DNA of 64,000 bases from Patescibacteria group bacterium (GTDB lineage: Bacteria; Patescibacteriota; Minisyncoccia; UBA6257; 1-14-0-10-40-38): the NCBI GenBank assembly GCA_038064975.1, contig JBBTRX010000002.1:193278-257277 (forward strand), in the 5' to 3' direction. Of the stretch, positions 1 through 64,000 are shown piece after piece; the stretch's first letter is position 1; each line of letters opens with the position of its first letter. A model generated the notes under the pieces. The model saw only the letters and a list, made by a program, of their open reading frames with translations, did not search any database and was not told where the DNA came from. Position numbers and translations under genes: made by a program.

Positions 1-680
1 ACGCCATCATCATCCACGATGATCGTTTCTGAATCTTCACAGGTATTCCCTAGAGTATCGGAACACATAATGGTATATATTGTTGATTTACTGATCGTTT
101 GGCTCATAGATCCGCTCGTTCCGCTCTGACCGGCGAGTCCGTCCGATCCGGTACAATCCACGGCATTCATAGAATCCCAAGAAATCTGGACTCCATCTCC
201 TTTAGAAGCAGAAGCATTAGAAACTGAAACATCGCAGGTGAGTTCTCCGCTTCCGGTAGACGGAACGCTTCCTAGTAATGTAAGCCATACATATCGTGGT
301 TGCCAAGACATACCGTTTGTAGTTTTGGCGAGAACGGTGTTGATAGCGCCAAATGACCCATTTGCAGAAATTCTTCCTCCACCTCCAATAGAGATGCTAC
401 CAATCACATCAAGCTTATGTGCAGGGTTTACTGTTCCAATACCAACCCGTCCAACGCTCGGTCCATTTCCTGCAACAACGAGGGTAGTAGGTGCGTTTTG
501 TGAAGTATTTAAAGCGATACCCCCTTGTTTTTGTTGTAATAATGAACTTTCATTGATCGCTGATTCTGGCACTGATCCTTGTGGAGCTCCTTGGGACGGT
601 TCACTCCAGGGGGTGGCGTAGGTGATAAAAACAAAAGCGAGTCCAAATCCAGACAAAAGAAAGAAAAAATATCGTTTCAT
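1..680 (-). CDS. secreted paralog C of a 3-gene family (5' start at 680, C-terminus beyond window edge); signal peptide, VGRVGIGTVNPAHKLDV motif, Cys-rich C-terminal part
   Basis: My own translation of the reverse strand from ATG at 678-680: MKRYFFFLLSGFGLAFVFITYA...VGRVGIGTVNPAHKLDVIGS... It is open to position 1. It is absent from the ORF track because no stop lies in the window. It is a paralog of 689..1282 and 1289..1876. Confidence 0.6.
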   Translation of the reverse strand, partial: MKRYFFFLLSGFGLAFVFITYATPWSEPSQGAPQGSVPESAINESSLLQQKQGGIALNTSQNAPTTLVVAGNGPSVGRVGIGTVNPAHKLDVIGSISIGGGGRISANGSFGAINTVLAKTTNGMSWQPRYVWLTLLGSVPSTGSGELTCDVSVSNASASKGDGVQISWDSMNAVDCTGSDGLAGQSGTSGSMSQTISKSTIYTIMCSDTLGNTCEDSETIIVDDDG

Positions 681-688
681 AGTTCCAT

Positions 689-1282
689 TTAAAATACGGC
701 GTAGCATGAACGAATACGATAGTAATGATTCGGGTAGGATGAGTCTGACAAACAGAGCTCGCTGTATTCCGTGTATCCCAGGTCGCTGCATTCTTGTGGT
801 GGAGCTCCTGTGCATCCTCCGACACCAATGCCTCCCACGAGCGTCATCCAGGAAAATCGATCGCGCCATTCTACGGTATTTCCGGTTCGTGAAAGTATTT
901 GCCCATTCACGCCCGCAGCTCCATTTGGTACGAACGCTCCATTATCAATACGAAGATTGCCAGAGAATATTTGTAGCTTCGCGATTTCTGGGAATGTACC
1001 GATGATGGGGGGCGCGATAGTAACTAAGCCGGTTCCTGCCGGAGCGCTTGCGGATGGCGGATTGCCGTCAACGGTAAGAGCTATCGTCTGTATACCGTCT
1101 CCCAACTGCACCCCCCCCGATTTTGCCTGCCCCGTTGCGGTGGTATTGAGTGGAGCAGACACTCCTCCTCCCGGATAAGGATTTGAAGGATTCTTCCATG
1201 GAGCGGCATATACAACAACTCCACTCGCAACAAAGAGTGCAAATAAAGAGATAATAAACGGGGATGTAGTAAAAATTTTCAT
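689..1282 (-). CDS. secreted paralog A (197 aa), N-terminal signal peptide, Gly/Asn-rich beta-type region, C-terminal Cys-rich module
   Basis: ORF track. The hydrophobic N-terminus is MKIFTTSPFIISLFALFVASGVVVYAAP. Architecture is shared with neighbours (…NPS..P.. / …G.GV.G…, C-terminal C..C..C). It is packed 8 nt from paralog C. Confidence 0.6.
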   Translation of the reverse strand: MKIFTTSPFIISLFALFVASGVVVYAAPWKNPSNPYPGGGVSAPLNTTATGQAKSGGVQLGDGIQTIALTVDGNPPSASAPAGTGLVTIAPPIIGTFPEIAKLQIFSGNLRIDNGAFVPNGAAGVNGQILSRTGNTVEWRDRFSWMTLVGGIGVGGCTGAPPQECSDLGYTEYSELCLSDSSYPNHYYRIRSCYAVF

Positions 1283-1288
1283 ACGTGT

Positions 1289-1876
1289 TTAAAAACCCTT
1301 TTTACATATTCTTGTCTGTTTGCCGATAGAAGATGTGCCGAGAGTTTCGGTGCAGGGAGGTGGGCTTACTGGAAAGAGTTCATGCATGATCCATCCTGAA
1401 GGACAAATGGGGAATATCTCCATACACCCGCCATATGCGGCGTCGTAAGTGTCTATGCGTTGTATGGTCAGCCATGCAATGTCCGATACCCATAATTGCT
1501 GGAGGGCATTAACGTTCGCAAGAATATCGTCTTTAGATCCAAAACCACCGCTCATAACAAGACTCCCTGTAAGACCAACGTTCCCATTTACATCAAGAAG
1601 TTCCTGCGGATTATTAGTGCCAATACCTACTCGTCCTGAAATAAGTTCAAGGCCGGAAAGTGCGGTTTTGTTTGTATTAAGATCAAGGCGTCCGAGTTTT
1701 GTTTGTCCGACTGGGCCGACATTGAGAGGTTCGGCAACATTAAGTTGCGGTGGATTATTGTTTGAAAAATTGATCCATCCGCCATAGCTCGTACGTGCAA
1801 GAAAGAAAAGAGAAATACCTAAAACAAAGAAGATAGAGTTAAAAATAATTTGCTTGGTTATATTTCGCATATCCAT
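1289..1876 (-). CDS. secreted paralog B (195 aa) with VGIGTNNPQELLDVNGNVGLTG motif
   Basis: ORF track. There is an N-terminal TM/signal segment, and the VGIGT-NP-x-LDV-G motif is shared with paralog C. The C-terminus is Cys-rich. Confidence 0.6.
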   Translation of the reverse strand: MDMRNITKQIIFNSIFFVLGISLFFLARTSYGGWINFSNNNPPQLNVAEPLNVGPVGQTKLGRLDLNTNKTALSGLELISGRVGIGTNNPQELLDVNGNVGLTGSLVMSGGFGSKDDILANVNALQQLWVSDIAWLTIQRIDTYDAAYGGCMEIFPICPSGWIMHELFPVSPPPCTETLGTSSIGKQTRICKKGF

Positions 1877-2131
1877 TTATTGGGCGGTAAGACGATCAAT
1901 AATTTTGGGATCAGGATATGAAGCAGAATCATCGTACGGTGCGGTAAGATTTTCCAGTACTTGTTCTTGGTCTAGTTCCGCTGGTCTTTTCGGAACGTCT
2001 TTCGTAACATTATCGCGTCGCATGATAGCAATGAAAAATATCAAAACAATAAGAATGACGACAAAAACTATTGCGACAAGAGTGTTGTGTGTTGGATGAT
2101 CGAAATCTTGAGGAGATTTTTTTTCAGGCAT
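1877..2131 (-). CDS. small single-pass membrane protein (84 aa), hypothetical
   Basis: ORF track. The hydrophobic core is LVAIVFVVILIVLIFFIAIM. Its stop abuts the start of paralog B, which gives operon-like packing. Confidence 0.4.
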   Translation of the reverse strand: MPEKKSPQDFDHPTHNTLVAIVFVVILIVLIFFIAIMRRDNVTKDVPKRPAELDQEQVLENLTAPYDDSASYPDPKIIDRLTAQ

Positions 2132-2189
2132 TACTTTAATAGCTTCAGTATAACGTAGAGAGTTGAAGTCTGCGAACGCGCCCTGTGGA

Positions 2190-4301
2190 TTACTCCAAGT
2201 GAATTTGCTTATGGAGCGTGTTCATTTTTTCTACGAGGAGTGGAAAAGCAGAAAGATCGGGACTTAAGGCGAGTGTTGCCTTCGCCGCAGTATGAGCGCT
2301 TTGGAGAAGATGTGGATCACGCAGGGCTTGCATGGCGATATCAGGAATTCCCGTTTGGCTACTTCCAAAAAATTGTCCGGGCCCGCGTAGGCGAAGGTCG
2401 TGTTCTGCAAGTTCAAAGCCGTTTTTCGCAGCAATCAGAGCTTTTAAGCGACTCTGCACCCCCTCGCTCTCTGATTCAGTAAATAAAAAACAATAGGACT
2501 GGTGCTCTCCACGGCCCACGCGCCCACGGAATTGATAAAGCTGAGCAAGACCAAAGTGTTCGGCGCCTTCAATCAGCATCACGGTTGCGTTCGGCACGTC
2601 TACGCCAACTTCAATTACGGAAGTTGAAACAAGAATATTACTCTCCCCTGCTTTAAACGCGCGCATGACGGCGTCTTTCTCTTTTCCTTTCATCCGTCCG
2701 TGGATCATCTGAACGGAAAGTTCGGGAAATATTGTTTCCGAAAGTCGCTTATATTCTTCGGTTACTGTTTTTGCGTCTAGCCATGCGGTATTTATTTTTT
2801 TCTTTTCATCATCCCCTGTTTCATTTTTTTCTATGCGTGGGCAAATAATAAACGCTTGGCGTCCTTCCGCAATTTGTTTTCGTAGAAACTCATACGCTCC
2901 AGTTCTTTTTTCCGGAGGAACAATATGGGTTTTAATGCTACGCCGTCCTTTTGGAAGTTCGTTTACAACAGAAAGATCTAAATCGCCAAAGAGGGCGAGT
3001 GAAAGCGTGCGTGGAATAGGAGTCGCACTCATGGAAAGAAAATGTGGCAAAACAGAATTTTCTTTTTTTACGCCCACGAGACGAGATCGTTGCTCTACGC
3101 CAAATCGGTGCTGTTCATCAATAATGACGAGCGCGAGATTTTTAAATGAAACATTTTTCTCAATGAGTGCATGTGTTCCGAAAACGAGTTTGACAGAGCC
3201 ATCAGCGATACCAGTAAGTATTCTTTTTTTATTTTTCGGTTCCAAGTCGCTTACTAAAAGATGGAGTGGAATGTTCCATTCGCGGAGAAGTTTGCCTAGT
3301 GTGTCGGAGAGCGTTCTATAATGTTGCCGAGCAAGAACTTCTGTCGGTGCCATAAAGGCGACTTGATATCCCTGTCGTACGGCGAGCAGTGCCGCAATCG
3401 CGGCAACAACTGTTTTTCCCGATCCGACATCCCCTTGCAATAGTCGATTCATCGGATGGGGTTCTGCCATATCAGCAAGGATTTGTTCAGTGCATGCCGA
3501 TTGCGCCGCAGTGAGCGTAAAAGGCAGATGACTCATGGCAATACTCGCTGTAAGTTCATCTCGAAGAATGGGAATTGCCTTCGCTCGCCCTAATGCTTCT
3601 CGCATTTTTGCATGCAGTAATTGAAGTAAAAAAAGATCTTCAAACGCGAATCTTCGGCGGGCAAGCTCCGCCTCTTCAATGGTTTCCGGAAAATGAATTG
3701 AACGGAGCGCATCTCTAAGCTCTGGCATGCCGGCGCTTCTTCGGACGGTTTCCGGGAGAAAATCAGGCAATGCCCCAAGAACATGGAGAATTGGTTTTAC
3801 AAGATAACGGATGCCGCGCGAAGTAAGACCTCTTGTTTCGGGATAGACCGGAACAAGACGTGCGGTGTGCCTATTCCCTCCGGTGCTTTGTGCCGGTTCA
3901 TATGAAGGGCTTGCAAGATAGAGTGAACCTTCGCGAGAAGAAACTTTTCCGGCAAAGTTTGCTTCCATACCGATCTGAAGCGTTTTTGCGATGAATGGCT
4001 GATTGAACCAGACTGCTTTTATTCCTCCGCTTGAGTCGGCAATAACAGCTTCCACGAGCGTCATTCTTCTCCGCCATGTTCTCCGCGATTCTATTTTCTT
4101 TACAATGCCTTGTATTGTTGCGGTTTCTCCGAGAGCGAGATCTGCGATGGAAGCGACACGGGTAAAATCTTCGTAGCGTGAGGGAAAATGCCACAGAAGA
4201 TTTTGAACGGTAAGAATACCCAACTTCTCTAATTTTGAGAGGAATGGTTTGCTGAGTCCCCGTATCTGTCCGAGGTTTGTTTTCAGCGTGATCGTATTCA
4301 T
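2190..4301 (-). CDS. recG: ATP-dependent DNA helicase RecG
   Basis: Helicase motifs GDVGSGKT and DEQHRFGV are present, with a RecG-like wedge/N-terminal region. The ORF track used a GTG at 4313. The ATG at 4301 (MNTITLKT...) lies just below the tRNA, so it is preferred. Confidence 0.9.
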   Translation of the reverse strand: MNTITLKTNLGQIRGLSKPFLSKLEKLGILTVQNLLWHFPSRYEDFTRVASIADLALGETATIQGIVKKIESRRTWRRRMTLVEAVIADSSGGIKAVWFNQPFIAKTLQIGMEANFAGKVSSREGSLYLASPSYEPAQSTGGNRHTARLVPVYPETRGLTSRGIRYLVKPILHVLGALPDFLPETVRRSAGMPELRDALRSIHFPETIEEAELARRRFAFEDLFLLQLLHAKMREALGRAKAIPILRDELTASIAMSHLPFTLTAAQSACTEQILADMAEPHPMNRLLQGDVGSGKTVVAAIAALLAVRQGYQVAFMAPTEVLARQHYRTLSDTLGKLLREWNIPLHLLVSDLEPKNKKRILTGIADGSVKLVFGTHALIEKNVSFKNLALVIIDEQHRFGVEQRSRLVGVKKENSVLPHFLSMSATPIPRTLSLALFGDLDLSVVNELPKGRRSIKTHIVPPEKRTGAYEFLRKQIAEGRQAFIICPRIEKNETGDDEKKKINTAWLDAKTVTEEYKRLSETIFPELSVQMIHGRMKGKEKDAVMRAFKAGESNILVSTSVIEVGVDVPNATVMLIEGAEHFGLAQLYQFRGRVGRGEHQSYCFLFTESESEGVQSRLKALIAAKNGFELAEHDLRLRGPGQFFGSSQTGIPDIAMQALRDPHLLQSAHTAAKATLALSPDLSAFPLLVEKMNTLHKQIHLE

Positions 4302-4304
4302 TTG

Positions 4305-4377
4305 TGCGCCCACCTGGATTCGAACCAGGGACCGTCTCCTTAAGAGGGAGCTGCTCTACCGACTGAGCTATGGGCGC
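4305..4377 (-). tRNA. tRNA-Lys (anticodon CTT)
   Basis: Manual cloverleaf. The acceptor is GCGCCCA/TGGGCGC. The D-arm is TAGCTCAGTCGGTAGAGC. The anticodon loop is CTCTTAA. The T-loop is GGTTCGAATCC. No CCA is encoded. Confidence 0.7.
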
Positions 4378-4389
4378 GTTACAGTGTTG

Positions 4390-4554
4390 TACGTCGCGTT
4401 TTGGTAAACTGCGACATCTTCGTCACTCTTCGCTTCATCGATAATCTTGCCTTAGGGTAGCATGTTGTTTTAGAAAAAAAAAGAGAGCGTATATGTAATA
4501 TAAAGTTCGTCGCGTTTTGCTAAACCGCGACATCTTCGTCGCTCTTCGCTCCTT
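4390..4554. repeat. two ~48-bp imperfect direct repeats (4390-4440 and 4503-4554), each with a GTCGCG...CGCGAC hairpin followed by ATCTTCGTCRCTCTTCGCT
   Basis: Direct sequence comparison shows about 44 of 48 identical positions. The repeats lie between tRNA-Lys and glgA. Confidence 0.6.
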
Positions 4555-4684
4555 GAGATGCGAAATTTATAATGCGAATGATGCAAAAAAGTTATTTGTC
4601 GTCAGTCGTTAGTTCTTTATCTTTCATTATTTATTATTCATCGCCCATTATTTTTCGGGATTAATTTATGATATACTCCCTGTT

Positions 4685-6217
4685 ATGGCGCTATTTAAGC
4701 GGCGGCATAAGCTCAATATACTTTTTGTCGCTCCAGAGGCAGTTCCTTTCGTAAAAGCAGGAGGGCTCGGCGAGGTTATGCTCGCGCTTCCTCGGGAATT
4801 AGTAAGATTAGGACACGACGCTCGAGTAATGATTCCGCGTTATGGCGGGATTGATGTAGAGAAATTTCCCACTGAAATGGAGGTGGAGGGTCTTGCCGTA
4901 CCTACCGGCAGTGACGGATCAAACGCCCAAGAACCGCAGGAGCTCATCTGCAATGTCCGCAAATTTGTTGCCGAGAGCGGTTTGGGATCGCCTGTTACGA
5001 CATATTTTTTAGAAAATCTTGAGTACTACGAAAAGCGGTCCAATATTTATGGATATAGTGACGACGCGATACGTTGGGCGCTTTTATCGCGCGGCACTTT
5101 GGAATTTATTAAGAAGAGTGATTGGGTTCCCGATGTTATCGTTGCTTCTGATTGGCAGACAGGATTTTTAGCGAACTACCTCCGCACAACCTATAAAGAT
5201 GATGAGGTTTTAAGTCGCATCGCAACTGTTTTTATCATCCACAATCTTTCGTATCAAGGAATGTTTGATCACCGTTTCGTGACAGAAATGGATTATGACG
5301 ATGGCCAATCAACTCTCCCTTCGTTCTTTGATCCGCGACTTCTTAAAGTAAATGGCATGAGGCGTGGCATTATTCATGCCGATGCTGTGAGTACCGTATC
5401 GCCGACCTATGCTCGGGAAATTATGACTCCGGAATATGGAGAGCTCTTGGATGATTTGCTGCGTGAGCGGAGAAGTAGAGTGTACGGAATCATGAATGGT
5501 ATTGATTACGACAATTATAATCCTGAATTAGATGAGTATTTGAGCGAAACATATGACGTCACATCGCTTAACCTGCGGAAAGCGAATAAAGCGGAATTGC
5601 AGGCGCGGTTTGGACTTAATGACGACGCGAATGCTTTTTTGATTGCTATCGCATCACGCTTAAGCGGACAGAAAGGATTCGATCTTCTTTTTTCTATTAC
5701 TGATCGGCTATTTAAAGAACTTAATATCCAGCTTGCGGTGTTAGGTGCAGGGGAAGGTCACTATATGGGTTTCTTTCAGGAGCTGGAGAAAAAATATCCG
5801 GGCCGCGTGGGAACGCACCTTTCGTTTGATGTGGTACTTCCCCATCTTATCCACGGCGGAGCGGATGCGATCCTCATTCCATCCCGTTTTGAACCGGCAG
5901 GACTTCTTCAGCTTGAAGCCATGCGGTACGGAGCAATTCCTATCGCAAGGAAAACCGGCGGACTCGCGGACACGGTTCAGGACTGTGATGTCCAGAAAAA
6001 AATCGGAACAGGATTTGTTTTTACGGATTTTGATCCTCAGTCAATGATGATTGCTATTACGCGAGCGTATGAAAATTTCAAAAATACTGGAGTATGGCGC
6101 ATGATCCAGAAAAATGCGATGGCTCAAGATTTTTCTTGGAGCAAAGCAGCAGATGAGTATGCGCGCTTATTTGTGCAAGCCGTCGGTTTCCGTCGGCGAG
6201 ATATAGACTCTGAATAA
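4685..6217 (+). CDS. glgA: glycogen/starch synthase (GT5), ADP-glucose type
   Basis: The N-terminal motif KAGGLGEV is present. Length and C-terminal GT-B features fit glycogen synthase. Confidence 0.85.
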   Translation: MALFKRRHKLNILFVAPEAVPFVKAGGLGEVMLALPRELVRLGHDARVMIPRYGGIDVEKFPTEMEVEGLAVPTGSDGSNAQEPQELICNVRKFVAESGLGSPVTTYFLENLEYYEKRSNIYGYSDDAIRWALLSRGTLEFIKKSDWVPDVIVASDWQTGFLANYLRTTYKDDEVLSRIATVFIIHNLSYQGMFDHRFVTEMDYDDGQSTLPSFFDPRLLKVNGMRRGIIHADAVSTVSPTYAREIMTPEYGELLDDLLRERRSRVYGIMNGIDYDNYNPELDEYLSETYDVTSLNLRKANKAELQARFGLNDDANAFLIAIASRLSGQKGFDLLFSITDRLFKELNIQLAVLGAGEGHYMGFFQELEKKYPGRVGTHLSFDVVLPHLIHGGADAILIPSRFEPAGLLQLEAMRYGAIPIARKTGGLADTVQDCDVQKKIGTGFVFTDFDPQSMMIAITRAYENFKNTGVWRMIQKNAMAQDFSWSKAADEYARLFVQAVGFRRRDIDSE

Positions 6218-6241
6218 CAACGGAGTCAATTAATCCCATTT

Positions 6242-7735
6242 ATGTATTGGGCAAATTTCTTACACGTCTACCAGCCGGCAGAACAGCAGTCGGATATTTT
6301 GGAAGCAATCGTCGCACAAAGCTACCGTTCAATCTTTGAACATATTCGGGACGCGAAGCGTGTGCGGGCTACATTAAATATTAATGGAGCGCTTTTGGAA
6401 CTTTTTGATAAGAACGGATACCAGGATTTGATTGATATGTTACGGGTAGCAGGATCAGAGGGTAGGCTGGAATTTACCGGATGCGCGAAATACCACGCTT
6501 TTCTGCCCTTTCTTGAAGAGAAAGAGATTATTCGCCAGATCAAAACGAACGACGAAACGAATAAATTTTTCTTAGGTGATATGTACGCGCCGCAAGGGTT
6601 TTTCCCTCCAGAAATGGCGTACAATCCAAAGCTTGCTCCTATTGTGGAGTCTCTGGGATTTAAGTGGATTATGCTTGATGAGATCGCGAAAGATGGCAAT
6701 CCCGGCTCCGTGGATTATTCAAAAATTTATACGATCCAGGGGACAAAGCTCGGTGTATTTTTCCGTGAGCGGAGAACGAGTAATATGATTATGAGCGCTA
6801 TCGTACGGTCTCCAGAAACGTTAGAGCAGGCAATGAAAGATGAATTGAATAAGAAGCGTTACCTGCTTACCGCGATGGACGGTGAAACGTTCGGGCATCA
6901 CCGCCCCGGGCTTGAGAAAATGCTTTTCTCCGTATGGGAATCTAAAAAATTCGATCTCGTTACCGTTTCCGAACTCGCTACTCATTTTAAAGAGCGGGCA
7001 GTGGTAAGCCCGGTTGCTTCTACGTGGGCATCAAGTAAAGAAGATATTGATAAGGGAATTCAGTTTTTATCGTGGTCGGATCCGGAAAATCGCATTCATA
7101 CTTGGCAGTGGGAGCTCGTTAAAATGACCCTTGAAGAAGTGTATACGATGGACTCAAAGCACCCGCGCTATGAGCGCGTACGGCATAAGATGGATTTAGG
7201 GCTTGCGAGCGATCACTTTTGGTGGGCATCCGCAAAACCGTGGTGGAGTTTAGAGATGATTGAAGACGGTGCGTATCGCCTCTTGGAAACAATCCGAACA
7301 ATCCCAGGAGTTTCCGAAGCAAAATTGTTCCGTGCTCGAGATTTGTATGAAAAAATAATTTCAACTGCTTTCAATTGGCAAAGAACGGGAAAAATTCGCC
7401 AAATGATGCGGGATCAGAAAGCAATTCTCCGCATTCCTTTTTATGATCGTACGATAACGAAAGGTGGCGCTGAAGAAGGTGTTTTTCATGCCTTTCTGGA
7501 TATGATAGGAGGGCTAGAAAAAGAAGCGGCTGCTCGGGGTGAATATGAAAAAGCAATTTTATGGAGAGATGCGGCATATAAATTGAAAAACAAATTAGAT
7601 ATTTACGATACGATTAATGCTATTGATCTCCTGCGCGTTGAGATTTCACATGATGACGTTGAAAAAACGATAGAGAAGTATAAAGCTGAATATCAGCGCA
7701 TTCGCGGAGGCCAGCCGGAACAGCGAGGCAATTAA
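6242..7735 (+). CDS. glycoside hydrolase family 57-like alpha-glucan processing enzyme
   Basis: The N-terminus FLHVYQP resembles the GH57 'HxHQP' signature. It sits between two glgA genes. The family call is from motif memory only. Confidence 0.55.
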   Translation: MYWANFLHVYQPAEQQSDILEAIVAQSYRSIFEHIRDAKRVRATLNINGALLELFDKNGYQDLIDMLRVAGSEGRLEFTGCAKYHAFLPFLEEKEIIRQIKTNDETNKFFLGDMYAPQGFFPPEMAYNPKLAPIVESLGFKWIMLDEIAKDGNPGSVDYSKIYTIQGTKLGVFFRERRTSNMIMSAIVRSPETLEQAMKDELNKKRYLLTAMDGETFGHHRPGLEKMLFSVWESKKFDLVTVSELATHFKERAVVSPVASTWASSKEDIDKGIQFLSWSDPENRIHTWQWELVKMTLEEVYTMDSKHPRYERVRHKMDLGLASDHFWWASAKPWWSLEMIEDGAYRLLETIRTIPGVSEAKLFRARDLYEKIISTAFNWQRTGKIRQMMRDQKAILRIPFYDRTITKGGAEEGVFHAFLDMIGGLEKEAAARGEYEKAILWRDAAYKLKNKLDIYDTINAIDLLRVEISHDDVEKTIEKYKAEYQRIRGGQPEQRGN

Positions 7736-7738
7736 AAA

Positions 7739-7885
7739 CGCTCGCATTCTTTTTCAAAAAGCTATAAGAATGACCTTTTTAGAAAGAATACTCGCTTGTA
7801 TGACGTAAGGTAGCTCGCATTCTTTTTCAAAACTAGGTCCTCGTCGCTATCGCGCCTGCGAGTAGTTTTTAAAAAGAATACTCGC
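7739..7885. repeat. two copies of an inverted-repeat unit (CTCGCATTCTTTTTCAAAA ... AGAAAGAATACTCGCTTG)
   Basis: Copies are seen at 7739-7800 and 7816-7885. A related GATATTCTTTT/AAAAGAATATC inverted repeat occurs at 40843-40894, upstream of recA. Confidence 0.5.
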
Positions 7886-7963
7886 TTGGAGCGTTATGAG
7901 TCGGTATAGGAGAAAAAAACATCCCCGTACGGTGGGGGTGTTTTTTGTGATACAATAAAATGC

Positions 7964-9397
7964 ATGAAAATACTTTTTGTCGCTTCGGAACTCACTCCGA
8001 TTGCAAAGGTTGGCGGCCTGGGAGACGTGATGGGCGCTCTTCCAAAGGCACTCACTCATATCGGTGTAGAAGCAGGTATGGTACTCCCCTTTTATGGTTT
8101 TATCCCTAGAAAAGGAGCGCGGCGCATTGCTCATAATATAATAGTACGGCTTGGAAACAGCGAAGAAGTTATTTCTCTCTATGAAACGGTTATTCCTAAT
8201 ACGACAACACCGCTTTTTCTTGTAGAGAATAAAAGATATTGGACACACGGCCCGGAACCATATTTTGAACAAACGGGTTTTACGGGCGCTAAAGACGAAA
8301 TTCAACGATTCACGTTTTTCTCGCGTGCTGTTTTTGAGCTTATTAAATTGGGTTATCTGAAGGCCGATATTTTACATTGCCAAGATTGGCATACCGGTGC
8401 TTTAGCTTCATATATTGCGCGTTTTCGGGGAGAGTTAGAGAACCCGAAGATCAAAACAATCTTCACTATTCATAACCTAAGCAATCAAGGCAAATGGAAT
8501 AAAGCGGATATAGACTTTTGGCTTTTCGGCAGTAATGAGGAGCCTTTCTTTAATGCCTTCGGAAAAGATTATAACTTTATTGCGGAAGGAATATTGACCG
8601 CGGATTATGTAACAACGGTCAGTCCAACATATGCTCTGGAAATTCAAACGAAAGAGTATGGTGCAGGGTTAGAAAAAGTTATCCAGAAACGCAGTGACCG
8701 GCTTGTCGGTATTTTAAACGGTATAGACTATGCCTTCTTTAATCCGGCTACCGATCCGCTGATTGAGCAACGGTATTCATATGACAGTCTTAATTTGAAG
8801 CGTGTTAATACCACTGCGTTCCGAGAAAGCTCTCATTTTGATGATACAGGAGGTCCCCTCTTTGGTTTCGTCGCGCGTCTCACTGCTCAAAAAAGCATTG
8901 ATCTTATCATTGATGCTTTAGAGAGTCTTCTTCCGAAATTGAATGCCCAATTTACATTCTTAGGAAGCGGAGCTAAGGAATACGAAGATCACCTCATTCA
9001 ATTAGCGAAGAATTTTCCAAATCATATTCGGGTGAAAATCGGTTTTGATGAAGCTCTCGCTCATCGCATATACGCCGCAAGCGATTTCTTTTTTATGCCC
9101 TCTCGTTTTGAACCATGTGGGCTCGGTCAGATGATTAGCATGCGGTATGGCTCTGTACCAATCGTGCGCGCAACCGGAGGATTAAAAGATTCCGTAGAGC
9201 ATCGCAAGACGGGATTTGTTTTCACTGATTCCAGTGTTTCTGCTCTCAAAAAAGAAATACTCGCGGCGCACGAGCTCTATATGAAAAAGCCGAAAGATCT
9301 CCAGAAAATGCAGGAGAACGGTATGAGAAAGAATTTTGATTTTGAAAATGTTGCTCGAGCATACAAGGACCTCTACCAAAAAGTTTCTGCACTCTAG
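7964..9397 (+). CDS. glgA: glycogen/starch synthase paralog (GT5)
   Basis: The N-terminal motif AKVGGLGDVM is present. It is a full-length GT5 architecture. Confidence 0.85.
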   Translation: MKILFVASELTPIAKVGGLGDVMGALPKALTHIGVEAGMVLPFYGFIPRKGARRIAHNIIVRLGNSEEVISLYETVIPNTTTPLFLVENKRYWTHGPEPYFEQTGFTGAKDEIQRFTFFSRAVFELIKLGYLKADILHCQDWHTGALASYIARFRGELENPKIKTIFTIHNLSNQGKWNKADIDFWLFGSNEEPFFNAFGKDYNFIAEGILTADYVTTVSPTYALEIQTKEYGAGLEKVIQKRSDRLVGILNGIDYAFFNPATDPLIEQRYSYDSLNLKRVNTTAFRESSHFDDTGGPLFGFVARLTAQKSIDLIIDALESLLPKLNAQFTFLGSGAKEYEDHLIQLAKNFPNHIRVKIGFDEALAHRIYAASDFFFMPSRFEPCGLGQMISMRYGSVPIVRATGGLKDSVEHRKTGFVFTDSSVSALKKEILAAHELYMKKPKDLQKMQENGMRKNFDFENVARAYKDLYQKVSAL

Positions 9398-9399
9398 AA

Positions 9400-9441
9400 A
9401 AATAAAAAAAATCGTCCCCTATTGCGGGGGCGATTTTTTAA
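9400..9441. terminator. bidirectional rho-independent terminator (A-run, hairpin ATCGTCCCC/GGGGGCGAT, T-run)
   Basis: The hairpin is seen in sequence. It lies between convergent glgA (+) and yraN (-). Confidence 0.6.
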
Positions 9442-9848
9442 TTGACGTTTTCAAAATGCTGGAGGTTTTTATCTATAAAATCTTTTTTATATATTGTCAA
9501 TGCGTCTCCTTCTAGTTCGGTATCTGGGAGTTGTATGGTGATAACATCAATTCTCCAGCCCTTCGAACTATTGACAAGTTTAGAATTTTGGTTTGCATAA
9601 AATAAAGCCGATCTCTTCATCTTTTTTATTTTTTGCGGAGTCATATTATCTTCAGGGCTAAGCTCGCTTCCCTGTTTCATTGTTTTTACTTCAACGAAGA
9701 CGATTGTTCCATCCTTGGTTTTAGCGATGAGATCTATTTCTCCCAAAGGTACAAATTCATTGTGCATCAAAATTTTCCATCCCATGTTTTGGAGATACTT
9801 ACCTGCAATATCCTCTCCAATCTTACCCACTGTCTGATTTTCACTCAT
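9438..9848 (-). CDS. yraN: YraN/UPF0102 family endonuclease (PD-(D/E)xK fold)
   Basis: The sequence GEDIAGKYLQNMGWKIL...GEIDLIA...VFVEVK matches the UPF0102 pattern. Confidence 0.75.
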   Translation of the reverse strand: MSENQTVGKIGEDIAGKYLQNMGWKILMHNEFVPLGEIDLIAKTKDGTIVFVEVKTMKQGSELSPEDNMTPQKIKKMKRSALFYANQNSKLVNSSKGWRIDVITIQLPDTELEGDALTIYKKDFIDKNLQHFENVN

Positions 9849-9853
9849 GTAAT

Positions 9854-10409
9854 TGTTTCACGTGAAACATCTGTATAACAAATTAATTCAAACACATTTT
9901 CTATTAAAATTGAAAGTAAGTAATTCAATTGTTTCACGTGAAACAATTTGGTTAATTAGTGGATTGTTAGAATTGTTAAGATGTTTCACGTGAAACATTG
10001 TTCACACGGGAAAATCTTAAATATTGAAGTGATTATTAATATATTCCATGTCCAGGATCTAATAATCCCTATATTTAGTATTTTTTGTTGTTTTCTATTT
10101 TTTGCATTGTTTCACGTGAAACAATGCAAAACAATTCTGTATCGCAAATTTCCTTTTTATAGAAATTGAATACAATGTTTCACGTGAAACATTGATCAAA
10201 GAACGAACTCCAGTTTTTCAATTGTTTCACGTGAAACAATTGAGATTCTTTTTATTCTCGCAATATCATCAAATTGCTATGGAAAATGGATATTTCTATG
10301 AAATTAATGTTTCTCAATTATTTATGCATTGTTTCACGTGAAACAATGCATAAATAGAATATGCTCGCTTGATGTGCTGAATCTGTTACAAAATGTTTCA
10401 CGTGAAACA
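9854..10409. promoter_or_regulatory. array of 8 perfect parS centromere sites, TGTTTCACGTGAAACA, at 9854, 9930, 9982, 10108, 10176, 10223, 10330 and 10394 (each 16 bp)
   Basis: Exact matches to the canonical ParB-binding palindrome were counted by eye. Each core is extended into a longer 20-38 bp palindrome. Spacing is irregular (47-126 bp). The region is non-coding and AT-rich. Confidence 0.85.
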
Positions 10410-10470
10410 TTTTGTAACAGATTTATTGAACTAAAATGTTTTACAGGTGTTTTACACTTAGTAATATATA

Positions 10471-10553
10471 CGGCAATGCGGCAATCATATGAAGAATGCG
10501 GCAATGAATACGGCAATGTATATACGGCAATAGGATACGGCAATTGCCGTATC
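10471..10553. repeat. iteron-like array of six direct RYRCGGCAAT repeats ending in the perfect 22-bp palindrome GGATACGGCAATTGCCGTATCC
   Basis: CGGCAAT starts at 10471, 10479, 10499, 10511, 10525 and 10538. An inverted copy lies at 10543-10549. Confidence 0.8.
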
Positions 10554-10559
10554 CTATAA

Positions 10560-10595
10560 AAATAAAATTGCCAGGGTTTTGTCTGGCAATTTTAT
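10560..10595 (-). terminator. rho-independent terminator of the M15 peptidase gene (AAATTGCCAG/CTGGCAATTT hairpin followed by T-run on the minus strand)
   Basis: Seen in sequence, immediately 3' of the 10625 stop. Confidence 0.6.
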
Positions 10596-10624
10596 TACAA
10601 ACTGAAATATAAGATTAAGCAAGT

Positions 10625-11581
10625 CTAATCGAAAATTTTAACTAAGTATTCGTCAATCTGCCTCTGCTCAAGATTATAGAAATCCTTATTCTGATCGTGT
10701 AAATATGTCGCGAGAGCAACTCCGACGAATCTCCAATGCCAGGGTTCAAAAATATAGTATCCATTGTTTTGTGGATAGGAGAGAATAAAACCATACTTAA
10801 ATGCATTATTTTGCATCCACGTATAAGCCGGAGTTTTATCAAAGCCATAAAGCTGTCCATTCAAACCCGTAGTTATGAAATCAGCGGTTGTTCCAAGTTG
10901 ATGCTCTGAATAGCCTTGATCAGCAGAAAATTGATTCGCCGTTCCGGCACCATAAGTCACCGTATAGGACGATTTCAAAGCTTCTTGTTCGTCAAAGCCG
11001 CGATAGGCCGATTTGACATAGATAGTTACTCCATTTGATTTTGCCGCGACAAGGAGGTTATTAAGATAAGGGAAGACACGCTCATGTATTTGTTCTGGTC
11101 GGTTTTCGCTATAGAGAAATTCTTTGCCAATTTCAACCACCCGTTCGGGAGCGTAGTGTTCATTCAAAAAGAATACTTTTGAATACTTCTGCAAAAGCTC
11201 CGGGTCGGTTTTGCTAAGTTTTTCCAGCGTTCCAACCGTGTTGGATATTACTCCAACCGTCTGTTCAAAGCCGCCGACTCGCGTTTGGACTCCTTCAATA
11301 TTCTGATTTGCAATGGAGAGTGTTTTAGAAATACCAAGAGATTCTTGTTCTAGGGCACCCGTCTTCTCATTTAATGTATTAATCGCGGTTGCGAATAGGG
11401 CAGTAGTAGAAGCGACTTCAGAAGAAAGCTGATCTATTTGTTTTGCAAGGGAATATGTCTGTATGTAGCCATACGTAAATAAACCGATGAGCACGGCAAT
11501 ACCGATTATTAAAGAACGATTGACTGATGAAAATTTTCTTACTTTTTGCCAATTCATGTGCGTGCTGAGGGGAGATCTCAC
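10625..11581 (-). CDS. D-alanyl-D-alanine carboxypeptidase, peptidase M15 (VanY-like), N-terminal TM and coiled coil
   Basis: Motifs SEHQLGTTADF and EPWHWRF are present. Confidence 0.8.
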   Translation of the reverse strand: MRSPLSTHMNWQKVRKFSSVNRSLIIGIAVLIGLFTYGYIQTYSLAKQIDQLSSEVASTTALFATAINTLNEKTGALEQESLGISKTLSIANQNIEGVQTRVGGFEQTVGVISNTVGTLEKLSKTDPELLQKYSKVFFLNEHYAPERVVEIGKEFLYSENRPEQIHERVFPYLNNLLVAAKSNGVTIYVKSAYRGFDEQEALKSSYTVTYGAGTANQFSADQGYSEHQLGTTADFITTGLNGQLYGFDKTPAYTWMQNNAFKYGFILSYPQNNGYYIFEPWHWRFVGVALATYLHDQNKDFYNLEQRQIDEYLVKIFD

Positions 11582-11685
11582 GTCGTCCGATTTTGCCGGA
11601 CTCCTTGAAACCCCTCGGTTTCAATAACTTCCGTCTCGGGAAAACTCCCGATTTTCCCGACCCCTTTCCCTGTTCGGATTCTGCG

Positions 11686-11758
11686 GTGCGCGCTGAGGGG
11701 ATCGAACCCACGACCTACTCGGTGTAAACGAGTCGCTCTGCCACTGAGCTAAGCGCGC
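11686..11758 (-). tRNA. tRNA-Val (anticodon TAC)
   Basis: Manual cloverleaf: acceptor GCGCGCT/AGCGCGC, anticodon stem ACTCG/CGAGT, loop TTTACAC, T-loop TTCGATC. Confidence 0.75.
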
Positions 11759-11775
11759 AAATATACTATCTGAAT

Positions 11776-12130
11776 AAATGAGCTATACTTCTTATTTGTC
11801 TCTTTCAAGCTTAAGCGAAGTGGGCCACTGCCTGTCCGTCCGCCCGCCTGAATGAAATTCATTTCGGGCAGGTAGTCAGGGCATTGCCGGACGAAGGAGG
11901 AAGCTAAGCGCGCATATATTCAGGAACTCATTGTATCCCGATTGTACAATAAAGAAAAGATCACGCCTACGGCGTGTAAATCCGCCGGAGGCCAGCCTCG
12001 CCGTAACTAGTCTAGGCGGGCGGGCAGGTCCTCCAAGGACGGATAAACCCGCCGAAGGTGGGCAGGCTTGCAAGAGAGTGCGTTAGTGAAGTACTGTTTT
12101 TATTAGCTCCATATTATACTAAGCGAGTCG
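11776..12130. ncRNA. candidate structured non-coding RNA of unknown class (strand undetermined)
   Basis: About 360 nt between two tRNAs with no credible ORF. It is GC-rich. There is long-range complementarity: CCTGTCCGTCCGCCCGCCT at 11831-11849 against AGGCGGGCGGGCAGG at 12025-12039 and GGACGGA at 12049-12055. Several internal hairpins are present. No GGAAAGUCC (RNase P) motif was found. Confidence 0.35.
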
Positions 12131-12138
12131 GACAAAAT

Positions 12139-12210
12139 CGGCCCATAGCTCAAGGGCAGAGCATCCGTCTTATACACGGGGGGTTGCAGGTTCGAATCCT
12201 GCTGGGCCGA
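12139..12210 (+). tRNA. tRNA-Ile with anticodon TAT (UAU), reading AUA
   Basis: Manual cloverleaf: acceptor CGGCCCA/TGGGCCG, D-arm GCTCAAGGGCAGAGC, anticodon stem TCCGT/ACGGG, loop CTTATAC, T-arm GCAGGTTCGAATCCTGC. Confidence 0.65.
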
Positions 12211-12217
12211 CAACAAA

Positions 12218-12248
12218 CAAAAAATCCTCGCCATGCGAGGATTTTTTG
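12218..12248. terminator. bidirectional terminator hairpin AATCCTCGC/GCGAGGATT plus T-run (shared by tRNA-Ile and convergent ftsH)
   Basis: Seen in sequence. Confidence 0.6.
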
Positions 12249-12256
12249 AAATACGT

Positions 12257-14095
12257 TTACGCAACTATCGTCATTGGTTTCAGATTGAACGGCTCAAGAA
12301 TCTGATTAAACTCTTCTTGTTCCAGTGTTTCTTTTTCCAGAAGTGCTCCTGCGATCGCGTCTAATACTTTTGTGCGAGTAGTAATTATTTTTTTCGCCAT
12401 TGCGTGTGCAATTTCAATAAATCGATGCACTTCGTGATCAATTTTTCCAGCAACTTCTTCGGAGTAATTTTTCTCATGCGCGATGTCGCGACCTAAGAAA
12501 ATCATGTCTTCAGTTCTGCCGAAGGTGATAGGTCCCAAATTACTCATGCCATATTTAGTTACTAATCGGCGAGAAAGTTCTGACGCTTCCTTTAGGTCAT
12601 TAGAAGCTCCGGTTGAGATATCGCTAAATATTTCGTGCTCGGCAACATATCCACCCATCATGACTGCAAGGTCATTCAAGAATTGTGATTTTGTTTTAAG
12701 GCGCATTTCCTCAAGAGGAAGCTTGAGAGTATATCCGCCCGCGCGTCCGCGGCTCACAATAGAAACCTTGTGTACTGGATCAGAATCTTTGAGGGAGGCG
12801 GTAACAAGCGCATGGCCGGCTTCATGATACGCGGTAACTTTCCTTTCTCTGTCTGAAATAACTCTGCTCTTGCGTGCCGGACCAAGCATGACTTTTTCAA
12901 TGGAATCGTAAATATCCTGTTGTGCGATTGTTTGTCGATTGTTACGAGCAGTAGCAATAGCTGCTTCGTTTAAGAGGTTTGCGAGATCAGCTCCGGAAAA
13001 TCCTGGTGTGCGTGTGGCGATCTTTGCGAAATCAACACCTTCACTCATAGGTTTGTTGCGCGCGTGGATTTTTAAGATCTCTTCGCGGTCTTTCATGTCG
13101 GGTAAATCAATAACGATTCTCCGATCAAAGCGGCCCGGACGAAGCAGTGCTTGATCCAAAACATCGGGACGGTTAGTTGCAGCGATGACGATAACTTTCG
13201 TGTCGCGGTCAAAGCCGTCCATCTCCACGAGAATTTGATTTAATGTCTGTTCGCGCTCGTCGTGTCCGCCGCCCAAACCTGCTCCGCGCTCTCTGCCGAT
13301 TGCATCAATCTCATCTATAAAGAGAATTGAAGGCGCAGCTTTCTTTGCGGTAGTAAATGCATCACGTGTACGCGCGGCACCTACGCCAACAAACATTTCT
13401 ACGAACTCAGACGCGGAGATATGAAAGAAGGGGACTTCACTTTCTCCTGCGATGGCGCGAGCGAGTAATGTTTTTCCTGATCCCGGAGGGCCCATCATAA
13501 GTACTCCGCGAGGAATACGGGCACCGACTTCAAGAAATTTTTTCGGATTTTTTAGGAAATCTACTACCTCCTCAACTTCTTCTTTTGCTTCTTTTAGTCC
13601 CGCGATGTCTTTGAACGTGATTTTATCCTTCTGGGGAGAAAATAGTTTTAAGTTTGAGCGGCCGAAATTAAATACCTGATTTGCCCCTCCCTGTGCTCTT
13701 CGAAAAATAATCCAAAAGACTGCAATGATAAGAATAAGGGGAAGTAATGTTGGGATAAGAATACCGAGCCAGAATCGCGCGCCGGATTCATCTTGAATTT
13801 CTATCTTTACGCCACGCAGATCATCTGCGGTAACTCCCAGGTTCATAAGCGTTTCGCTAAGTCCGGATTCGGATTCTTTTTGGACTTTAGCTTCCGTCCC
13901 ATCCGTAAGGAGGACGGTAAGATTGTTACCGCTTACCACAATACTAGAAACTGAACCTGCAGAAATGCGCTCCGCAAGGGTGTTAATGGAAAGGGTCTCC
14001 GGAGCTGTTGTGTCGCCGACGAGAAACGAGAAAATAAGGGAAACTGCGATTAACGTCGCAATCGCCCAAAGGATATTTTTATATAAGATGTTCAT
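12257..14095 (-). CDS. ftsH: ATP-dependent zinc metalloprotease FtsH
   Basis: The N-terminal TM is followed by the AAA motif [13 protein letters not shown] and the zinc site HEAGHAL. Confidence 0.95.
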
Positions 14096-14234
14096 GATGT
14101 AGTGCGATATGTTAGTTATAACTCTTCATGAGTAAAATAATATCACACTGTGCGGGCAGAAGTAATATTCCTCATTTACTCATGAAGCTTCCATGACGTC
14201 GTTGCTGGCGTAAAACAACTGTAAAACAATTTTT

Positions 14235-14250
14235 TGTTTTACGTGAAACA
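14235..14250. promoter_or_regulatory. degenerate parS-like site TGTTTTACGTGAAACA (1 mismatch), adjacent to palindrome TTGTCCGGCAAAGCCGGATCCGGCTTTGCCGGACAA
   Basis: Seen in the ftsH/xer divergent intergenic region. The adjacent palindrome contains the CCGGCAA motif. Confidence 0.55.
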
Positions 14251-14366
14251 TTTTGTCCGGCAAAGCCGGATCCGGCTTTGCCGGACAACTAGCGACTAAT
14301 AATGAATTTAATTGGTCAACTTATCTTCCGTATACTAGTGTCGCAAAATAATCTACTATTATAACC

Positions 14367-15275
14367 ATGACGCAGGCAGAAAAGCTTCTCAAGGAATATT
14401 TGGATTATTTGGAAATTGAGAAAAATCGTTCCGTGAAAACACGCGAAAACTACGAACGCTATCTTAAGTATTTTTTTAATTTCGCAAAAATAAATTCTGT
14501 GGAGGATATTACGGAAACTGCAGTACGGGAGTTTCGTCTTTCGCTTGCGAGGTCTAAGGGAAGCGAGGGGACCGTGCTCAAAAAAAATACTCAAAGTTAT
14601 TACGCTATCGCGGTCAGAAATTTTTTGAAATATCTTGCACGCCATGACTACAAGACGCTTGCGCCGGAAAAAATAGAACTTCCGAAATTAGGGATGCGCC
14701 AAATTGATATTGTGGAATACAAAGATCTTGAGCGAATGCTTGAGGCACCCAAAGGGGATAGTCTGCGAGCAGTGCGGGATCGCGCAATTTTAGAACTACT
14801 GTTTTCAACGGGATTACGTTTAGCGGAACTTTGCTCGCTGAGTCGATATCTTGATTTTAATCGGGGAGAAATAACAGTGCGGGGAAAAGGGGATAAGCTG
14901 CGCGTTGTTTTCGTTTCCGGGCGCGCACGAGGCGCGATTAAAGAGTATTTGGAAAAGCGTGCGGATGCCGGTGAGACATTATTTATAAGTCTTACAAAAA
15001 AAGGGAAACCACTCGGACGTATTAATCCGCGAACTGTTCAACGCATTGTAGATAAGTACGCGAGGGAAGCGGGGATTATGGACCCTGTAACTCCACACAC
15101 ATTCCGGCATATGTTTGCCACGGATCTTTTAATGAACGGAGCAGATCTCCGTTCCGTGCAGGCACTCCTCGGTCACTCTAATGTTGCAACTACACAAATC
15201 TACACGCATCTCACGAATAAAGAATTACGCGAAATCCACAAGGCATTTCATGGCACGCGAAGAGGGGAGAAGTAA
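14367..15275 (+). CDS. tyrosine site-specific recombinase, XerC/XerD family
   Basis: C-terminal catalytic motifs RHMFATDLL...LLGHSNVATTQIYTH. There is an N-terminal core-binding domain. Confidence 0.85.
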   Translation: MTQAEKLLKEYLDYLEIEKNRSVKTRENYERYLKYFFNFAKINSVEDITETAVREFRLSLARSKGSEGTVLKKNTQSYYAIAVRNFLKYLARHDYKTLAPEKIELPKLGMRQIDIVEYKDLERMLEAPKGDSLRAVRDRAILELLFSTGLRLAELCSLSRYLDFNRGEITVRGKGDKLRVVFVSGRARGAIKEYLEKRADAGETLFISLTKKGKPLGRINPRTVQRIVDKYAREAGIMDPVTPHTFRHMFATDLLMNGADLRSVQALLGHSNVATTQIYTHLTNKELREIHKAFHGTRRGEK

Positions 15276-15334
15276 TTTTATACTCCGCTCCAATAAAATA
15301 AAAATAGTACTGGGGGAGGGAATCTCACTACTCG

Positions 15335-15362
15335 GTCCGATAGTTATCGGACCTGCGTTTTA
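15335..15362 (+). terminator. terminator hairpin GGTCCGATAGTTATCGGACC followed by T-rich tract
   Basis: Seen in sequence, 3' of the recombinase gene. Confidence 0.5.
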
Positions 15363-15432
15363 AAAACCCTCCTCCTTCGTTAAAACTACGGACGGACAAG
15401 TCGGTTTTTAACATTTCTATACTAGTGGATAG

Positions 15433-15517
15433 TGGTGCTGGGGGAGGGACTTGAACCCACACGCCTTGCGGCGGCAGCTCCTAAAGCTGCTGCGTCTGCC
15501 AATTTCGCCACCCCAGC
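15433..15517 (-). tRNA. tRNA-Leu (anticodon TAG), type II with long variable arm, encoded CCA
   Basis: Manual fold: GCTGGGG...anticodon stem GCAGC/GCTGC, loop TTTAGGA, variable arm CGCCGCAAGGCGT, T-loop TTCAAGT, 3' CACCA. Confidence 0.75.
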
Positions 15518-15523
15518 GAGCCC

Positions 15524-15552
15524 TTGACTTTTACAAGGATTCCTGATATTAT
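15524..15552 (+). promoter_or_regulatory. sigma70-like promoter: TTGACT, 17-nt spacer, TATTAT
   Basis: Consensus hexamers were seen upstream of the SPFH gene. The -35 region TTGACTTTTAC is shared with the rpsA and 45057 promoters. Confidence 0.5.
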
Positions 15553-15646
15553 ATCACAGTTCTTTGATAACTCAAAGTAATAGTATTGCCTGCTTAGGCG
15601 ATGCTCGTCCAGCCCTAGTTTCAGCAACCAGAAAGAGAGGTCTCTT

Positions 15647-16651
15647 ATGGAGATCGCAGGTGGACTGCTCGTTTTGGCGTTGATTATTGCAGTTCTGTAT
15701 TTTTGCTTCATGGCGATAGCTTGGCTCTTCGGTCTTGCGATCACGTACAGTTACGTCATTCTTGGTATCGGCGTCACTATCCTAGTTGTCGCCATCCTTC
15801 TCGATTCGTACGCAATCGTCCCTTCTGCGCATTACGGGGTCAAGAAATTCCTCGAAAGGCGCATAACGAAAAAAAATAAAGAGGGAGATGAAGAGGGTGT
15901 CGTTGTGGATGAAGGGTTTCAATGGAAGCTTGCATTTTTTCACTCCTTCGACATTTTTTCTTATAAACGTGAGCCGATTGTTGTAGATGAAACATTCATG
16001 ACTGGGAAAGATCAGGATGGATCTCGATTAGAAATCTTCATTAATGGATTTATTCTTTATCGCGTGAATAGACAAGAAGTGGCAACAACTGCATTTGAAT
16101 TTTCAGAAGAAGCAACTAAAAAAGGCATCATAGCGGATGCGACTTCAGAATTCGGCGGTGTTACTGGTACGAAATCCGCTGAGGTATTTATTGATAATCG
16201 TGATACTGTCGAGGTTCTACTCGCATCTGCGTTGCAACTTGCGGATCCTCCTCATAAAAAGTTGCCCGCCGAGGAACGGTTTGAGTATTGCAGAGCTCAC
16301 TCTGTTGAGTTGCGAGAAGCGCTGAGGCGTGAATCAGAAACGTCGGAGAAAAGATCCGCTGTCGAACTCAGGTATGGAATCGATATCCTTAGCGTTTCTA
16401 TTAAGGACGTTGATTTCACTGAAAAAACAAAAGCAGCTCTTGAGAAGCAAAGACAGGATGCAGCCTTGGCTGCAGCCGCACGATCAAAACTAGGGCTTGT
16501 GAGAGAATTCAAAGCGGAAGGCCTAACACCAGAACGTGCCGTTGATGCCGCAGAAATTTCCCTTGGGCAAGGTACGAGACAACAAATCGGCCTTCAAGGG
16601 ATTCCTGCAGGATTCATCAATGTCTCGCTCGGATCCAAGGACGGTAACTAG
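15647..16651 (+). CDS. SPFH/band-7 (stomatin/prohibitin-like) domain membrane protein
   Basis: N-terminal TM helices are followed by an SPFH-like core (GFILYRV..., DILSVSIKDVDF) and a coiled-coil tail. Confidence 0.65.
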   Translation: MEIAGGLLVLALIIAVLYFCFMAIAWLFGLAITYSYVILGIGVTILVVAILLDSYAIVPSAHYGVKKFLERRITKKNKEGDEEGVVVDEGFQWKLAFFHSFDIFSYKREPIVVDETFMTGKDQDGSRLEIFINGFILYRVNRQEVATTAFEFSEEATKKGIIADATSEFGGVTGTKSAEVFIDNRDTVEVLLASALQLADPPHKKLPAEERFEYCRAHSVELREALRRESETSEKRSAVELRYGIDILSVSIKDVDFTEKTKAALEKQRQDAALAAAARSKLGLVREFKAEGLTPERAVDAAEISLGQGTRQQIGLQGIPAGFINVSLGSKDGN

Positions 16652-16665
16652 AAAGGAGAAGGGTT

Positions 16666-17313
16666 ATGACTAACAAGAGCGGATCGATCGAATCAATCTT
16701 CCGGTCCAAACCGAAGCGAATCATTTGGCTCGTTATCGGTATTGGATGCATCGTTGTTTGGGGCTTGATAGCTTGGCTTCACGACGGAGACGAAGCAGAG
16801 TCTCAATCCCAAATGCTTGAGAAACCTCCTGTTGCTTGCGAGCACGAGACTCCTCAAGTCCAATTCTCCGGACCAATCCCGAGCGCACTCAAAGGTGCGA
16901 AGGAAACGCTCCAGAATGTTCCCAACTTCGCCGAGAGTGTGACTGATGGGATCGCTAACGGGTTTGAATACGCCACGAGTAGTTACGCTACTCCTGGATT
17001 CGTGTACCAAGGAGACGTTGTCTACTTTGGTCCCAACGATACTCAAAAAGAAATCATGCTCCAGCGAGGAGCGTGGTCTCCAATGGTTCGGCTTCCTCCC
17101 GAGGTGGATTATCGCATTGATGTCTCGCCTCCGGACGGATACCGCATCAAGTTCATTGATGGAACAGAGCAAGACGTGCCTGCAAACGGCATTGCTTTCT
17201 TTGGAATCCGTCGCGCCGTGTTTCAGCTCCAGGGCAAGGTCCCTGGTCAGACTGCAACCATAACCACCACTCTCAACGATGGGCGTAGTCCCAAAAATGA
17301 GTGTAGGAGGTAA
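16666..17313 (+). CDS. hypothetical membrane-anchored protein (215 aa)
   Basis: ORF track. It has a single N-terminal TM and lies 15 nt after the SPFH gene. Confidence 0.4.
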   Translation: MTNKSGSIESIFRSKPKRIIWLVIGIGCIVVWGLIAWLHDGDEAESQSQMLEKPPVACEHETPQVQFSGPIPSALKGAKETLQNVPNFAESVTDGIANGFEYATSSYATPGFVYQGDVVYFGPNDTQKEIMLQRGAWSPMVRLPPEVDYRIDVSPPDGYRIKFIDGTEQDVPANGIAFFGIRRAVFQLQGKVPGQTATITTTLNDGRSPKNECRR

Positions 17314-17324
17314 GGCGCAAACAA

Positions 17325-17362
17325 CAAATCCCGCATGTGAACCATGCGGGATTTATCTTTTT
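17325..17362. terminator. bidirectional terminator AAATCCCGCATG/CATGCGGGATTT plus T-run
   Basis: Seen in sequence between convergent genes. Confidence 0.6.
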
Positions 17363-17377
17363 CTTAAAAATTTTTCT

Positions 17378-17767
17378 TTAGAAAACTGTTTCTACAACTA
17401 ACTGAATCACTGCTCGAGAAAGGAATGCTACGATGACAGCAATAATTGCGTAAATAATATACGTTTTTGCCTTCCCAATATTATCTTCATTGCCTCCAGC
17501 CATGAGATACAAGTACGCTGCCCAGAGGACAAAAACACCAGCGAGAAAAATGAGAAACCCAAAAGCCCAACCGACAAGATTATCAAGTGTTCTCTTGATG
17601 AGACTTGAATCAGCACTTGGTTGTATCGGATTGATTCCACCTTGTGCTCCTACTACCATAGGGAATGCTACGAGGAAAATAACTAATGCAATTAAGAGCC
17701 CTTTTTTCATATGTAATATATTAATGCGTTCTGAATTATGACAATCGACCAAATGCTTATGCCCCAA
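17378..17767 (-). CDS. TrbC/VirB2-like pilin family small membrane protein (paralog 3)
   Basis: There is a signal peptide and two C-terminal hydrophobic helices (LWAAYLYLMAGG...AKTYIIYAIIAVIVAFL). It is paralogous to its two upstream neighbours. Confidence 0.5.
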   Translation of the reverse strand: MGHKHLVDCHNSERINILHMKKGLLIALVIFLVAFPMVVGAQGGINPIQPSADSSLIKRTLDNLVGWAFGFLIFLAGVFVLWAAYLYLMAGGNEDNIGKAKTYIIYAIIAVIVAFLSRAVIQLVVETVF

Positions 17768-18179
17768 TTATCTCTTTAATTAAAGCAATAAGCGCACGGG
17801 ATATCAAGAGAACAGCAACACCAATAACAGCATACGTAATTGTTCTTTTTCCATTTTCAAATTCAGTGGGATCTCCTTTTGCAAACAATATTTGATATCC
17901 GCCCCAGATAATCATAAGTGTTGCTATGGTGAGACCGAGTCCAACAGCAAATCCGATAAGGTCATTTAAAATTTGTTCAAGTGATTTTGATGGAATAATC
18001 TGACCACCTATTCCAGTTTGAGAAGGTGGTTGTTGCCCGACTCCTGATTGAGAAGGTGGTTGTTGTCCAAATCCCGATTGCGCTAACGCTGACTGAACAA
18101 GAATTAAATTTTTTAAAAATAGGTTCATAGAGATATAAATTATGGATTGGGTACAGAGTTGTTGGAAAGTAAACTCCAA
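17757..18179 (-). CDS. TrbC/VirB2-like pilin family small membrane protein (paralog 2) with Q/P-rich linker
   Basis: It shows the IIWGGYQILFAKGDP...ITYAVIGVAVLLI two-helix module. There is an internal repeat SG(F/V)GQQPPSQ. Confidence 0.5.
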   Translation of the reverse strand: MEFTFQQLCTQSIIYISMNLFLKNLILVQSALAQSGFGQQPPSQSGVGQQPPSQTGIGGQIIPSKSLEQILNDLIGFAVGLGLTIATLMIIWGGYQILFAKGDPTEFENGKRTITYAVIGVAVLLISRALIALIKEIIGA

Positions 18180-18538
18180 ACGAGTGAAACGATAATACCT
18201 GCTCCGAATACGATTGCGACGCCAATGAGTGCAGTTGTAATAATTTGCCTTCCCTTGGCGAACTCACTTGAATTCCCGCGTGCCATGATTATCTTAAACC
18301 CGCCCCAGATAATCATCAAGACAGCAAGGGGAAGGACGATGACTTTTCCGAGATAATCTATTACTACCTTAATAAGGTAAGCAAAGCTATTTAATCCACA
18401 ACCGCCATTGTCCGGTGGAAGATTAGGATCGCATTGAAGATCAACTCCTAAAATATTTAAAGTATCTGCACTCGCAATTCCTGGCATCAATATTATTGAG
18501 CAGCTAAGTAGAAAGAAAAAGAAAAATAGTATCTTCAT
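18140..18538 (-). CDS. TrbC/VirB2-like pilin family small membrane protein (paralog 1)
   Basis: The signal peptide is MKILFFFFFLLSCSIILMPGIASA. A Cys pair is followed by the MIIWGGFKIIMARG...ITTALIGVAIVFG module. Confidence 0.5.
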   Translation of the reverse strand: MKILFFFFFLLSCSIILMPGIASADTLNILGVDLQCDPNLPPDNGGCGLNSFAYLIKVVIDYLGKVIVLPLAVLMIIWGGFKIIMARGNSSEFAKGRQIITTALIGVAIVFGAGIIVSLVWSLLSNNSVPNP

Positions 18539-18543
18539 AAATA

Positions 18544-19839
18544 TCAGAACGACGAATTTTGTTTTGCTGCCATAAGAGAAGTGATTGAGCTTTGTGCTTC
18601 TTGAATAGCGGCAGCAGGAAGCTTGCGTCCGTTTATTACGTCTTCAATTACTTTTGAGAGTATTTGTTCAACGGTTACATTATCAATCTGTGGCCATGAG
18701 CGTGCAGATAAGGCCTGTGTTGCAAAGACACCGAGTGAGGCATCGGTCTGTGCTATTTGAATAAGGGAACGGAGTGCCGGCGGTTTCCCCGTGCGGTCAG
18801 TATATCTTTTTCCTGCTGCGGGATCTGCTGTCATAGCGAGGATATAGCTCCACGCGCCGCTATAGTTCTGTGTTCTATTAGAAACACCGATACCCCAGTA
18901 GTTTCCGTAGTTTACAGACTTTGTGGATCCCGAAGGTTGTGGCAGAGGAGCCACGCGATATTTCAGAAACGGATTTTTATTTTCAATCGTCGGCATGTGG
19001 TAGGCGTAGCCCAGCATCATCGCAATGCTCTCGTCCGCAAATCCATCCAAAGAATTTTTGAACGTATCGGTCCACGTAAAGTTTTTGTCTGCGGGATTCG
19101 CAAAGTCAGTATAGAACTTAAGTGCCTGTGCTCCTTGTGATCCAAAATCGGCTCGAGAAAAATCGGAGGAAACCATAGGGGATCCCGATTGGAGCATGAG
19201 GAGAGAAAGGATGTCCGTCGCGCGGCTTATACTTTTATTTGATCCACCGATTGCTGCTCCTGCACGTACTACGCGACCTCCCGAATCAAGTTCACGGAGT
19301 CGAGGAATAAGATTTTGAAAATCCGTCCAAGTTGTTGGAGGAAGTGCGATGCCCTCGGAATCAAAAAGATCCTGATTGTAATAGAGCGCAAGCGTATCAA
19401 TAGAGAGTGGAAGGGCGTAGATGAGCCCGTCCGGAGCAAAATCTTGTTCTGCTACAGTCGGATATAATTGCCGGAACGTAGCAACGGTGAGCTGGCTCTC
19501 AGGAACTGGCGCAAGCTTGTCGTAGTGCTTCGGAATCCAGGTGTTATGCACCATGAACATGTCCGGCCCCTTCCCGGCAGCGAGAGCATTTACAAGCTCT
19601 GTTTCATAATTTTGCGGATCAAACTGGCGATAGGTTATCGCATACTGTCCCCCAAGTGCAGCCGTAAGCTCGTTAATAACAGCTGATGTTTCGAAAACTC
19701 CCCAAAACGTAAGGGCGGTTTTGTTTCTATCTTCCGGATTTTGGCGCCCGGGAATCACGCCGAGAAAAACAAGAACAAAAAAGATAATAACGAATCCTGT
19801 GATGCCAACGATAATCGCACGGGATTTTGGAATTGCCAT
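18544..19839 (-). CDS. extracellular solute-binding protein (ABC transporter SBP family 1-like), membrane-anchored
   Basis: N-terminal TM, about 430 aa, overall SBP_bac_1-like composition. No permease gene is adjacent. Confidence 0.5.
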   Translation of the reverse strand: MAIPKSRAIIVGITGFVIIFFVLVFLGVIPGRQNPEDRNKTALTFWGVFETSAVINELTAALGGQYAITYRQFDPQNYETELVNALAAGKGPDMFMVHNTWIPKHYDKLAPVPESQLTVATFRQLYPTVAEQDFAPDGLIYALPLSIDTLALYYNQDLFDSEGIALPPTTWTDFQNLIPRLRELDSGGRVVRAGAAIGGSNKSISRATDILSLLMLQSGSPMVSSDFSRADFGSQGAQALKFYTDFANPADKNFTWTDTFKNSLDGFADESIAMMLGYAYHMPTIENKNPFLKYRVAPLPQPSGSTKSVNYGNYWGIGVSNRTQNYSGAWSYILAMTADPAAGKRYTDRTGKPPALRSLIQIAQTDASLGVFATQALSARSWPQIDNVTVEQILSKVIEDVINGRKLPAAAIQEAQSSITSLMAAKQNSSF

Positions 19840-19873
19840 TAGTTACTATTATACAATGCACTGCTTCACAAAG

Positions 19874-19906
19874 TAAAAACTCCCTCTGGTTTAGAGGGAG
19901 TTTTTA
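19874..19906. terminator. terminator hairpin AAAAACTCCCTCT/AGAGGGAGTTTTT (3' of gyrA)
   Basis: Seen in sequence. Confidence 0.6.
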
Positions 19907-19935
19907 GATTCTATTTTCTAGTTACTAATTTCTAT

Positions 19936-22374
19936 TTAAAAACACGCAATCGCAACCAATCGATCTCCAGGACGGAGAGACATAATACGCACACCTTGCG
20001 TTGCGCGCCCTGCTACACGAACGGTTTTAATCGGAGTTCTGATGATTTGTCCTTTCGCCGAAATGGCGAGAATCTCTTCTTCTTCACCGATAAGTTTCGC
20101 GGAAACCATGGGGCCAGTTTTTGCCGTGATGCTTGCTGCTTTAGTACCGGATCCTCCGCGTGTTTGAATTCTGAATTGCGTAATTGGTGTTTGTTTGCCG
20201 TAACCGTTTGCCATAACCACGAGCAGGCGCTTACCTTCTTTTTCTTCGTCGCGCAAAATGTCCATTGAGCTTACGCCGTCGTTTTTCTTGAGGCGAATAG
20301 CGCGCACGCCGGAAGCAGTGCGTCCCATCACGCGGACGTTGGATTCTTTGAAACGAATAGATTGTCCATTTGCGGTTGTGATAATGATCTCGTCTTTTCC
20401 ATCTGTCATATCAACCCAGCGGAGCGAATCGTCTTTGTGAAGTTTAATCGCGATGATTCCAGTTTTTCGAACATTCGCAAAATCCGCAAGAGAAGTTTTT
20501 TTAATCATTCCCATGGAGGTGAGCATGACAAGAGACTTTCCTTTCGCTGCTTCGCCCTTCGTATCCGGATAGGCAATAATTGCCTGGATTTTTTCTTCAA
20601 GCGGAATTTCTAAAAAGTTATGTATCGGTTTTCCTTTTGCAGTGCGGGAGCTCTGCGGGATTTCCCAAACCTTTGTTTGGAATACGCGGCCGCGATCCGT
20701 GAAGAAAAGAATATTGTCGTGCGTTTTCGCGGTCACGAGGTGCGTCAAGAAATCGTCTTCCGAAACTTCGGATCCGATAAGTCCCTTGCCACCGCGGCGT
20801 TGGGTCTTGAATGTTTCCGGTGGAAGGCGCTTTACATAACCGGTTTGAGAGAACGTGATAACTGTATCTTCTTGCGGAATCAAATCTTCCTCGCGGAAAT
20901 CTTTAAGACCGGTTGCAACAACTCTCGTTCTTCGCGGGTCGGCGTATTTAGTCTTAATTTCTCCCAATTCCGTTTTGATAACCTCAAGAATTTTTTTGGA
21001 AGACGAAAGTAAAAGCTCTAAAGCTTTAATGAGTGTGTGCTTTTCTTTAAGTTCCTCGTCAATTTTTAGTCGCTCAAGTGCCGCTAATGTTTGCAGGCGC
21101 ATTTCCAAAATTGCGTTCGTCTGGAGTTCGGAAAGCTTGAATTTCTGCATCAAGTTATCGCGAGCATCGTCGCGGTCTTTTGATTTTTTGATCGTGGAGA
21201 TAACGGCATCAATGTTGTCCAATGCTTTCGCGAGCCCTTCTAATATATGGGCGCGTTCTTTCGCACGCTTCAAGTCAAACTCCGCACGGCGGCGTATTAC
21301 GACTTCGCGATGCGAAATATGTGCCTGAAGAATATCTTTTAATGAAAGTACTTGCGGCTGTATGCCGTCGACAAGCGCAATCATATTCATATGAAAATCT
21401 TTTTGCAGGTCAGTGTGTTGGTAGAGCTGGTTTAAAATCTTTTGAGGCGAAGCATCATTTTTAAGCTCAATAACAACGCGCAGGCCGTCTTTATCTGATT
21501 CGTCACGAAGATCTTTAATACCTTCAACTTTCTTGTCCTGTACAAGTTCCGCGATTTTAATAACGAGTTCGGATTTATTCACTTGGTAAGGAATTTCGGA
21601 AATAACAATATCAAAACCGTTCCGCGATTCTTTGCGTTCAACGACTTCTGCTACCGCGCGCATGGTGACCGGCCCTCTTCCTGAAGCGTAATTTTCCGCG
21701 ATATTTTTTGCGTCGTAGATAATACCTCCTGTTGGAAAGTCTGGTCCTTTTACAAAACGGACTAAATCCTGCACCGTCGCTTTCGGTTCATCAATCAAGT
21801 GAAGCGTTGCATCAATAATTTCTCCTAAGTTATGAGGAGGAATATTTGTCGCCATACCGACGGCAATACCGACTGCGCCGTTTAAGAGGAGCGTCGGAAG
21901 TTTTGCGGGGAGTACTTTTGGTTCTTCTCGGCTGTCGTCATAGTTCGGCTGCCAGTCAACCGTTTCTTTTTCGATGTCAGTCAAGAGTTCAGCTGCGATG
22001 CGCGAAAGCTTTGTTTCGGTATAACGCATGGCTGCTGCGTTATCACCATCAACTGATCCCCAGTTTCCTTGCCCGATGACGAGCGGATAGCGCAAAGAAA
22101 AATCCTGCGCCATACGGACGAGCGTATCGTAAATAGAAGAATCTCCATGGGGATGGTATTTTCCCATAACTTCTCCAACGACGTTTGCGGATTTGCGAAG
22201 CTTTGCGTCTGCGGTAAGGCCAGAGTCCCACATCGCCCAAAGAATTCTCCGTTGCACCGGCTTTAAACCGTCCCGCACATCGGGAAGCGCGCGCGAAACA
22301 ATAACAGACATCGCATAATCAAGATACGATTCCTGCAGTTCGCTGGTTATTTCTCGTTTTTCTACGTTATCCAT
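19936..22374 (-). CDS. gyrA: DNA gyrase subunit A
   Basis: The N-terminus is [29 protein letters not shown]. It is a full-length 812 aa topoisomerase A subunit. Confidence 0.95.
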
Positions 22375-22384
22375 GGAATTTGCA

Positions 22385-22789
22385 TTACGGAAGTTGAGTT
22401 GGCGGAATAACTTCTAGTGTTTCAAGTATAAAATTTTTCTGTGGAGTTTCTATAATAATCGTACGATCTTCGCTGATTTGATTCTTTGCGGATTCGGCAA
22501 TCTTGCCTCCTTGTTTTAATACGCCGCGCGTTCCTTCTCCTACAATCACCAGTCCTGCTTTAAATGATTCCGTAAACCCCATCTTTTCACTCTCTGCTTC
22601 CACGGTTGGAACTTCTGTGGAGGGGATGATTGCTTTAAGATACCCGACCCATACAAGAAGTACAACGAGCATCGTGCCGCCCGAGAGTATGACAAGCCAT
22701 CTTCGGCGGACCGATTCGCTTTGCTCCTGCAGATTCTGAATGAAACGGATAATGCTTCGCATGGGGGAATTAGATCGTAAGAACGACAA
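22385..22789 (-). CDS. hypothetical membrane-anchored protein (134 aa)
   Basis: ORF track. It has a single TM and lies immediately downstream of gyrA. Confidence 0.4.
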
Positions 22790-23378
22790 TGCGCGGATGC
22801 TCCGGCAAGTCTTTCTTTTTAATAACTAATTTTTCTTCTTTGCTGGATTCTCGCCCGATTTCTTTTACAAATTCTTCTATCGTGCCTGCTTTCCGCTTCA
22901 AATCTTTAATTTTGAAAAATGCAGGAATGATAATGCGGGGATTAATTTGCTTGATGATTTTAGCCACGGCTTCAATAGATATATGTGGCTCGTCTCCTGC
23001 GGGAACGATAAGGATCTCTGATCCGGCAAGGCCTTCCTGCGCATCCGGACGAAGAGGTTCGGTGAGTCCACCCAATATTCCTATCTTTATGTCTTCTAAA
23101 ACGACAGTATAGATAGTTTTCGCGGTTGCTGCGTTTTCTCCATCAGCAAATCCGGAGATCGCTACACCCTGTATTTCATATTCACCGGGACCTAAAACGC
23201 TATCAAACTCCCGTCCTGTCTCATAGGGGATGGGGTAAGGCGTTTCGGTCTGTATTGCGATATTTGGCTTAAATCGCGGAGCGGTGAGTCCGCTATCATC
23301 ATGTAATGAATCAAGGGCGATCGTAAGCTGTCCCGATTGGATTTTAAAGCATCCTTCTCCGTACCAGGTGATAATCAT
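22770..23378 (-). CDS. MBL-fold metal-dependent hydrolase (UPF0173-like)
   Basis: An internal Met gives MIITWYGEGCFKIQSG..., which is typical of the UPF0173 N-terminus. The start was trimmed from the ORF-track 23474. Confidence 0.55.
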   Translation of the reverse strand: MIITWYGEGCFKIQSGQLTIALDSLHDDSGLTAPRFKPNIAIQTETPYPIPYETGREFDSVLGPGEYEIQGVAISGFADGENAATAKTIYTVVLEDIKIGILGGLTEPLRPDAQEGLAGSEILIVPAGDEPHISIEAVAKIIKQINPRIIIPAFFKIKDLKRKAGTIEEFVKEIGRESSKEEKLVIKKKDLPEHPRIVVLTI

Positions 23379-23491
23379 GAGTGTTTGGGTCCCAATAACC
23401 GCGTAAGAAGCGATATAATAGGAAGTTCTATTATAGTAGCAAAAAATAAGTCTGTTTTCAAGCCCAAAATACATGAAAACGCCCCTATATA

Positions 23492-23520
23492 TTGACTTTT
23501 ACGCTACTCAACCTTATAAT
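23492..23520 (+). promoter_or_regulatory. sigma70-like promoter TTGACT-17-TATAAT for rpsA
   Basis: Perfect hexamers are seen. The ORF-track 'start' of rpsA is the TTG inside the -35 box. Confidence 0.6.
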
Positions 23521-23542
23521 TGCCCTACGTTTAATTTCCTCT

Positions 23543-24640
23543 ATGAATACGAATACAATACGGAAGCCGAACATCTCGCCGCTTGGGGCACTTATTAAGA
23601 AGTCATCCGAGTTTAAATTGTTCGTTGTGGGCGAAATCGTTGATGCTATTTTGATAGAAAAGGCGCAAAAAGCTGCCTATTTTAATTTAGGTCCCTTTGG
23701 AACAGGTATGGTATACGGCGCAGAATTTAGCAATGCGTCTCATATCTTAAAGAGTTTGAATCCCGGAGATCCTATTTCCGCAAAAGTAGTTTCTATGGAA
23801 GGCGAGAATGGCTACATTGAACTCTCTCTAGCAGAGGCGGGTATTCAGAAATCATGGGAAATTATTAAAGAACTGGAAGAGCGGGGCGAAATTATCTCGG
23901 TAAAAATTTCTGGAGCAAATGCCGGCGGCCTGCTTACGGAGCTTCATGGCATCCGTGCTTTCGTTCCTGTTTCTCAGCTTTCTCACGATCACTATCCTCG
24001 CATTGATGACGGCGATAGAACAAAGATAATGGAAGAGCTCAAAAAGTTTGTCGGTACGGACCTTAAGGTAAAAATTATTGATATGAAGCCGCGCGCGAAG
24101 AAACTTATTCTTTCCGAGCGCGAAGGATCTGATGCTGGCAATGCAAAAGAATTGCTGGAGAAATATAAAGTTGGCGAAACAATTGAAGGCGTAGTTTCCG
24201 GAGTCGCTGATTTCGGCGCGTTTATAAAATTCGTAGATAATCCGCAGATTGAAGGATTGGTACACATCTCCGAGCTTGATCATAAACTTATTGAAAGCCC
24301 GAAAGAGATTGTAAAAATCGGAGACGCAGTACAAGCAAAAATTATTGAAATTAAAGAAGGCAAGGTTTCCCTTTCGCTCAAAGCGTTGAAGCTGGATCCT
24401 TGGCTCAAGGTCGGCGAACGTTACAAGGCAGGTACCGAAGCTAAAGGAACAGTAACCCGATTTAATCCATTCGGCGCGTTTGTCGCGCTTGATTCGGAAA
24501 TCCAAGGTTTGATCCACGTTTCTGAATTCGGCAGTGTGGACGAAATGAAAGCGAAAATTGAAATCGGAAAAATATATTCGTTTTCTATTGAACTCGTAAA
24601 GCCTGAGGAGAAACGCATTATCCTTAAAATGAAAAAATAA
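23543..24640 (+). CDS. rpsA: 30S ribosomal protein S1 (short form, about 4 S1 domains)
   Basis: Repeated S1-domain signatures (GxV...G.FV.....GL.H.SE). The start was moved to the ATG at 23543, downstream of the promoter. Confidence 0.8.
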   Translation: MNTNTIRKPNISPLGALIKKSSEFKLFVVGEIVDAILIEKAQKAAYFNLGPFGTGMVYGAEFSNASHILKSLNPGDPISAKVVSMEGENGYIELSLAEAGIQKSWEIIKELEERGEIISVKISGANAGGLLTELHGIRAFVPVSQLSHDHYPRIDDGDRTKIMEELKKFVGTDLKVKIIDMKPRAKKLILSEREGSDAGNAKELLEKYKVGETIEGVVSGVADFGAFIKFVDNPQIEGLVHISELDHKLIESPKEIVKIGDAVQAKIIEIKEGKVSLSLKALKLDPWLKVGERYKAGTEAKGTVTRFNPFGAFVALDSEIQGLIHVSEFGSVDEMKAKIEIGKIYSFSIELVKPEEKRIILKMKK

Positions 24641-24641
24641 T

Positions 24642-24908
24642 ATGTTGACTTCCCGCAAAAAAAAGACAGTTATTAAAGAATACGGAATCCATGAAACGGA
24701 TACCGGATCGGCGCCGGTGCAGATCGCGGTTTTGACGAAGCAGATTAAAGAGCTTACGTCTCATTTGAAAAAGCATCCAAAGGATCATCATTCCCGACGG
24801 GGTCTTTTGAAAATGGTTGGCAAGCGCCGTCGTTTGCTTACGTATCTTTCTAAACAAAACGCGAAGTCTCACGGCACGCTCTTGAAGCGGCTTGAGCTCA
24901 AGAAATAG
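24642..24908 (+). CDS. rpsO: 30S ribosomal protein S15
   Basis: Typical S15 sequence, 88 aa. Classical rpsO-pnp arrangement. Confidence 0.9.
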   Translation: MLTSRKKKTVIKEYGIHETDTGSAPVQIAVLTKQIKELTSHLKKHPKDHHSRRGLLKMVGKRRRLLTYLSKQNAKSHGTLLKRLELKK

Positions 24909-24909
24909 A

Positions 24910-25473
24910 ATGGCTCATAAAGACCAGCGAGTAGGTATTTTCATAGACATTCAGAACCTGTACCACTCGGCTAAAAATTTGTACGGTGCTCGGGTAAATT
25001 ACAAAGAACTTATCAAGCATCTCGTTGATGGGAGGAATCTTATCCGCTCCATTGCGTATGTTGTAAAAACGGAGTCAACACTCGGCGAGAGTTCTTTTTT
25101 TGAAGCGTTGAAGCAGTCCGGTCTTGAGCTTCGCACAAAAGATTTGCAAATTTATCCCGGCGGCATGAAAAAAGCTGACTGGGACGTTGGTATGGCAATT
25201 GATGCAGTGCGCCTTGCCGGCAGTATGGACGTGATCATACTCGTCACAGGCGACGGGGATTTCCTTCCGCTCGTTGATTATCTCCGCTGGGGTTTTGGAA
25301 AAGAAATTGAAGTTGCTGCATTCTCTCGTACGACGTCAGGAAAATTGAAAGAAGTTGCGGATAAATACACTGCCATTGAAGACGTTCCGCGAGGGCTTTT
25401 AAAGAGTAAGCGTGCACGAGCAGGACGAATATCAAAAAAGGAAGGAGGTGAACAACAGGGGGAGGGAGAATAG
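24910..25473 (+). CDS. NYN/LabA-like domain protein (PIN-like RNase fold)
   Basis: RVGIFIDIQNLYHS...DVGMAIDAV...ILVTGDGDF fits the NYN/LabA pattern. It is inserted between rpsO and pnp. Confidence 0.65.
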   Translation: MAHKDQRVGIFIDIQNLYHSAKNLYGARVNYKELIKHLVDGRNLIRSIAYVVKTESTLGESSFFEALKQSGLELRTKDLQIYPGGMKKADWDVGMAIDAVRLAGSMDVIILVTGDGDFLPLVDYLRWGFGKEIEVAAFSRTTSGKLKEVADKYTAIEDVPRGLLKSKRARAGRISKKEGGEQQGEGE

Positions 25474-25565
25474 AGAGTTAAACAGGTGATCAGTTAATCA
25501 GTTGAAGAGTTAAGCTCGTTATTAGTTATAAGTCATTAGTTGTTAGTTATCCTAATATATATTTT

Positions 25566-27665
25566 ATGAAAATTGATCGGCAGGAATTTAAAACGACATT
25601 TGCAGGACAAGAGGTAGTACTTACAACGTCCGGGCTTGCTGGACAGGCGAACGCTGCAGTATTCGGGCGCCATGGCGATACGGAAGTTTTAGCGACGGTA
25701 GTTATGGGTCGCGAAGATCGCGCGGTTGATTTCTTTCCGCTCACCGTTGATTACGAAGAACGTTTTTATGCTGCGGGGAAAATTTTAGGCAGTCGCTATA
25801 TGCGACGTGAAGGTAGGCCATCGGAAGAAGCTATTCTTGCTGGGCGCATTATTGACCGCACTATCCGTCCTCTTTTTGACCATCGCATCCGCCGCGACGT
25901 CCATGTCGTGGTAACCGTGCTTTCCGTTGATGAAAAAAATGACGTTAATTTTATTGCACTTCTTGCAACATCAGCTGCGCTCGCGATTTCAGATATTCCG
26001 TGGAGCGGACCGGTTGCTGGTGTAAAGGTAACGATTGGGAAAGACGGCAAATTTGTTTTCAATCCGGTAAACGGCGAAGCAACGAACACTCATCCGAAAC
26101 TAACGAGCTTTGTCGCAGGAACAGCGGACAGAATCAACATGATAGAAATGGAAGGAGTTGAATCTTCTGAAAGTGAAACTGCAGAAGCGTTCATCGCCGC
26201 GCATAACGAAATTAAAAAACTCGTTGTATGGCAGAACGAGATGATAGGAAAAATTGGAAAGAAGAAAACAAAAGTCCATTTAGACGAACTCCCCACAGAA
26301 CTCCGTGATAAAGCACGCGTATTCCTTGAACCAAAAATTGAAAAGGCAATGTATGTTTCGGATAAAACGGAACGCGAACTGGCACTTGCCGAAGCGCACA
26401 AGGAACTTGATGCCTTTTTAGAAAAAGAATTAGGAGAAGCGTCTCCGCATCATGCGCTTTTAATTTTTGAAGAAGAAACCGATGGTTTAGTGCATCGCAA
26501 TGTTATTGAACGCAATCGCCGTCCGGACGGACGGGGCTTAGATGAAATTCGCGAACTCCACGGGGAAGCGGGAGTGCTCGCACGCGCGCACGGATCGGCA
26601 ATTTTTATGCGTGGCAATACGCAAGCGCTCGCTGTTATTACGCTAGGACCCCCGTCTGCGGAGCAGATTGTAGAAAGTATCGGGTTTACGGGAAAGCGCA
26701 AATTTTTATTGCACTACAACTTTCCTAAATTTTCTGTGGGAGAAGCGGGGACATCTCGTGGTCCAGGACGGCGAGAAATCGGGCACGGCGCGCTTGCAAG
26801 TAAAGCGATTGAGAGCGTACTTCCAACGTCAGCGGAGTTTCCGTATACGATTCGCATCGTTTCAGAAATTCTTTCGTCAAACGGATCTTCATCTATGGCG
26901 ACAGTCTGCGCGGGAATATTAGCGCTTATGGATGCTGGTGTTCCCATTAAGAAACCGGTTGCCGGAATCGCGATGGGACTTATGACTGACAGTAAGGGAA
27001 ATCATAAGGTTTTGACTGACATTCAAGGACCAGAAGATCATTATGGTGATATGGATTTTAAAGTTGCAGGAACAAAAGACGGCATAACTGCTGTCCAACT
27101 TGATGTGAAGATTAGCGGCATTACGCCTGAGATGATTAAAGAAGTTTTGGATAAAGCAAAAATCGCACGCGAAAAGATTTTAGACGTCATGAACGGCGTG
27201 CTCGCAAAGCCACGCGCAGAACTTTCTCCATACGCTCCGATTATTATTACAACGAAGATTGCTCCGGAAAAGATCGGAGAATTAATCGGTCCTGGCGGAA
27301 AGATGATTAACGGCATCATTGAGCGCACAGGCGCCCTCTCAATTGATATTGAAGAAGATGGTTCGGTATTTATCACCGCGGACAAGAAAGAACTCGCCGA
27401 AGCTGCACTGGACGAAGTCCGTGCGATCGGTAAAGTATTTGCGATTGGAGAAGTGATTGATAACGCTGAAGTGGTTCGTATCCTTGATTTTGGAGCTATT
27501 GTCCAAATTGACGCGCATCACGACGGCATGGTTCACGTCTCGGAACTCAAAGACGGATTTGTAAAAAGTGTTACTGACGTTGTAAAAGTGGGGGACAAGA
27601 TTCGCGTAAAAATAGTTCGCATTGAAGACGGCAAGATTGGGCTCTCCATGAAGCAAGCGAGATAG
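25566..27665 (+). CDS. pnp: polyribonucleotide nucleotidyltransferase (PNPase)
   Basis: Two RNase PH-like domains plus C-terminal KH and S1 domains. 699 aa. Confidence 0.95.
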   Translation: MKIDRQEFKTTFAGQEVVLTTSGLAGQANAAVFGRHGDTEVLATVVMGREDRAVDFFPLTVDYEERFYAAGKILGSRYMRREGRPSEEAILAGRIIDRTIRPLFDHRIRRDVHVVVTVLSVDEKNDVNFIALLATSAALAISDIPWSGPVAGVKVTIGKDGKFVFNPVNGEATNTHPKLTSFVAGTADRINMIEMEGVESSESETAEAFIAAHNEIKKLVVWQNEMIGKIGKKKTKVHLDELPTELRDKARVFLEPKIEKAMYVSDKTERELALAEAHKELDAFLEKELGEASPHHALLIFEEETDGLVHRNVIERNRRPDGRGLDEIRELHGEAGVLARAHGSAIFMRGNTQALAVITLGPPSAEQIVESIGFTGKRKFLLHYNFPKFSVGEAGTSRGPGRREIGHGALASKAIESVLPTSAEFPYTIRIVSEILSSNGSSSMATVCAGILALMDAGVPIKKPVAGIAMGLMTDSKGNHKVLTDIQGPEDHYGDMDFKVAGTKDGITAVQLDVKISGITPEMIKEVLDKAKIAREKILDVMNGVLAKPRAELSPYAPIIITTKIAPEKIGELIGPGGKMINGIIERTGALSIDIEEDGSVFITADKKELAEAALDEVRAIGKVFAIGEVIDNAEVVRILDFGAIVQIDAHHDGMVHVSELKDGFVKSVTDVVKVGDKIRVKIVRIEDGKIGLSMKQAR

Positions 27666-27718
27666 TAGGAGAGTTAATGAGTAAACAGTTAATCAGTTGA
27701 GCAGTTGATTTGGAGATC

Positions 27719-27754
27719 AATAATCCCGACCAAAGCGTCGGGATTATTAGTTTT
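27719..27754 (+). terminator. pnp terminator: AATAATCCCGAC-CAAAGC-GTCGGGATTATT plus T-run
   Basis: Seen in sequence. It lies inside the ORF-track ORF 27705.., whose start is therefore rejected. Confidence 0.65.
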
Positions 27755-27794
27755 CCACAGCGTAGTTTGTTTCTTCGTGTGGTATAATTTCGCT

Positions 27795-28811
27795 ATGAAT
27801 GGAGACAATATGAATACGGGCTCGTTTGGTAATTCGCCGGGAGCAGGTGCCCCTGGCCAGCCGCCACAACCGCCCCAGCAACCACAGCAGAATCAACAAA
27901 ATCAGCAGTTTGCTCCGCCTCCTCCTAAGGAAGTGGATGTTCGCACAATGGGATCGGATACAAAATCTATGGAACGGGGAGATATTTCTCCTATGCCAGA
28001 CAAAATGGCGCCTCCGCAGTTTGGCGCAGAGCCGAGCTTTGCTCCTGAAACGCAGATTGGAGGAGATTTTGGTGGTAAAGAAACAGTAGCGGACCCTGCA
28101 AAAAGCCAAAAGGTTTGGATTTGGACCGCTATTATCGCGGCCGTTGTTGTTCTGGGTGTTGGAGGATACTTCGCGCTCCCGTTCATTACTGGTACGCCTG
28201 ATCCAATAGTTGAAGAGGTTCCAGGAACTCCGATTGTTCCCGTCATTCAACATCAGTCATATCTTGTGCCCGCGCCGCTTTCTCAAAGTACTATCCAGCT
28301 TTCAGCTATCACTCAACTTGCAGCAAGAAATTCTTTAGAACTCGTTGCAGGAAATTCGCAGTCTGCAGGAACGCTCCAAGAAGTGAGCGTGCAGAATTCA
28401 ACCGGAGGGCAAATTCCTTTTGCTCAGTACATGAGTGTTTTCGCTCCCGAGCTTACGGTTACGAACATGGAGCAGTGGTTTGACGAAGACTTTACGACGT
28501 TTATCCATTATGATGCGAACGGTGCATGGCCAGGGTATGTCGCACGCTTAAAGAGTGGGGTGAATATTGATGAGGTTCGCGCGAGCGTAATGGCATTGGA
28601 AGGAACGATGATTGCAAACTTCTACCTCGGCAACCCTGGAACATTCGGCGCATTCAAAGACGGACAGATTAACACCATGCCAACCCGCTACAGCGTAGGG
28701 AGCATACCCGGCGCATCATTTAACTTTGCCATCCTCGGTAATTACTTTGTAATTACGACATCGTATCCAGGATTGCAGGCAGTGACACCTCTTCTAGGGT
28801 TTAGCCAATAG
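27795..28811 (+). CDS. hypothetical membrane protein with Q/P-rich N-terminal region and one TM (start uncertain: 27795 or 27810)
   Basis: ORF track frame. A TATAAT box at 27783-27788 sits just upstream, suggesting a short or leaderless 5' end. Confidence 0.45.
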   Translation: MNGDNMNTGSFGNSPGAGAPGQPPQPPQQPQQNQQNQQFAPPPPKEVDVRTMGSDTKSMERGDISPMPDKMAPPQFGAEPSFAPETQIGGDFGGKETVADPAKSQKVWIWTAIIAAVVVLGVGGYFALPFITGTPDPIVEEVPGTPIVPVIQHQSYLVPAPLSQSTIQLSAITQLAARNSLELVAGNSQSAGTLQEVSVQNSTGGQIPFAQYMSVFAPELTVTNMEQWFDEDFTTFIHYDANGAWPGYVARLKSGVNIDEVRASVMALEGTMIANFYLGNPGTFGAFKDGQINTMPTRYSVGSIPGASFNFAILGNYFVITTSYPGLQAVTPLLGFSQ

Positions 28812-28837
28812 GGTATAGGGGTTAAGGGAACAGAAAT

Positions 28838-28866
28838 AAAAAACCGCTCAAGAGAGCGGTTTTTGA
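28838..28866 (+). terminator. terminator AAAAACCGCTC/GAGCGGTTTTT
   Basis: Seen in sequence. Confidence 0.6.
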
Positions 28867-28899
28867 TATATTTTTTTTAAATTTGCTATACTATCAGCC

Positions 28900-29634
28900 A
28901 TGTATGCATTTATAGATGAATCCGGAGATCATAACCTCGATATAATTACTGTAGATAATTCCTACAACGTTTTTGTTTTAGGTACTATTTTGATCAAAAA
29001 GGAAGATTATGACGTTCTAGATCGTGAGTTCAAAAGATTCAAAAAGGATTTTTTTGGCGGTGAGGATTTTATATTACATACCGCGGAACTCACACACCCA
29101 AATCATAAGAAGTCTGATAAGAGAAACAGGATTATGTATAATCCAAAAAAAAGAGCCGAATTTTACACAAAAATAAACTTACTTTTGGAGAATGCACCGT
29201 TTAGCGTATGTTTTGTTGTTATACGAAAATTACATTTCATAACCCAATATGTAACTCCTTTAGATCCTTATGATCTTTCTTTCGAAAATGCCCTTAATAG
29301 AATTTTATATTACTCAAAAAGCAATAATATAAATATATATGCAGAAAAACGGATAAAACATTTAGACATACGACTAGAGCTAGACTTTCAAAAATATCGG
29401 GAGACAGGGATCGAATTTCATAGTGCAGAGGAGATAAAACAAAGGATTAATAATTTTGAGTTAAAGGATAAAAAAGAAAACATAACCGGGCTACAAATTA
29501 TTGATTTATTTGCAAGTCCAGTTGGTAGGCATTTTTTGGGGAAACCGCCGCGCCCATTAGGAAATGAAGTTCCTTATATATTGGCCATGAAAAAACTAGC
29601 TGGCCCAATAGCTTTAACTACAATTCCATCATAA
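28900..29634 (+). CDS. DUF3800 family protein
   Basis: The N-terminus is MYAFIDESGDH (the DUF3800 'IDESG' start motif). The gene is AT-rich and is the first gene of the AT-rich island. Confidence 0.55.
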   Translation: MYAFIDESGDHNLDIITVDNSYNVFVLGTILIKKEDYDVLDREFKRFKKDFFGGEDFILHTAELTHPNHKKSDKRNRIMYNPKKRAEFYTKINLLLENAPFSVCFVVIRKLHFITQYVTPLDPYDLSFENALNRILYYSKSNNINIYAEKRIKHLDIRLELDFQKYRETGIEFHSAEEIKQRINNFELKDKKENITGLQIIDLFASPVGRHFLGKPPRPLGNEVPYILAMKKLAGPIALTTIPS

Positions 29635-30002
29635 AGTGAAGGAGCGCCCCGCGATTGCAGTGCGCTCCTTACTTACGTAAGCGTAACATGGCGGATTTTA
29701 GTTATCCACACCTAAAAGATAATCTGAGGGAACTCGTTTCTTGCCGAGATGATAACGCTTAGTTTCATTTCTGTCCTTCACCCATGATGAGGGTAATTAT
29801 CACTAGACAAACAAGAAATATGCCCCATATAACAATCCGTTGTAAAACCTCGTAATGTTCCATAGTTATAGCTTACAGCGTGCCACCATTGGCGTTATTT
29901 TGCCCTCTGCGGGCATTTCATTTGTATCAATTCCAAGCCATAGGAGCCACCCGAAAATACCTAGATCTCCCAAAATAATAAACTTTTTCAGTATTGTTTT
30001 CA

Positions 30003-30263
30003 TTATAAGGTTTCACATGCTATTCCATCATTATCCCTATCTAATCCATGATAGTCATCGTCTGGCCCTCCCTCAATTTCAAAAAATTCTTGAGCTTCTT
30101 TTTGTGTATTAAAATCTGGACAATCGTAATCTCCATACTCTTCGCGTGAGCGTTCCACTTCTGGGTCGTCATTATTTATAAGTCTTGGAGTTGAGGTGCT
30201 ATTACTTGAAGTGAAAAACCAAATTGCTCCAATAACTGCTCCTATGCCCAGGAGATATTTCAT
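30003..30263 (-). CDS. secreted Excalibur calcium-binding domain protein
   Basis: Signal peptide. The C-terminus [38 protein letters not shown] matches the Excalibur consensus. Confidence 0.7.
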
Positions 30264-30391
30264 ATTTTTATTTATGAACCAAATTTTTGAACACAGATTT
30301 CGTCTCTTTTTTCTCTCGCTGCATCTAGCTCATCCCTTCGAGACTTCGGTAAACCGCAGTTGCACGTTGTCTGAAATTCATTAACCTTAAC

Positions 30392-30817
30392 TCATGCTTC
30401 TTTTAGTACTTCATCAAAAGTTTTACCAGACGGGTCGGGTTTGTTAGCGGGAAATACCTTAGCATAACTAATTAAGACTTCAGCATAATTTTTTGTACCT
30501 CCAAATACCTCCGAGCACGTTTTAGGTGCTTCGCCAACATTTGGATCGCCACATAAAGCTAGGTGAGAAGTAGTTCGTTCGTACTCGCTTTCTTCTAAGC
30601 ATGTTGCAAAATTTATTTTTCTTTCTTCTTCCATTTCCAATTCAGTCGCTATTCTTGCCTCTTCCGCCGCAATTTTTGCTTCTTCTATTTCTTGAGCTTT
30701 TTGTGGCTGAATCACAAAAGCATTATATAAAATCCAAACAATAAAAACCCCAATTGCTAAAATTCCTACTTTAAACCAATGTTCTTTAAGCCAATCCATA
30801 TTAATATCCCATATCAA
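30392..30817 (-). CDS. hypothetical single-TM protein with coiled-coil and Cys-containing C-terminus
   Basis: ORF track. It lies in the AT-rich island. Confidence 0.4.
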   Translation of the reverse strand: MIWDINMDWLKEHWFKVGILAIGVFIVWILYNAFVIQPQKAQEIEEAKIAAEEARIATELEMEEERKINFATCLEESEYERTTSHLALCGDPNVGEAPKTCSEVFGGTKNYAEVLISYAKVFPANKPDPSGKTFDEVLKEA

Positions 30818-31205
30818 TCAATTTAAGTATTACTGGCTGAGCAAAGCCCCAAATAAATCCAATAATGATAGCCGTTATCGCGAATCCTCTTCCTTTCTGA
30901 TGAGTATATTTTATTTGAGTTAGAGCAACAATTCCTAAAATAAAACCAATAATACCTGCTAAACCGATGCCGAACATTGAAACAAGCGATATCGCGAATC
31001 CGACGATCGCCGACTTATTAAGGCTATTTTTTAGATTATTTTCGGCAGATGAGCTAATCTTCTCAACATCAATAATGCCCTTGTCCGCAATCCTTGTTTC
31101 ATACTCTTCGGCTTCTTTGGTAGATGTCGGCATATTTCTGCAATATCCACATACATGATCCCACCATGCGCCTTCTCTCTTTTTGCATTTAATACATATT
31201 CTCAT
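30801..31205 (-). CDS. zinc-ribbon plus DUF4190-like membrane protein
   Basis: The N-terminus has CIKC...CGYC. The Gly-rich TM pair GFAISLVSMFGIGLAGIIGFILGIVAL follows. Confidence 0.45.
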   Translation of the reverse strand: MRICIKCKKREGAWWDHVCGYCRNMPTSTKEAEEYETRIADKGIIDVEKISSSAENNLKNSLNKSAIVGFAISLVSMFGIGLAGIIGFILGIVALTQIKYTHQKGRGFAITAIIIGFIWGFAQPVILKLIDMGY

Positions 31206-31240
31206 AGATATTGACTATTATTTACAGATTTTTCTAATCT

Positions 31241-31615
31241 TCATTTTTTAAAACACTCATCTCGTTCATTTTTCCATAATTTAAGATTTTGCTGTTTTTC
31301 AACGCTTGTATCTCCCATAATATTGTAAGAAGTAATTGAGACGGGCATATTCTCCCACTGCCCAGGATTTGAGATTCTGCTAATCCTCTCAAAAACAGAG
31401 AGGTATTTCCAATCAGCAGAAGACAAACAATCATTTAATATCTTTTCTAAATTCTCTTTTTCTAATTGCTCTTGCGCTATTTTTACTTGCTGTTGCCTTT
31501 CAATAGAGTTTTGTTTACTTATTTGAGTTGCATAATAAAAGCCCCCCAAAATAATGCTTGCTATCAAAATCGTGGTCGGTAGTGTTAGTTTGTTTATTTT
31601 GTCCATAAAGCTCAT
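31241..31615 (-). CDS. hypothetical membrane-anchored protein (124 aa)
   Basis: ORF track. AT-rich. Confidence 0.4.
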   Translation of the reverse strand: MSFMDKINKLTLPTTILIASIILGGFYYATQISKQNSIERQQQVKIAQEQLEKENLEKILNDCLSSADWKYLSVFERISRISNPGQWENMPVSITSYNIMGDTSVEKQQNLKLWKNERDECFKK

Positions 31616-31728
31616 TAATTTAATATAAAAGCCCTATTTTATTATTCGGAATGGAATTAAACATTTATATATTTATATGCCTATAAAATACAAGAGTCAA
31701 ACTAAACCTCGTCCCTTATTCCCATTCT

Positions 31729-33267
31729 TCACGCCTCCTCCCTTAATCTATAACTAAACGCTTCTTTGAGATGATTTGCAGAAACGGTTGGGGATTCGTC
31801 TAAATCCGCGATGGTTTGTGCGACGCGGAGAATGCGGTAGTATCCTCTCGCGGAGAGCATCGCTTTATCAAAAACAGTTTTAGTAAATTGTTCCGCATTA
31901 GCATCGCAGGTGATAAGCTCGTCACATTCCTTTGACGAGAGATCAGAATTTCTAAACTTATGTTTCAGTGCAGCAGTGCGTGCTTTTTGAATTTCATGCG
32001 CTTTTCGGATTGACGCCTTAATTGCTGATTCATCGGTGAGTGCTTGCTCTGTATCTTTACCTTGGAGAGTTTCTAGTGACACGCGAGGAACAGTAATTTG
32101 AATATCAATTCTGTCCAAAAGCGGACCGGAAACTTTTTTGTTATAGCGGATTACATCATATGGGGCACACGTGCATGCCTTTGCTTCGTCTCCGTAATAT
32201 CCACAAGGGCACGGATTCATTGCTGCGACGAGCATGAAGCGGGCAGGGAATATAAGATTATTTTTTACCCGAGAGACGATTGCTCTACCGGATTCCAATG
32301 GTTGGCGGAGACTCTCTAAAATATCCCGTCTGAACTCCGGAAGTTCATCTAAGAAAAGCACGCCACGGTGGGCGAGACTGATTTCTCCTGGGCGGGGATT
32401 TTGCCCGCCACCTACCATCGCGGCAGGGGATGCCGATTGGTGCGGAGCACGGAACGGCCGATTTTTTATAATGCCTCTATCGCCCAATAAATTCGCCGCA
32501 CTGTAAACTTTCGTAATCTCAATCATTTCTTCGGGAGCAGGCTCGGGAAGAATAGAGGCGAGTGCTTGCGCGAGCATGGTCTTTCCCGTGCCCGGAGGGC
32601 CAACCATAAGCATGTTGTGCCCGCCTGCGGCGGCGATCATAAGTGCGCGCTTTGCGGATGCTTGTCCTTTAATTTCTGAAAGTTTTACAAAAAGCGTTTC
32701 GTTTTCCGGTTCAAGATTCGTAGGCTCTTGGGGAGCGATTACAGAACGTTTCTCTAGGTGATGAATGAGCTCCGCGAGACTCGTAATGGGAATAATGGTC
32801 GCGCCGCGTACAGCCCCTGCTTCCTTTGCGTTCGCTTTCGGAATGAATAATGTCTTCCCTGTTTTTTCCGCGAGAGACGCAATAGAGAGCGCTCCTGCGA
32901 TAGGACGGAGCTTACCCTCAAGTGAAAGTTCTCCGGAGAAAATCATCGTCTCGGAGTCGCATGGCTTGAGTTGCGCTGTTGCTAAGAGATAGGCGACTGC
33001 GATTGCGAGATCGTATTGCGACCCCGTTTTCTTAATATCCGCAGGAGCGAGGTTTACTACGATTTTTCTATTCTCGCGATTCGGCGGCTTCACCCCGGTA
33101 TTTTTAAGAGCCGAGTTTACCCGTTCCTTTGCTTCGGTGAGCGCCTTATCCGCAAGTCCTACGATAGAAAAAGAATGGAGACCAACGTTAATGTCGGTCT
33201 CCACTTCAATGAGTTTCGCTTCAATGCCATCCAGTTCTGCCGAGAATGTCCGGGAAATATTTGCCAT
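31729..33267 (-). CDS. comM: YifB/ComM family Mg-chelatase-like AAA+ ATPase
   Basis: N-terminal Lon-like region, AAA+ Walker motifs and C-terminal ChlI-like domain. 512 aa. Confidence 0.85.
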   Translation of the reverse strand: MANISRTFSAELDGIEAKLIEVETDINVGLHSFSIVGLADKALTEAKERVNSALKNTGVKPPNRENRKIVVNLAPADIKKTGSQYDLAIAVAYLLATAQLKPCDSETMIFSGELSLEGKLRPIAGALSIASLAEKTGKTLFIPKANAKEAGAVRGATIIPITSLAELIHHLEKRSVIAPQEPTNLEPENETLFVKLSEIKGQASAKRALMIAAAGGHNMLMVGPPGTGKTMLAQALASILPEPAPEEMIEITKVYSAANLLGDRGIIKNRPFRAPHQSASPAAMVGGGQNPRPGEISLAHRGVLFLDELPEFRRDILESLRQPLESGRAIVSRVKNNLIFPARFMLVAAMNPCPCGYYGDEAKACTCAPYDVIRYNKKVSGPLLDRIDIQITVPRVSLETLQGKDTEQALTDESAIKASIRKAHEIQKARTAALKHKFRNSDLSSKECDELITCDANAEQFTKTVFDKAMLSARGYYRILRVAQTIADLDESPTVSANHLKEAFSYRLREEA

Positions 33268-33279
33268 AGCGGAAGAATA

Positions 33280-33633
33280 TTACTTTCCTTGTTTGCACGC
33301 CTTACAGAGGCGAGACTCGGGATCAATTGTGAGTAATTCGTAATCAATCGCTTTTCCGCATTCTTCGCACATGCCGTATTTCCCCTCACTCATTTTGCGG
33401 AGTGCGTGCGCAATATCTTCGCGCCGAGTGCCCATAGCGTTCCCGATACCGGCATTCGTGCTGAATCCTTCCGCCTCGTTCGTTTCTTCTTCAAACGAAT
33501 CAACGTCCGAGCCGAAATCCGGAGTCTCTTCCAGCGAGGTAATCTCTTTTCCAAGTTCTTTTTCTTTCTCTTCTAGTTTTTTGCGAAGCTCCGCTAATTG
33601 GTCGTGGGTAAGCATAGGATTGATAGTATTCAT
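33280..33633 (-). CDS. DksA/TraR family C4 zinc-finger protein
   Basis: The C-terminus is CEECGKAIDYELLTIDPESRLCKACK, with an acidic coiled-coil N-terminus. Confidence 0.7.
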   Translation of the reverse strand: MNTINPMLTHDQLAELRKKLEEKEKELGKEITSLEETPDFGSDVDSFEEETNEAEGFSTNAGIGNAMGTRREDIAHALRKMSEGKYGMCEECGKAIDYELLTIDPESRLCKACKQGK

Positions 33634-33707
33634 ATATTGTAAGCCGTAAGGCGCACCCCATGCAACTTGCCAAGTTTTAGGAGCTACGCTATACTTTTCC
33701 CCACATT

Positions 33708-33944
33708 ATGCCAAATACAGCATCAGCCAAAAAAGCATTGAGACAGGGTGATCGCAGGCGGGAAAAGAACCTCGCCGGCATGAAAGACCTGAAAACGGTC
33801 ATAAAGACCTTTAGAAAAGCCCCTTCAGCGGGTGCGCTTTCTATAGTTTATAAAAAGCTTGATAAAGCTGCCAAGGTAAACTTGATCAAGAAGAATGCCG
33901 CAGGACGAATGAAGTCTCGCCTTTCAAAATTGCTCAAAGTGTAG
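33708..33944 (+). CDS. rpsT: 30S ribosomal protein S20
   Basis: Typical basic S20 sequence MPNTASAKKALRQ... Confidence 0.85.
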   Translation: MPNTASAKKALRQGDRRREKNLAGMKDLKTVIKTFRKAPSAGALSIVYKKLDKAAKVNLIKKNAAGRMKSRLSKLLKV

Positions 33945-33995
33945 AATCTAGTATCTAGAAAATAGAATCTAGAAGTTGGTAGTTTGAAAGAAAAT

Positions 33996-34026
33996 ATAAA
34001 AAAGCCCTGAAATAGGGGCTTTTTGG
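33996..34026 (+). terminator. terminator AAAAGCCC-TGAAATAG-GGGCTTTT (part of conserved terminator-promoter cassette)
   Basis: Seen in sequence, 3' of rpsT. Confidence 0.55.
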
Positions 34027-34032
34027 TGTATA

Positions 34033-34062
34033 TTGACAAATAGCATAAAAGTATGCTATATT
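34033..34062 (+). promoter_or_regulatory. sigma70-like promoter TTGACA-18-TATATT
   Basis: Seen in sequence. The ORF-track start at 34033 is the TTG of the -35 box. Confidence 0.5.
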
Positions 34063-34113
34063 CTAATCAGGTCCTTCCCACGAAAACTATTCCTTACACA
34101 GGAGACCGTTAAG

Positions 34114-34620
34114 ATGAACAAGTCAGGATTGTGGTTCCCCATCGCTCTCATGATATGTCTTGGTGTGTTCGCTCTCGTTAACTTTGACGTTATTCGAGCT
34201 AGGGAGGCGAGAGGCGCTCAGTCGATACCGAGCGCAACGATCACTGAGCCCACTCTCTCCACTTTCGGCTTCTCAAGGGGAGAAGAGCCGGACTCTTCTG
34301 TCTTCTCTTTCTATGGAAGCAAAAACGCTACCGTGACGGATGGCAAAGGAGACGGGCGGAAGATCATCTCTCTTGCTCCCGGCGAACGGTACACTACCGA
34401 AAGTGGTGGAACCTACTCCAACGTGTCTGGACTCGGATCGTTTGCGGTTCGCGATCGCAAGACAGGAACCATCCTACTCTCAAAAGAATCCTTGAAGTCT
34501 TTCTCGGTTTCATTTGGAAGTCAGGGTTCCTCCAAGATTACTTGGACGGATATGGACGGGAAAGAACACGCACAAGAGTTCACCGACGTCACTCTTGATG
34601 TCGCTACTCCGCAGGAGTAG
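34114..34620 (+). CDS. hypothetical secreted protein (signal peptide MNKSGLWFPIALMICLGVFALVNF)
   Basis: ATG at 34114 preceded by GGAGAC. The start was trimmed from the ORF-track 34033. Confidence 0.5.
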   Translation: MNKSGLWFPIALMICLGVFALVNFDVIRAREARGAQSIPSATITEPTLSTFGFSRGEEPDSSVFSFYGSKNATVTDGKGDGRKIISLAPGERYTTESGGTYSNVSGLGSFAVRDRKTGTILLSKESLKSFSVSFGSQGSSKITWTDMDGKEHAQEFTDVTLDVATPQE

Positions 34621-34628
34621 CGCCCAAC

Positions 34629-34666
34629 AGAGCCCCCACTCCATCTGGAGTGCCGGGGCTCTTTTC
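34629..34666 (+). terminator. compound hairpin terminator AGAGCCCC-CACTCCA-TC-TGGAGTG-CC-GGGGCTCT plus TTTC
   Basis: Seen in sequence. Confidence 0.5.
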
Positions 34667-34711
34667 TATCTTCTCTATACCCTAGTGGCTAATGGCTAGA
34701 CCCCTAATTCT

Positions 34712-35455
34712 CTAATCCCTAAGTATGAGATCTAAAAGTGCTTCTTCGTATTCAAGCTTCCCCGATTTAATGGCCACGTCATAGTTGGCCATTCTGATTT
34801 TTTGGATTGGCGTTGCAAGAGATGTAGAAACATTAAAAATCGCGACAGGGTCATTATTTTGGAGTAACCATTCTAGAGAAGAAAGGCGCGACCCCAGTGT
34901 TCCGCGCATGAAGCCCTGAATGAGTGGAAAGAAATCCTTCCCTGCTTCACCGTTTGGAGTTGCGCCTCCGAGCGAGAGTTTTTCTAGCTCATGCACGATA
35001 CCCCAGGTATCTGATCCGCATAAGAGAGCGAGGGATGCAACCTGCGCGTCAGAAACTTCCACGTTTTGTTTTTTCGCTTCTTTACGTATGAACGAGGAGA
35101 GTTCAGTGCCTTTTAGTTCCGGAAACTCTTGAGATTGAACAGGGTCTTTGAGAAGAAAAGCGAATTCTTTAGATAATTTTTTTTCTGCAATAATAAGAAG
35201 CGTTTTTGATTCGTTTGCAACTAAGGTCTTAATGAGCTTCGCGTTTTCCGGCTCTACTTCGGAGACAATCGCAAAACCTTTTGGAGAAAAAAGTGATTGG
35301 GACTCCAAAAAGGAAAGCAGTCGCGCGTAATCATTTTTTTCGCTCAGCACGAAGCGTTCTGGGGCATGGCCGTATTTTTTTTCATACGTCGCGACAATCT
35401 GGCGCTCTTTTTGCGAGCGTTGGTACGCATCGGGACCGTAGAGATGGATCAGCAT
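34712..35455 (-). CDS. holA: DNA polymerase III subunit delta
   Basis: An internal Met gives MLIHLYGPDAYQRSQK..., typical of HolA. The upstream extension of the ORF runs into the structured repeat element and is rejected. Confidence 0.65.
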   Translation of the reverse strand: MLIHLYGPDAYQRSQKERQIVATYEKKYGHAPERFVLSEKNDYARLLSFLESQSLFSPKGFAIVSEVEPENAKLIKTLVANESKTLLIIAEKKLSKEFAFLLKDPVQSQEFPELKGTELSSFIRKEAKKQNVEVSDAQVASLALLCGSDTWGIVHELEKLSLGGATPNGEAGKDFFPLIQGFMRGTLGSRLSSLEWLLQNNDPVAIFNVSTSLATPIQKIRMANYDVAIKSGKLEYEEALLDLILRD

Positions 35456-35464
35456 AGCGTTAGT

Positions 35465-35735
35465 GCCCTGTGTACAAAATAGCTTATCATGGAAAGAGAA
35501 TGTTTGAGAAATATTCGAGGAATGACGACGAATCTGTGCGTGGAACGCACTGCGAGGAGGAATGACGAAAAAGATTGCCAAACATTCTCTTTCCCTTTGG
35601 GCAGATGCTCTTTTTCGTCATCTGCAGCGTTATTCGTCGCTTACGTACCCTTTCAGGTACGCTTCGCTCCTCACGTCTTGCATATGACGAAAAATAAAAT
35701 CTGCCATGGCAAGCTATTTTGTACACAGGACACTT
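35465..35735. repeat. nested inverted-repeat element: outer ~30-bp IR (GTGCCCTGTGTACAAAATAGCTTATCATGG / CCATGGCAAGCTATTTTGTACACAGGACAC), with inner IRs GGAAAGAGAATGTTTG/CAAACATTCTCTTTCC and AATGACGAAAAAG/CTTTTTCGTCATC
   Basis: Inverted repeats were identified by eye. There are three copies of ATGACGA(A/C)GAA. No credible ORF is present. Confidence 0.55.
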
Positions 35736-36219
35736 GTATAGCAGAAATGAAGAGCGCACCCAGTTTTCCACACTTGCGCATCGTGAAATAATTGTTACTA
35801 TACAAAAAGCCCTTTCGTTTTTTTCCTCTCTGCTAACTCGGAGGACGAAGTGCCTAACGAAACTACAACGAGACCGTACGGAATTGAGAATGATCTCAAA
35901 ACAGGAAGAAAAGCTGTTTTCACCACGACACCAACTCTTGGAGAGATTCATTCCGCAGCGTTTGATGAGTTTCGGGATATTCCCTTGCACTGTCTTGAGG
36001 TGACGAGCAGACCCAATAGTCACCTCGTCATCTTGCAGGTTCGCTCCACTCCGGCAAGCGGCGGATAATCAGAAGAGATGGGAGAAATCCCGTATACCAA
36101 AAGCGTCCGGCAATGCCGGACGCTTTCCTTATACTAATGCACAAACTAACTGCTTCGCATCTCGAGGAGCGAGGAGCGACGAAGATATCGTAACTTAGTA
36201 AAGTGCGATAAGCCTTGTT

Positions 36220-38175
36220 CTACAAGAGAAACGGAACAATAAGCAATGCAACGATATTCATTACTTTAATCAAAGGATTAATCGCTGGACCAACAGTGTC
36301 TTTATAAGGATCTCCCACGGTGTCTCCGGTAACAGCTGCTTTATGCGCGTCTGATCCCTTACCGCCGAATTTACCGTCTTCAATATATTTCTTTGCGTTA
36401 TCCCAAGCGGCTCCTCCGGTCGTCATGGAAATTGCCATAAAGATTCCGGAAATGATTGAGCCGATTAAGAACCCTCCGAGCGCTTCCGCGCCGAGCAGAA
36501 AGCCAACAGCGATAACCGCGAGAATTGGAATGAGCGCAGGAAGGATCATTTTTTTAAGCGCTGCCGTGGTTACGATATCAACTGCGCGTCCGTAGTCAGG
36601 CTTCGCTGTTCCTTCTAAGATTCCCGGTATTTCGCGGAACTGGCGGCGCACTTCTTCTACAACTGCCCCAGCTGCCTGTCCTACCGCGAGCATGGCGAGC
36701 GATCCGAAGAAGTAAGGAATCATGCCTCCCAAGAATAGTCCGATGATGACGCTTGGATTTTGAAGATCAAAGAGAACGGTCGGTAATTCTTCCGCGTAGC
36801 CTGCAAAGAGTACGAGCGCGGCAAGTCCGGCGGATGCGATGGCGTATCCTTTCGTAACTGCTTTTGTAGTGTTGCCTACTGCGTCCAATGCGTCCGTCAC
36901 TTTGCGTACGTCATGGGGAGCGTTAGACATTTCTGCGATGCCGCCTGCGTTATCCGTAATCGGTCCGAACGAATCAATCGCGACAATGATGCCGGCAACG
37001 GAAAGCATTGAGGTTGCTGCTATCGCGATGCCGTAGAGACCGAGTAAGGAGTAGCTCCCCCAGATTCCGGCTACGATAACGAGAATAGGAAGAATGGTGG
37101 ATTCCATACCAACCGCAAGGCCCATAATAATATTGGTGCCGTGTCCTGAATTTGATGCCTCTGCGATGGAGTGGACTGGGCGATATTTTTTAGACGTATA
37201 GTAATCCGTAATCACAACCATGAGCGCCGTGACTCCAAGGCCGATCAAGCTTACCCAGAACACGCTCAAAGCTTCATCAGGGACAAACATCTTTGCCGCG
37301 AAGTAGAAAAGAACTCCTGAAATAACGAGCGATGCAATGAGTCCTTTGTAGAGTGCTCCCATAATGTTGCCCGTGGATCCGAGTCGTACAAAGAGTGCAC
37401 CGATAAGGGATGCGATGATAGCGAGTCCACCCAAGATAAGGGGGAAGAGGACATTTCCTACCCCTGCACTGACAGCAAGAATGAGGGCGGCCGTAAGCGT
37501 TACGGCATATGTTTCAAAAAGATCTGCTGCCATACCTGCGCAGTCGCCGACATTGTCTCCCACATTGTCTGCGATGACACCCGGATTTCGCGGATCGTCT
37601 TCAGGAATTCCAGCTTCAACTTTTCCGACAAGATCAGTTCCCACATCTGCGGCTTTGGTATAAATTCCTCCGCCTAATCGTGCGAAGACAGAGATTAAGC
37701 TTGCGCCGAAGCCGAGGGCGATAAGCGCTGTGATGTCTTCTGTCGCGAGATAAAACCCTGCTACCGAGAGAAGTCCAAGTGCTACGACAAGAAATCCGGT
37801 CACTGACCCTGCTCTAAAGGCGAGCGAGAGTGCGGGAGCGAGACCTTGGCGTGCAACTTCCGCGGTGCGTGCGTTTGCACGAACGGCGATTTGCATTCCG
37901 ATTACGCTTGCGAGCGTGGAAGCGAGTGCTCCAATTAAAAATCCTATTGCGGAGGTTATATTGAGCGTAACCGCAATAATTACGAAGAGAATGATGGCTA
38001 CAACAGAGACGGCGCGATATTGCCGTTTAAGATACGCGGATGATCCTTCGCGGATTGCATCCGAGATGTCCTGCATTTCTTTATTTGGCTTTGGGCGCTT
38101 CTGCATCCAAAAAATAATTCCTGCGCTGTAAAGTATGGCTGCGGCAATCGGAGCAAAAATGATGGTATTCAGCAT
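36220..38175 (-). CDS. hppA: membrane-bound proton/sodium-translocating pyrophosphatase
   Basis: [20 protein letters not shown] and [21 protein letters not shown] motifs, with a multi-TM architecture. Confidence 0.95.
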
Positions 38176-38193
38176 ATGAGGTAAATCAGTGGG

Positions 38194-39399
38194 TTATTCT
38201 TTGTCTTCAGACTTTTTTGTTGCTTTCGGCTTTTCTTCTTCGGCTTCTTCAGCTATTCCTTCGGCTTGCGTCTCTTCAGGTTTTGAATTGGAGCGGACAT
38301 CTATCTTCCAACCTGTGAGCCGTGCGGCGAGCCGAACATTCTGGCCACCTTTGCCAATCGCGAGTGAGAGCTGATCTTCAGGAATAAATACTCTCGCTTC
38401 CTTACGTGGCATGACTTCAATGCTTTCTACTTTTGCTGGGGAAAGAGCGTTGCCGATAAATTTTGCAGGATCTTCGGACCACTCAATGATATCTATTTTT
38501 TCATGGCCGAGTTCGTTGGAGACCGCCATAACGCGTGTTCCGCGCTGGCCAACGCATGCGCCAACTGGATCAACTCCATCTGTTCCCGACGCTACGGCTA
38601 TTTTAGTCCGGCTTCCGGCTTCGCGTGCGATGGCTTTAATCTGTACCGTCTCATCTGCTATTTCTGGCACTTCAAGTGCAAAAAGGCGGGAGACAAATTT
38701 CGGATGCGAACGGGAAAGGATGATGCCGGGGATGCGCGCCTCTTCCTGAATGGCAAGAACATAAAACTTCATGCGGTCACCGGTTTTATAGTGCTCTCCC
38801 GGAATGGATTCGCTTTGAAACATAATGCCGGTAGCGCGTCCCAACTCCACCATCACGCCTCCACGCTCAAAACGTTGGATAACGCCGCTTACGATTTCTC
38901 CCTCGCGGTTGCGGAATTCAGAAAGCACGGATTCGCGTTCCGCGTCGCGGAGTTTTTGGAGTACTACTTGCTTTGCAGTTTGTGCCGCGATGCGTCCAAA
39001 GTCTTCGCGTGTTTCAAGGGGAAACTCAAGCTCTTCACCGAGTACGGTACTCTTCTTAACTTCTTTCGCTTCTGGGAGAAGAATATGGCGATCAGGATTG
39101 TAGCGGGGAAGCACTGACTCGTCGCCCTCCGTTACCGGAGTTTCAGGTTCTGTTGACTCCTCTCCTTCTTTGGGGATGCGGACGGTTGTTTCGTCAACAA
39201 CAGTTTTTACCTGCCAGAATTTGAGTTTTCCGCTTTCTACGTCAAACTTTGCTTTAATAATTTCTCCTCGTTTCTCATACTCGCGCTTATATGCAGCCGC
39301 GATCGCAGCTTCAATCGCTTCAATAATTCGCTCCGCAGGAATTCCCTTTTCGGTAGCGATTTGTTCAACGGCGCGCTTAATTGTTTTTAGGTCCATCAT
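38194..39399 (-). CDS. nusA: transcription termination/antitermination factor NusA
   Basis: The N-terminus is MMDLKTIKRAVEQIATEKGIP, followed by S1 and two KH domains. The start was trimmed to 39399. Confidence 0.9.
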   Translation of the reverse strand: MMDLKTIKRAVEQIATEKGIPAERIIEAIEAAIAAAYKREYEKRGEIIKAKFDVESGKLKFWQVKTVVDETTVRIPKEGEESTEPETPVTEGDESVLPRYNPDRHILLPEAKEVKKSTVLGEELEFPLETREDFGRIAAQTAKQVVLQKLRDAERESVLSEFRNREGEIVSGVIQRFERGGVMVELGRATGIMFQSESIPGEHYKTGDRMKFYVLAIQEEARIPGIILSRSHPKFVSRLFALEVPEIADETVQIKAIAREAGSRTKIAVASGTDGVDPVGACVGQRGTRVMAVSNELGHEKIDIIEWSEDPAKFIGNALSPAKVESIEVMPRKEARVFIPEDQLSLAIGKGGQNVRLAARLTGWKIDVRSNSKPEETQAEGIAEEAEEEKPKATKKSEDKE

Positions 39400-39489
39400 A
39401 TGTTGGTAAATAATTTTTGTTAAAAATGGTCGCTCCAAGAGCGACCATTCGTGTACCCCTATCATAGGGCAAAAAAGCGTATCTGTCAA

Positions 39490-39678
39490 TTAAATCTTAC
39501 TCAAGAGGTTCATGCCATAAATACAAAGCATGCACATTGCAATCATAGTGAGAAAGCGAGCGGGTCCTTCGCCCGTGTCGTCTTTATCCCAGATTCGTCG
39601 TGCTGGCCAAAAAAGATAAACGACAAACGAGAGAATGAGTAGGGTGCCAACTAGTCCATACCAGAACTCTCTGTGCAT
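39490..39678 (-). CDS. possible small 2-TM membrane protein (62 aa)
   Basis: ORF track, hydrophobic, between recA and nusA. This is weak evidence. Confidence 0.3.
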   Translation of the reverse strand: MHREFWYGLVGTLLILSFVVYLFWPARRIWDKDDTGEGPARFLTMIAMCMLCIYGMNLLSKI

Positions 39679-39729
39679 GAGAACCTCCTTTTAAAGAAAC
39701 GAACCGAAAAAAGTATAGGACGGGGGCGT

Positions 39730-40749
39730 CTATTTTGCAACTTCGCGAACTTTTTTCTCTATTTCTTTAAGAAGCTTACTATCTTCTTTAAGTTTTGCTT
39801 TTACGTTTTCAATGCCTACACCGAGCTTTTCTTCTCCAAACGAGTACGTTGCTCCGGACTTGGTAACCACTTCGTATTTAATCGCGGCATTCATAACATC
39901 TCCTTCAAATGAAATGCCTTCCCCAAACATAATATCAAACTCTGCTTGGCGGAATGGGGGAGCGATTTTGTTTTTAACAACTTTCGCTTTTACTCTACTT
40001 CCCACAACATCCTCTCCCTTTTTAACCTGTGCGATGCGCCGAATATCAATGCGTACAGAGGAATAGAATTTAAGCGCTCTGCCTCCCGGGGTTGTTTCGG
40101 GATTCCCGAACATAATGCCAATTTTCTCTCGAAGTTGGTTGATAAAAATGATAAGCGTTCCTGATCGCGCTGCGATTGCAGTCAGTTTGCGAAGTGCCTG
40201 CGACATCATGCGTGCCTGAAGGCCAACATGGTGCGCGCCCATTTCTCCCTCAATCTCTGCTTTGGGAGTAAGGGCTGCTACCGAATCAACAACAACAACA
40301 TCTATCATCTCCGAGCGTACTAATGATTCTAAAATATTCAGTGCTTCCTCTCCATTATCCGGTTGTGAAATAAGAAGGTCCGTCACTTGGACGCCAAGCT
40401 TCTTCGCATATTCGGGGTCCATGGCGTGCTCTGCATCAATGAATGCAGCTTTGCCTCCTCGTTTTTGGGCTTGAGCCACTACGTTTAAGGCGAGTGTCGT
40501 CTTTCCACTGGATTCAGGACCAAAGATTTCAACAATTCTTCCTTTTGGAACACCTCCCACGCCGAGCGCGAGATCCAGCGAGAAGGATCCTGTAGGGATA
40601 ACATCCACATCAACTTTCCGTACTTCGCCAAGACGCATAATCGCGCCTTCGCCGAACTTATCGCGCAAACCTTCTATTAGTTTCTCAAGATCTTTAGGAT
40701 CGCTCGCGGGCGTACCAGCCTGTTTTTTTGTTGCCATATCCCTTAACAA
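39730..40749 (-). CDS. recA: recombinase RecA
   Basis: [12 protein letters not shown] Walker A and the conserved RecA core. Confidence 0.95.
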
Positions 40750-40791
40750 TACAGCTCAAAATTTAAAAATCAAATCTCAAAAACAAGAACT

Positions 40792-40823
40792 AAAACAGCT
40801 GCCATATATGGCAGCTGTTTTAG
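40792..40823. terminator. symmetric terminator AAAACAGCTGCCATATATGGCAGCTGTTTT
   Basis: Seen in sequence between the RodZ-like gene and recA. Confidence 0.55.
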
Positions 40824-40900
40824 TTGTGACGTTTTAGCGAGGATATTCTTTTAAGAAAGGTCATTCTAATAGCTTTCGCAAAAGAATATCAGAGGGTATT

Positions 40901-41527
40901 TTATGGCTGATAGATAATCTGCCGCGTTATCGTTGTTTCTCTCCCTAAAAGTCTTCGAGCCGTAAACGTAATGCGATTTAATCCCTCATCTAAATTATAA
41001 CTTTTTGAAAAATTGCCTTTTGTATCGGTTGTTTGCGGTTCGCCGTCAATCACGAGCGCATCTTTTGGATCAATTGAGCCAGTAATTAAAATAACGTTTG
41101 CGGTGGTAACCAAGGTCTCCGATCCGGGATTTTGAATAACGAGTGATGGCTTTCCCAGAAAGCGGTCTACGTTTGCTGCGCCATAGGCAAGCACGACTAT
41201 AGCAATCAGCGTTCCGATAATAACACTGCTATTTAAGCGCTTGAGTGCAAACCTATTATGAGGGAGCCTATCCGCAGCACCGGATGTTTGAATAAGACTC
41301 TCTTTCATCTCCCGTTCGTAAATACTCCATAGTTCATCGCCGTTTGCGTTCAGTACATTCGCCATTTTTAGGAGGTATCCGCGAATATAGGGAGCGGGAG
41401 GAAGTTTACGAGATTCTCCAATTAAAATTGCTTCAATATGGCGCAACGAAACTCCGCTCAACTCAGCGAGCTTCTCGTGTGAAATATTTTTAGCATCAAT
41501 ATGTTCTTTTAATTTTTCCTGGAACAT
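40901..41527 (-). CDS. HTH (XRE-type) domain protein with TM and C-terminal domain, RodZ-like
   Basis: N-terminus ISHEKLAELSGVSLRHIEAI. A mid-protein TM is present. Confidence 0.5.
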   Translation of the reverse strand: MFQEKLKEHIDAKNISHEKLAELSGVSLRHIEAILIGESRKLPPAPYIRGYLLKMANVLNANGDELWSIYEREMKESLIQTSGAADRLPHNRFALKRLNSSVIIGTLIAIVVLAYGAANVDRFLGKPSLVIQNPGSETLVTTANVILITGSIDPKDALVIDGEPQTTDTKGNFSKSYNLDEGLNRITFTARRLLGRETTITRQIIYQP

Positions 41528-41532
41528 ATATA

Positions 41533-43596
41533 TTATTCGCTTCCATCAATCAATATTTCTCGGGGCTTTGCGCCCTCTCCTGGACCCACAATACCCCGTT
41601 CCTCCATGATGTCAATAAGTCGCGCTGCACGAGCATACCCAACCTTGAGCCGGCGCTGGAGGAGTGATGCAGATGCCTTACCTGAACTTTTTACTACCTC
41701 TACTGCTTCCTGGAATAGATCATCTTCATCGCCTTCTTCAAAGCCATCAAAAATATCACCATTCGGGCGCAGGCCTCGCGTGTCCTCTTCTCCCGCGACT
41801 TCTTCCACAGGTTCTTCGACGACTTCGTTTTTCTCACGAATAAAGTCGGTAACGCCTTTCAGTTCTTCTTCACTCAAGTACGCACTCTGGACACGTTTCG
41901 GTTTGGAATATTCTGATGAAATAAAGAGTAAATCCCCTCCTCCCAAAAGTTTTTCTGCTCCCGCGATATCAAGAATAGTGCGGGAATCAATCTGGCTCGC
42001 GACTTGGAGCGCGATGCGAGCCGTAATGTTTGCTTTAATGAGTCCCGTTACGACTTCAACTGAAGGTCGCTGAGTAGAAAGGATAAGATGGATGCCAGTT
42101 GCGCGTGCCATTTGGGCAAGGCGGACGATTGATCCTTCAATTTCGCGTCCATAGCGCGACATGAGATCCGCCATTTCATCCACGACAATCACAATATACG
42201 GCAAGAGTTCCTCACGGTCTTTGTTGTATCCCTTAATGTCTCTGCATCCGGCCTTGAGTAATGTTTCGTAACGGCGATCCATTTCCGCAATTGCCCACCT
42301 AAATACGCCAACGCTCTTTTTTGCGTCAGTAATAACGGGAGCCGCCAAATGGGGGATGCCTTCATACGCTGAAAGCTCAACACGTTTCGGGTCAATGAGA
42401 ATTAGTTTTAATGTTGCAGGAGCGTTTTTAAAAAGCAGGGAAGTAAGAATGCTGTGGATTGTGATTGATTTGCCCGATCCCGTGCTTCCCGCAACCAACA
42501 TATGAGGAAGGCGCTCAATATCCACGAATATCGGATCACCGCTTACGTCTCTGCCAAGTGGGAAGACGAGCGGGCCTTTTTCAGTAAATTCCTTATAGTT
42601 CATCAAACTGCCGAGGCGGACAATCGCTGCGGATTTGTTTGGAACTTCAATACCAACTAAAGATTTCCCAGGAATTGGTGCCTCAATGCGGATAGGGTGT
42701 GCTGCAAGCGCAAGCGCGAGGTCTTGGTTCAATGCAAGGATGCGCGCAAGCTTTACCCCTTCAGCAGGCTTCAAGGTATAGCGCGTTACTTTAGGGCCGA
42801 TATTAATTTCTCCCATTTCAACGGGAATACCAAAGCTCTCCAGTGTTCTCTTAATGATATTTGCGTTTGCGCGCAAATCGCCGGATGTTGGTTTTTCCGT
42901 TGTTGATTTAAGTAAAGAAAGCGGAGGAGCGACATAATCTTTTATGGATATCGCTTTGATGCGCGTGGTAGGTGTTGGCGAAGATTCTCTCACGTCCAAC
43001 TCTTTCTCTTCTTCGGGTTCTTCGGCTACTTCTTCTTCCGGTTTTTCTTCTGCTTCGGCGGTAGCTGAGTCGCCGGTTACCATAAGATCTTCGTCTTCCA
43101 TTTCTTTTTCGTCACGTTTCTTATCAGTGAGCCAGCTTGGCTTAAAGATAAGAGAAGCGTTAAAAGCGATAAGAAGCGCGATCATTGCAAGCATGGCGAC
43201 AATGATAATTGCAGCGACTTTGCCGAACGCGAATTCAATGGATCCAATTGCATTACCGACAAGCCCTCCATGCGTCGGAAAAAGAATATCAATGAGTCCG
43301 AGTAAGAAAAGAATAGCCGCTCCTCCACCTGCAAACGTGAGTGTTAAAAGTTTTTTGCCATGACTTACGAGAAACATAACGCCAATTGCGATAGCAATAA
43401 CAGGAACAAGATAATACCCCCATCCAAAAAGCCCTTCTAAGATTTTCAAAATAATGCGCCCGGCAGGACCTGCTTTTTCAAGTTTCGCGAGGACAAGGAG
43501 CGCGGAAATGCCAAAGAGGACGACTGCCGAGATACTTGCCTTAGTTTCGTGCGGAATAGTTATGCCAAAGGATTTCTTTTGTTTTGATCGTGCCAT
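41533..43596 (-). CDS. ftsK: DNA translocase FtsK/SpoIIIE
   Basis: N-terminal TMs, an acidic linker, a motor domain (GSTGSGKS, VIVVDEMADLM) and a gamma domain (LLQRRLKVGYARAARLID). Confidence 0.9.
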   Translation of the reverse strand: MARSKQKKSFGITIPHETKASISAVVLFGISALLVLAKLEKAGPAGRIILKILEGLFGWGYYLVPVIAIAIGVMFLVSHGKKLLTLTFAGGGAAILFLLGLIDILFPTHGGLVGNAIGSIEFAFGKVAAIIIVAMLAMIALLIAFNASLIFKPSWLTDKKRDEKEMEDEDLMVTGDSATAEAEEKPEEEVAEEPEEEKELDVRESSPTPTTRIKAISIKDYVAPPLSLLKSTTEKPTSGDLRANANIIKRTLESFGIPVEMGEINIGPKVTRYTLKPAEGVKLARILALNQDLALALAAHPIRIEAPIPGKSLVGIEVPNKSAAIVRLGSLMNYKEFTEKGPLVFPLGRDVSGDPIFVDIERLPHMLVAGSTGSGKSITIHSILTSLLFKNAPATLKLILIDPKRVELSAYEGIPHLAAPVITDAKKSVGVFRWAIAEMDRRYETLLKAGCRDIKGYNKDREELLPYIVIVVDEMADLMSRYGREIEGSIVRLAQMARATGIHLILSTQRPSVEVVTGLIKANITARIALQVASQIDSRTILDIAGAEKLLGGGDLLFISSEYSKPKRVQSAYLSEEELKGVTDFIREKNEVVEEPVEEVAGEEDTRGLRPNGDIFDGFEEGDEDDLFQEAVEVVKSSGKASASLLQRRLKVGYARAARLIDIMEERGIVGPGEGAKPREILIDGSE

Positions 43597-43723
43597 AGGA
43601 ATATTCAAATCTGTCGCGTTAGTGACAGGCAACATGTCACATGGGACATGTCCCGCTCTGTGGTGCTACCTGGTATACTAGGAGTATATAGGATTATACG
43701 GAAAATTATGCGTTCTGGCGAAC

Positions 43724-45027
43724 ATGAAACTCTCACCTTCGATTTTTAAAGCATATGATGTGCGGGGGAAATACCCCGGCGAAATAAATGAAGACGTTGC
43801 GCTGCTCCTTGGCAAGGCGCTTGGTTTGCGATGGATGGGGGGAGAAATAATCGTGGGGTACGATGCTCGTGTGAGCTCTCCAGAACTTGCCGAGGCGCTC
43901 ACAAAGGGTATTCGGGCTGCAGCTCCGGAGAGTACGGTGACGAGTGTTGGGTTAATAACCACGCCAATGCTTACCTATCTTATCCATTCGCGCGGAGCAA
44001 AAGCGGGTGTTGTCGTAACCGCATCGCACAATCCAAAAGAATATAACGGATTTAAAGCAGTGGAAGGACATGGAACGGCGTGGATAACAGGAACGGATAT
44101 GCAAAAACTGATAGCGCAATTGTTATGAATCATTACCAGGAATACGCTGAGTTTTTAAAAAAATTTGTGAGTGTCGCCTCTCCGATCCGTGTTGTTTTTG
44201 ATTCATCAGACGGCGCGACAGGGCCTGTGCTTCACGAACTTTTTACAACTCATCAACTCATCAACTCAATACTCATTAACTCAAAGCCCAATGGAGAGTT
44301 TCCGGCACATGGGCCGAATCCTCTTGCTCGCGGTGCGCAAAAAGATTTGAGAATCGTGGTTAAGAAAAATAATGCCGACTTGGGTGTTATTTTTGACGCG
44401 GACGGGGATAGGGTATTTTTTATTGATAACGAAGGGCGCGAAATTCGATCAGACATTGCTGCGCTTCTCATGTCAGAGGTGTTTCAAGGCCCATTTGTTT
44501 TTGATATCCGAGCAGGATACGCGCTCCGCGATAGGCTGGATGAAACAAAAAAGAAAGCAATCTACTCTCGTGTGGGACACGTGTTTATGAAACGCGCTAT
44601 GCGTGAGCACGGCGCGGAGTTTGGTGGGGAACTCTCCGGACATTTTTATTTTAAAGATTTCTTTTTTGCCGATTCAGGAATTGTTGCCGCGCTTACGATG
44701 ATACGAATTGTCTCTCAATTAGTGCAGAACGAGTCTTCACTCGCTGCGCGACTGGATAGCATTCCCGCAACATATTATTCCGGAGAAGTAAGTATTACGG
44801 TATCTCGTAATGATTCTGCGATAGAGCGGGTTGTCTCTGCGTTTCAAGCCGTTGCGGAACATGTTGACCACACGGACGGCGTGCGTATAGATGCTAAAGA
44901 CTTCTGGATAAGTGTACGGGCATCCAACACCGAGCCTGTCATCCGTTTTGTGCTTGAAGCGCGAGAGAAAAGCGTATTTAACCGTGAACTCAAAAAACTT
45001 AAAGAAGCTATAGGAACAGCAAATTAG
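43724..45027 (+). pseudogene. phosphohexomutase (GlmM/ManB family) split by a frameshift at an A5 tract (44103-44107)
   Basis: ORF 43724..44128 carries the TASHNP active-site loop. ORF 44080..45027 (frame -1) carries DADGDR, GELSGH and RASNTEP. Inserting one A restores ...DMQKTDSAIVMNHYQEY. Confidence 0.8.
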
Positions 45028-45056
45028 TCCCTAAAATAGGGGCTTTTTGAGGAATA

Positions 45057-45085
45057 TTGACTTTTATAACTCACTATGCTATAAT
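45057..45085 (+). promoter_or_regulatory. sigma70-like promoter TTGACT-17-TATAAT
   Basis: Seen in sequence. It is part of a cassette repeated at 34008-34062. Confidence 0.55.
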
Positions 45086-45136
45086 AATAGAAGTTCTTCT
45101 CTCAACCCGAAAACCCAAGAATTACGGAGGTAGCTC

Positions 45137-45562
45137 GTGAAGGCAAGGGATATTTCAGCATTCTTTCTTGGTGTTCTCCTCACGCTCTGTGTCGTGCTCT
45201 TCCGGACCGACGGCAATGAGCAGGTGCAGATCTGGGGACTGCAATGGGACACGTTCGTGCAAGACGGCAAGGCTGTGCAAGTTCCTGTCTTGTCCTACAA
45301 CGAAGAGGCTTTTGCTGTTTTGGATACGCCACACGGCCTCGTGACATCCAACATTCAATATTTGCCTTTGCCACTCGAAGAACAACACTTTGGTATCAAT
45401 CGGCTTTCCGGAGAGTTTCATGTCCTGAACCCCAAAGTCGATTCCATCATGCTTGTTCGCGAGTATCCCCCGTATACTGAGGCAACCGAATTCTACAGAG
45501 CAACAATCTCTCCTCTGGGGGGAAATATTGCTCTAACGCCGGTCTTGCCCGCGAGGTACTGA
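45137..45562 (+). CDS. hypothetical secreted protein (GTG start, RBS GGAGG)
   Basis: ORF track. A signal peptide is present. A strong terminator follows. Confidence 0.5.
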   Translation: MKARDISAFFLGVLLTLCVVLFRTDGNEQVQIWGLQWDTFVQDGKAVQVPVLSYNEEAFAVLDTPHGLVTSNIQYLPLPLEEQHFGINRLSGEFHVLNPKVDSIMLVREYPPYTEATEFYRATISPLGGNIALTPVLPARY

Positions 45563-45569
45563 CCCATCG

Positions 45570-45608
45570 AGCCCGCGCTCCACGTTGTGTGGAACACGGG
45601 CTCTTTTA
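45570..45608 (+). terminator. terminator GAGCCCG...CGGGCTC with inner CTCCAC/GTGGAA stem, followed by TTTT
   Basis: Seen in sequence. Confidence 0.6.
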
Positions 45609-45635
45609 ATTCATAAATTTCTTTAGCCACTAATT

Positions 45636-46202
45636 TTAAAACAGTGTCGCCGGAATATCGGCTTCAATGAGATTGAGATTGACTTTGGAAAGCACTCCGG
45701 TGATTTTATCCGGAACCATAACATACCCCTGTTTTTTAATAAGTTCGTATAAATCTTTAGTAAGTTTCACGTCCTGCAGGCAATAGTCTTTTAATTCCTG
45801 TATTCGACCTTCCTTAAATAACTTAATCGCTTCAAGTCCGCTCTCATGCAGTTTGGAAGCTCCCAGATTAACTTGCGAGAGTATGTTCAGGCTTATTCTC
45901 CTGCCGGAGGCAAGCTCAATTTCGTCTAACAGGTCAAGGCGATTCATCGCCATCATATTATAGTTGCACTTTGAATTTAAAATCGGTACGTCAAAACGAT
46001 TAATGGCGAATCCAATAATAAGGCCAGCTTTTTGGATAATAGAAAGACACTCCTCTAGTTGATGTCCCTCAAAGGCGAGATATTCGTTCCTGTTGTAAGA
46101 ATATATTCCAACGAGCGAAACATTGAACCTATCCATGTTTTGACTTCCGCCGATATCCGCAAAAGTATTTGAAGTTTCAATATCAATAACAAGTTTGTCC
46201 AT
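45636..46202 (-). CDS. DEDD-family 3'-5' exonuclease (RNase H-like fold)
   Basis: VIDIETS (Exo I), N.FD.P and Y...D...LY motifs. Confidence 0.55.
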   Translation of the reverse strand: MDKLVIDIETSNTFADIGGSQNMDRFNVSLVGIYSYNRNEYLAFEGHQLEECLSIIQKAGLIIGFAINRFDVPILNSKCNYNMMAMNRLDLLDEIELASGRRISLNILSQVNLGASKLHESGLEAIKLFKEGRIQELKDYCLQDVKLTKDLYELIKKQGYVMVPDKITGVLSKVNLNLIEADIPATLF

Positions 46203-46308
46203 AGACTATGCGAAAATACGAATATAGCACGAATATACGAAACTATTCCAATATACAAATGTAGCGCGAATATAATTGAGCATGAAGATGCTCATGCACT
46301 AAGTTTGT

Positions 46309-46701
46309 TCATTTGGATGTATTGAGAACGCGACGATGGCGAACGCCGTCTTTAAGAAAATAGATCATAATTGCAAGCTCTAGGTGAGTGCCTTTTAGAT
46401 AGGAAACTACTTGATTAATATGCGTATATCCCATTTTTGGGACTACTTTCAATTCAACAACTATTTTATTCTCTATAACGAAATCAAGAAACTCTTTTCC
46501 TACTTGCTGCCCATTATAAGAAGTGCTTACAAACTTTTCTCGTTCAAAAATAATTCCAGCTTCATCAAATGCAATCGCTAAAGCGTTTTGATAAATGTTT
46601 TCTTTATGCCCCCAACCGAGTTTGTTGAAAACATCAAACGCAGCGCCGAGGATCTTGTAACTCAATTCAGGATAAAGCAAATCTTCTCGCTGTACCGCCA
46701 T
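46309..46701 (-). CDS. GxxExxY family protein (PD-(D/E)xK nuclease superfamily)
   Basis: GWGHKENIYQNAL carries the G..E..Y motif. 130 aa. Confidence 0.75.
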   Translation of the reverse strand: MAVQREDLLYPELSYKILGAAFDVFNKLGWGHKENIYQNALAIAFDEAGIIFEREKFVSTSYNGQQVGKEFLDFVIENKIVVELKVVPKMGYTHINQVVSYLKGTHLELAIMIYFLKDGVRHRRVLNTSK

Positions 46702-46738
46702 ATTCGTATATTAGCGCCTGATTAGTATATTCGGATAG

Positions 46739-47221
46739 TTACACGTGGCGGTCAGCAACTTTGCTCGCAGCGTAACTATCAGGCTTCGTTTTCGCTTCAA
46801 AATTATTCGCTCGGATAATGCCGACAAGTTCCTGGATAATTACTTTTGTTGCGCCGTTTGTTCCCGCGTCAACGTGGATCTCAAACGCAAAATCAAAAAA
46901 TGATTTTGCTTTTGCGGCTTCAAGAAAAGAATGGGCAACTTCAAGCGAGAGTAATACCTCTTCCAAAATTCTGTCACGAAGAGTATGAAATCTTTTTTCA
47001 GTTACCATCCTGCGCCAGAAATATCTCCCACCGTTCCCGACGCGGTGAATTACAATTGCGGTTACAAAATCTGCCGTTCCGTTTGGCCGGCGTTCAGAAT
47101 CTGATCCAATAATGACTTTATATTCTCGGGCGGGAGCTACTGCCATAAACGTTATCATCTCCGCGATGATCTCGTCTGCTGCCATTTGCTTACCCTCGGA
47201 GCTTACGAAAAGCTGATTCAT
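46739..47221 (-). CDS. YkuK/DUF458-like RNase H-fold protein
   Basis: YKVIIGSDSE...FVTAIVIHRVGNGG pattern. The start was trimmed to the ATG at 47221. Confidence 0.4.
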   Translation of the reverse strand: MNQLFVSSEGKQMAADEIIAEMITFMAVAPAREYKVIIGSDSERRPNGTADFVTAIVIHRVGNGGRYFWRRMVTEKRFHTLRDRILEEVLLSLEVAHSFLEAAKAKSFFDFAFEIHVDAGTNGATKVIIQELVGIIRANNFEAKTKPDSYAASKVADRHV

Positions 47222-47266
47222 GATGCGCTTTACTATATTCCCTTTCGCGCCTCGAAGCAATTTCCT

Positions 47267-49237
47267 TTATTTTGCCTTCGGAAGAGTCGCAAAAAACACC
47301 GATCCTTTGTTTTCTATGGAATCAAACCATACTGACCCACCATGCTGTTCCAAAATAGATTTTACAATAAAGAGTCCAAGTCCTGTCCCTACATTTTTTT
47401 TCTGGGTTGCGTTGCGTGCACGGAAAAACTGCTGGAAAATTGACTGTTTGTCCTCCTGGGGAATGCCAATGCCGGTATCCTGCACGGCAAGCGTAATATG
47501 CTCTGCATCTTCTGATAGCGTTACCGTAACCGTGCTGTTCTCATGCGAATAATCAACGGCGTTATCAATAAGATTCTCAAATGCCTTTTCAAGCATGAAT
47601 GCATTAGCGTTCGCGGTTACATGTTCTGCTTTGTTAATAAAGGAAATAGTAATGCCTTTTGTTTCTGCAGGATGTTTTAGATGATCGAGAGCTTGAGCGA
47701 GTATTGGAGTGATGGGGGTATTTTTTGCATTCGTTTTCTCGCTCGCGAAATCTATCTGTGAGAGTGTGAGTAAGTCATTTACGATATCGGAAATGCTGCG
47801 TGCGCTTTCCGTAATAGCGCCGGCGCTCTCCTTAATTTTATCCGGAGGCGTATTCGGATCTTCAAACGAAGCAGCTGCCCAGTTAATAACAGAGAGCGGA
47901 GTGTTGAGTTGATGGGAAAGCGTGGTGATAAATTGATCTTTGAGTTTGGAGAGGTCCTGTTCTTTCCGCAAACTTTCGGAAAGGAGATTCGCCCGCAAAC
48001 GGAGTTCTTTTAATTCTTCCAAGCCCTTCAGACTCTCTGCCATCTTATTTAGGTTGGCACCTAGGTCCTCCAGCTCGTCTCCCGTTTTTATATCCACGCG
48101 ATAGGCAAAGTTACCGCTTCCGATAACGCTCGTACCCTGGCGCAATTCAGCAATCGGTTGGATGAGCTTGAACGCTGTCCAGCTCGCGATAATCATGAGC
48201 ACGATGAGCGCAAAGAGCGAGAAGCCAATGATTTGCCAGGTGATCGTGCGGATAAGGCGTTGAGTTTCCTCGCGAGGCCACTCTACGATAACGCCCAAAT
48301 TCATTCCGGTAACTCCCGCCCATGCTCCGCTTACTTTTTCTCCTATCACGCCGTCATAAAAAGCTGTTTCTGTTTTTTTCTCTTCTTCTGCTGCTGCAAT
48401 GAAACTTTGTACGGTAGGATTCTCTTTTTCCGCGCGTCCGATAAATTCAGCATCGCGATGGGCGATGATCGTGCCCTCGCGGTCCACAAGATACGCATAA
48501 CCTGTTTCTTCCAAGGTCGTCGTGCGGATAATATCTTGGAATGCAGCGTTCGTCATTGTGCCTAAAATAACGGCGATGATCTGGCTATTCTTATTTAAAA
48601 TAGGGGTCGCAAAAGAAACAGTGATGTCGTTGTTCACAAAAGAAATAGGACTGAAATATTGCCTACCCTCGCGTGCCTCTAGGAAAGCCGGATCGCTTAC
48701 AATTGTTCGTAAACTCGGATGTTTGAAGAGCTGGTTTTTATCCCGTGCCCATCTGCTCGTTTCTTGCCCTGTGGTGCAAACTTGGGGCGTGACACATACG
48801 AACGAAGCTTCGCGGAGACTCGGTATGCGCGTCATGATGCCTTCAAGAATGATGTCTTGTTGGTTAAAAGCTATAGGAGCAAATTCTTCAAACGTTACGA
48901 TGAGATCAAATTCAGCGATGACATTACTGACATATTTTTCAATTTCAGTTGCGGTTTCGTTAGCAACGATCTGTTCAATGGCTTGTACATCAATGCGGTG
49001 AGTGAGATTAACGAGGTACATTGTCGCTACTCCCATGAGTACCAGCGGTACGATGCCTGCGATAAGAAAAACGCGGACAAATTTTCTCCGCAGGCGGCTT
49101 GGGCCTAAAAATGTTTTCCACAGCCAATACCAATATCGTGTTTTAATGGGGCGATTAAAAAATTTCATTATACTTGACCGTCTCTTGCCTCTAACGCTTT
49201 TTGCTATTATAACAGGAGAACCGATAAGTGATAACAA
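47267..49237 (-). CDS. sensor histidine kinase (TM, extracytoplasmic sensor, HAMP, HisKA, HATPase_c), orphan
   Basis: H-box LSHQLNTPL and the G-boxes GTGLGLFIVK. No response-regulator gene is adjacent. Confidence 0.8.
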   Translation of the reverse strand: MLSLIGSPVIIAKSVRGKRRSSIMKFFNRPIKTRYWYWLWKTFLGPSRLRRKFVRVFLIAGIVPLVLMGVATMYLVNLTHRIDVQAIEQIVANETATEIEKYVSNVIAEFDLIVTFEEFAPIAFNQQDIILEGIMTRIPSLREASFVCVTPQVCTTGQETSRWARDKNQLFKHPSLRTIVSDPAFLEAREGRQYFSPISFVNNDITVSFATPILNKNSQIIAVILGTMTNAAFQDIIRTTTLEETGYAYLVDREGTIIAHRDAEFIGRAEKENPTVQSFIAAAEEEKKTETAFYDGVIGEKVSGAWAGVTGMNLGVIVEWPREETQRLIRTITWQIIGFSLFALIVLMIIASWTAFKLIQPIAELRQGTSVIGSGNFAYRVDIKTGDELEDLGANLNKMAESLKGLEELKELRLRANLLSESLRKEQDLSKLKDQFITTLSHQLNTPLSVINWAAASFEDPNTPPDKIKESAGAITESARSISDIVNDLLTLSQIDFASEKTNAKNTPITPILAQALDHLKHPAETKGITISFINKAEHVTANANAFMLEKAFENLIDNAVDYSHENSTVTVTLSEDAEHITLAVQDTGIGIPQEDKQSIFQQFFRARNATQKKNVGTGLGLFIVKSILEQHGGSVWFDSIENKGSVFFATLPKAK

Positions 49238-49312
49238 TAAACAAGCTGATAATGGACAATAGGGAATTGGGAATGTATTGAAAATTGTAAATTAATAATT
49301 GTAAATTCTCTT

Positions 49313-50503
49313 ATGAATCGTATTTATCTCGATTATGCGGCAACAACGCCACTAGACTCTGCAGCGAGGCGCGCCATGGATCCGTTCTACGGAAAAGTTT
49401 TTGGAAACCCAAGCTCGTTGCACTCATTTGGACAAGAAGCTTCCCGTGCTGTCTTTGTGTCGCGCAAATCTATCGTGGATTATGTAGGAGTTCGCTATGA
49501 CGAAGTTATTTTTACCGGATCAGCGACAGAGGCAAATAATATGGTCATGCAAGGAGCGGTGCGCGCATTCCGTCACAATCATGAAAATAATAAAGGACCC
49601 GTCCGCGCTATCATCTCCGCAATTGAACACGACTCTATATTGAAGGCGCTCCAGAATTTTCCTGAAGTTGAAATGGTAATAATTCCCGTTGATTCGGCAG
49701 GAATGATTGATGTGCAAGCTCTGGAGCAAGCGCTGAATGAAAATACGGCAATCGTTTCCGTGGGATACGTAAACGGAGAAGTAGGAACTATTCAAAATAT
49801 TGCGGCAATCGGCAAACGCATTGCCGCATTCCGCGGAGCAAAGCGTTTTCCTCTATTCCATACCGATGCCGTTCAGGCGTTACAGTATCTCAACATGGAA
49901 GTTAAAAATTTAGGAGTGGATGCTATGACACTTTCCGCTCATAAGGTATATGGCCCTAAGGGCATCGGCGCTTTAGTTCTGCGGCATCCGGATAGTAATT
50001 CCATTACCGCAAATATTATTAACCCCCTTATCTCGGGCGGAGATCAAGAATTCGGCATGCGCCCTGGCACAGAAAACGTCGCCGCGATTGTGGGATTTGC
50101 ATCTGCCGTAGATATTCTCCGGAAGATACAGTCAAAAGAAATAAAGCGGATGCAAAAGCTTGGGAAAGTATTTTTCACTTCACTCTCTAAGGCTTTGCCC
50201 GGAATTGAACTAAATGGTCCATTATTCGGCAATGATCGGATTTCGAACAACATTAATGTATATCTGAGGGATTTAGCGGGTCCATTGCAAAACTTTTTAG
50301 TGCGTCTGGATCGTGCGGGAGTTGCCGCTTCCAGCGGATCTGCCTGCGCTTCGCGAAAAGCTGAAGCTTCTCACGTCCTTCGTGCGTTATATAGAGATAA
50401 GGAGCGTAGAGAGAAAAGTGTACGATTTACCCTTGGCAAAATGACAACAGGAGAAGAAGTTCTGCGTGCGGTCAAAATTATAAAAAATATTCACACTACG
50501 TAA
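49313..50503 (+). CDS. cysteine desulfurase (NifS/IscS family aminotransferase class V)
   Basis: The PLP-lysine region SAHKVYGPKGIGAL is present. The N-terminus is LDYAATTP. Confidence 0.85.
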   Translation: MNRIYLDYAATTPLDSAARRAMDPFYGKVFGNPSSLHSFGQEASRAVFVSRKSIVDYVGVRYDEVIFTGSATEANNMVMQGAVRAFRHNHENNKGPVRAIISAIEHDSILKALQNFPEVEMVIIPVDSAGMIDVQALEQALNENTAIVSVGYVNGEVGTIQNIAAIGKRIAAFRGAKRFPLFHTDAVQALQYLNMEVKNLGVDAMTLSAHKVYGPKGIGALVLRHPDSNSITANIINPLISGGDQEFGMRPGTENVAAIVGFASAVDILRKIQSKEIKRMQKLGKVFFTSLSKALPGIELNGPLFGNDRISNNINVYLRDLAGPLQNFLVRLDRAGVAASSGSACASRKAEASHVLRALYRDKERREKSVRFTLGKMTTGEEVLRAVKIIKNIHTT

Positions 50504-50509
50504 GAGATT

Positions 50510-51733
50510 ATGAATAAAAAACGATATTCCCTAATTGTGATCGTTGGTGCTTTTCTCGCGGGAGGTGCCATGTTTGTTGCTATTTCTGCGGCAGAAGCGA
50601 ATCTTTTCACTGATATTATTAATATCTTTGATTCAGATGGAAACGCTCCTGCCGAAACCCAAGCTCCGCCGTATGTATCTTCGGTGAATTACGAAGCGGC
50701 GATTATTAATGCGGTAAAAAGCGCATCGCCTTCGGTTATTTCTATTGTCGTAAGTAAAGATGTTTCTACGCTAGAGCAATGTTCCGGAGATCCCTTCGCG
50801 GGAATCCCACCGGAATTTAGAGATTTTTTCGGCCCATTTCCGTTTAACGGCCAATGCGAAACGGGAACGATAAAGCAGGAAATTGGGGGTGGATCAGGAT
50901 TTATTGCAACTCCAGAAGGGCTTATTGTTACCAATAAACATGTTGTAGCGGATTTGGATGCCGACTATACCGTCTTTACAAACGATGGCAAGAAACATGC
51001 GGCAACGGTTATCGCTCGAGATCCTGTTCAAGATATCGCGATTGTAAAAATTGCAGGGAGTAATTTCCCCACGCTTCCACTTGCAGATTCCGATTCTGTT
51101 CAGCTTGGACAAACGGCAATTGCAATAGGTAATGCACTTGGCGAGTTTAGAAATACAGTTTCCACCGGGATTGTTTCCGGTCTTGCTCGAGCAATTGAAG
51201 CTTCAGGAACGGGATTTACAGAGCGTTTAGAGGGGCTTATTCAAACTGATGCAGCAATTAATCCAGGAAACTCCGGTGGTCCGCTTTTAAATCTTCGGGG
51301 CGAGGTTATTGGTATTAATACCGCTGTAGCGCGAGGAGCTGAAAACATCGGTTTTGCTATCCCCGTAGATCGGATTAAAAAAGATATTGAGTCCGTAAGG
51401 GCGACGGGTAAAATCACCGTTGCATTTCTTGGTGTGCGATATATTCCACTTACTGAAGACCTTGCAGAAGAAGAGAATTTGCCTGTTGCAAACGGCGTAC
51501 TACTCCGTGGAAGTGAAGGAGGGCAGGCTGTCGTTTCTGGATCTCCCGCGGCGAAAGCAGGGCTTATGGCAGGGGATATTATTATTGAAGTGGGCGGAAA
51601 ACCAGTAAATCAAGAGAATTCTCTTGCCGCTCTTATTCAAAACTACAATGTAGGGGAAACAGTAGCGCTAAAAATTCTTCGGGACGGGAAAGAAATGACA
51701 CTTTCCGCGACGCTAGCAGAACTTAAACCATAA
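50510..51733 (+). CDS. HtrA/DegP-type trypsin-like serine protease with PDZ domain
   Basis: TNKHVV (His), D, GNSGGPL (Ser) catalytic triad regions. There is a C-terminal PDZ. Confidence 0.85.
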   Translation: MNKKRYSLIVIVGAFLAGGAMFVAISAAEANLFTDIINIFDSDGNAPAETQAPPYVSSVNYEAAIINAVKSASPSVISIVVSKDVSTLEQCSGDPFAGIPPEFRDFFGPFPFNGQCETGTIKQEIGGGSGFIATPEGLIVTNKHVVADLDADYTVFTNDGKKHAATVIARDPVQDIAIVKIAGSNFPTLPLADSDSVQLGQTAIAIGNALGEFRNTVSTGIVSGLARAIEASGTGFTERLEGLIQTDAAINPGNSGGPLLNLRGEVIGINTAVARGAENIGFAIPVDRIKKDIESVRATGKITVAFLGVRYIPLTEDLAEEENLPVANGVLLRGSEGGQAVVSGSPAAKAGLMAGDIIIEVGGKPVNQENSLAALIQNYNVGETVALKILRDGKEMTLSATLAELKP

Positions 51734-51973
51734 ATTTCATTTTCTTTTCAGCACCACTCTAGTTTTCTAGAGATACATCTCTAGGTATCGGAGTGTTATT
51801 ATACATAAGTAAGGTGAGAGGAATGGGAATGTGAATTAGGTATGATTAGCACTCTTGACATGAGACTGCCAATGGGGATAGCATTAATACAGTATCTAGA
51901 ATCTAGTATTTAGAAATTAGTAGCAATGAAACTAATCAACTCTTTAACTGATTAACTCCTAAACTGTACAACC

Positions 51974-54625
51974 ATGATGCGTAATTTTAATAAATTCACG
52001 ATAAAAGCTCAGGAGGCGCTCCAAAACGCCCAGGATCTAGCCGCGCAACGGAATCATGGCGAATTTCGGGCACTCCATCTGCTTTCCAGTCTTATTGTTG
52101 ACGATCAGTCGCTGGTGCGTCCGCTTCTTATTAAAGCGGGGGTAAGTTTAGAATCTTTAGATAAGTTAATTGAAGAAGAGCTTAATAAATTGCCGAAGAT
52201 ATTTGCCGCATCCTCGGTGGGACAGCTCTATCTCTCTCAGGAATTGATGCAAGTTTTGGATAAGGCGGGAAAAATCGCCCTTTCTCAGAAAGACGAATTC
52301 GTCTCGTGTGAACACTTACTCCTTAGTATTTTAGAAACGCCATCCCCAACCCAATCATTATTGGAGAAATTTGGTTTGCGCCGTGAAAACGCATTCCGTA
52401 TTTTGGCACAGTTGCGCGGTTCTACTCGCATTACAGACGAAACTCCGGAAACAAAATTCCAGGTTTTGGAAAAATATGCCATCAATCTTACGGAACGGGC
52501 ACGAGAAGGCAAACTTGATCCGGTAATCGGACGAGAAGAAGAGCTTCGTCGTGTTATTCAGGTACTTTCCCGAAGGACGAAAAATAATCCGGTATTAATC
52601 GGAGAACCGGGCGTAGGAAAAACAGCTATTGTAGAAGGCTTGGCTCAAAGAATTATCGCTGGTGATGTTCCAGAGCCCTTAAAAGGCAAGGAAATCATCA
52701 TGCTGGATTTAGGATCTCTTATCGCAGGAACTAAGTTCCGCGGAGAATTTGAAGATCGCTTAAAAGCATTTATTAAAGAAATCCAAAACGCAGCAGGTCG
52801 CCTTATTCTTTTCATTGACGAGATTCATATGATAGTAGGCGCCGGTGCCGCTGAAGGCGCGGTAGATGCTTCCAACCTTTTAAAGCCACCCCTTGCTCGC
52901 GGAGAATTACATGCCGTGGGAGCAACTACGATTCGCGAATATCAGCGTCATATTGAAAAAGATCCCGCTCTTGAACGGCGTTTTCAGCCCATTGTAGTTG
53001 AAGAGCCTTCACTTGAAGACACAATTGCTATTTTGCGTGGATTAAAAGAAAAATATGAAATTCACCATGGTCTTCGCATCAGCGACGAGGCTCTTGTTGC
53101 CGCAGCTCATCTTTCCGCACGTTACATTACGGACCGCTTTCTTCCGGACAAAGCGGTTGATTTAATTGACGAAGCGGCCGCAGCGCGGCGTCTTGAATCA
53201 GAAAGTCTTCCTGCGGAAATAGATAAAGTCCGCCAGGCGATCATGCGCTTGGAAATTGAGAAGTCTGCGATTTCAAAGGAATCTGGTGAAAAAAATAAAG
53301 AGCGGGTTAAAACCATTGAAAAAGAACTTGTAGTTCTGAAAGAACAGAACGATGATTTATCCGCAAAATGGCATGCGGAGAAGCTCGCGTTTGAAAATTT
53401 ACATAGTTTGCGGCGGAAAATTGACGATCTTCGCCGCGAGTCGGAACAAGCGGAGCGCGGAGGAGACTTAGAGCGTGTTGCCCAGATTTTGTACGGAGAA
53501 TTGCCTCAAGCCGAAAAAGATTTTGCTACATTTGAAAAGAAGCATTTTGGTACTTCAAAGAAACAAAAGAAAAAAGGAAAAGAAGACGATCAAGTTTTTA
53601 TTAAAGAGGTGGTTGATGAGGAAGATATTGCTTCCGTAGTTTCTCGTTGGACTAATATCCCGGTCATGAGAATGCTGGAGTCCGAAAGTGAAAAACTCTC
53701 TCGCATTGAAGAAGTGCTCGGGAATCGGGTTATTGGTCAGGAAGAAGGCATTCTCGCTGTTTCTAGCGCCTTGCGGCGCGCTCGTGCTGGCCTTGCGGAC
53801 GAGAACAGGCCGACAGGGTCGTTCATGTTCTTAGGGCCGACCGGTGTCGGTAAAACCGAGCTCGCCCGTGCGCTTGCCGAGTTCATGTTCAACGACGACA
53901 AGGCGATGATTAGAGTGGATATGTCGGAGTATATGGAAAAGCACGCCGTTGCGCGTCTTATTGGTTCGCCTCCGGGATATGTGGGTTTTGAAGAAGGGGG
54001 GCAACTCACGGAAGCAGTACGTCATCGTCCGTATAGTTTGATTTTGTTTGATGAAATAGAGAAAGCTCATCCCGATGTTTTTAACGTTCTCTTACAGCTC
54101 TTAGATAATGGCCGGCTCACGGACGCAAAAGGCAAAACCGTTAACTTTAGAAATGCGATTATTATCATGACTTCAAACGTTGGAAGTCATTACTACAAGC
54201 AGATGTCTCAAGTCGGTTTTTCCACATCAGAAAAGGAAATACGGGCCGAAGAGGAGACCTTTAAGGACAAAGCCCGTACGTCGCTCCGTCAGACTTTTAA
54301 GCCGGAATTCTTGAACCGCATAGACGAAATTGTCGTGTTCAATGCGCTCAAACGAAAAGATATTGAACAGATTGTTGATGTCCAAATTGCCGAAGTTAAA
54401 AAGAAATTAAGCAACCGCGGTATCACGGTCTTAGTTGACGCGCCCGCAAGAAAATATATTGTTGATAATGGGTTTGATCCGGATTTTGGAGCTCGGCCTA
54501 TTAAGCGGCTGATCCAAAAGACGATTGTTGATAAACTGGCTGATAGAATTATTAGGGGGCAACTCAAACATGGCGATAAGGTTAAAATCGGTTTTTCAGG
54601 ATCGGCGCTCAGCGTTACTCCTTAA
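51974..54625 (+). CDS. clpB: ATP-dependent chaperone ClpB
   Basis: N-domain, two AAA+ modules and a long middle coiled-coil. 883 aa. Confidence 0.9.
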
Positions 54626-55358
54626 GGCCGTAGTATTCGGGGTATTTTTGTGGATAGCACAGGCGGGGGAAGGCGGATTTGCCCCCGCTTTGTTTTTTAT
54701 ACTCGTTTCCGGCGTGCTCTATTTTTCCCCGTCATTCCGAGGCGGAAAATATATTGGATCAATACTTGTACTCGTGAGTCTCGCTCTATTTTTGGAGCGC
54801 AATACCGTGAGTACCGCTTTCTCTCTTCTCGGTATCCCGTTTTTTAGTGCCCTCGCTTTCTTTCTTTTTGGTGCAAAAGAGCTTGTATTCGCGCGGGCGC
54901 GCACATGGGCACTTTTATTTGCTTTTGGAGTTACTTATGCAGCAACGCTTGCCTTATTTTTAATAGAATCAGATGCGTTTATTCGCGCTGCTTTTACCTA
55001 TGGCATTATGATTTTTCTCACCTGGAGAGATTTCTTTTCCTCCACAGCCTCTACTCGCATTTCTACTGACACTCCTTTAGTCGGCAATGAAAGTGGTGAA
55101 GAGAAAATTGTACAACTCCGCGGGAGCCATTATTTCTCGGCGCTCGTCATAACCTATTTAGGAGTGGAAACGGCATGGGCCGTTCGCTTGCTTCCGTTAG
55201 ATGCTATTGGGGGAGCAAACCTTACTTTCCTTGGACTCATTGCCGTTCTCAATATTATCTTGCGCAGTGCAGAGCAGGGGCTTTCAAAGCGCATTCTTCT
55301 TATGAGCGTTACGGTGTTTATTGCCCTTCTCCTCTTTATGCTGTGGATGAATCTGTAA
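54570..55358 (+). CDS. hypothetical multi-pass membrane protein (start uncertain; overlaps clpB 3' end)
   Basis: ORF track. It is strongly hydrophobic. Confidence 0.4.
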   Translation: MAIRLKSVFQDRRSALLLKAVVFGVFLWIAQAGEGGFAPALFFILVSGVLYFSPSFRGGKYIGSILVLVSLALFLERNTVSTAFSLLGIPFFSALAFFLFGAKELVFARARTWALLFAFGVTYAATLALFLIESDAFIRAAFTYGIMIFLTWRDFFSSTASTRISTDTPLVGNESGEEKIVQLRGSHYFSALVITYLGVETAWAVRLLPLDAIGGANLTFLGLIAVLNIILRSAEQGLSKRILLMSVTVFIALLLFMLWMNL

Positions 55359-55472
55359 CGTAAAATAAAATATCAAATATTAAATCTCAAAAACCATCTA
55401 ACCAATCAACTAATTCACCATTTAACTAATTAACTATTTTCCGCACGCAATCCGGCAACGGATTGACGGAAA

Positions 55473-56204
55473 ATGTTAATTGCCGTATATTCTTGCCGTA
55501 TGGATATCCAGCGGCAATCACAACTAGTAAGCTTTGCGGCACTTCGAATTGCCGCATATGTAAAAAGGAGAGAGCTGCGCGATCGCTTAAGCCGTCTCGC
55601 GTTTGATCTTATTGAGGCAGTTTCACAGAAAGATACTCATAAAATAAGCGAAGTTATCCTCTCTTTGCAGGGGCTTATATCGTTAGGTAAGGCATTGTAC
55701 GAAGTTGAGCCTACAAACGCCGATATTGTTATTGAGGAATCAGGTAAAATACTTGAGTTTGAGTTTGGAGAGGATACTCAAGATAAACCGGCAATCAAAG
55801 AAGTGGATATTTCTGGAATATTCAAAAAAGAGAGAACGCTCTTTTCTCATGAATTAGAGAAACCGAAAGAGATAAAGAAAAGCGGCAACGGCAATAAGGC
55901 AGAAGGTGTTAAAAAAATAATGCGGCAAGAGGATACGGCAAAAGAGAATAAGGCAATAGTCATAACTCCAGAGAAGCCACATATAAAGCAAAGCCAGGAG
56001 GAAAACCCGGCAATACGGCAATCGGCAATGCGAGATAAGATACGGCAAATAGGGGAGGCAGAGTTAAAGGATCTTATTGCCGCATTTCCCAATGTGAGCG
56101 AACGGACGATACGGTATGACGTGCAACGGTTATGTGCTGATGGATTAGTGGAGCGTATAGGTCCTGGAGGACCCGGAAGTTTCTATCGGGTAAGATCGGT
56201 GTAA
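55473..56204 (+). CDS. putative DNA-binding protein with C-terminal winged-helix motif (SERTIRYDVQRLCADGLVERIG); start uncertain
   Basis: ORF track. The C-terminal wHTH-like segment is the basis. Its 5' region and body are rich in ATTGCCGTAT/CGGCAAT motifs. Confidence 0.4.
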   Translation: MLIAVYSCRMDIQRQSQLVSFAALRIAAYVKRRELRDRLSRLAFDLIEAVSQKDTHKISEVILSLQGLISLGKALYEVEPTNADIVIEESGKILEFEFGEDTQDKPAIKEVDISGIFKKERTLFSHELEKPKEIKKSGNGNKAEGVKKIMRQEDTAKENKAIVITPEKPHIKQSQEENPAIRQSAMRDKIRQIGEAELKDLIAAFPNVSERTIRYDVQRLCADGLVERIGPGGPGSFYRVRSV

Positions 56205-56737
56205 TATACTCTTTTTTCTTCCGTTATACACGATATAGCTCAATAATCATTTAAGATATTCACAGTTGTGTATTTTTTATGAGGTATTGAGTAATATGGA
56301 TTTTGTTGATATAGTTAGTTTTGCTTAGGTGAGGCTAAGCATGCATCGAACGGAATAGCTTATAAACTGAATAACTGATAACTCTTTCTGAGTTACTGGT
56401 TGTAAGGTATGAGTTATAAGTTTGTGCGTATAGCCTCGCTTTAAAAGCGAGTTTTTTATTTATTTGATACTAGAGTCAAGCGTTTTGCTAGTGAGGTCGA
56501 TTCCCCTCCCCAGCTTTCATTTAAAAATGCCTAGCACAGGCACAAGAAGGTTGCGGTGGGGAAAATAGCATCAAAGCGCATGGCTTCCCGAAATGTAAGT
56601 TGTAGTGCATGAGATTCATTCAATAGAAATAATAAAAAAGGGAAGGCAGTCGTGGTCGGTAGGTGCCCTCCCGGTGATCAATTCCAAATGGTCACTACTA
56701 GTAACAAGTTAAAATAATATAAAAGTCACAATTAATT

Positions 56738-59700
56738 ATGAGTATTAAAGCGAAAATCTTTTCAGTAGTTTTCTCAGTTTTGATGGTTTTCGCGCTTTCC
56801 GGTGCGTCATTCGCTACACCGGTGGCTCATGGTCAGTCAGCTTCTGATCTCCAATCACAAATCAATGCTCTTCTCGCACAGCTAAATGCTATGCAAGGAG
56901 GTAGCTCTAGCGTCGCTTGCAACTTCACCCGCTCCCTCACAGTGGGTATGACTGGTGCAGACGTTAAGTGCTTACAGCAGTATTTGAATGGTGCAGGATT
57001 TACAGTTTCTGCTTCTGGCGCAGGGTCCGCAGGTAACGAATCAACGTTCTTCGGAATGCTTACGAAAGCCGCAGTTTCAAAATGGCAGGCAGCAAATGGA
57101 GTTGCTCCAGCAGTCGGCTATTTTGGTCCTATTTCTCAAGCAAAGTACACAACACTCGCAGCAGGTAGCGGAACAGGCACAGGAACCGGTACAGGTACCG
57201 GAACCGGCACTGGCACTGGTAGCACAGGGACTGGCCTTATGGTTTCTCTCTCTGGTAACCAGCCAGCAAACGGTATTTTTGGCGAAAGCTTTAACAGCCG
57301 CCCATTTACCGCTTTGAACTTTACCGCAGGATCTAGCGGCGACATTACCGTCCAATCAGTAACGGTTGAACGCACCGGTCTTTCAAACGACGCGGTATTC
57401 AGCGGAATCGTTTTACTTGATGAAAACGGTATTCGCATCACGGATTCAAAAACATTTGGATCTGATCACACAGCAAAGTTCACTAACAAATTCATAGTAA
57501 AAGCGGGACAAACCCGAACCGTTTGGATTGCTGGTGACTCTGACTCTGATCAAGATGCATATAATGGACAAACGGTCAGCCTCACGCTTAAAGCAGTTGA
57601 TGGCGGTTCTGGCGTAACGGTTACAGGCATTCCGTCAACCGGTCTTACTGGTGCGACGCATACCGTAAACAGCACGCTTGCAATCGGTTCAGTAACTGTT
57701 GAACGTGGTACGACTGATCCAGGTAATGGTCCGACAAAAGAAGTAGGAACCACAGGATATATATTCTCTGCTCTTAAACTTACTGTTGGATCAGTTGAAG
57801 CGGTTCGTGTAAAAGTCATTAAGTGGTACAATACCGGATCTATCTCTGCATCTGACCTCGCGAATGTAAAAATTCTCGTTGGCGGAACAGCGTATGATGC
57901 GGTTGTAAGCGCTGATGGCAAATATTATTCCGCGGTAATCGGTTCTGGTCTCGTGCTTGATAAAGGCGCAACAACCGAACTCGCAATCAAAGCTGATATC
58001 GTAAGCGGATCAAACCGTTCGGTAGACTTTGATATGAATTACCTCAACGACATCGTTGCTGTAGGCGAAACCTACGGATTCGGAATTGCTCCAACGTATA
58101 CGAATTCTGCAGATTCTGCGACTGACGATGATGGAACGATTCAGACTGCAACTCCGCAGTATGACGCGTATGAAGTTACCGTTGGTGCAGGAGCCTTGAC
58201 GATTGAGAACTCAACCACCATTGCGCCTTCCCAGAACATCGCTATCGGTGTTCAGGATCAGCCACTCGGTGGATTTAAAGTTACTTCAAAAGGCGAACCA
58301 GTAAGCGTTACACAGATGGTGTTCAGACTTTCTCGCTGGTTTGGTTCGGGTGCTTCAGCAAGCACGCAGGATATCACGAATGTAAAACTTATTCGTGATG
58401 ACGGCGTAATTGTTGCTGGCCCAGTAGATATTGCCGCAAGCGCAGCAACAGTAACCTTCTCGGATACTGTTGAATTTCCGGTAGGCGCTTATACCTACAA
58501 ACTAGTAGGAAAGCTCGGAACTGATTTTGCAAGCGATAACACTATTGCCGCATCAACAACGCCAAATAGTGATTGGTCTAGCCCGAAGGGTGTAAACACT
58601 AATCAGAGTATTACGCTTACATCAGCGACACTTACTTCACAGACAATGACGGTGAAGAGCGGAGCGCTCGCTGTTTCCACATCTCCAACTCCGATTGCTC
58701 AAACGATCGTTGCTGGCGTACAGGGTTTCAACCTTGCAAATTTCACGTTTGATACAACTGCATCCGGAGAAGATGTCCGCTTGAACAGTACTCAAGTAGA
58801 ATTCAACTTCGGCCAAGCAAATTCAAACGATGATTTGACGCAATGTCAGCTCTGGGATGGAACCGTAGCACTCAACACTGGTACAAACGTAGTAAATGGC
58901 GCGAACGGTGACACGACTGCCGATGATAAGACCTTTACCTTTGATAATAGTTTGACTATTCCAAAAGGCATGGTTAAAACTCTCGCTTTGAAGTGTAATA
59001 CCGCAGCTACCACGACGACCGCGGCTTCCACATATAACTGGACTATTGAAATCCCAGGTGATGCGGATGATATGGTTCCGTCGGGTATAGTGTCAGGTAC
59101 TACAATCACAGAAACCTATAGTGATACGACCGGACAGGCAATTACCTTGTCTAGCGGCGGATCATTGGCGGTTAACCTTGATGAGGCTTCTAGCCCAGCA
59201 GTTGCTCTCGCAGCTGGAAATACTTCTAACGTTGCCTTGAGCGCATACCGCTTCACGGCAACCAACGAAGATATTAAAGTGACGCAGATCGGTCTTACTC
59301 TTGCGGGCGTTGCTTCCAACACTCCTCAAGATTTGACGAAAGTCACCTTGTGGGATGGATCAATAAAGATCGGTGAAGCAGTCTTTACTGGTGATACGGC
59401 TACCGTAACCATCTCTAATGGTGTCTATCCAGACTTCATTGTTGCAAAGGATACGGACAGAGTGCTCACCATTAAGGGTGATATCGCTAAAATCGGAACA
59501 TCGGATCCTGCACGTCCAGGTCATCTGGTACGCGTAGAAATTGATGCAGCCGCTGCCGATTCATCCGGTGACACAACGCGAGGTATCGGTATTTCTTCGG
59601 GAACAACGGTATACTCCTCTGCTACGTCATTCACAGCCTCAGGAGGCGTAAGAATCTTCAAAACGGTTCCGATCGTTGCGAAGATCAGTCTCCCGACGTC

Positions 59701-60340
59701 TGAGACGACGTACAGTGGTAACCCGAGCGATAAGATGCTCTACCGCTTCTCCGTAACCGCACCTTCAACAGGATCTGTTGGACTCTATAAGTTCACCTTC
59801 AGCGTAGCTACATCAACCACAGGATTGCCTACGTTTGCAATCACTGGCCTTCAGGCATATGGCTATTCTGATTCTGGATTCTCAACGGGTGCATACGGCA
59901 GTCAAGGCGGACTCTTGAATGTTGCAACGACCAATATCAATGATGGAACTGGACTCTTCGGCATTACCTTTGACCCAGTTGGTCAAGCTGGTACCGCAGA
60001 AGCAATCCAAATTCTAGCAGGTAGCACTCGCTACTTCCAATTGATTGGAGACTTCGCAAATTCAAGCGCTACATCGTCAAGCGTTACAGTGAATCTTCAG
60101 GGAGATGTCTATTACTTCAAGGCGGCTAACGACGGCGATACCTTTACAGGTAGCGGCGCAGGCCAATATGCCTTTGCAACGACAGCAGCTCTCGTAGACG
60201 CTGATCCGAACGATGACTTTATCTGGTCAGACAATGCTACAACGACATCCGGCGTAGCAACGTATGATTGGGTAAACGGCTTCCAAATTCCTGGACTTCC
60301 AGCGACCAATCTTGGCGGCGAAAACATTAATGCGAACTAA
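56738..60340 (+). CDS. giant secreted surface protein (1200 aa): signal peptide, peptidoglycan-binding domain, (GT)n linker, long beta-rich repeats
   Basis: PG_binding_1-like segment LTVGMTGADVKCLQQYL.... The motif SGTGTGTGTGTGTGTGSTG is present. The remainder is T/S/G/A-rich. Confidence 0.7.
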   Translation: MSIKAKIFSVVFSVLMVFALSGASFATPVAHGQSASDLQSQINALLAQLNAMQGGSSSVACNFTRSLTVGMTGADVKCLQQYLNGAGFTVSASGAGSAGNESTFFGMLTKAAVSKWQAANGVAPAVGYFGPISQAKYTTLAAGSGTGTGTGTGTGTGTGTGSTGTGLMVSLSGNQPANGIFGESFNSRPFTALNFTAGSSGDITVQSVTVERTGLSNDAVFSGIVLLDENGIRITDSKTFGSDHTAKFTNKFIVKAGQTRTVWIAGDSDSDQDAYNGQTVSLTLKAVDGGSGVTVTGIPSTGLTGATHTVNSTLAIGSVTVERGTTDPGNGPTKEVGTTGYIFSALKLTVGSVEAVRVKVIKWYNTGSISASDLANVKILVGGTAYDAVVSADGKYYSAVIGSGLVLDKGATTELAIKADIVSGSNRSVDFDMNYLNDIVAVGETYGFGIAPTYTNSADSATDDDGTIQTATPQYDAYEVTVGAGALTIENSTTIAPSQNIAIGVQDQPLGGFKVTSKGEPVSVTQMVFRLSRWFGSGASASTQDITNVKLIRDDGVIVAGPVDIAASAATVTFSDTVEFPVGAYTYKLVGKLGTDFASDNTIAASTTPNSDWSSPKGVNTNQSITLTSATLTSQTMTVKSGALAVSTSPTPIAQTIVAGVQGFNLANFTFDTTASGEDVRLNSTQVEFNFGQANSNDDLTQCQLWDGTVALNTGTNVVNGANGDTTADDKTFTFDNSLTIPKGMVKTLALKCNTAATTTTAASTYNWTIEIPGDADDMVPSGIVSGTTITETYSDTTGQAITLSSGGSLAVNLDEASSPAVALAAGNTSNVALSAYRFTATNEDIKVTQIGLTLAGVASNTPQDLTKVTLWDGSIKIGEAVFTGDTATVTISNGVYPDFIVAKDTDRVLTIKGDIAKIGTSDPARPGHLVRVEIDAAAADSSGDTTRGIGISSGTTVYSSATSFTASGGVRIFKTVPIVAKISLPTSETTYSGNPSDKMLYRFSVTAPSTGSVGLYKFTFSVATSTTGLPTFAITGLQAYGYSDSGFSTGAYGSQGGLLNVATTNINDGTGLFGITFDPVGQAGTAEAIQILAGSTRYFQLIGDFANSSATSSSVTVNLQGDVYYFKAANDGDTFTGSGAGQYAFATTAALVDADPNDDFIWSDNATTTSGVATYDWVNGFQIPGLPATNLGGENINAN

Positions 60341-60361
60341 CATTCTTGAGGGTTAATTCGC

Positions 60362-60403
60362 AAAAACAATCACCCCCGCATAATGCGGGGGTGATTTGTT
60401 TTT
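60362..60403 (+). terminator. terminator AATCACCCCCGCAT/ATGCGGGGGTGATT plus T-run
   Basis: Seen in sequence. Confidence 0.65.
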
Positions 60404-60452
60404 AGTGTTGACTCATGTATATGGAACGTCTATGATATGTATCGTTGAATCT

Positions 60453-61154
60453 ATGAAAAATAAAATCCTACTCATAGGTATCGGGGGAGTCGTTATCGCT
60501 ATCGGTATTTTTTTGTTACCGACGTTTTCCAATAATGGAAAGAAGGAAAGTAATGATAGTAATGCATTGGAATTTGCGACGACAAGCAACAAAAACGATA
60601 GTAACGAAAAAGAGAAAGAGATTGTATATCCTAAATCCGGACAGGAAAAAAATATTGTGTTACCTGTTTACACCGGCGAGGATATTACAGCAATAGGGTC
60701 AGATCCTTTTATAGCCTCTCTCTCTCAGGAATTAAAAAATCAATACATTGGAGAGCTTAACGATTTAAAGTTAGTGGTAACAAATAATCCTAATAATTTT
60801 GACGCTTGGATGCGCATCGGGATTATTAAAGTTTTTTTTAATAACTACTTTGGTGCTCGAGATGTATGGGAGTACACAAGTATTATTTTCCCCAAAAACT
60901 CTCTATCCTATCTTAATTTGGGGAATCTCTACTCCGCGCATTTGAAAGATAACCAAAAAGCTGAACAGAATTATCTACGGGCGATTAATAATGATCCGAG
61001 CCTCCCCCAGCTTTATGTGGCGCTTGCGGATTTTTATTGGACATTTGATGGGCAAAAAAAGGAGAAAGCAGTCGCAATTATCCAAGATGGTTTGAAGAGA
61101 ATTCCTGAAGACGTCTCACTTCTGAATGCCTTGAAATTTTATTCTGCACAGTAG
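60453..61154 (+). CDS. membrane-anchored TPR-repeat protein
   Basis: MKNKILLIGIGGVVIAIGIFL TM is followed by TPR-like helices. The start was trimmed to 60453. Confidence 0.55.
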   Translation: MKNKILLIGIGGVVIAIGIFLLPTFSNNGKKESNDSNALEFATTSNKNDSNEKEKEIVYPKSGQEKNIVLPVYTGEDITAIGSDPFIASLSQELKNQYIGELNDLKLVVTNNPNNFDAWMRIGIIKVFFNNYFGARDVWEYTSIIFPKNSLSYLNLGNLYSAHLKDNQKAEQNYLRAINNDPSLPQLYVALADFYWTFDGQKKEKAVAIIQDGLKRIPEDVSLLNALKFYSAQ

Positions 61155-62269
61155 ATCTGTTTCGTTTTTCTTATCATGGTTTCAAGTGAAAATTCTTCCA
61201 TAACTCTTTTTCGATTTATCTCGCCAGTTTCTCGCGCTTGAGGTTTGTCATGAGCTAACGCAATTATTTTCCTTGCAAGGATTTTCGCGTTCCGTATCGG
61301 GATAATATGTAAGGGATTTGAAATTGCTTCAGGCATTCCTCCAGTATTGGTTATAATTGATGGAATTTCTGCCGCCATAGCTTCAAGAAGTACATAGGGT
61401 AGCCCTTCTTTTATTGAGGTCATTGTAAAAATATCAAATGCTTTGAGATATTCTGCATCTTCCCCAGTCGGAGGAACGATAAAAAATCGATCATTCATTT
61501 TTAGATTTGAGATTTTAGATTTGAGATTTGATTTCTCCTTTCCTTCTCCAATGATGAAAAAATAAACATCCGGGACTAAAGCCGCAGTTCGAACAAGAGT
61601 TTCATAATCTTTTTCTTTTGTTAGGCGGCCGATTGAACCTATCCATATCCCATGAGTTGTTAGTTGTTGGTTGTTAGTTGTTAGCTTCTTGACGATTTCT
61701 TTTCGTGCATTATCTCTATCTAAAAAAGGTATATTGGGGTCAATCCCATTATGAATAGTGACCAGCTTATGGGGTGGGGCGATTCTATAGTGTAGGGCGA
61801 GGTCATGGTCATGTTGCGATACATTAATAATCACGTTTTGGAATAAAGCGGCAATGCGATGGAGTATTCTATAAAATAATTGTATAGGTTTTGCTACCGC
61901 ATTCGTTGGGTTGAAAACCCATCCGTGAGCGGTGAAAATAATTTTGGGACATGGGACGTGTGACGGGCGACAGGTAAACTTATACAGCCATCCAGCAAGG
62001 GAACCAATCACTCCAGCTTTAGAACTATTCAGATGGATGACGTTGGGTCTTTCTTTTCTGAAAATGCTCACGAGCTCAATAACTGCAAAAATATCGTTTG
62101 CAAAAAGAGCGAAAGGAAGCGTTCTATTAGAAAGCCATTTCACATCAACCCCTCCTCGTATGATTTTAGGATCAAAAACAGATTGATCTAATTTCCCTGC
62201 AAGATCAGCAACATATTTTTGTGCTCCTCCAGTATCCTGTTTTGTGATAACGTAAAGTATCTTTTGCAT
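61139..62269 (-). CDS. glycosyltransferase family 4
   Basis: GT-B fold with EX7E region EGLPYVLLEAMAAEIP. It contains in-frame low-complexity inserts (KSNLKSKISNLK; TTNNQQLTT). Confidence 0.75.
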   Translation of the reverse strand: MQKILYVITKQDTGGAQKYVADLAGKLDQSVFDPKIIRGGVDVKWLSNRTLPFALFANDIFAVIELVSIFRKERPNVIHLNSSKAGVIGSLAGWLYKFTCRPSHVPCPKIIFTAHGWVFNPTNAVAKPIQLFYRILHRIAALFQNVIINVSQHDHDLALHYRIAPPHKLVTIHNGIDPNIPFLDRDNARKEIVKKLTTNNQQLTTHGIWIGSIGRLTKEKDYETLVRTAALVPDVYFFIIGEGKEKSNLKSKISNLKMNDRFFIVPPTGEDAEYLKAFDIFTMTSIKEGLPYVLLEAMAAEIPSIITNTGGMPEAISNPLHIIPIRNAKILARKIIALAHDKPQARETGEINRKRVMEEFSLETMIRKTKQIYCAE

Positions 62270-62320
62270 GGCTTATTTCCATCTTTAGACTGTTTAATCT
62301 AACCTATCTACTATAGCGCT

Positions 62321-64000
62321 ATGTCACCAGTATCGTCTCGTATAGCAGTGTTTTCGCTTGCCTACGCCCCGCATGAAGCGGGAGCGGAAATTGCAGTACG
62401 TGAAATCATGGAGCGAATGCCTACTACTCATTTTACGGTATTCGCCCAAAGCTTTGATGCCTCGCTTCCAATACTTTCTTCGAAAGATAATATTAGCCTC
62501 CATCGCGTAGGTGCAGGGAAAAATATTTTTTCAAAGTTGCTTTATATTATGCGTGCCTGGCGCGCGGCAGAATCTGCTCACAAGAACGACCCATTTACGG
62601 CCGTTTGGGCTGTGATGGCAGCATATGCTGGAGGCGCGGCACTTCTTTTTAAACTTCGCCATCCGCGCATACCATTGCTTCTCACACTTCAGGAGGGGGA
62701 CTCTGAAAAACATATTCTCCGTCGTGTCTTTTTGTTCTATCCGCTTTGGCGCCTCATCTTTAAAAAAGCTGACCATGTACAGGCGATAAGTTCTTACTTG
62801 GCTGATTTCGCTCGCAGGCACGGAGCTGCGTGTCCTATTGATATTATTCCAAATGGAGTCGATGTGGAGAAAATAAAATCTCAAATATTAAATCTCAAAT
62901 CTGATGAGAAAAATAAAAAAGATTTTCGTATCATAACTACATCACGGCTTGTGAATAAAAATGGGATTGATACCCTTTTACGGGCAAGCGCTATTCTCAA
63001 GAAGAAAAATATTCCGTTTGAGCTATGGATAGTAGGAAGTGGTCCTGAAGAGAGAAGACTCAAAGCGCTTGCTGCAGAACTTGATCTTGAAGACAAGGTA
63101 GTATGGCACGGATCCGTCCCAGCGGAGGCTATTCCTTCGTATCTTAAAGCCGCTACGGTATTTGTGCGCGCATCCCGATCCGAAGGATTAGGAAATTCTT
63201 TTCTTGAAGCTATGGCTTCAGGGCTTCCGATTATTGGAACTCCTGTCGGAGGCATCCCCGATTTTTTGAAAGACGGAGAAACGGGATTATTTACAGATGT
63301 AGATGATTCTCACGATCTTGCATGGAATATAGAGCGCCTATTTGCCGATATTCATTTACGGAATCGCCTCATTGTGAATGGGCAAGCGCTTGTACGCGAT
63401 CAGTATTCTTGGAATTATGTTGTGAAAGAAATGCTAAATATATTTAGCACTCTTTGTGTGCGATATCGTATTATCATCGCATCGGGGATCGTGCCTCCTG
63501 AGATTGGAGGGCCGGCTTATTATGCGAAGGAGCTTTCTCAAGCATTAGAAATTCAAGGTAATAAGGCGCGATTGATTGCTTATGGACGTCTGAAACGCCT
63601 GCCAACCGGCCTACGGCATATCGCTTATAGTTTCAAGCTTTTATTTTCTCTCATTTTTTCTCGCCCCTCTTTTCTTATAGCGCTGGATACGTTTAGCGTT
63701 GGCTTTCCTGCGGTCCTTATGGGGAAGCTCATGGGCGTGCCGGTTATGGTCCGTACCGGAGGAGATTTCTTATGGGAGTTTTATGTAGAGCGTACCGGAG
63801 AAAAAATAATGCTCTCTGATTTTTATAGGCAACCTCGTGCATTTACGTTAAAAGAAAGAATTATTTTTCGCCTTACAGGGTGGACGCTGCTTCATGCGAA
63901 GTTCGTGATATTTAGTACTCCGTATCAGCGAGATATTTTTATCCCTGCTTACGGAATAAACGAATCACGTACGGCTATTATTGAAAATTGCTATGACGTC
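62321..64000 (+). CDS. glycosyltransferase family 4, apparently fused to a second GT4 N-terminal domain (open to window end)
   Basis: My own translation from ATG 62321 has no stop to the end of the window. It contains EGLGNSFLEAMASGLPIIGTP, then RIIIASGIVPPEIGGPAYYAKEL (a GT4 N-terminus). It is missing from the ORF track because it has no stop. Confidence 0.6.
   Translation, partial: MSPVSSRIAVFSLAYAPHEAGAEIAVREIMERMPTTHFTVFAQSFDASLPILSSKDNISLHRVGAGKNIFSKLLYIMRAWRAAESAHKNDPFTAVWAVMAAYAGGAALLFKLRHPRIPLLLTLQEGDSEKHILRRVFLFYPLWRLIFKKADHVQAISSYLADFARRHGAACPIDIIPNGVDVEKIKSQILNLKSDEKNKKDFRIITTSRLVNKNGIDTLLRASAILKKKNIPFELWIVGSGPEERRLKALAAELDLEDKVVWHGSVPAEAIPSYLKAATVFVRASRSEGLGNSFLEAMASGLPIIGTPVGGIPDFLKDGETGLFTDVDDSHDLAWNIERLFADIHLRNRLIVNGQALVRDQYSWNYVVKEMLNIFSTLCVRYRIIIASGIVPPEIGGPAYYAKELSQALEIQGNKARLIAYGRLKRLPTGLRHIAYSFKLLFSLIFSRPSFLIALDTFSVGFPAVLMGKLMGVPVMVRTGGDFLWEFYVERTGEKIMLSDFYRQPRAFTLKERIIFRLTGWTLLHAKFVIFSTPYQRDIFIPAYGINESRTAIIENCYDV

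What the first reader, a model, noticed from the sequence alone, without database searches (positions are those of the whole stretch)
44242..44285. Dispersed AT-rich mini-repeat family (core AGTTAATSAGTT / AACTSATTAACT) present in intergenic regions and inserted in-frame in the phosphohexomutase CDS
Copies are at 25478, 27670, 44242-44285 (encoding LFTTHQLINSILINSK in-frame), 51925-51955 (clpB upstream) and 55395-55440. An in-frame 40-nt insertion of a non-coding repeat into a conserved enzyme suggests an active or recently active small insertion element, or slippage-prone minisatellite.
Basis: seen in the sequence. Interest (0 to 1): 0.5.

Follow-up and report, generated by a model that had tools for sequence, protein, structure and literature searches.

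The report
Dispersed eight-base tandem repeat arrays
The repeat is real, but in the sugar-phosphate mutase gene it is an old, normally folded stretch of the protein and not an insertion. It belongs to a class of 7-8-base tandem arrays that fill spacers and tolerant gene segments across this group of ultra-small groundwater bacteria.

Summary
Observation confirmed. Arrays of 4-5 units of AGTTRATS / AACTNATN (period 8) lie at 25475-25514, 27671-27709, 44246-44283, 51929-51966 and 55399-39. There is also an inverted pair at 56341-56429. The 12-mer gives 10 hits against 0.7 expected.

Interpretation only partly supported. The mutase segment THQLINSILINS is not an insertion. The loop has the basal length seen inside and outside the phylum. 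It models as helix end, turn and core strand (pLDDT ~94) and includes a near-invariant Asn. The same array sits at the same codons in orthologs only 40-47% identical. Additional assemblies from three other sequencing runs are base-identical, so no recent activity is visible.

The array belongs to a wider phenomenon in Patescibacteria (Paceibacteria). Tandem arrays of period 7-8 occur at about 23 per 100 kb, against 3.6 in other phyla at matched GC and 0.3-0.4 per period in shuffles. Each genome favours its own units. Arrays occupy spacers and recurrent hot spots in housekeeping genes: 18 of 43 mutase orthologs carry one at these codons, with different units.

Best explanation: slipped-misalignment repeats evolving in concert. 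The closest known kinds are TAACTGA and cyanobacterial heptamer repeats.

The parts
25475..25514 (+). Array of five 8-nt units (GAGTTAAA CAGGTGAT CAGTTAAT CAGTTGAA GAGTTAAG). It lies in the 92-bp spacer between the NYN-domain gene and pnp, which is the pnp leader. AGTT is the sense reading.
   Evidence: neighbouring genes
25518..25550 (+). Adjoining 7-nt array (GTTATTA x4.7, an AGTTATT-type unit). It ends 16 nt before the pnp ATG at 25566.
27671..27709 (+). Array of five units (GAGTTAAT GAGTAAA CAGTTAAT CAGTTGAG CAGTTGAT). It sits between the pnp stop (27665) and a strong terminator-like hairpin (about 27712-27755).
44246..44283 (-). The flagged array. On the + strand it reads CAACTCAT CAACTCAT CAACTCAAT ACTCATT AACTCA, so the AGTT reading is on the - strand. 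It encodes T41-S53 (TTHQLINSILINS) of the phosphomannomutase C-terminal ORF.
43724..44128 (+). Phosphohexomutase domain I ORF (134 aa, contains TASHNP). It is separate from the rest of the enzyme and overlaps the next ORF by ATGA.
44125..45027 (+). Phosphohexomutase domains II-IV ORF (300 aa). It is the host of the array. DADGDR, GELSGH and SNTEP motifs are present.
51929..51966 (-). Array AAACTAAT CAACTCTT TAACTGAT TAACTCCT AAACTG in the clpB 5' leader (AACT is the sense reading). It lies downstream of a CIRCE-like operator and ends 7 nt before the ATG at 51974. There is no Shine-Dalgarno sequence.
55399..55439 (-). Array TAACCAAT CAACTAAT TCACCATT TAACTAAT TAACTATT, between a stop at 55358 and the HTH gene start at 55473. 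A hairpin follows it.
56341..56429 (.). Inverted pair of the same unit family (AACTGAAT AACTGAT AACTC ... GAGTTACTGGTT ... GAGTTATAAGTT). It forms a long hairpin: -31.4 kcal/mol, z = -5.0.
61655..61684 (+). 7-nt array AGTTGTT x4.3 inside the GT4 glycosyltransferase gene 61139-62269 (- strand). It encodes LTTNNQQLTT. Orthologs have the same length here, each with its own 7-aa-periodic peptide.
61499..61531 (+). 7-nt array TTTGAGA x4.7 (unit AAATCTC) in the same GT4 gene, encoding NLKSKISNLK. The same unit recurs at 62876-62902.
62876..62902 (+). 7-nt array AAATCTC x3.9 inside a second GT4 gene (+ strand, from about 62321).
33942..33974 (+). Intergenic 7-nt array TAGAATC x4.7. The same unit (AATCTAG) recurs at 51894-51915 in the clpB leader.
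51894..51915 (+). Intergenic 7-nt array ATCTAGA x3.1 (unit AATCTAG), directly upstream of the AACT array in the clpB leader.
49277..49307 (+). Intergenic 7-nt array ATTGAAA x4.4, directly upstream of the cysteine desulfurase gene.
55368..55391 (+). Intergenic 7-nt array AAATATC x3.4, next to the 55399 array.

Best explanation
The AGTTRATS / AACTNATN copies are short tandem arrays of 4-5 degenerate units with a period of 8 nt (sometimes 7). They are not a discrete insertion element. They are one genome-specific unit family within a lineage-wide class of 7-8-nt tandem arrays in Patescibacteria (Paceibacteria).

Inferred mechanism: nascent-strand slippage or transient misalignment with a preferred register of 7-8 nt creates neighbouring units and keeps them alike (concerted evolution). 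Arrays persist where they are tolerated. In spacers and untranslated leaders, where they are unstructured, length is free. In genes they persist only at permissive helix-turn-strand segments and only when the reading frame is kept. That happens either with no net length change, as templated 'overwriting', or in steps that preserve the frame.

The copy in the phosphomannomutase gene is an old array of this kind. It was laid down at the main hot spot of that gene in an ancestor of a subclade, and it now evolves as ordinary, folded, constrained coding sequence.

Shown: the arrays and their statistics; the absence of an insertion; the age of the array; the structural location; the clade-wide excess; the hot spots; genome-specific units; lag-7 co-variation. 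Inferred: the slippage mechanism, and near-neutrality of the spacer copies.
For: The arrays are real and phased.

The mutase copy is not an insertion. The alignment shows the window with the shortest form of the loop, and the loop is 25 aa, equal to the basal length.

The segment is folded. The AF2 model has mean pLDDT 91.3, the 41-50 block scores 94, and the elements are H32-40, turn, E46-51. N52 is near-invariant.

The array is old. L001, L007 and L086-L090 (40-47% aa identity) carry (A)AACTCAT-type periodic DNA at the same codons.

The excess is clade-wide. Period-7 arrays of at least 3 copies occur at 17.0 per 100 kb in 975 kb of Patescibacteria loci, against 1.8 in other phyla and 0.3 in Markov shuffles. 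For periods 7-8 together at matched GC the figures are 22.9 against 3.6. Spacers carry 47 per 100 kb and CDS 16.5.

There are hot spots. 18 of 43 mutase orthologs have an array over the codons aligned to residues 40-52, with roughly 8-11 different units. A second hot spot lies at residues 135-147.

There is evidence for concerted evolution without length change. At two sites in GT4 nearly all 19 orthologs keep the same length but show lineage-specific 7-aa periodic peptides (LTTNNQQLTT, LQTTNYKLQT, LKTQSSKLKT, LEIGNWKLEI). Lag-7 identity is about 0.3, against about 0.05 at other lags.

Units are genome-specific. Identical units occur in 6.9% of within-genome array pairs against 1.5% of between-genome pairs. 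AACTNAT units are 6/14 in the window against 3/179 elsewhere. L062 has two identical 30-nt arrays in two different genes.

The direct arrays have no RNA structure, with z between -0.7 and +1.0.

Literature: heptameric repeats are over-represented in many bacteria, and this has been attributed to the polymerase footprint and slippage (PMC4692102).
Against: No unit-number polymorphism was seen. Contigs from three other sequencing runs are identical to the window, so ongoing slippage is not demonstrated. These are consensus assemblies from one aquifer.

Simple slippage adds 7-8 nt and would shift the frame. Arrays of basal length in essential genes therefore require either templated misalignment without indels or compensated events, and neither was observed directly.

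Slippage alone does not explain why one genome re-uses the same unit at dispersed sites. Nor does it explain why the ancient mutase array matches the window's spacer family, where the chance expectation is about 1-2%.

Inverted array pairs (for the window; for relatives) suggest hairpin-based processes or selection for structure.

The position of arrays in leaders just upstream of start codons resembles the TAACTGA repeats, for which a translational role was proposed (PMC4679880).
Confidence: 0.62

Rival explanations
1. The arrays are cis-regulatory binding arrays. A genome-specific RNA- or DNA-binding factor (for example S1, a Csp-like protein or another single-strand binder) recognises the AACU/AGUU unit in leaders and trailers and tunes translation or mRNA decay. 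The CDS copies would be tolerated by-products or extra sites.
For: Five of the six AACT-family arrays lie in positions that are probably transcribed but untranslated: the pnp leader and trailer, the clpB leader 7 nt before the ATG, and upstream of the HTH gene. The leaders lack Shine-Dalgarno sequences. The arrays are unstructured. Units are genome-specific. The closest described repeats, TAACTGA, sit just upstream of start codons and were proposed to act in translation (PMC4679880). clpB leaders of relatives also carry arrays.
Against: Orientation relative to transcription is mixed: AGTT is the sense reading at both pnp sites, and AACT is the sense reading at clpB, 55399, the mutase gene and GT4. 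Units in orthologous leaders of relatives are unrelated. Only 7 of 57 genes have a Shine-Dalgarno sequence, so lacking one is not special here. About 74% of arrays in the clade lie inside ORFs of housekeeping enzymes. No candidate factor was identified.
Confidence: 0.17
2. This is the first reader's view: a small mobile insertion element (MITE-like or RPE-like), active or recently active, that inserted in frame into the mutase gene and into spacers.
For: The same unit occurs at six or more dispersed sites. L062 has identical 30-nt arrays in two genes. In relatives, inverted-array hairpins sit in frame in IscS and MnmA, where array-bearing loops are longer (median 39 against 25 aa). A hairpin copy lies in the window at 56341-56429.
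Against: The mutase site shows no length gain. The array there is shared by orthologs 40-47% identical. The copies share nothing beyond the unit itself: there are no termini and no target duplication, and unit number and phase vary. Contigs from other sequencing runs are identical. No transposase-like gene lies next to any copy.
Confidence: 0.07
3. The arrays are phase-variation (contingency) repeats. Gain or loss of one 7-8-nt unit would shift the frame and switch surface-glycan genes (mutase, GT4) on and off.
For: Apart from an A/G-rich period-8 tract in clpB (53557-53586), all array-bearing genes in the window belong to glycan synthesis: the PMM C-terminal ORF and two GT4 genes. The unit length is not a multiple of 3.
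Against: The arrays are short (4-5 units) and imperfect (70-91% matches). They have the same length across orthologs. Contigs from other sequencing runs are identical. In relatives the same kind of array sits in essential housekeeping genes such as IscS, MnmA, TsaD and MurD.
Confidence: 0.05
4. The mutase segment resembles the spacer repeats only by chance, through codon choice for a conserved peptide.
For: The peptide theme xTH[QK]LIxSKLIN is conserved in a subclade. Between the window and L001, 51% of identical residues use the same codon across the whole gene, so 8 of 10 in this segment is not striking on its own.
Against: The segment contains a 21-nt stretch that is perfectly periodic at 8 nt, and the unit matches the genome's dominant spacer family, which is rare elsewhere (3/179). 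Also, 18 of 43 orthologs have some 7-8-nt array at exactly these codons, and protein-level selection does not predict that.
Confidence: 0.05

Closest known systems
TAACTGA intergenic heptamer direct repeats of marine Beggiatoaceae, Cyanobacteria and some Bacteroidetes (MacGregor 2015, PMC4679880)
   Same: Both are short tandem sets (2-6 copies) of an AACTG-core unit dispersed over many spacers. They often lie directly upstream of start codons that lack a Shine-Dalgarno sequence. A minority lie inside ORFs, occasionally as inverted pairs. In both cases the unit is lineage-restricted and the function is unknown.
   Different: Here the period is 8 and the units are degenerate (AACTNATN). Exact TAACTGA is not enriched (5 against 6.6 expected) and never occurs in tandem. 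Orientation relative to the downstream gene is mixed. The host is a Patescibacterium. The in-ORF copies sit in conserved, folded segments of housekeeping enzymes, not at protein ends. A relative (L010) has a perfect (TAACTGG)x21 array.
STRR (short tandemly repeated repetitive) heptanucleotides of heterocystous cyanobacteria, and the general over-representation of heptameric simple repeats in bacteria (own knowledge of Mazel et al. 1990 and Mrazek et al. 2007; both summarised in PMC4692102)
   Same: Both consist of 7-nt (here 7-8-nt) units in head-to-tail arrays. A few unit sequences recur at many loci of one genome. They are mostly intergenic. A slippage origin tied to the polymerase footprint has been proposed.
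   Different: The phylum and the units differ. These arrays are short and degenerate, and many are embedded in frame in conserved genes at recurrent hot spots.
GGGAATC / GGGGAYT heptamer repeats of Xanthomonas and Nostoc (PMC4692102)
   Same: Both are genus-specific heptamer arrays in spacers, sometimes in inverted pairs, and they vary between close relatives.
   Different: Those repeats are G-rich and can form quadruplexes. The arrays here are AT-rich with no predicted structure.
Rickettsia palindromic elements, selfish repeats inserted in frame in protein-coding genes (own knowledge, Ogata et al. 2000)
   Same: This is repeat DNA of non-coding type that is tolerated in frame in conserved enzymes. 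It is the closest analogue for the inverted-array insertions seen in IscS of relatives.
   Different: RPEs are defined palindromic elements of 100-150 bp with conserved sequence. The arrays here have no defined ends, and the mutase copy adds no length.
Tandem repeats of Borg elements that create new disordered protein regions (PMC9879509, listed; abstract only)
   Same: These are pervasive, fast-evolving tandem repeats that arise independently both in spacers and in ORFs.
   Different: From my own recollection, not checked here, in-ORF Borg units are multiples of three and add disordered regions. Here the units are 7-8 nt, the frame is kept over three units, and the flagged copy is part of the folded core.

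Membership tests
Heptamer/octamer simple tandem repeat class (STRR-like arrays) | Head-to-tail copies of a 7-nt (here 7-8-nt) unit | tested here: met
   TRF finds period 8, 3.5-4.9 copies and 70-80% matches at the five sites. AACT phased at 8 nt gives 10 hits against 0.41 expected.
Heptamer/octamer simple tandem repeat class (STRR-like arrays) | The same unit recurs at many dispersed loci of one genome | tested here: met
   There are 6-8 sites in 64 kb. AACTNAT units are 6/14 in the window against 3/179 in other genomes. Within-genome unit identity is 6.9% against 1.5% between genomes.
Heptamer/octamer simple tandem repeat class (STRR-like arrays) | Preferentially intergenic | tested here: met
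   Spacers carry 47 arrays per 100 kb and CDS 16.5 in Patescibacteria loci. Five of six AACT-family arrays in the window are intergenic.
Heptamer/octamer simple tandem repeat class (STRR-like arrays) | Copy number varies between strains or populations | tested here: inconclusive
   Contigs from three other sequencing runs are identical to the window. These are consensus sequences from one site. Between species, loop lengths at the hot spot do differ (23-36 aa).
STRR sensu stricto (cyanobacterial STRR1-3) | Units CCCCAGT / TTGGTCA / CAACAGT in heterocystous cyanobacteria (own knowledge) | tested here: not met
   The units here are AACTNATN and others. The host is Patescibacteria (source names).
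TAACTGA direct repeats (PMC4679880) | Exact TAACTGA unit repeated in tandem with a 7-nt period | tested here: not met
   There are 5 occurrences of TAACTGA against 6.6 expected, none in tandem, and the period is 8.
TAACTGA direct repeats (PMC4679880) | Forward orientation ending a few nt upstream of a start codon, no Shine-Dalgarno sequence | tested here: inconclusive
   The feature is met for clpB, where the array ends 7 nt before the ATG. It is partly met for the gene at 55473. The orientation is reversed at pnp.
Mobile miniature insertion element (MITE / RPE-like) | Copies share defined ends or terminal inverted repeats and a target-site duplication | tested here: not met
   The flanks of the six copies share nothing beyond the unit.
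Mobile miniature insertion element (MITE / RPE-like) | The copy is an insertion relative to orthologs lacking it | tested here: not met
   The mutase loop is 25 aa, the basal length. The GT4 sites have the same length in nearly all 19 orthologs. The feature is met only for IscS of relatives.
Phase-variable contingency repeat | A long, perfect repeat tract in or before an ORF, with unit-number variants in the population | tested here: not met
   The arrays have 4-5 imperfect units and no variants among the contigs from other sequencing runs.
alpha-D-phosphohexomutase (PGM/PMM) superfamily (host gene) | Four domains (Pfam PGM_PMM_I-IV) with the catalytic Ser loop, the metal loop DxDGDR, the sugar loop GExSGH and the phosphate loop | tested here: met
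   Domain I is in ORF 43724-44128, with TASHNP. Domains II-IV are in 44125-45027, with DADGDR, GELSGH and ASNTEP. The enzyme is encoded as two ORFs.

The most novel reading that the evidence does not exclude
Paceibacteria may possess a unit-directed process that writes or homogenises repeats. Candidates are templated misalignment, ectopic conversion between arrays, or a trans-acting factor that co-evolves with its unit. Such a process would repeatedly overwrite the same permissive helix-turn-strand segments of housekeeping enzymes (PMM, GT4, IscS, MnmA, TsaD) with genome-specific 7-8-nt arrays, often without changing length. It would yield fast-evolving 7-residue-periodic peptides and matching arrays in mRNA leaders. 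That would make it a previously undescribed mode of concerted sequence turnover inside essential bacterial genes, possibly linked to translation of mRNAs that lack a Shine-Dalgarno sequence.
Probability: 0.2. Interest if true: 0.75.

Novelty: new member of a known kind. Interest (0 to 1): 0.45.

Why it matters
For annotation, the flagged segment should not be read as a mobile-element insertion or as damage. The mutase is split into two ORFs but otherwise looks intact, and the repeat encodes part of its folded core.

The check also exposed a strong and apparently undescribed pattern. Paceibacteria carry about six times more 7-8-nt tandem arrays than other phyla at matched GC, and each genome favours its own units. 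The arrays recur at the same codons of conserved enzymes in many lineages while the segment length stays constant.

If confirmed on complete genomes, this would give a tractable case for three questions: how slippage-type processes reshape essential proteins in reduced genomes, why heptamer repeats are favoured in bacteria (a question left open in PMC4692102 and PMC4679880), and whether such arrays serve as unstructured leaders in organisms that rarely use Shine-Dalgarno sequences.

Tried and rejected
- Rfam scan of the whole window at gathering thresholds: only four tRNAs, and no RNA family at any array.
- RNA folding of the direct arrays: no structure beyond shuffles, with z from -0.7 to +1.0. 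Only the neighbouring terminator-like hairpins and the inverted pair at 56341-56429 fold.
- Metagenome scan for AGTTRATSAGTTRATSAGTT: at least 120 loci from very diverse habitats with GC 0.28-0.70, none in a mutase context, many of them long arrays or inverted pairs. This octamer is not specific to the lineage, and the scan did not help. By my rough estimate, a few tens of hits would be expected by chance in a collection of that size.
- Test for codon-level conservation beyond protein constraint between the window and L001: not significant on its own. Eight of 10 identical residues use the same codon, against a gene-wide rate of 51%.
- Exact TAACTGA membership: rejected.
- Extension of the census 8.3 kb beyond the right end of the window: no further arrays.
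- Cumulative GC skew, to test whether the palindrome-rich region at about 10 kb is an origin that could set array orientation: no turning point.
- Literature searches for repeats in Patescibacteria or the candidate phyla radiation: nothing relevant.
- Not used: the single-job representative-protein search, fold searches, and the third homolog search.
Full report
**What is at the coordinates.** The + strand at 44242-44285 reads tttacaACTCATCAACTCATCAACTCAATACTCATTAACTCAaag. It lies in the ORF 44125-45027 and is translated in frame as LFTTHQLINSILINSK. Tandem Repeats Finder reports a period-8 array at 44246-44283 with 4.9 copies and 80% matches. It reports arrays of the same unit at 25476-25503, 27672-27706, 51930-51958 and 55399-55436. 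AACT phased three times at 8-nt spacing occurs 10 times against 0.41 expected. One is an inverted pair of the same unit at 56341-56429, which folds into a strong hairpin (-31.4 kcal/mol, z = -5.0). The other is a related 7-nt array (AGTTGTT x4.3) in a glycosyltransferase gene at 61655-61684.

**Context of the copies.** The window comes from a Patescibacteria genome sampled in Hainich groundwater (source names). The array at 25475-25514, followed by a 7-nt array at 25518-25550, fills the spacer between a NYN-domain gene and pnp in an rpsO-NYN-pnp operon. The array at 27671-27709 lies between the pnp stop codon and a terminator-like hairpin. The array at 51929-51966 lies in the clpB leader, downstream of a CIRCE-like operator, and ends 7 nt before the ATG. 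The array at 55399-55439 lies ahead of a DeoR-like HTH gene. Relative to transcription, AGTT is the sense reading at the two pnp sites. AACT is the sense reading at clpB, at 55399, in the mutase gene and in GT4. There is therefore no orientation rule. The direct arrays are predicted to be unstructured. The copies share only the unit; the flanks have nothing in common.

**Is the mutase copy an insertion? No.** The enzyme is encoded as two ORFs: domain I at 43724-44128 and domains II-IV at 44125-45027, overlapping by ATGA. This split form is the rule among Patescibacteria homologs. In an alignment of 19 homologs the window protein has the shortest version of the region. Between the anchors D-x-S-[ND]-G-x-x-G and FPAHGPNP it has 25 residues. 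The two non-CPR orthologs have 24-25, and array-free Patescibacteria orthologs have a median of 25. An AlphaFold model (mean pLDDT 91.3, pTM 0.89) places the array-encoded residues T41-S53 at the end of helix 32-40, a short turn, and beta-strand 46-51. The pLDDT is about 94 in that block. N52 is conserved in at least 90% of homologs. The repeat therefore encodes part of the folded core of domain II, and it occupies the space of the ordinary sequence.

**Is it recent? No.** The closest ortholog (L001, 46% identity, syntenic) has ACTCATCAACTCATTAACTCAAAACTCATCAACT at the same codons, encoding THQLINSKLIN. L007 and five further orthologs (L086-L090, 40-47% identity) carry the same theme, with (A)AACTCAT-type phasing still visible. 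The array therefore predates the divergence of a whole subclade. Contigs from three other sequencing runs, and the ENA contig, are 100% identical to the window. All of them cover the array at 44246; the ENA contig and one of the run contigs also cover 51929. The extra codon identity with L001 is not significant by itself: 8 of 10 identical residues use the same codon, against a gene-wide rate of 51%.

**The wider phenomenon.** Reading the same loop in 80 genome loci showed that many Patescibacteria orthologs encode it with 7-8-nt tandem repeats of different units. Examples are GTATTAA, GTCAAAT, CGAATAA, CTAAAAG, CCGCAAT and AATTAAA. A TRF census followed, covering 975 kb of Patescibacteria loci and 395 kb of loci from other phyla. 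Arrays of period 7 with at least 3 copies occur at 17.0 per 100 kb in Patescibacteria, against 1.8 in other phyla and 0.3 in Markov shuffles. For period 8 the figures are 3.8, 1.3 and 0.4. For periods 7-8 together at matched GC (0.35-0.45) the densities are 22.9 and 3.6 per 100 kb. Patescibacteria spacers carry 47 per 100 kb and coding sequence 16.5. About three quarters of the arrays lie inside ORFs.

Mapped onto the mutase alignment, 18 of 43 orthologs have an array over the codons aligned with window residues 40-52. A second hot spot lies at residues 135-147. Half of the array-bearing loops have the basal length. The others are 3-11 residues longer, and three related orthologs with 7-nt units are about +7 aa, which equals three heptamers.

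Other array-rich genes are IscS-like cysteine desulfurases, MnmA, TsaD, a glycogen-synthase-like gene and MurD. In IscS the arrays often come as inverted pairs, (GAATTAT)n ... (ATAATTC)n. There they are true in-frame insertions: the loop has a median of 39 aa with arrays and 25 aa without.

**Concerted evolution.** The two arrays in the window's GT4 gene lie at sites where nearly all 19 aligned orthologs have the same length. Each lineage nevertheless has its own 7-residue-periodic peptide: LTTNNQQLTT, LQTTNYKLQT, LKTQSSKLKT, LEIGNWKLEI, and NLKSKISNLK against NYKLQITNYK against ELKVKSEKLK. Residue identity at lag 7 is about 0.3, against about 0.05 at other lags. Co-variation towards identical residues seven positions apart is not what structural contacts produce. 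It is what homogenisation of adjacent DNA units produces.

Units are also genome-specific. Array pairs within a genome share an identical unit 4.6 times more often than pairs between genomes. L062 has the same perfect 30-nt array in two different genes. AACTNAT-type units are 6 of 14 arrays in the window but 3 of 179 elsewhere. L089, a member of the mutase subclade, has an AAACTCA array in its IscS gene as well.

**Mechanism.** The best-supported reading is that these are slippage-type simple repeats with a preferred register of 7-8 nt. In spacers, length is free. In genes, only frame-preserving outcomes survive, and only in permissive helix-turn-strand segments. Arrays of basal length are most simply explained by transient misalignment that copies a neighbouring unit without a net indel. 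This step is inferred, not shown. Published work notes that heptameric repeats are over-represented in many bacteria, and attributes this tentatively to the length of DNA held by the polymerase (PMC4692102).

Slippage alone does not explain three things: the re-use of one unit at dispersed sites, the match between the ancient mutase array and this genome's spacer family, and the inverted pairs. These leave room for ectopic conversion or for a unit-specific factor. A regulatory role in leaders cannot be excluded. Only 7 of 57 called genes have a Shine-Dalgarno sequence, and many look leaderless. An unstructured repeat leader could therefore help initiation at clpB and pnp. However, orientation is mixed, and the units in orthologous leaders of relatives are unrelated.

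**Comparison with known repeats.** The nearest described family is the TAACTGA heptamer direct repeat of Beggiatoaceae, Cyanobacteria and Bacteroidetes. Those repeats form short tandem sets, mostly just upstream of start codons without ribosome-binding sites, with some inside ORFs (PMC4679880). The window's family shares the AACTG core and this habit, but it fails the defining test. Exact TAACTGA is not enriched and never occurs in tandem, and the period is 8. Cyanobacterial STRR heptamers and the Xanthomonas/Nostoc G-rich heptamers are the same kind of object with other units. Rickettsia palindromic elements are the analogue for the IscS insertions of relatives, but not for the mutase copy. 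I found no paper describing such arrays in Patescibacteria. The library searched is incomplete.

**Verdict.** The repeat family is real and genome-specific. The claim of an in-frame insertion by an active element is not supported for the flagged copy. That copy is an ancient, folded, length-neutral array at a recurrent hot spot. The finding is a new member of the known class of bacterial heptamer/octamer tandem repeats. It sits within a clade-wide pattern, arrays at conserved codons of essential genes evolving in concert, that deserves a proper genome-scale study.

Noticed in passing
window 9849-10624 (palindromes at 9854-10409; one more at 14235-14250): Eight perfect copies of the 16-bp palindrome TGTTTCACGTGAAACA (0.03 expected) lie in a 776-bp spacer with 29% GC. 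Seven ATACGGCAAT repeats follow at 10468-10552. This looks like an iteron-like or operator hub. Cumulative GC skew shows no turning point there.
   Followed up: partly
window 55473-56204 and 55927-56085; L016 19600-19648; L019 19701-19759: The DeoR-like HTH gene and its surroundings carry about eight ATACGGCAAT-type motifs. Orthologs in relatives carry CGGCAAT arrays inside the same gene. The motif may link this regulator to the repeat cluster at 10468-10552.
   Followed up: no
window 43724-44128 and 44125-45027: The phosphohexomutase is encoded as two ORFs, domain I and domains II-IV, with an ATGA overlap. Most Patescibacteria homologs found are the 300-aa C-terminal piece, with a separate domain-I ORF upstream. 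In several relatives a 7-8-nt array sits at or next to the split (L010 9958-9991, L062 9964-9994).
   Followed up: partly
window 51846-51872: A CIRCE-like operator (TTAGCACTC-N9-GACTGCCAA) overlaps a TTGACA box upstream of clpB. Canonical CIRCE (TTAGCACTC-N9-GAGTGCTAA) occurs in the clpB leaders of L007, L010 and L014, with a near-canonical variant in L012.
   Followed up: partly
window-wide (gene starts listed from L002, L211, L212): Only 7 of 57 called genes have a Shine-Dalgarno-like sequence. Many have a TATAAT-like box 7-12 nt before the ATG, which suggests widespread leaderless mRNAs.
   Followed up: partly
L006 9037-9115; L020 4840-4898; L014 13898-13972; L010 6563-6638; L047 14548-14630: Inverted heptamer arrays of GAATTAT type, (GAATTAT)n-loop-(ATAATTC)n, occur in several different genomes. 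They are found in spacers and in frame in IscS, MnmA and MurD, where they give peptides such as MNYESGI...IHNSKFII.
   Followed up: partly
L010 17449-17594: A perfect intergenic (TAACTGG)x21 array in a Harrisonbacteria genome. It is one base away from the TAACTGA repeats described in Beggiatoaceae and Cyanobacteria.
   Followed up: no
window 12139-12211: tRNA-Ile with anticodon TAT, which is uncommon in bacteria (own knowledge).
   Followed up: no
window 46211-46274; L008, L014, L016 spacers: CGAATA-type repeats (CGAATATACGAATATAGCA x3.4 in the window) recur in spacers of several unrelated Patescibacteria loci. This suggests a more widely shared motif than the genome-specific units.
   Followed up: no
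window 4385-4560 and 7736-7900: Two pairs of longer direct repeats in spacers: gtcgcgttttg.taaac.gcgacatcttcgtc.ctcttcgct twice near tRNA-Lys, and ctcgcattctttttcaaaa / aaaaagaatactcgcttg copies around 7740-7890.
   Followed up: no
loci L106, L107, L109, L111, L113, L119, L123, L127 and others from the metagenome scan: In one group of metagenomes, (AGTTAATC)n arrays abut a conserved sequence (ttttatagtggcc.aagtaa.a.aactactgc.ag). This looks like the end of a repeated, probably mobile, element unrelated to the window.
   Followed up: no
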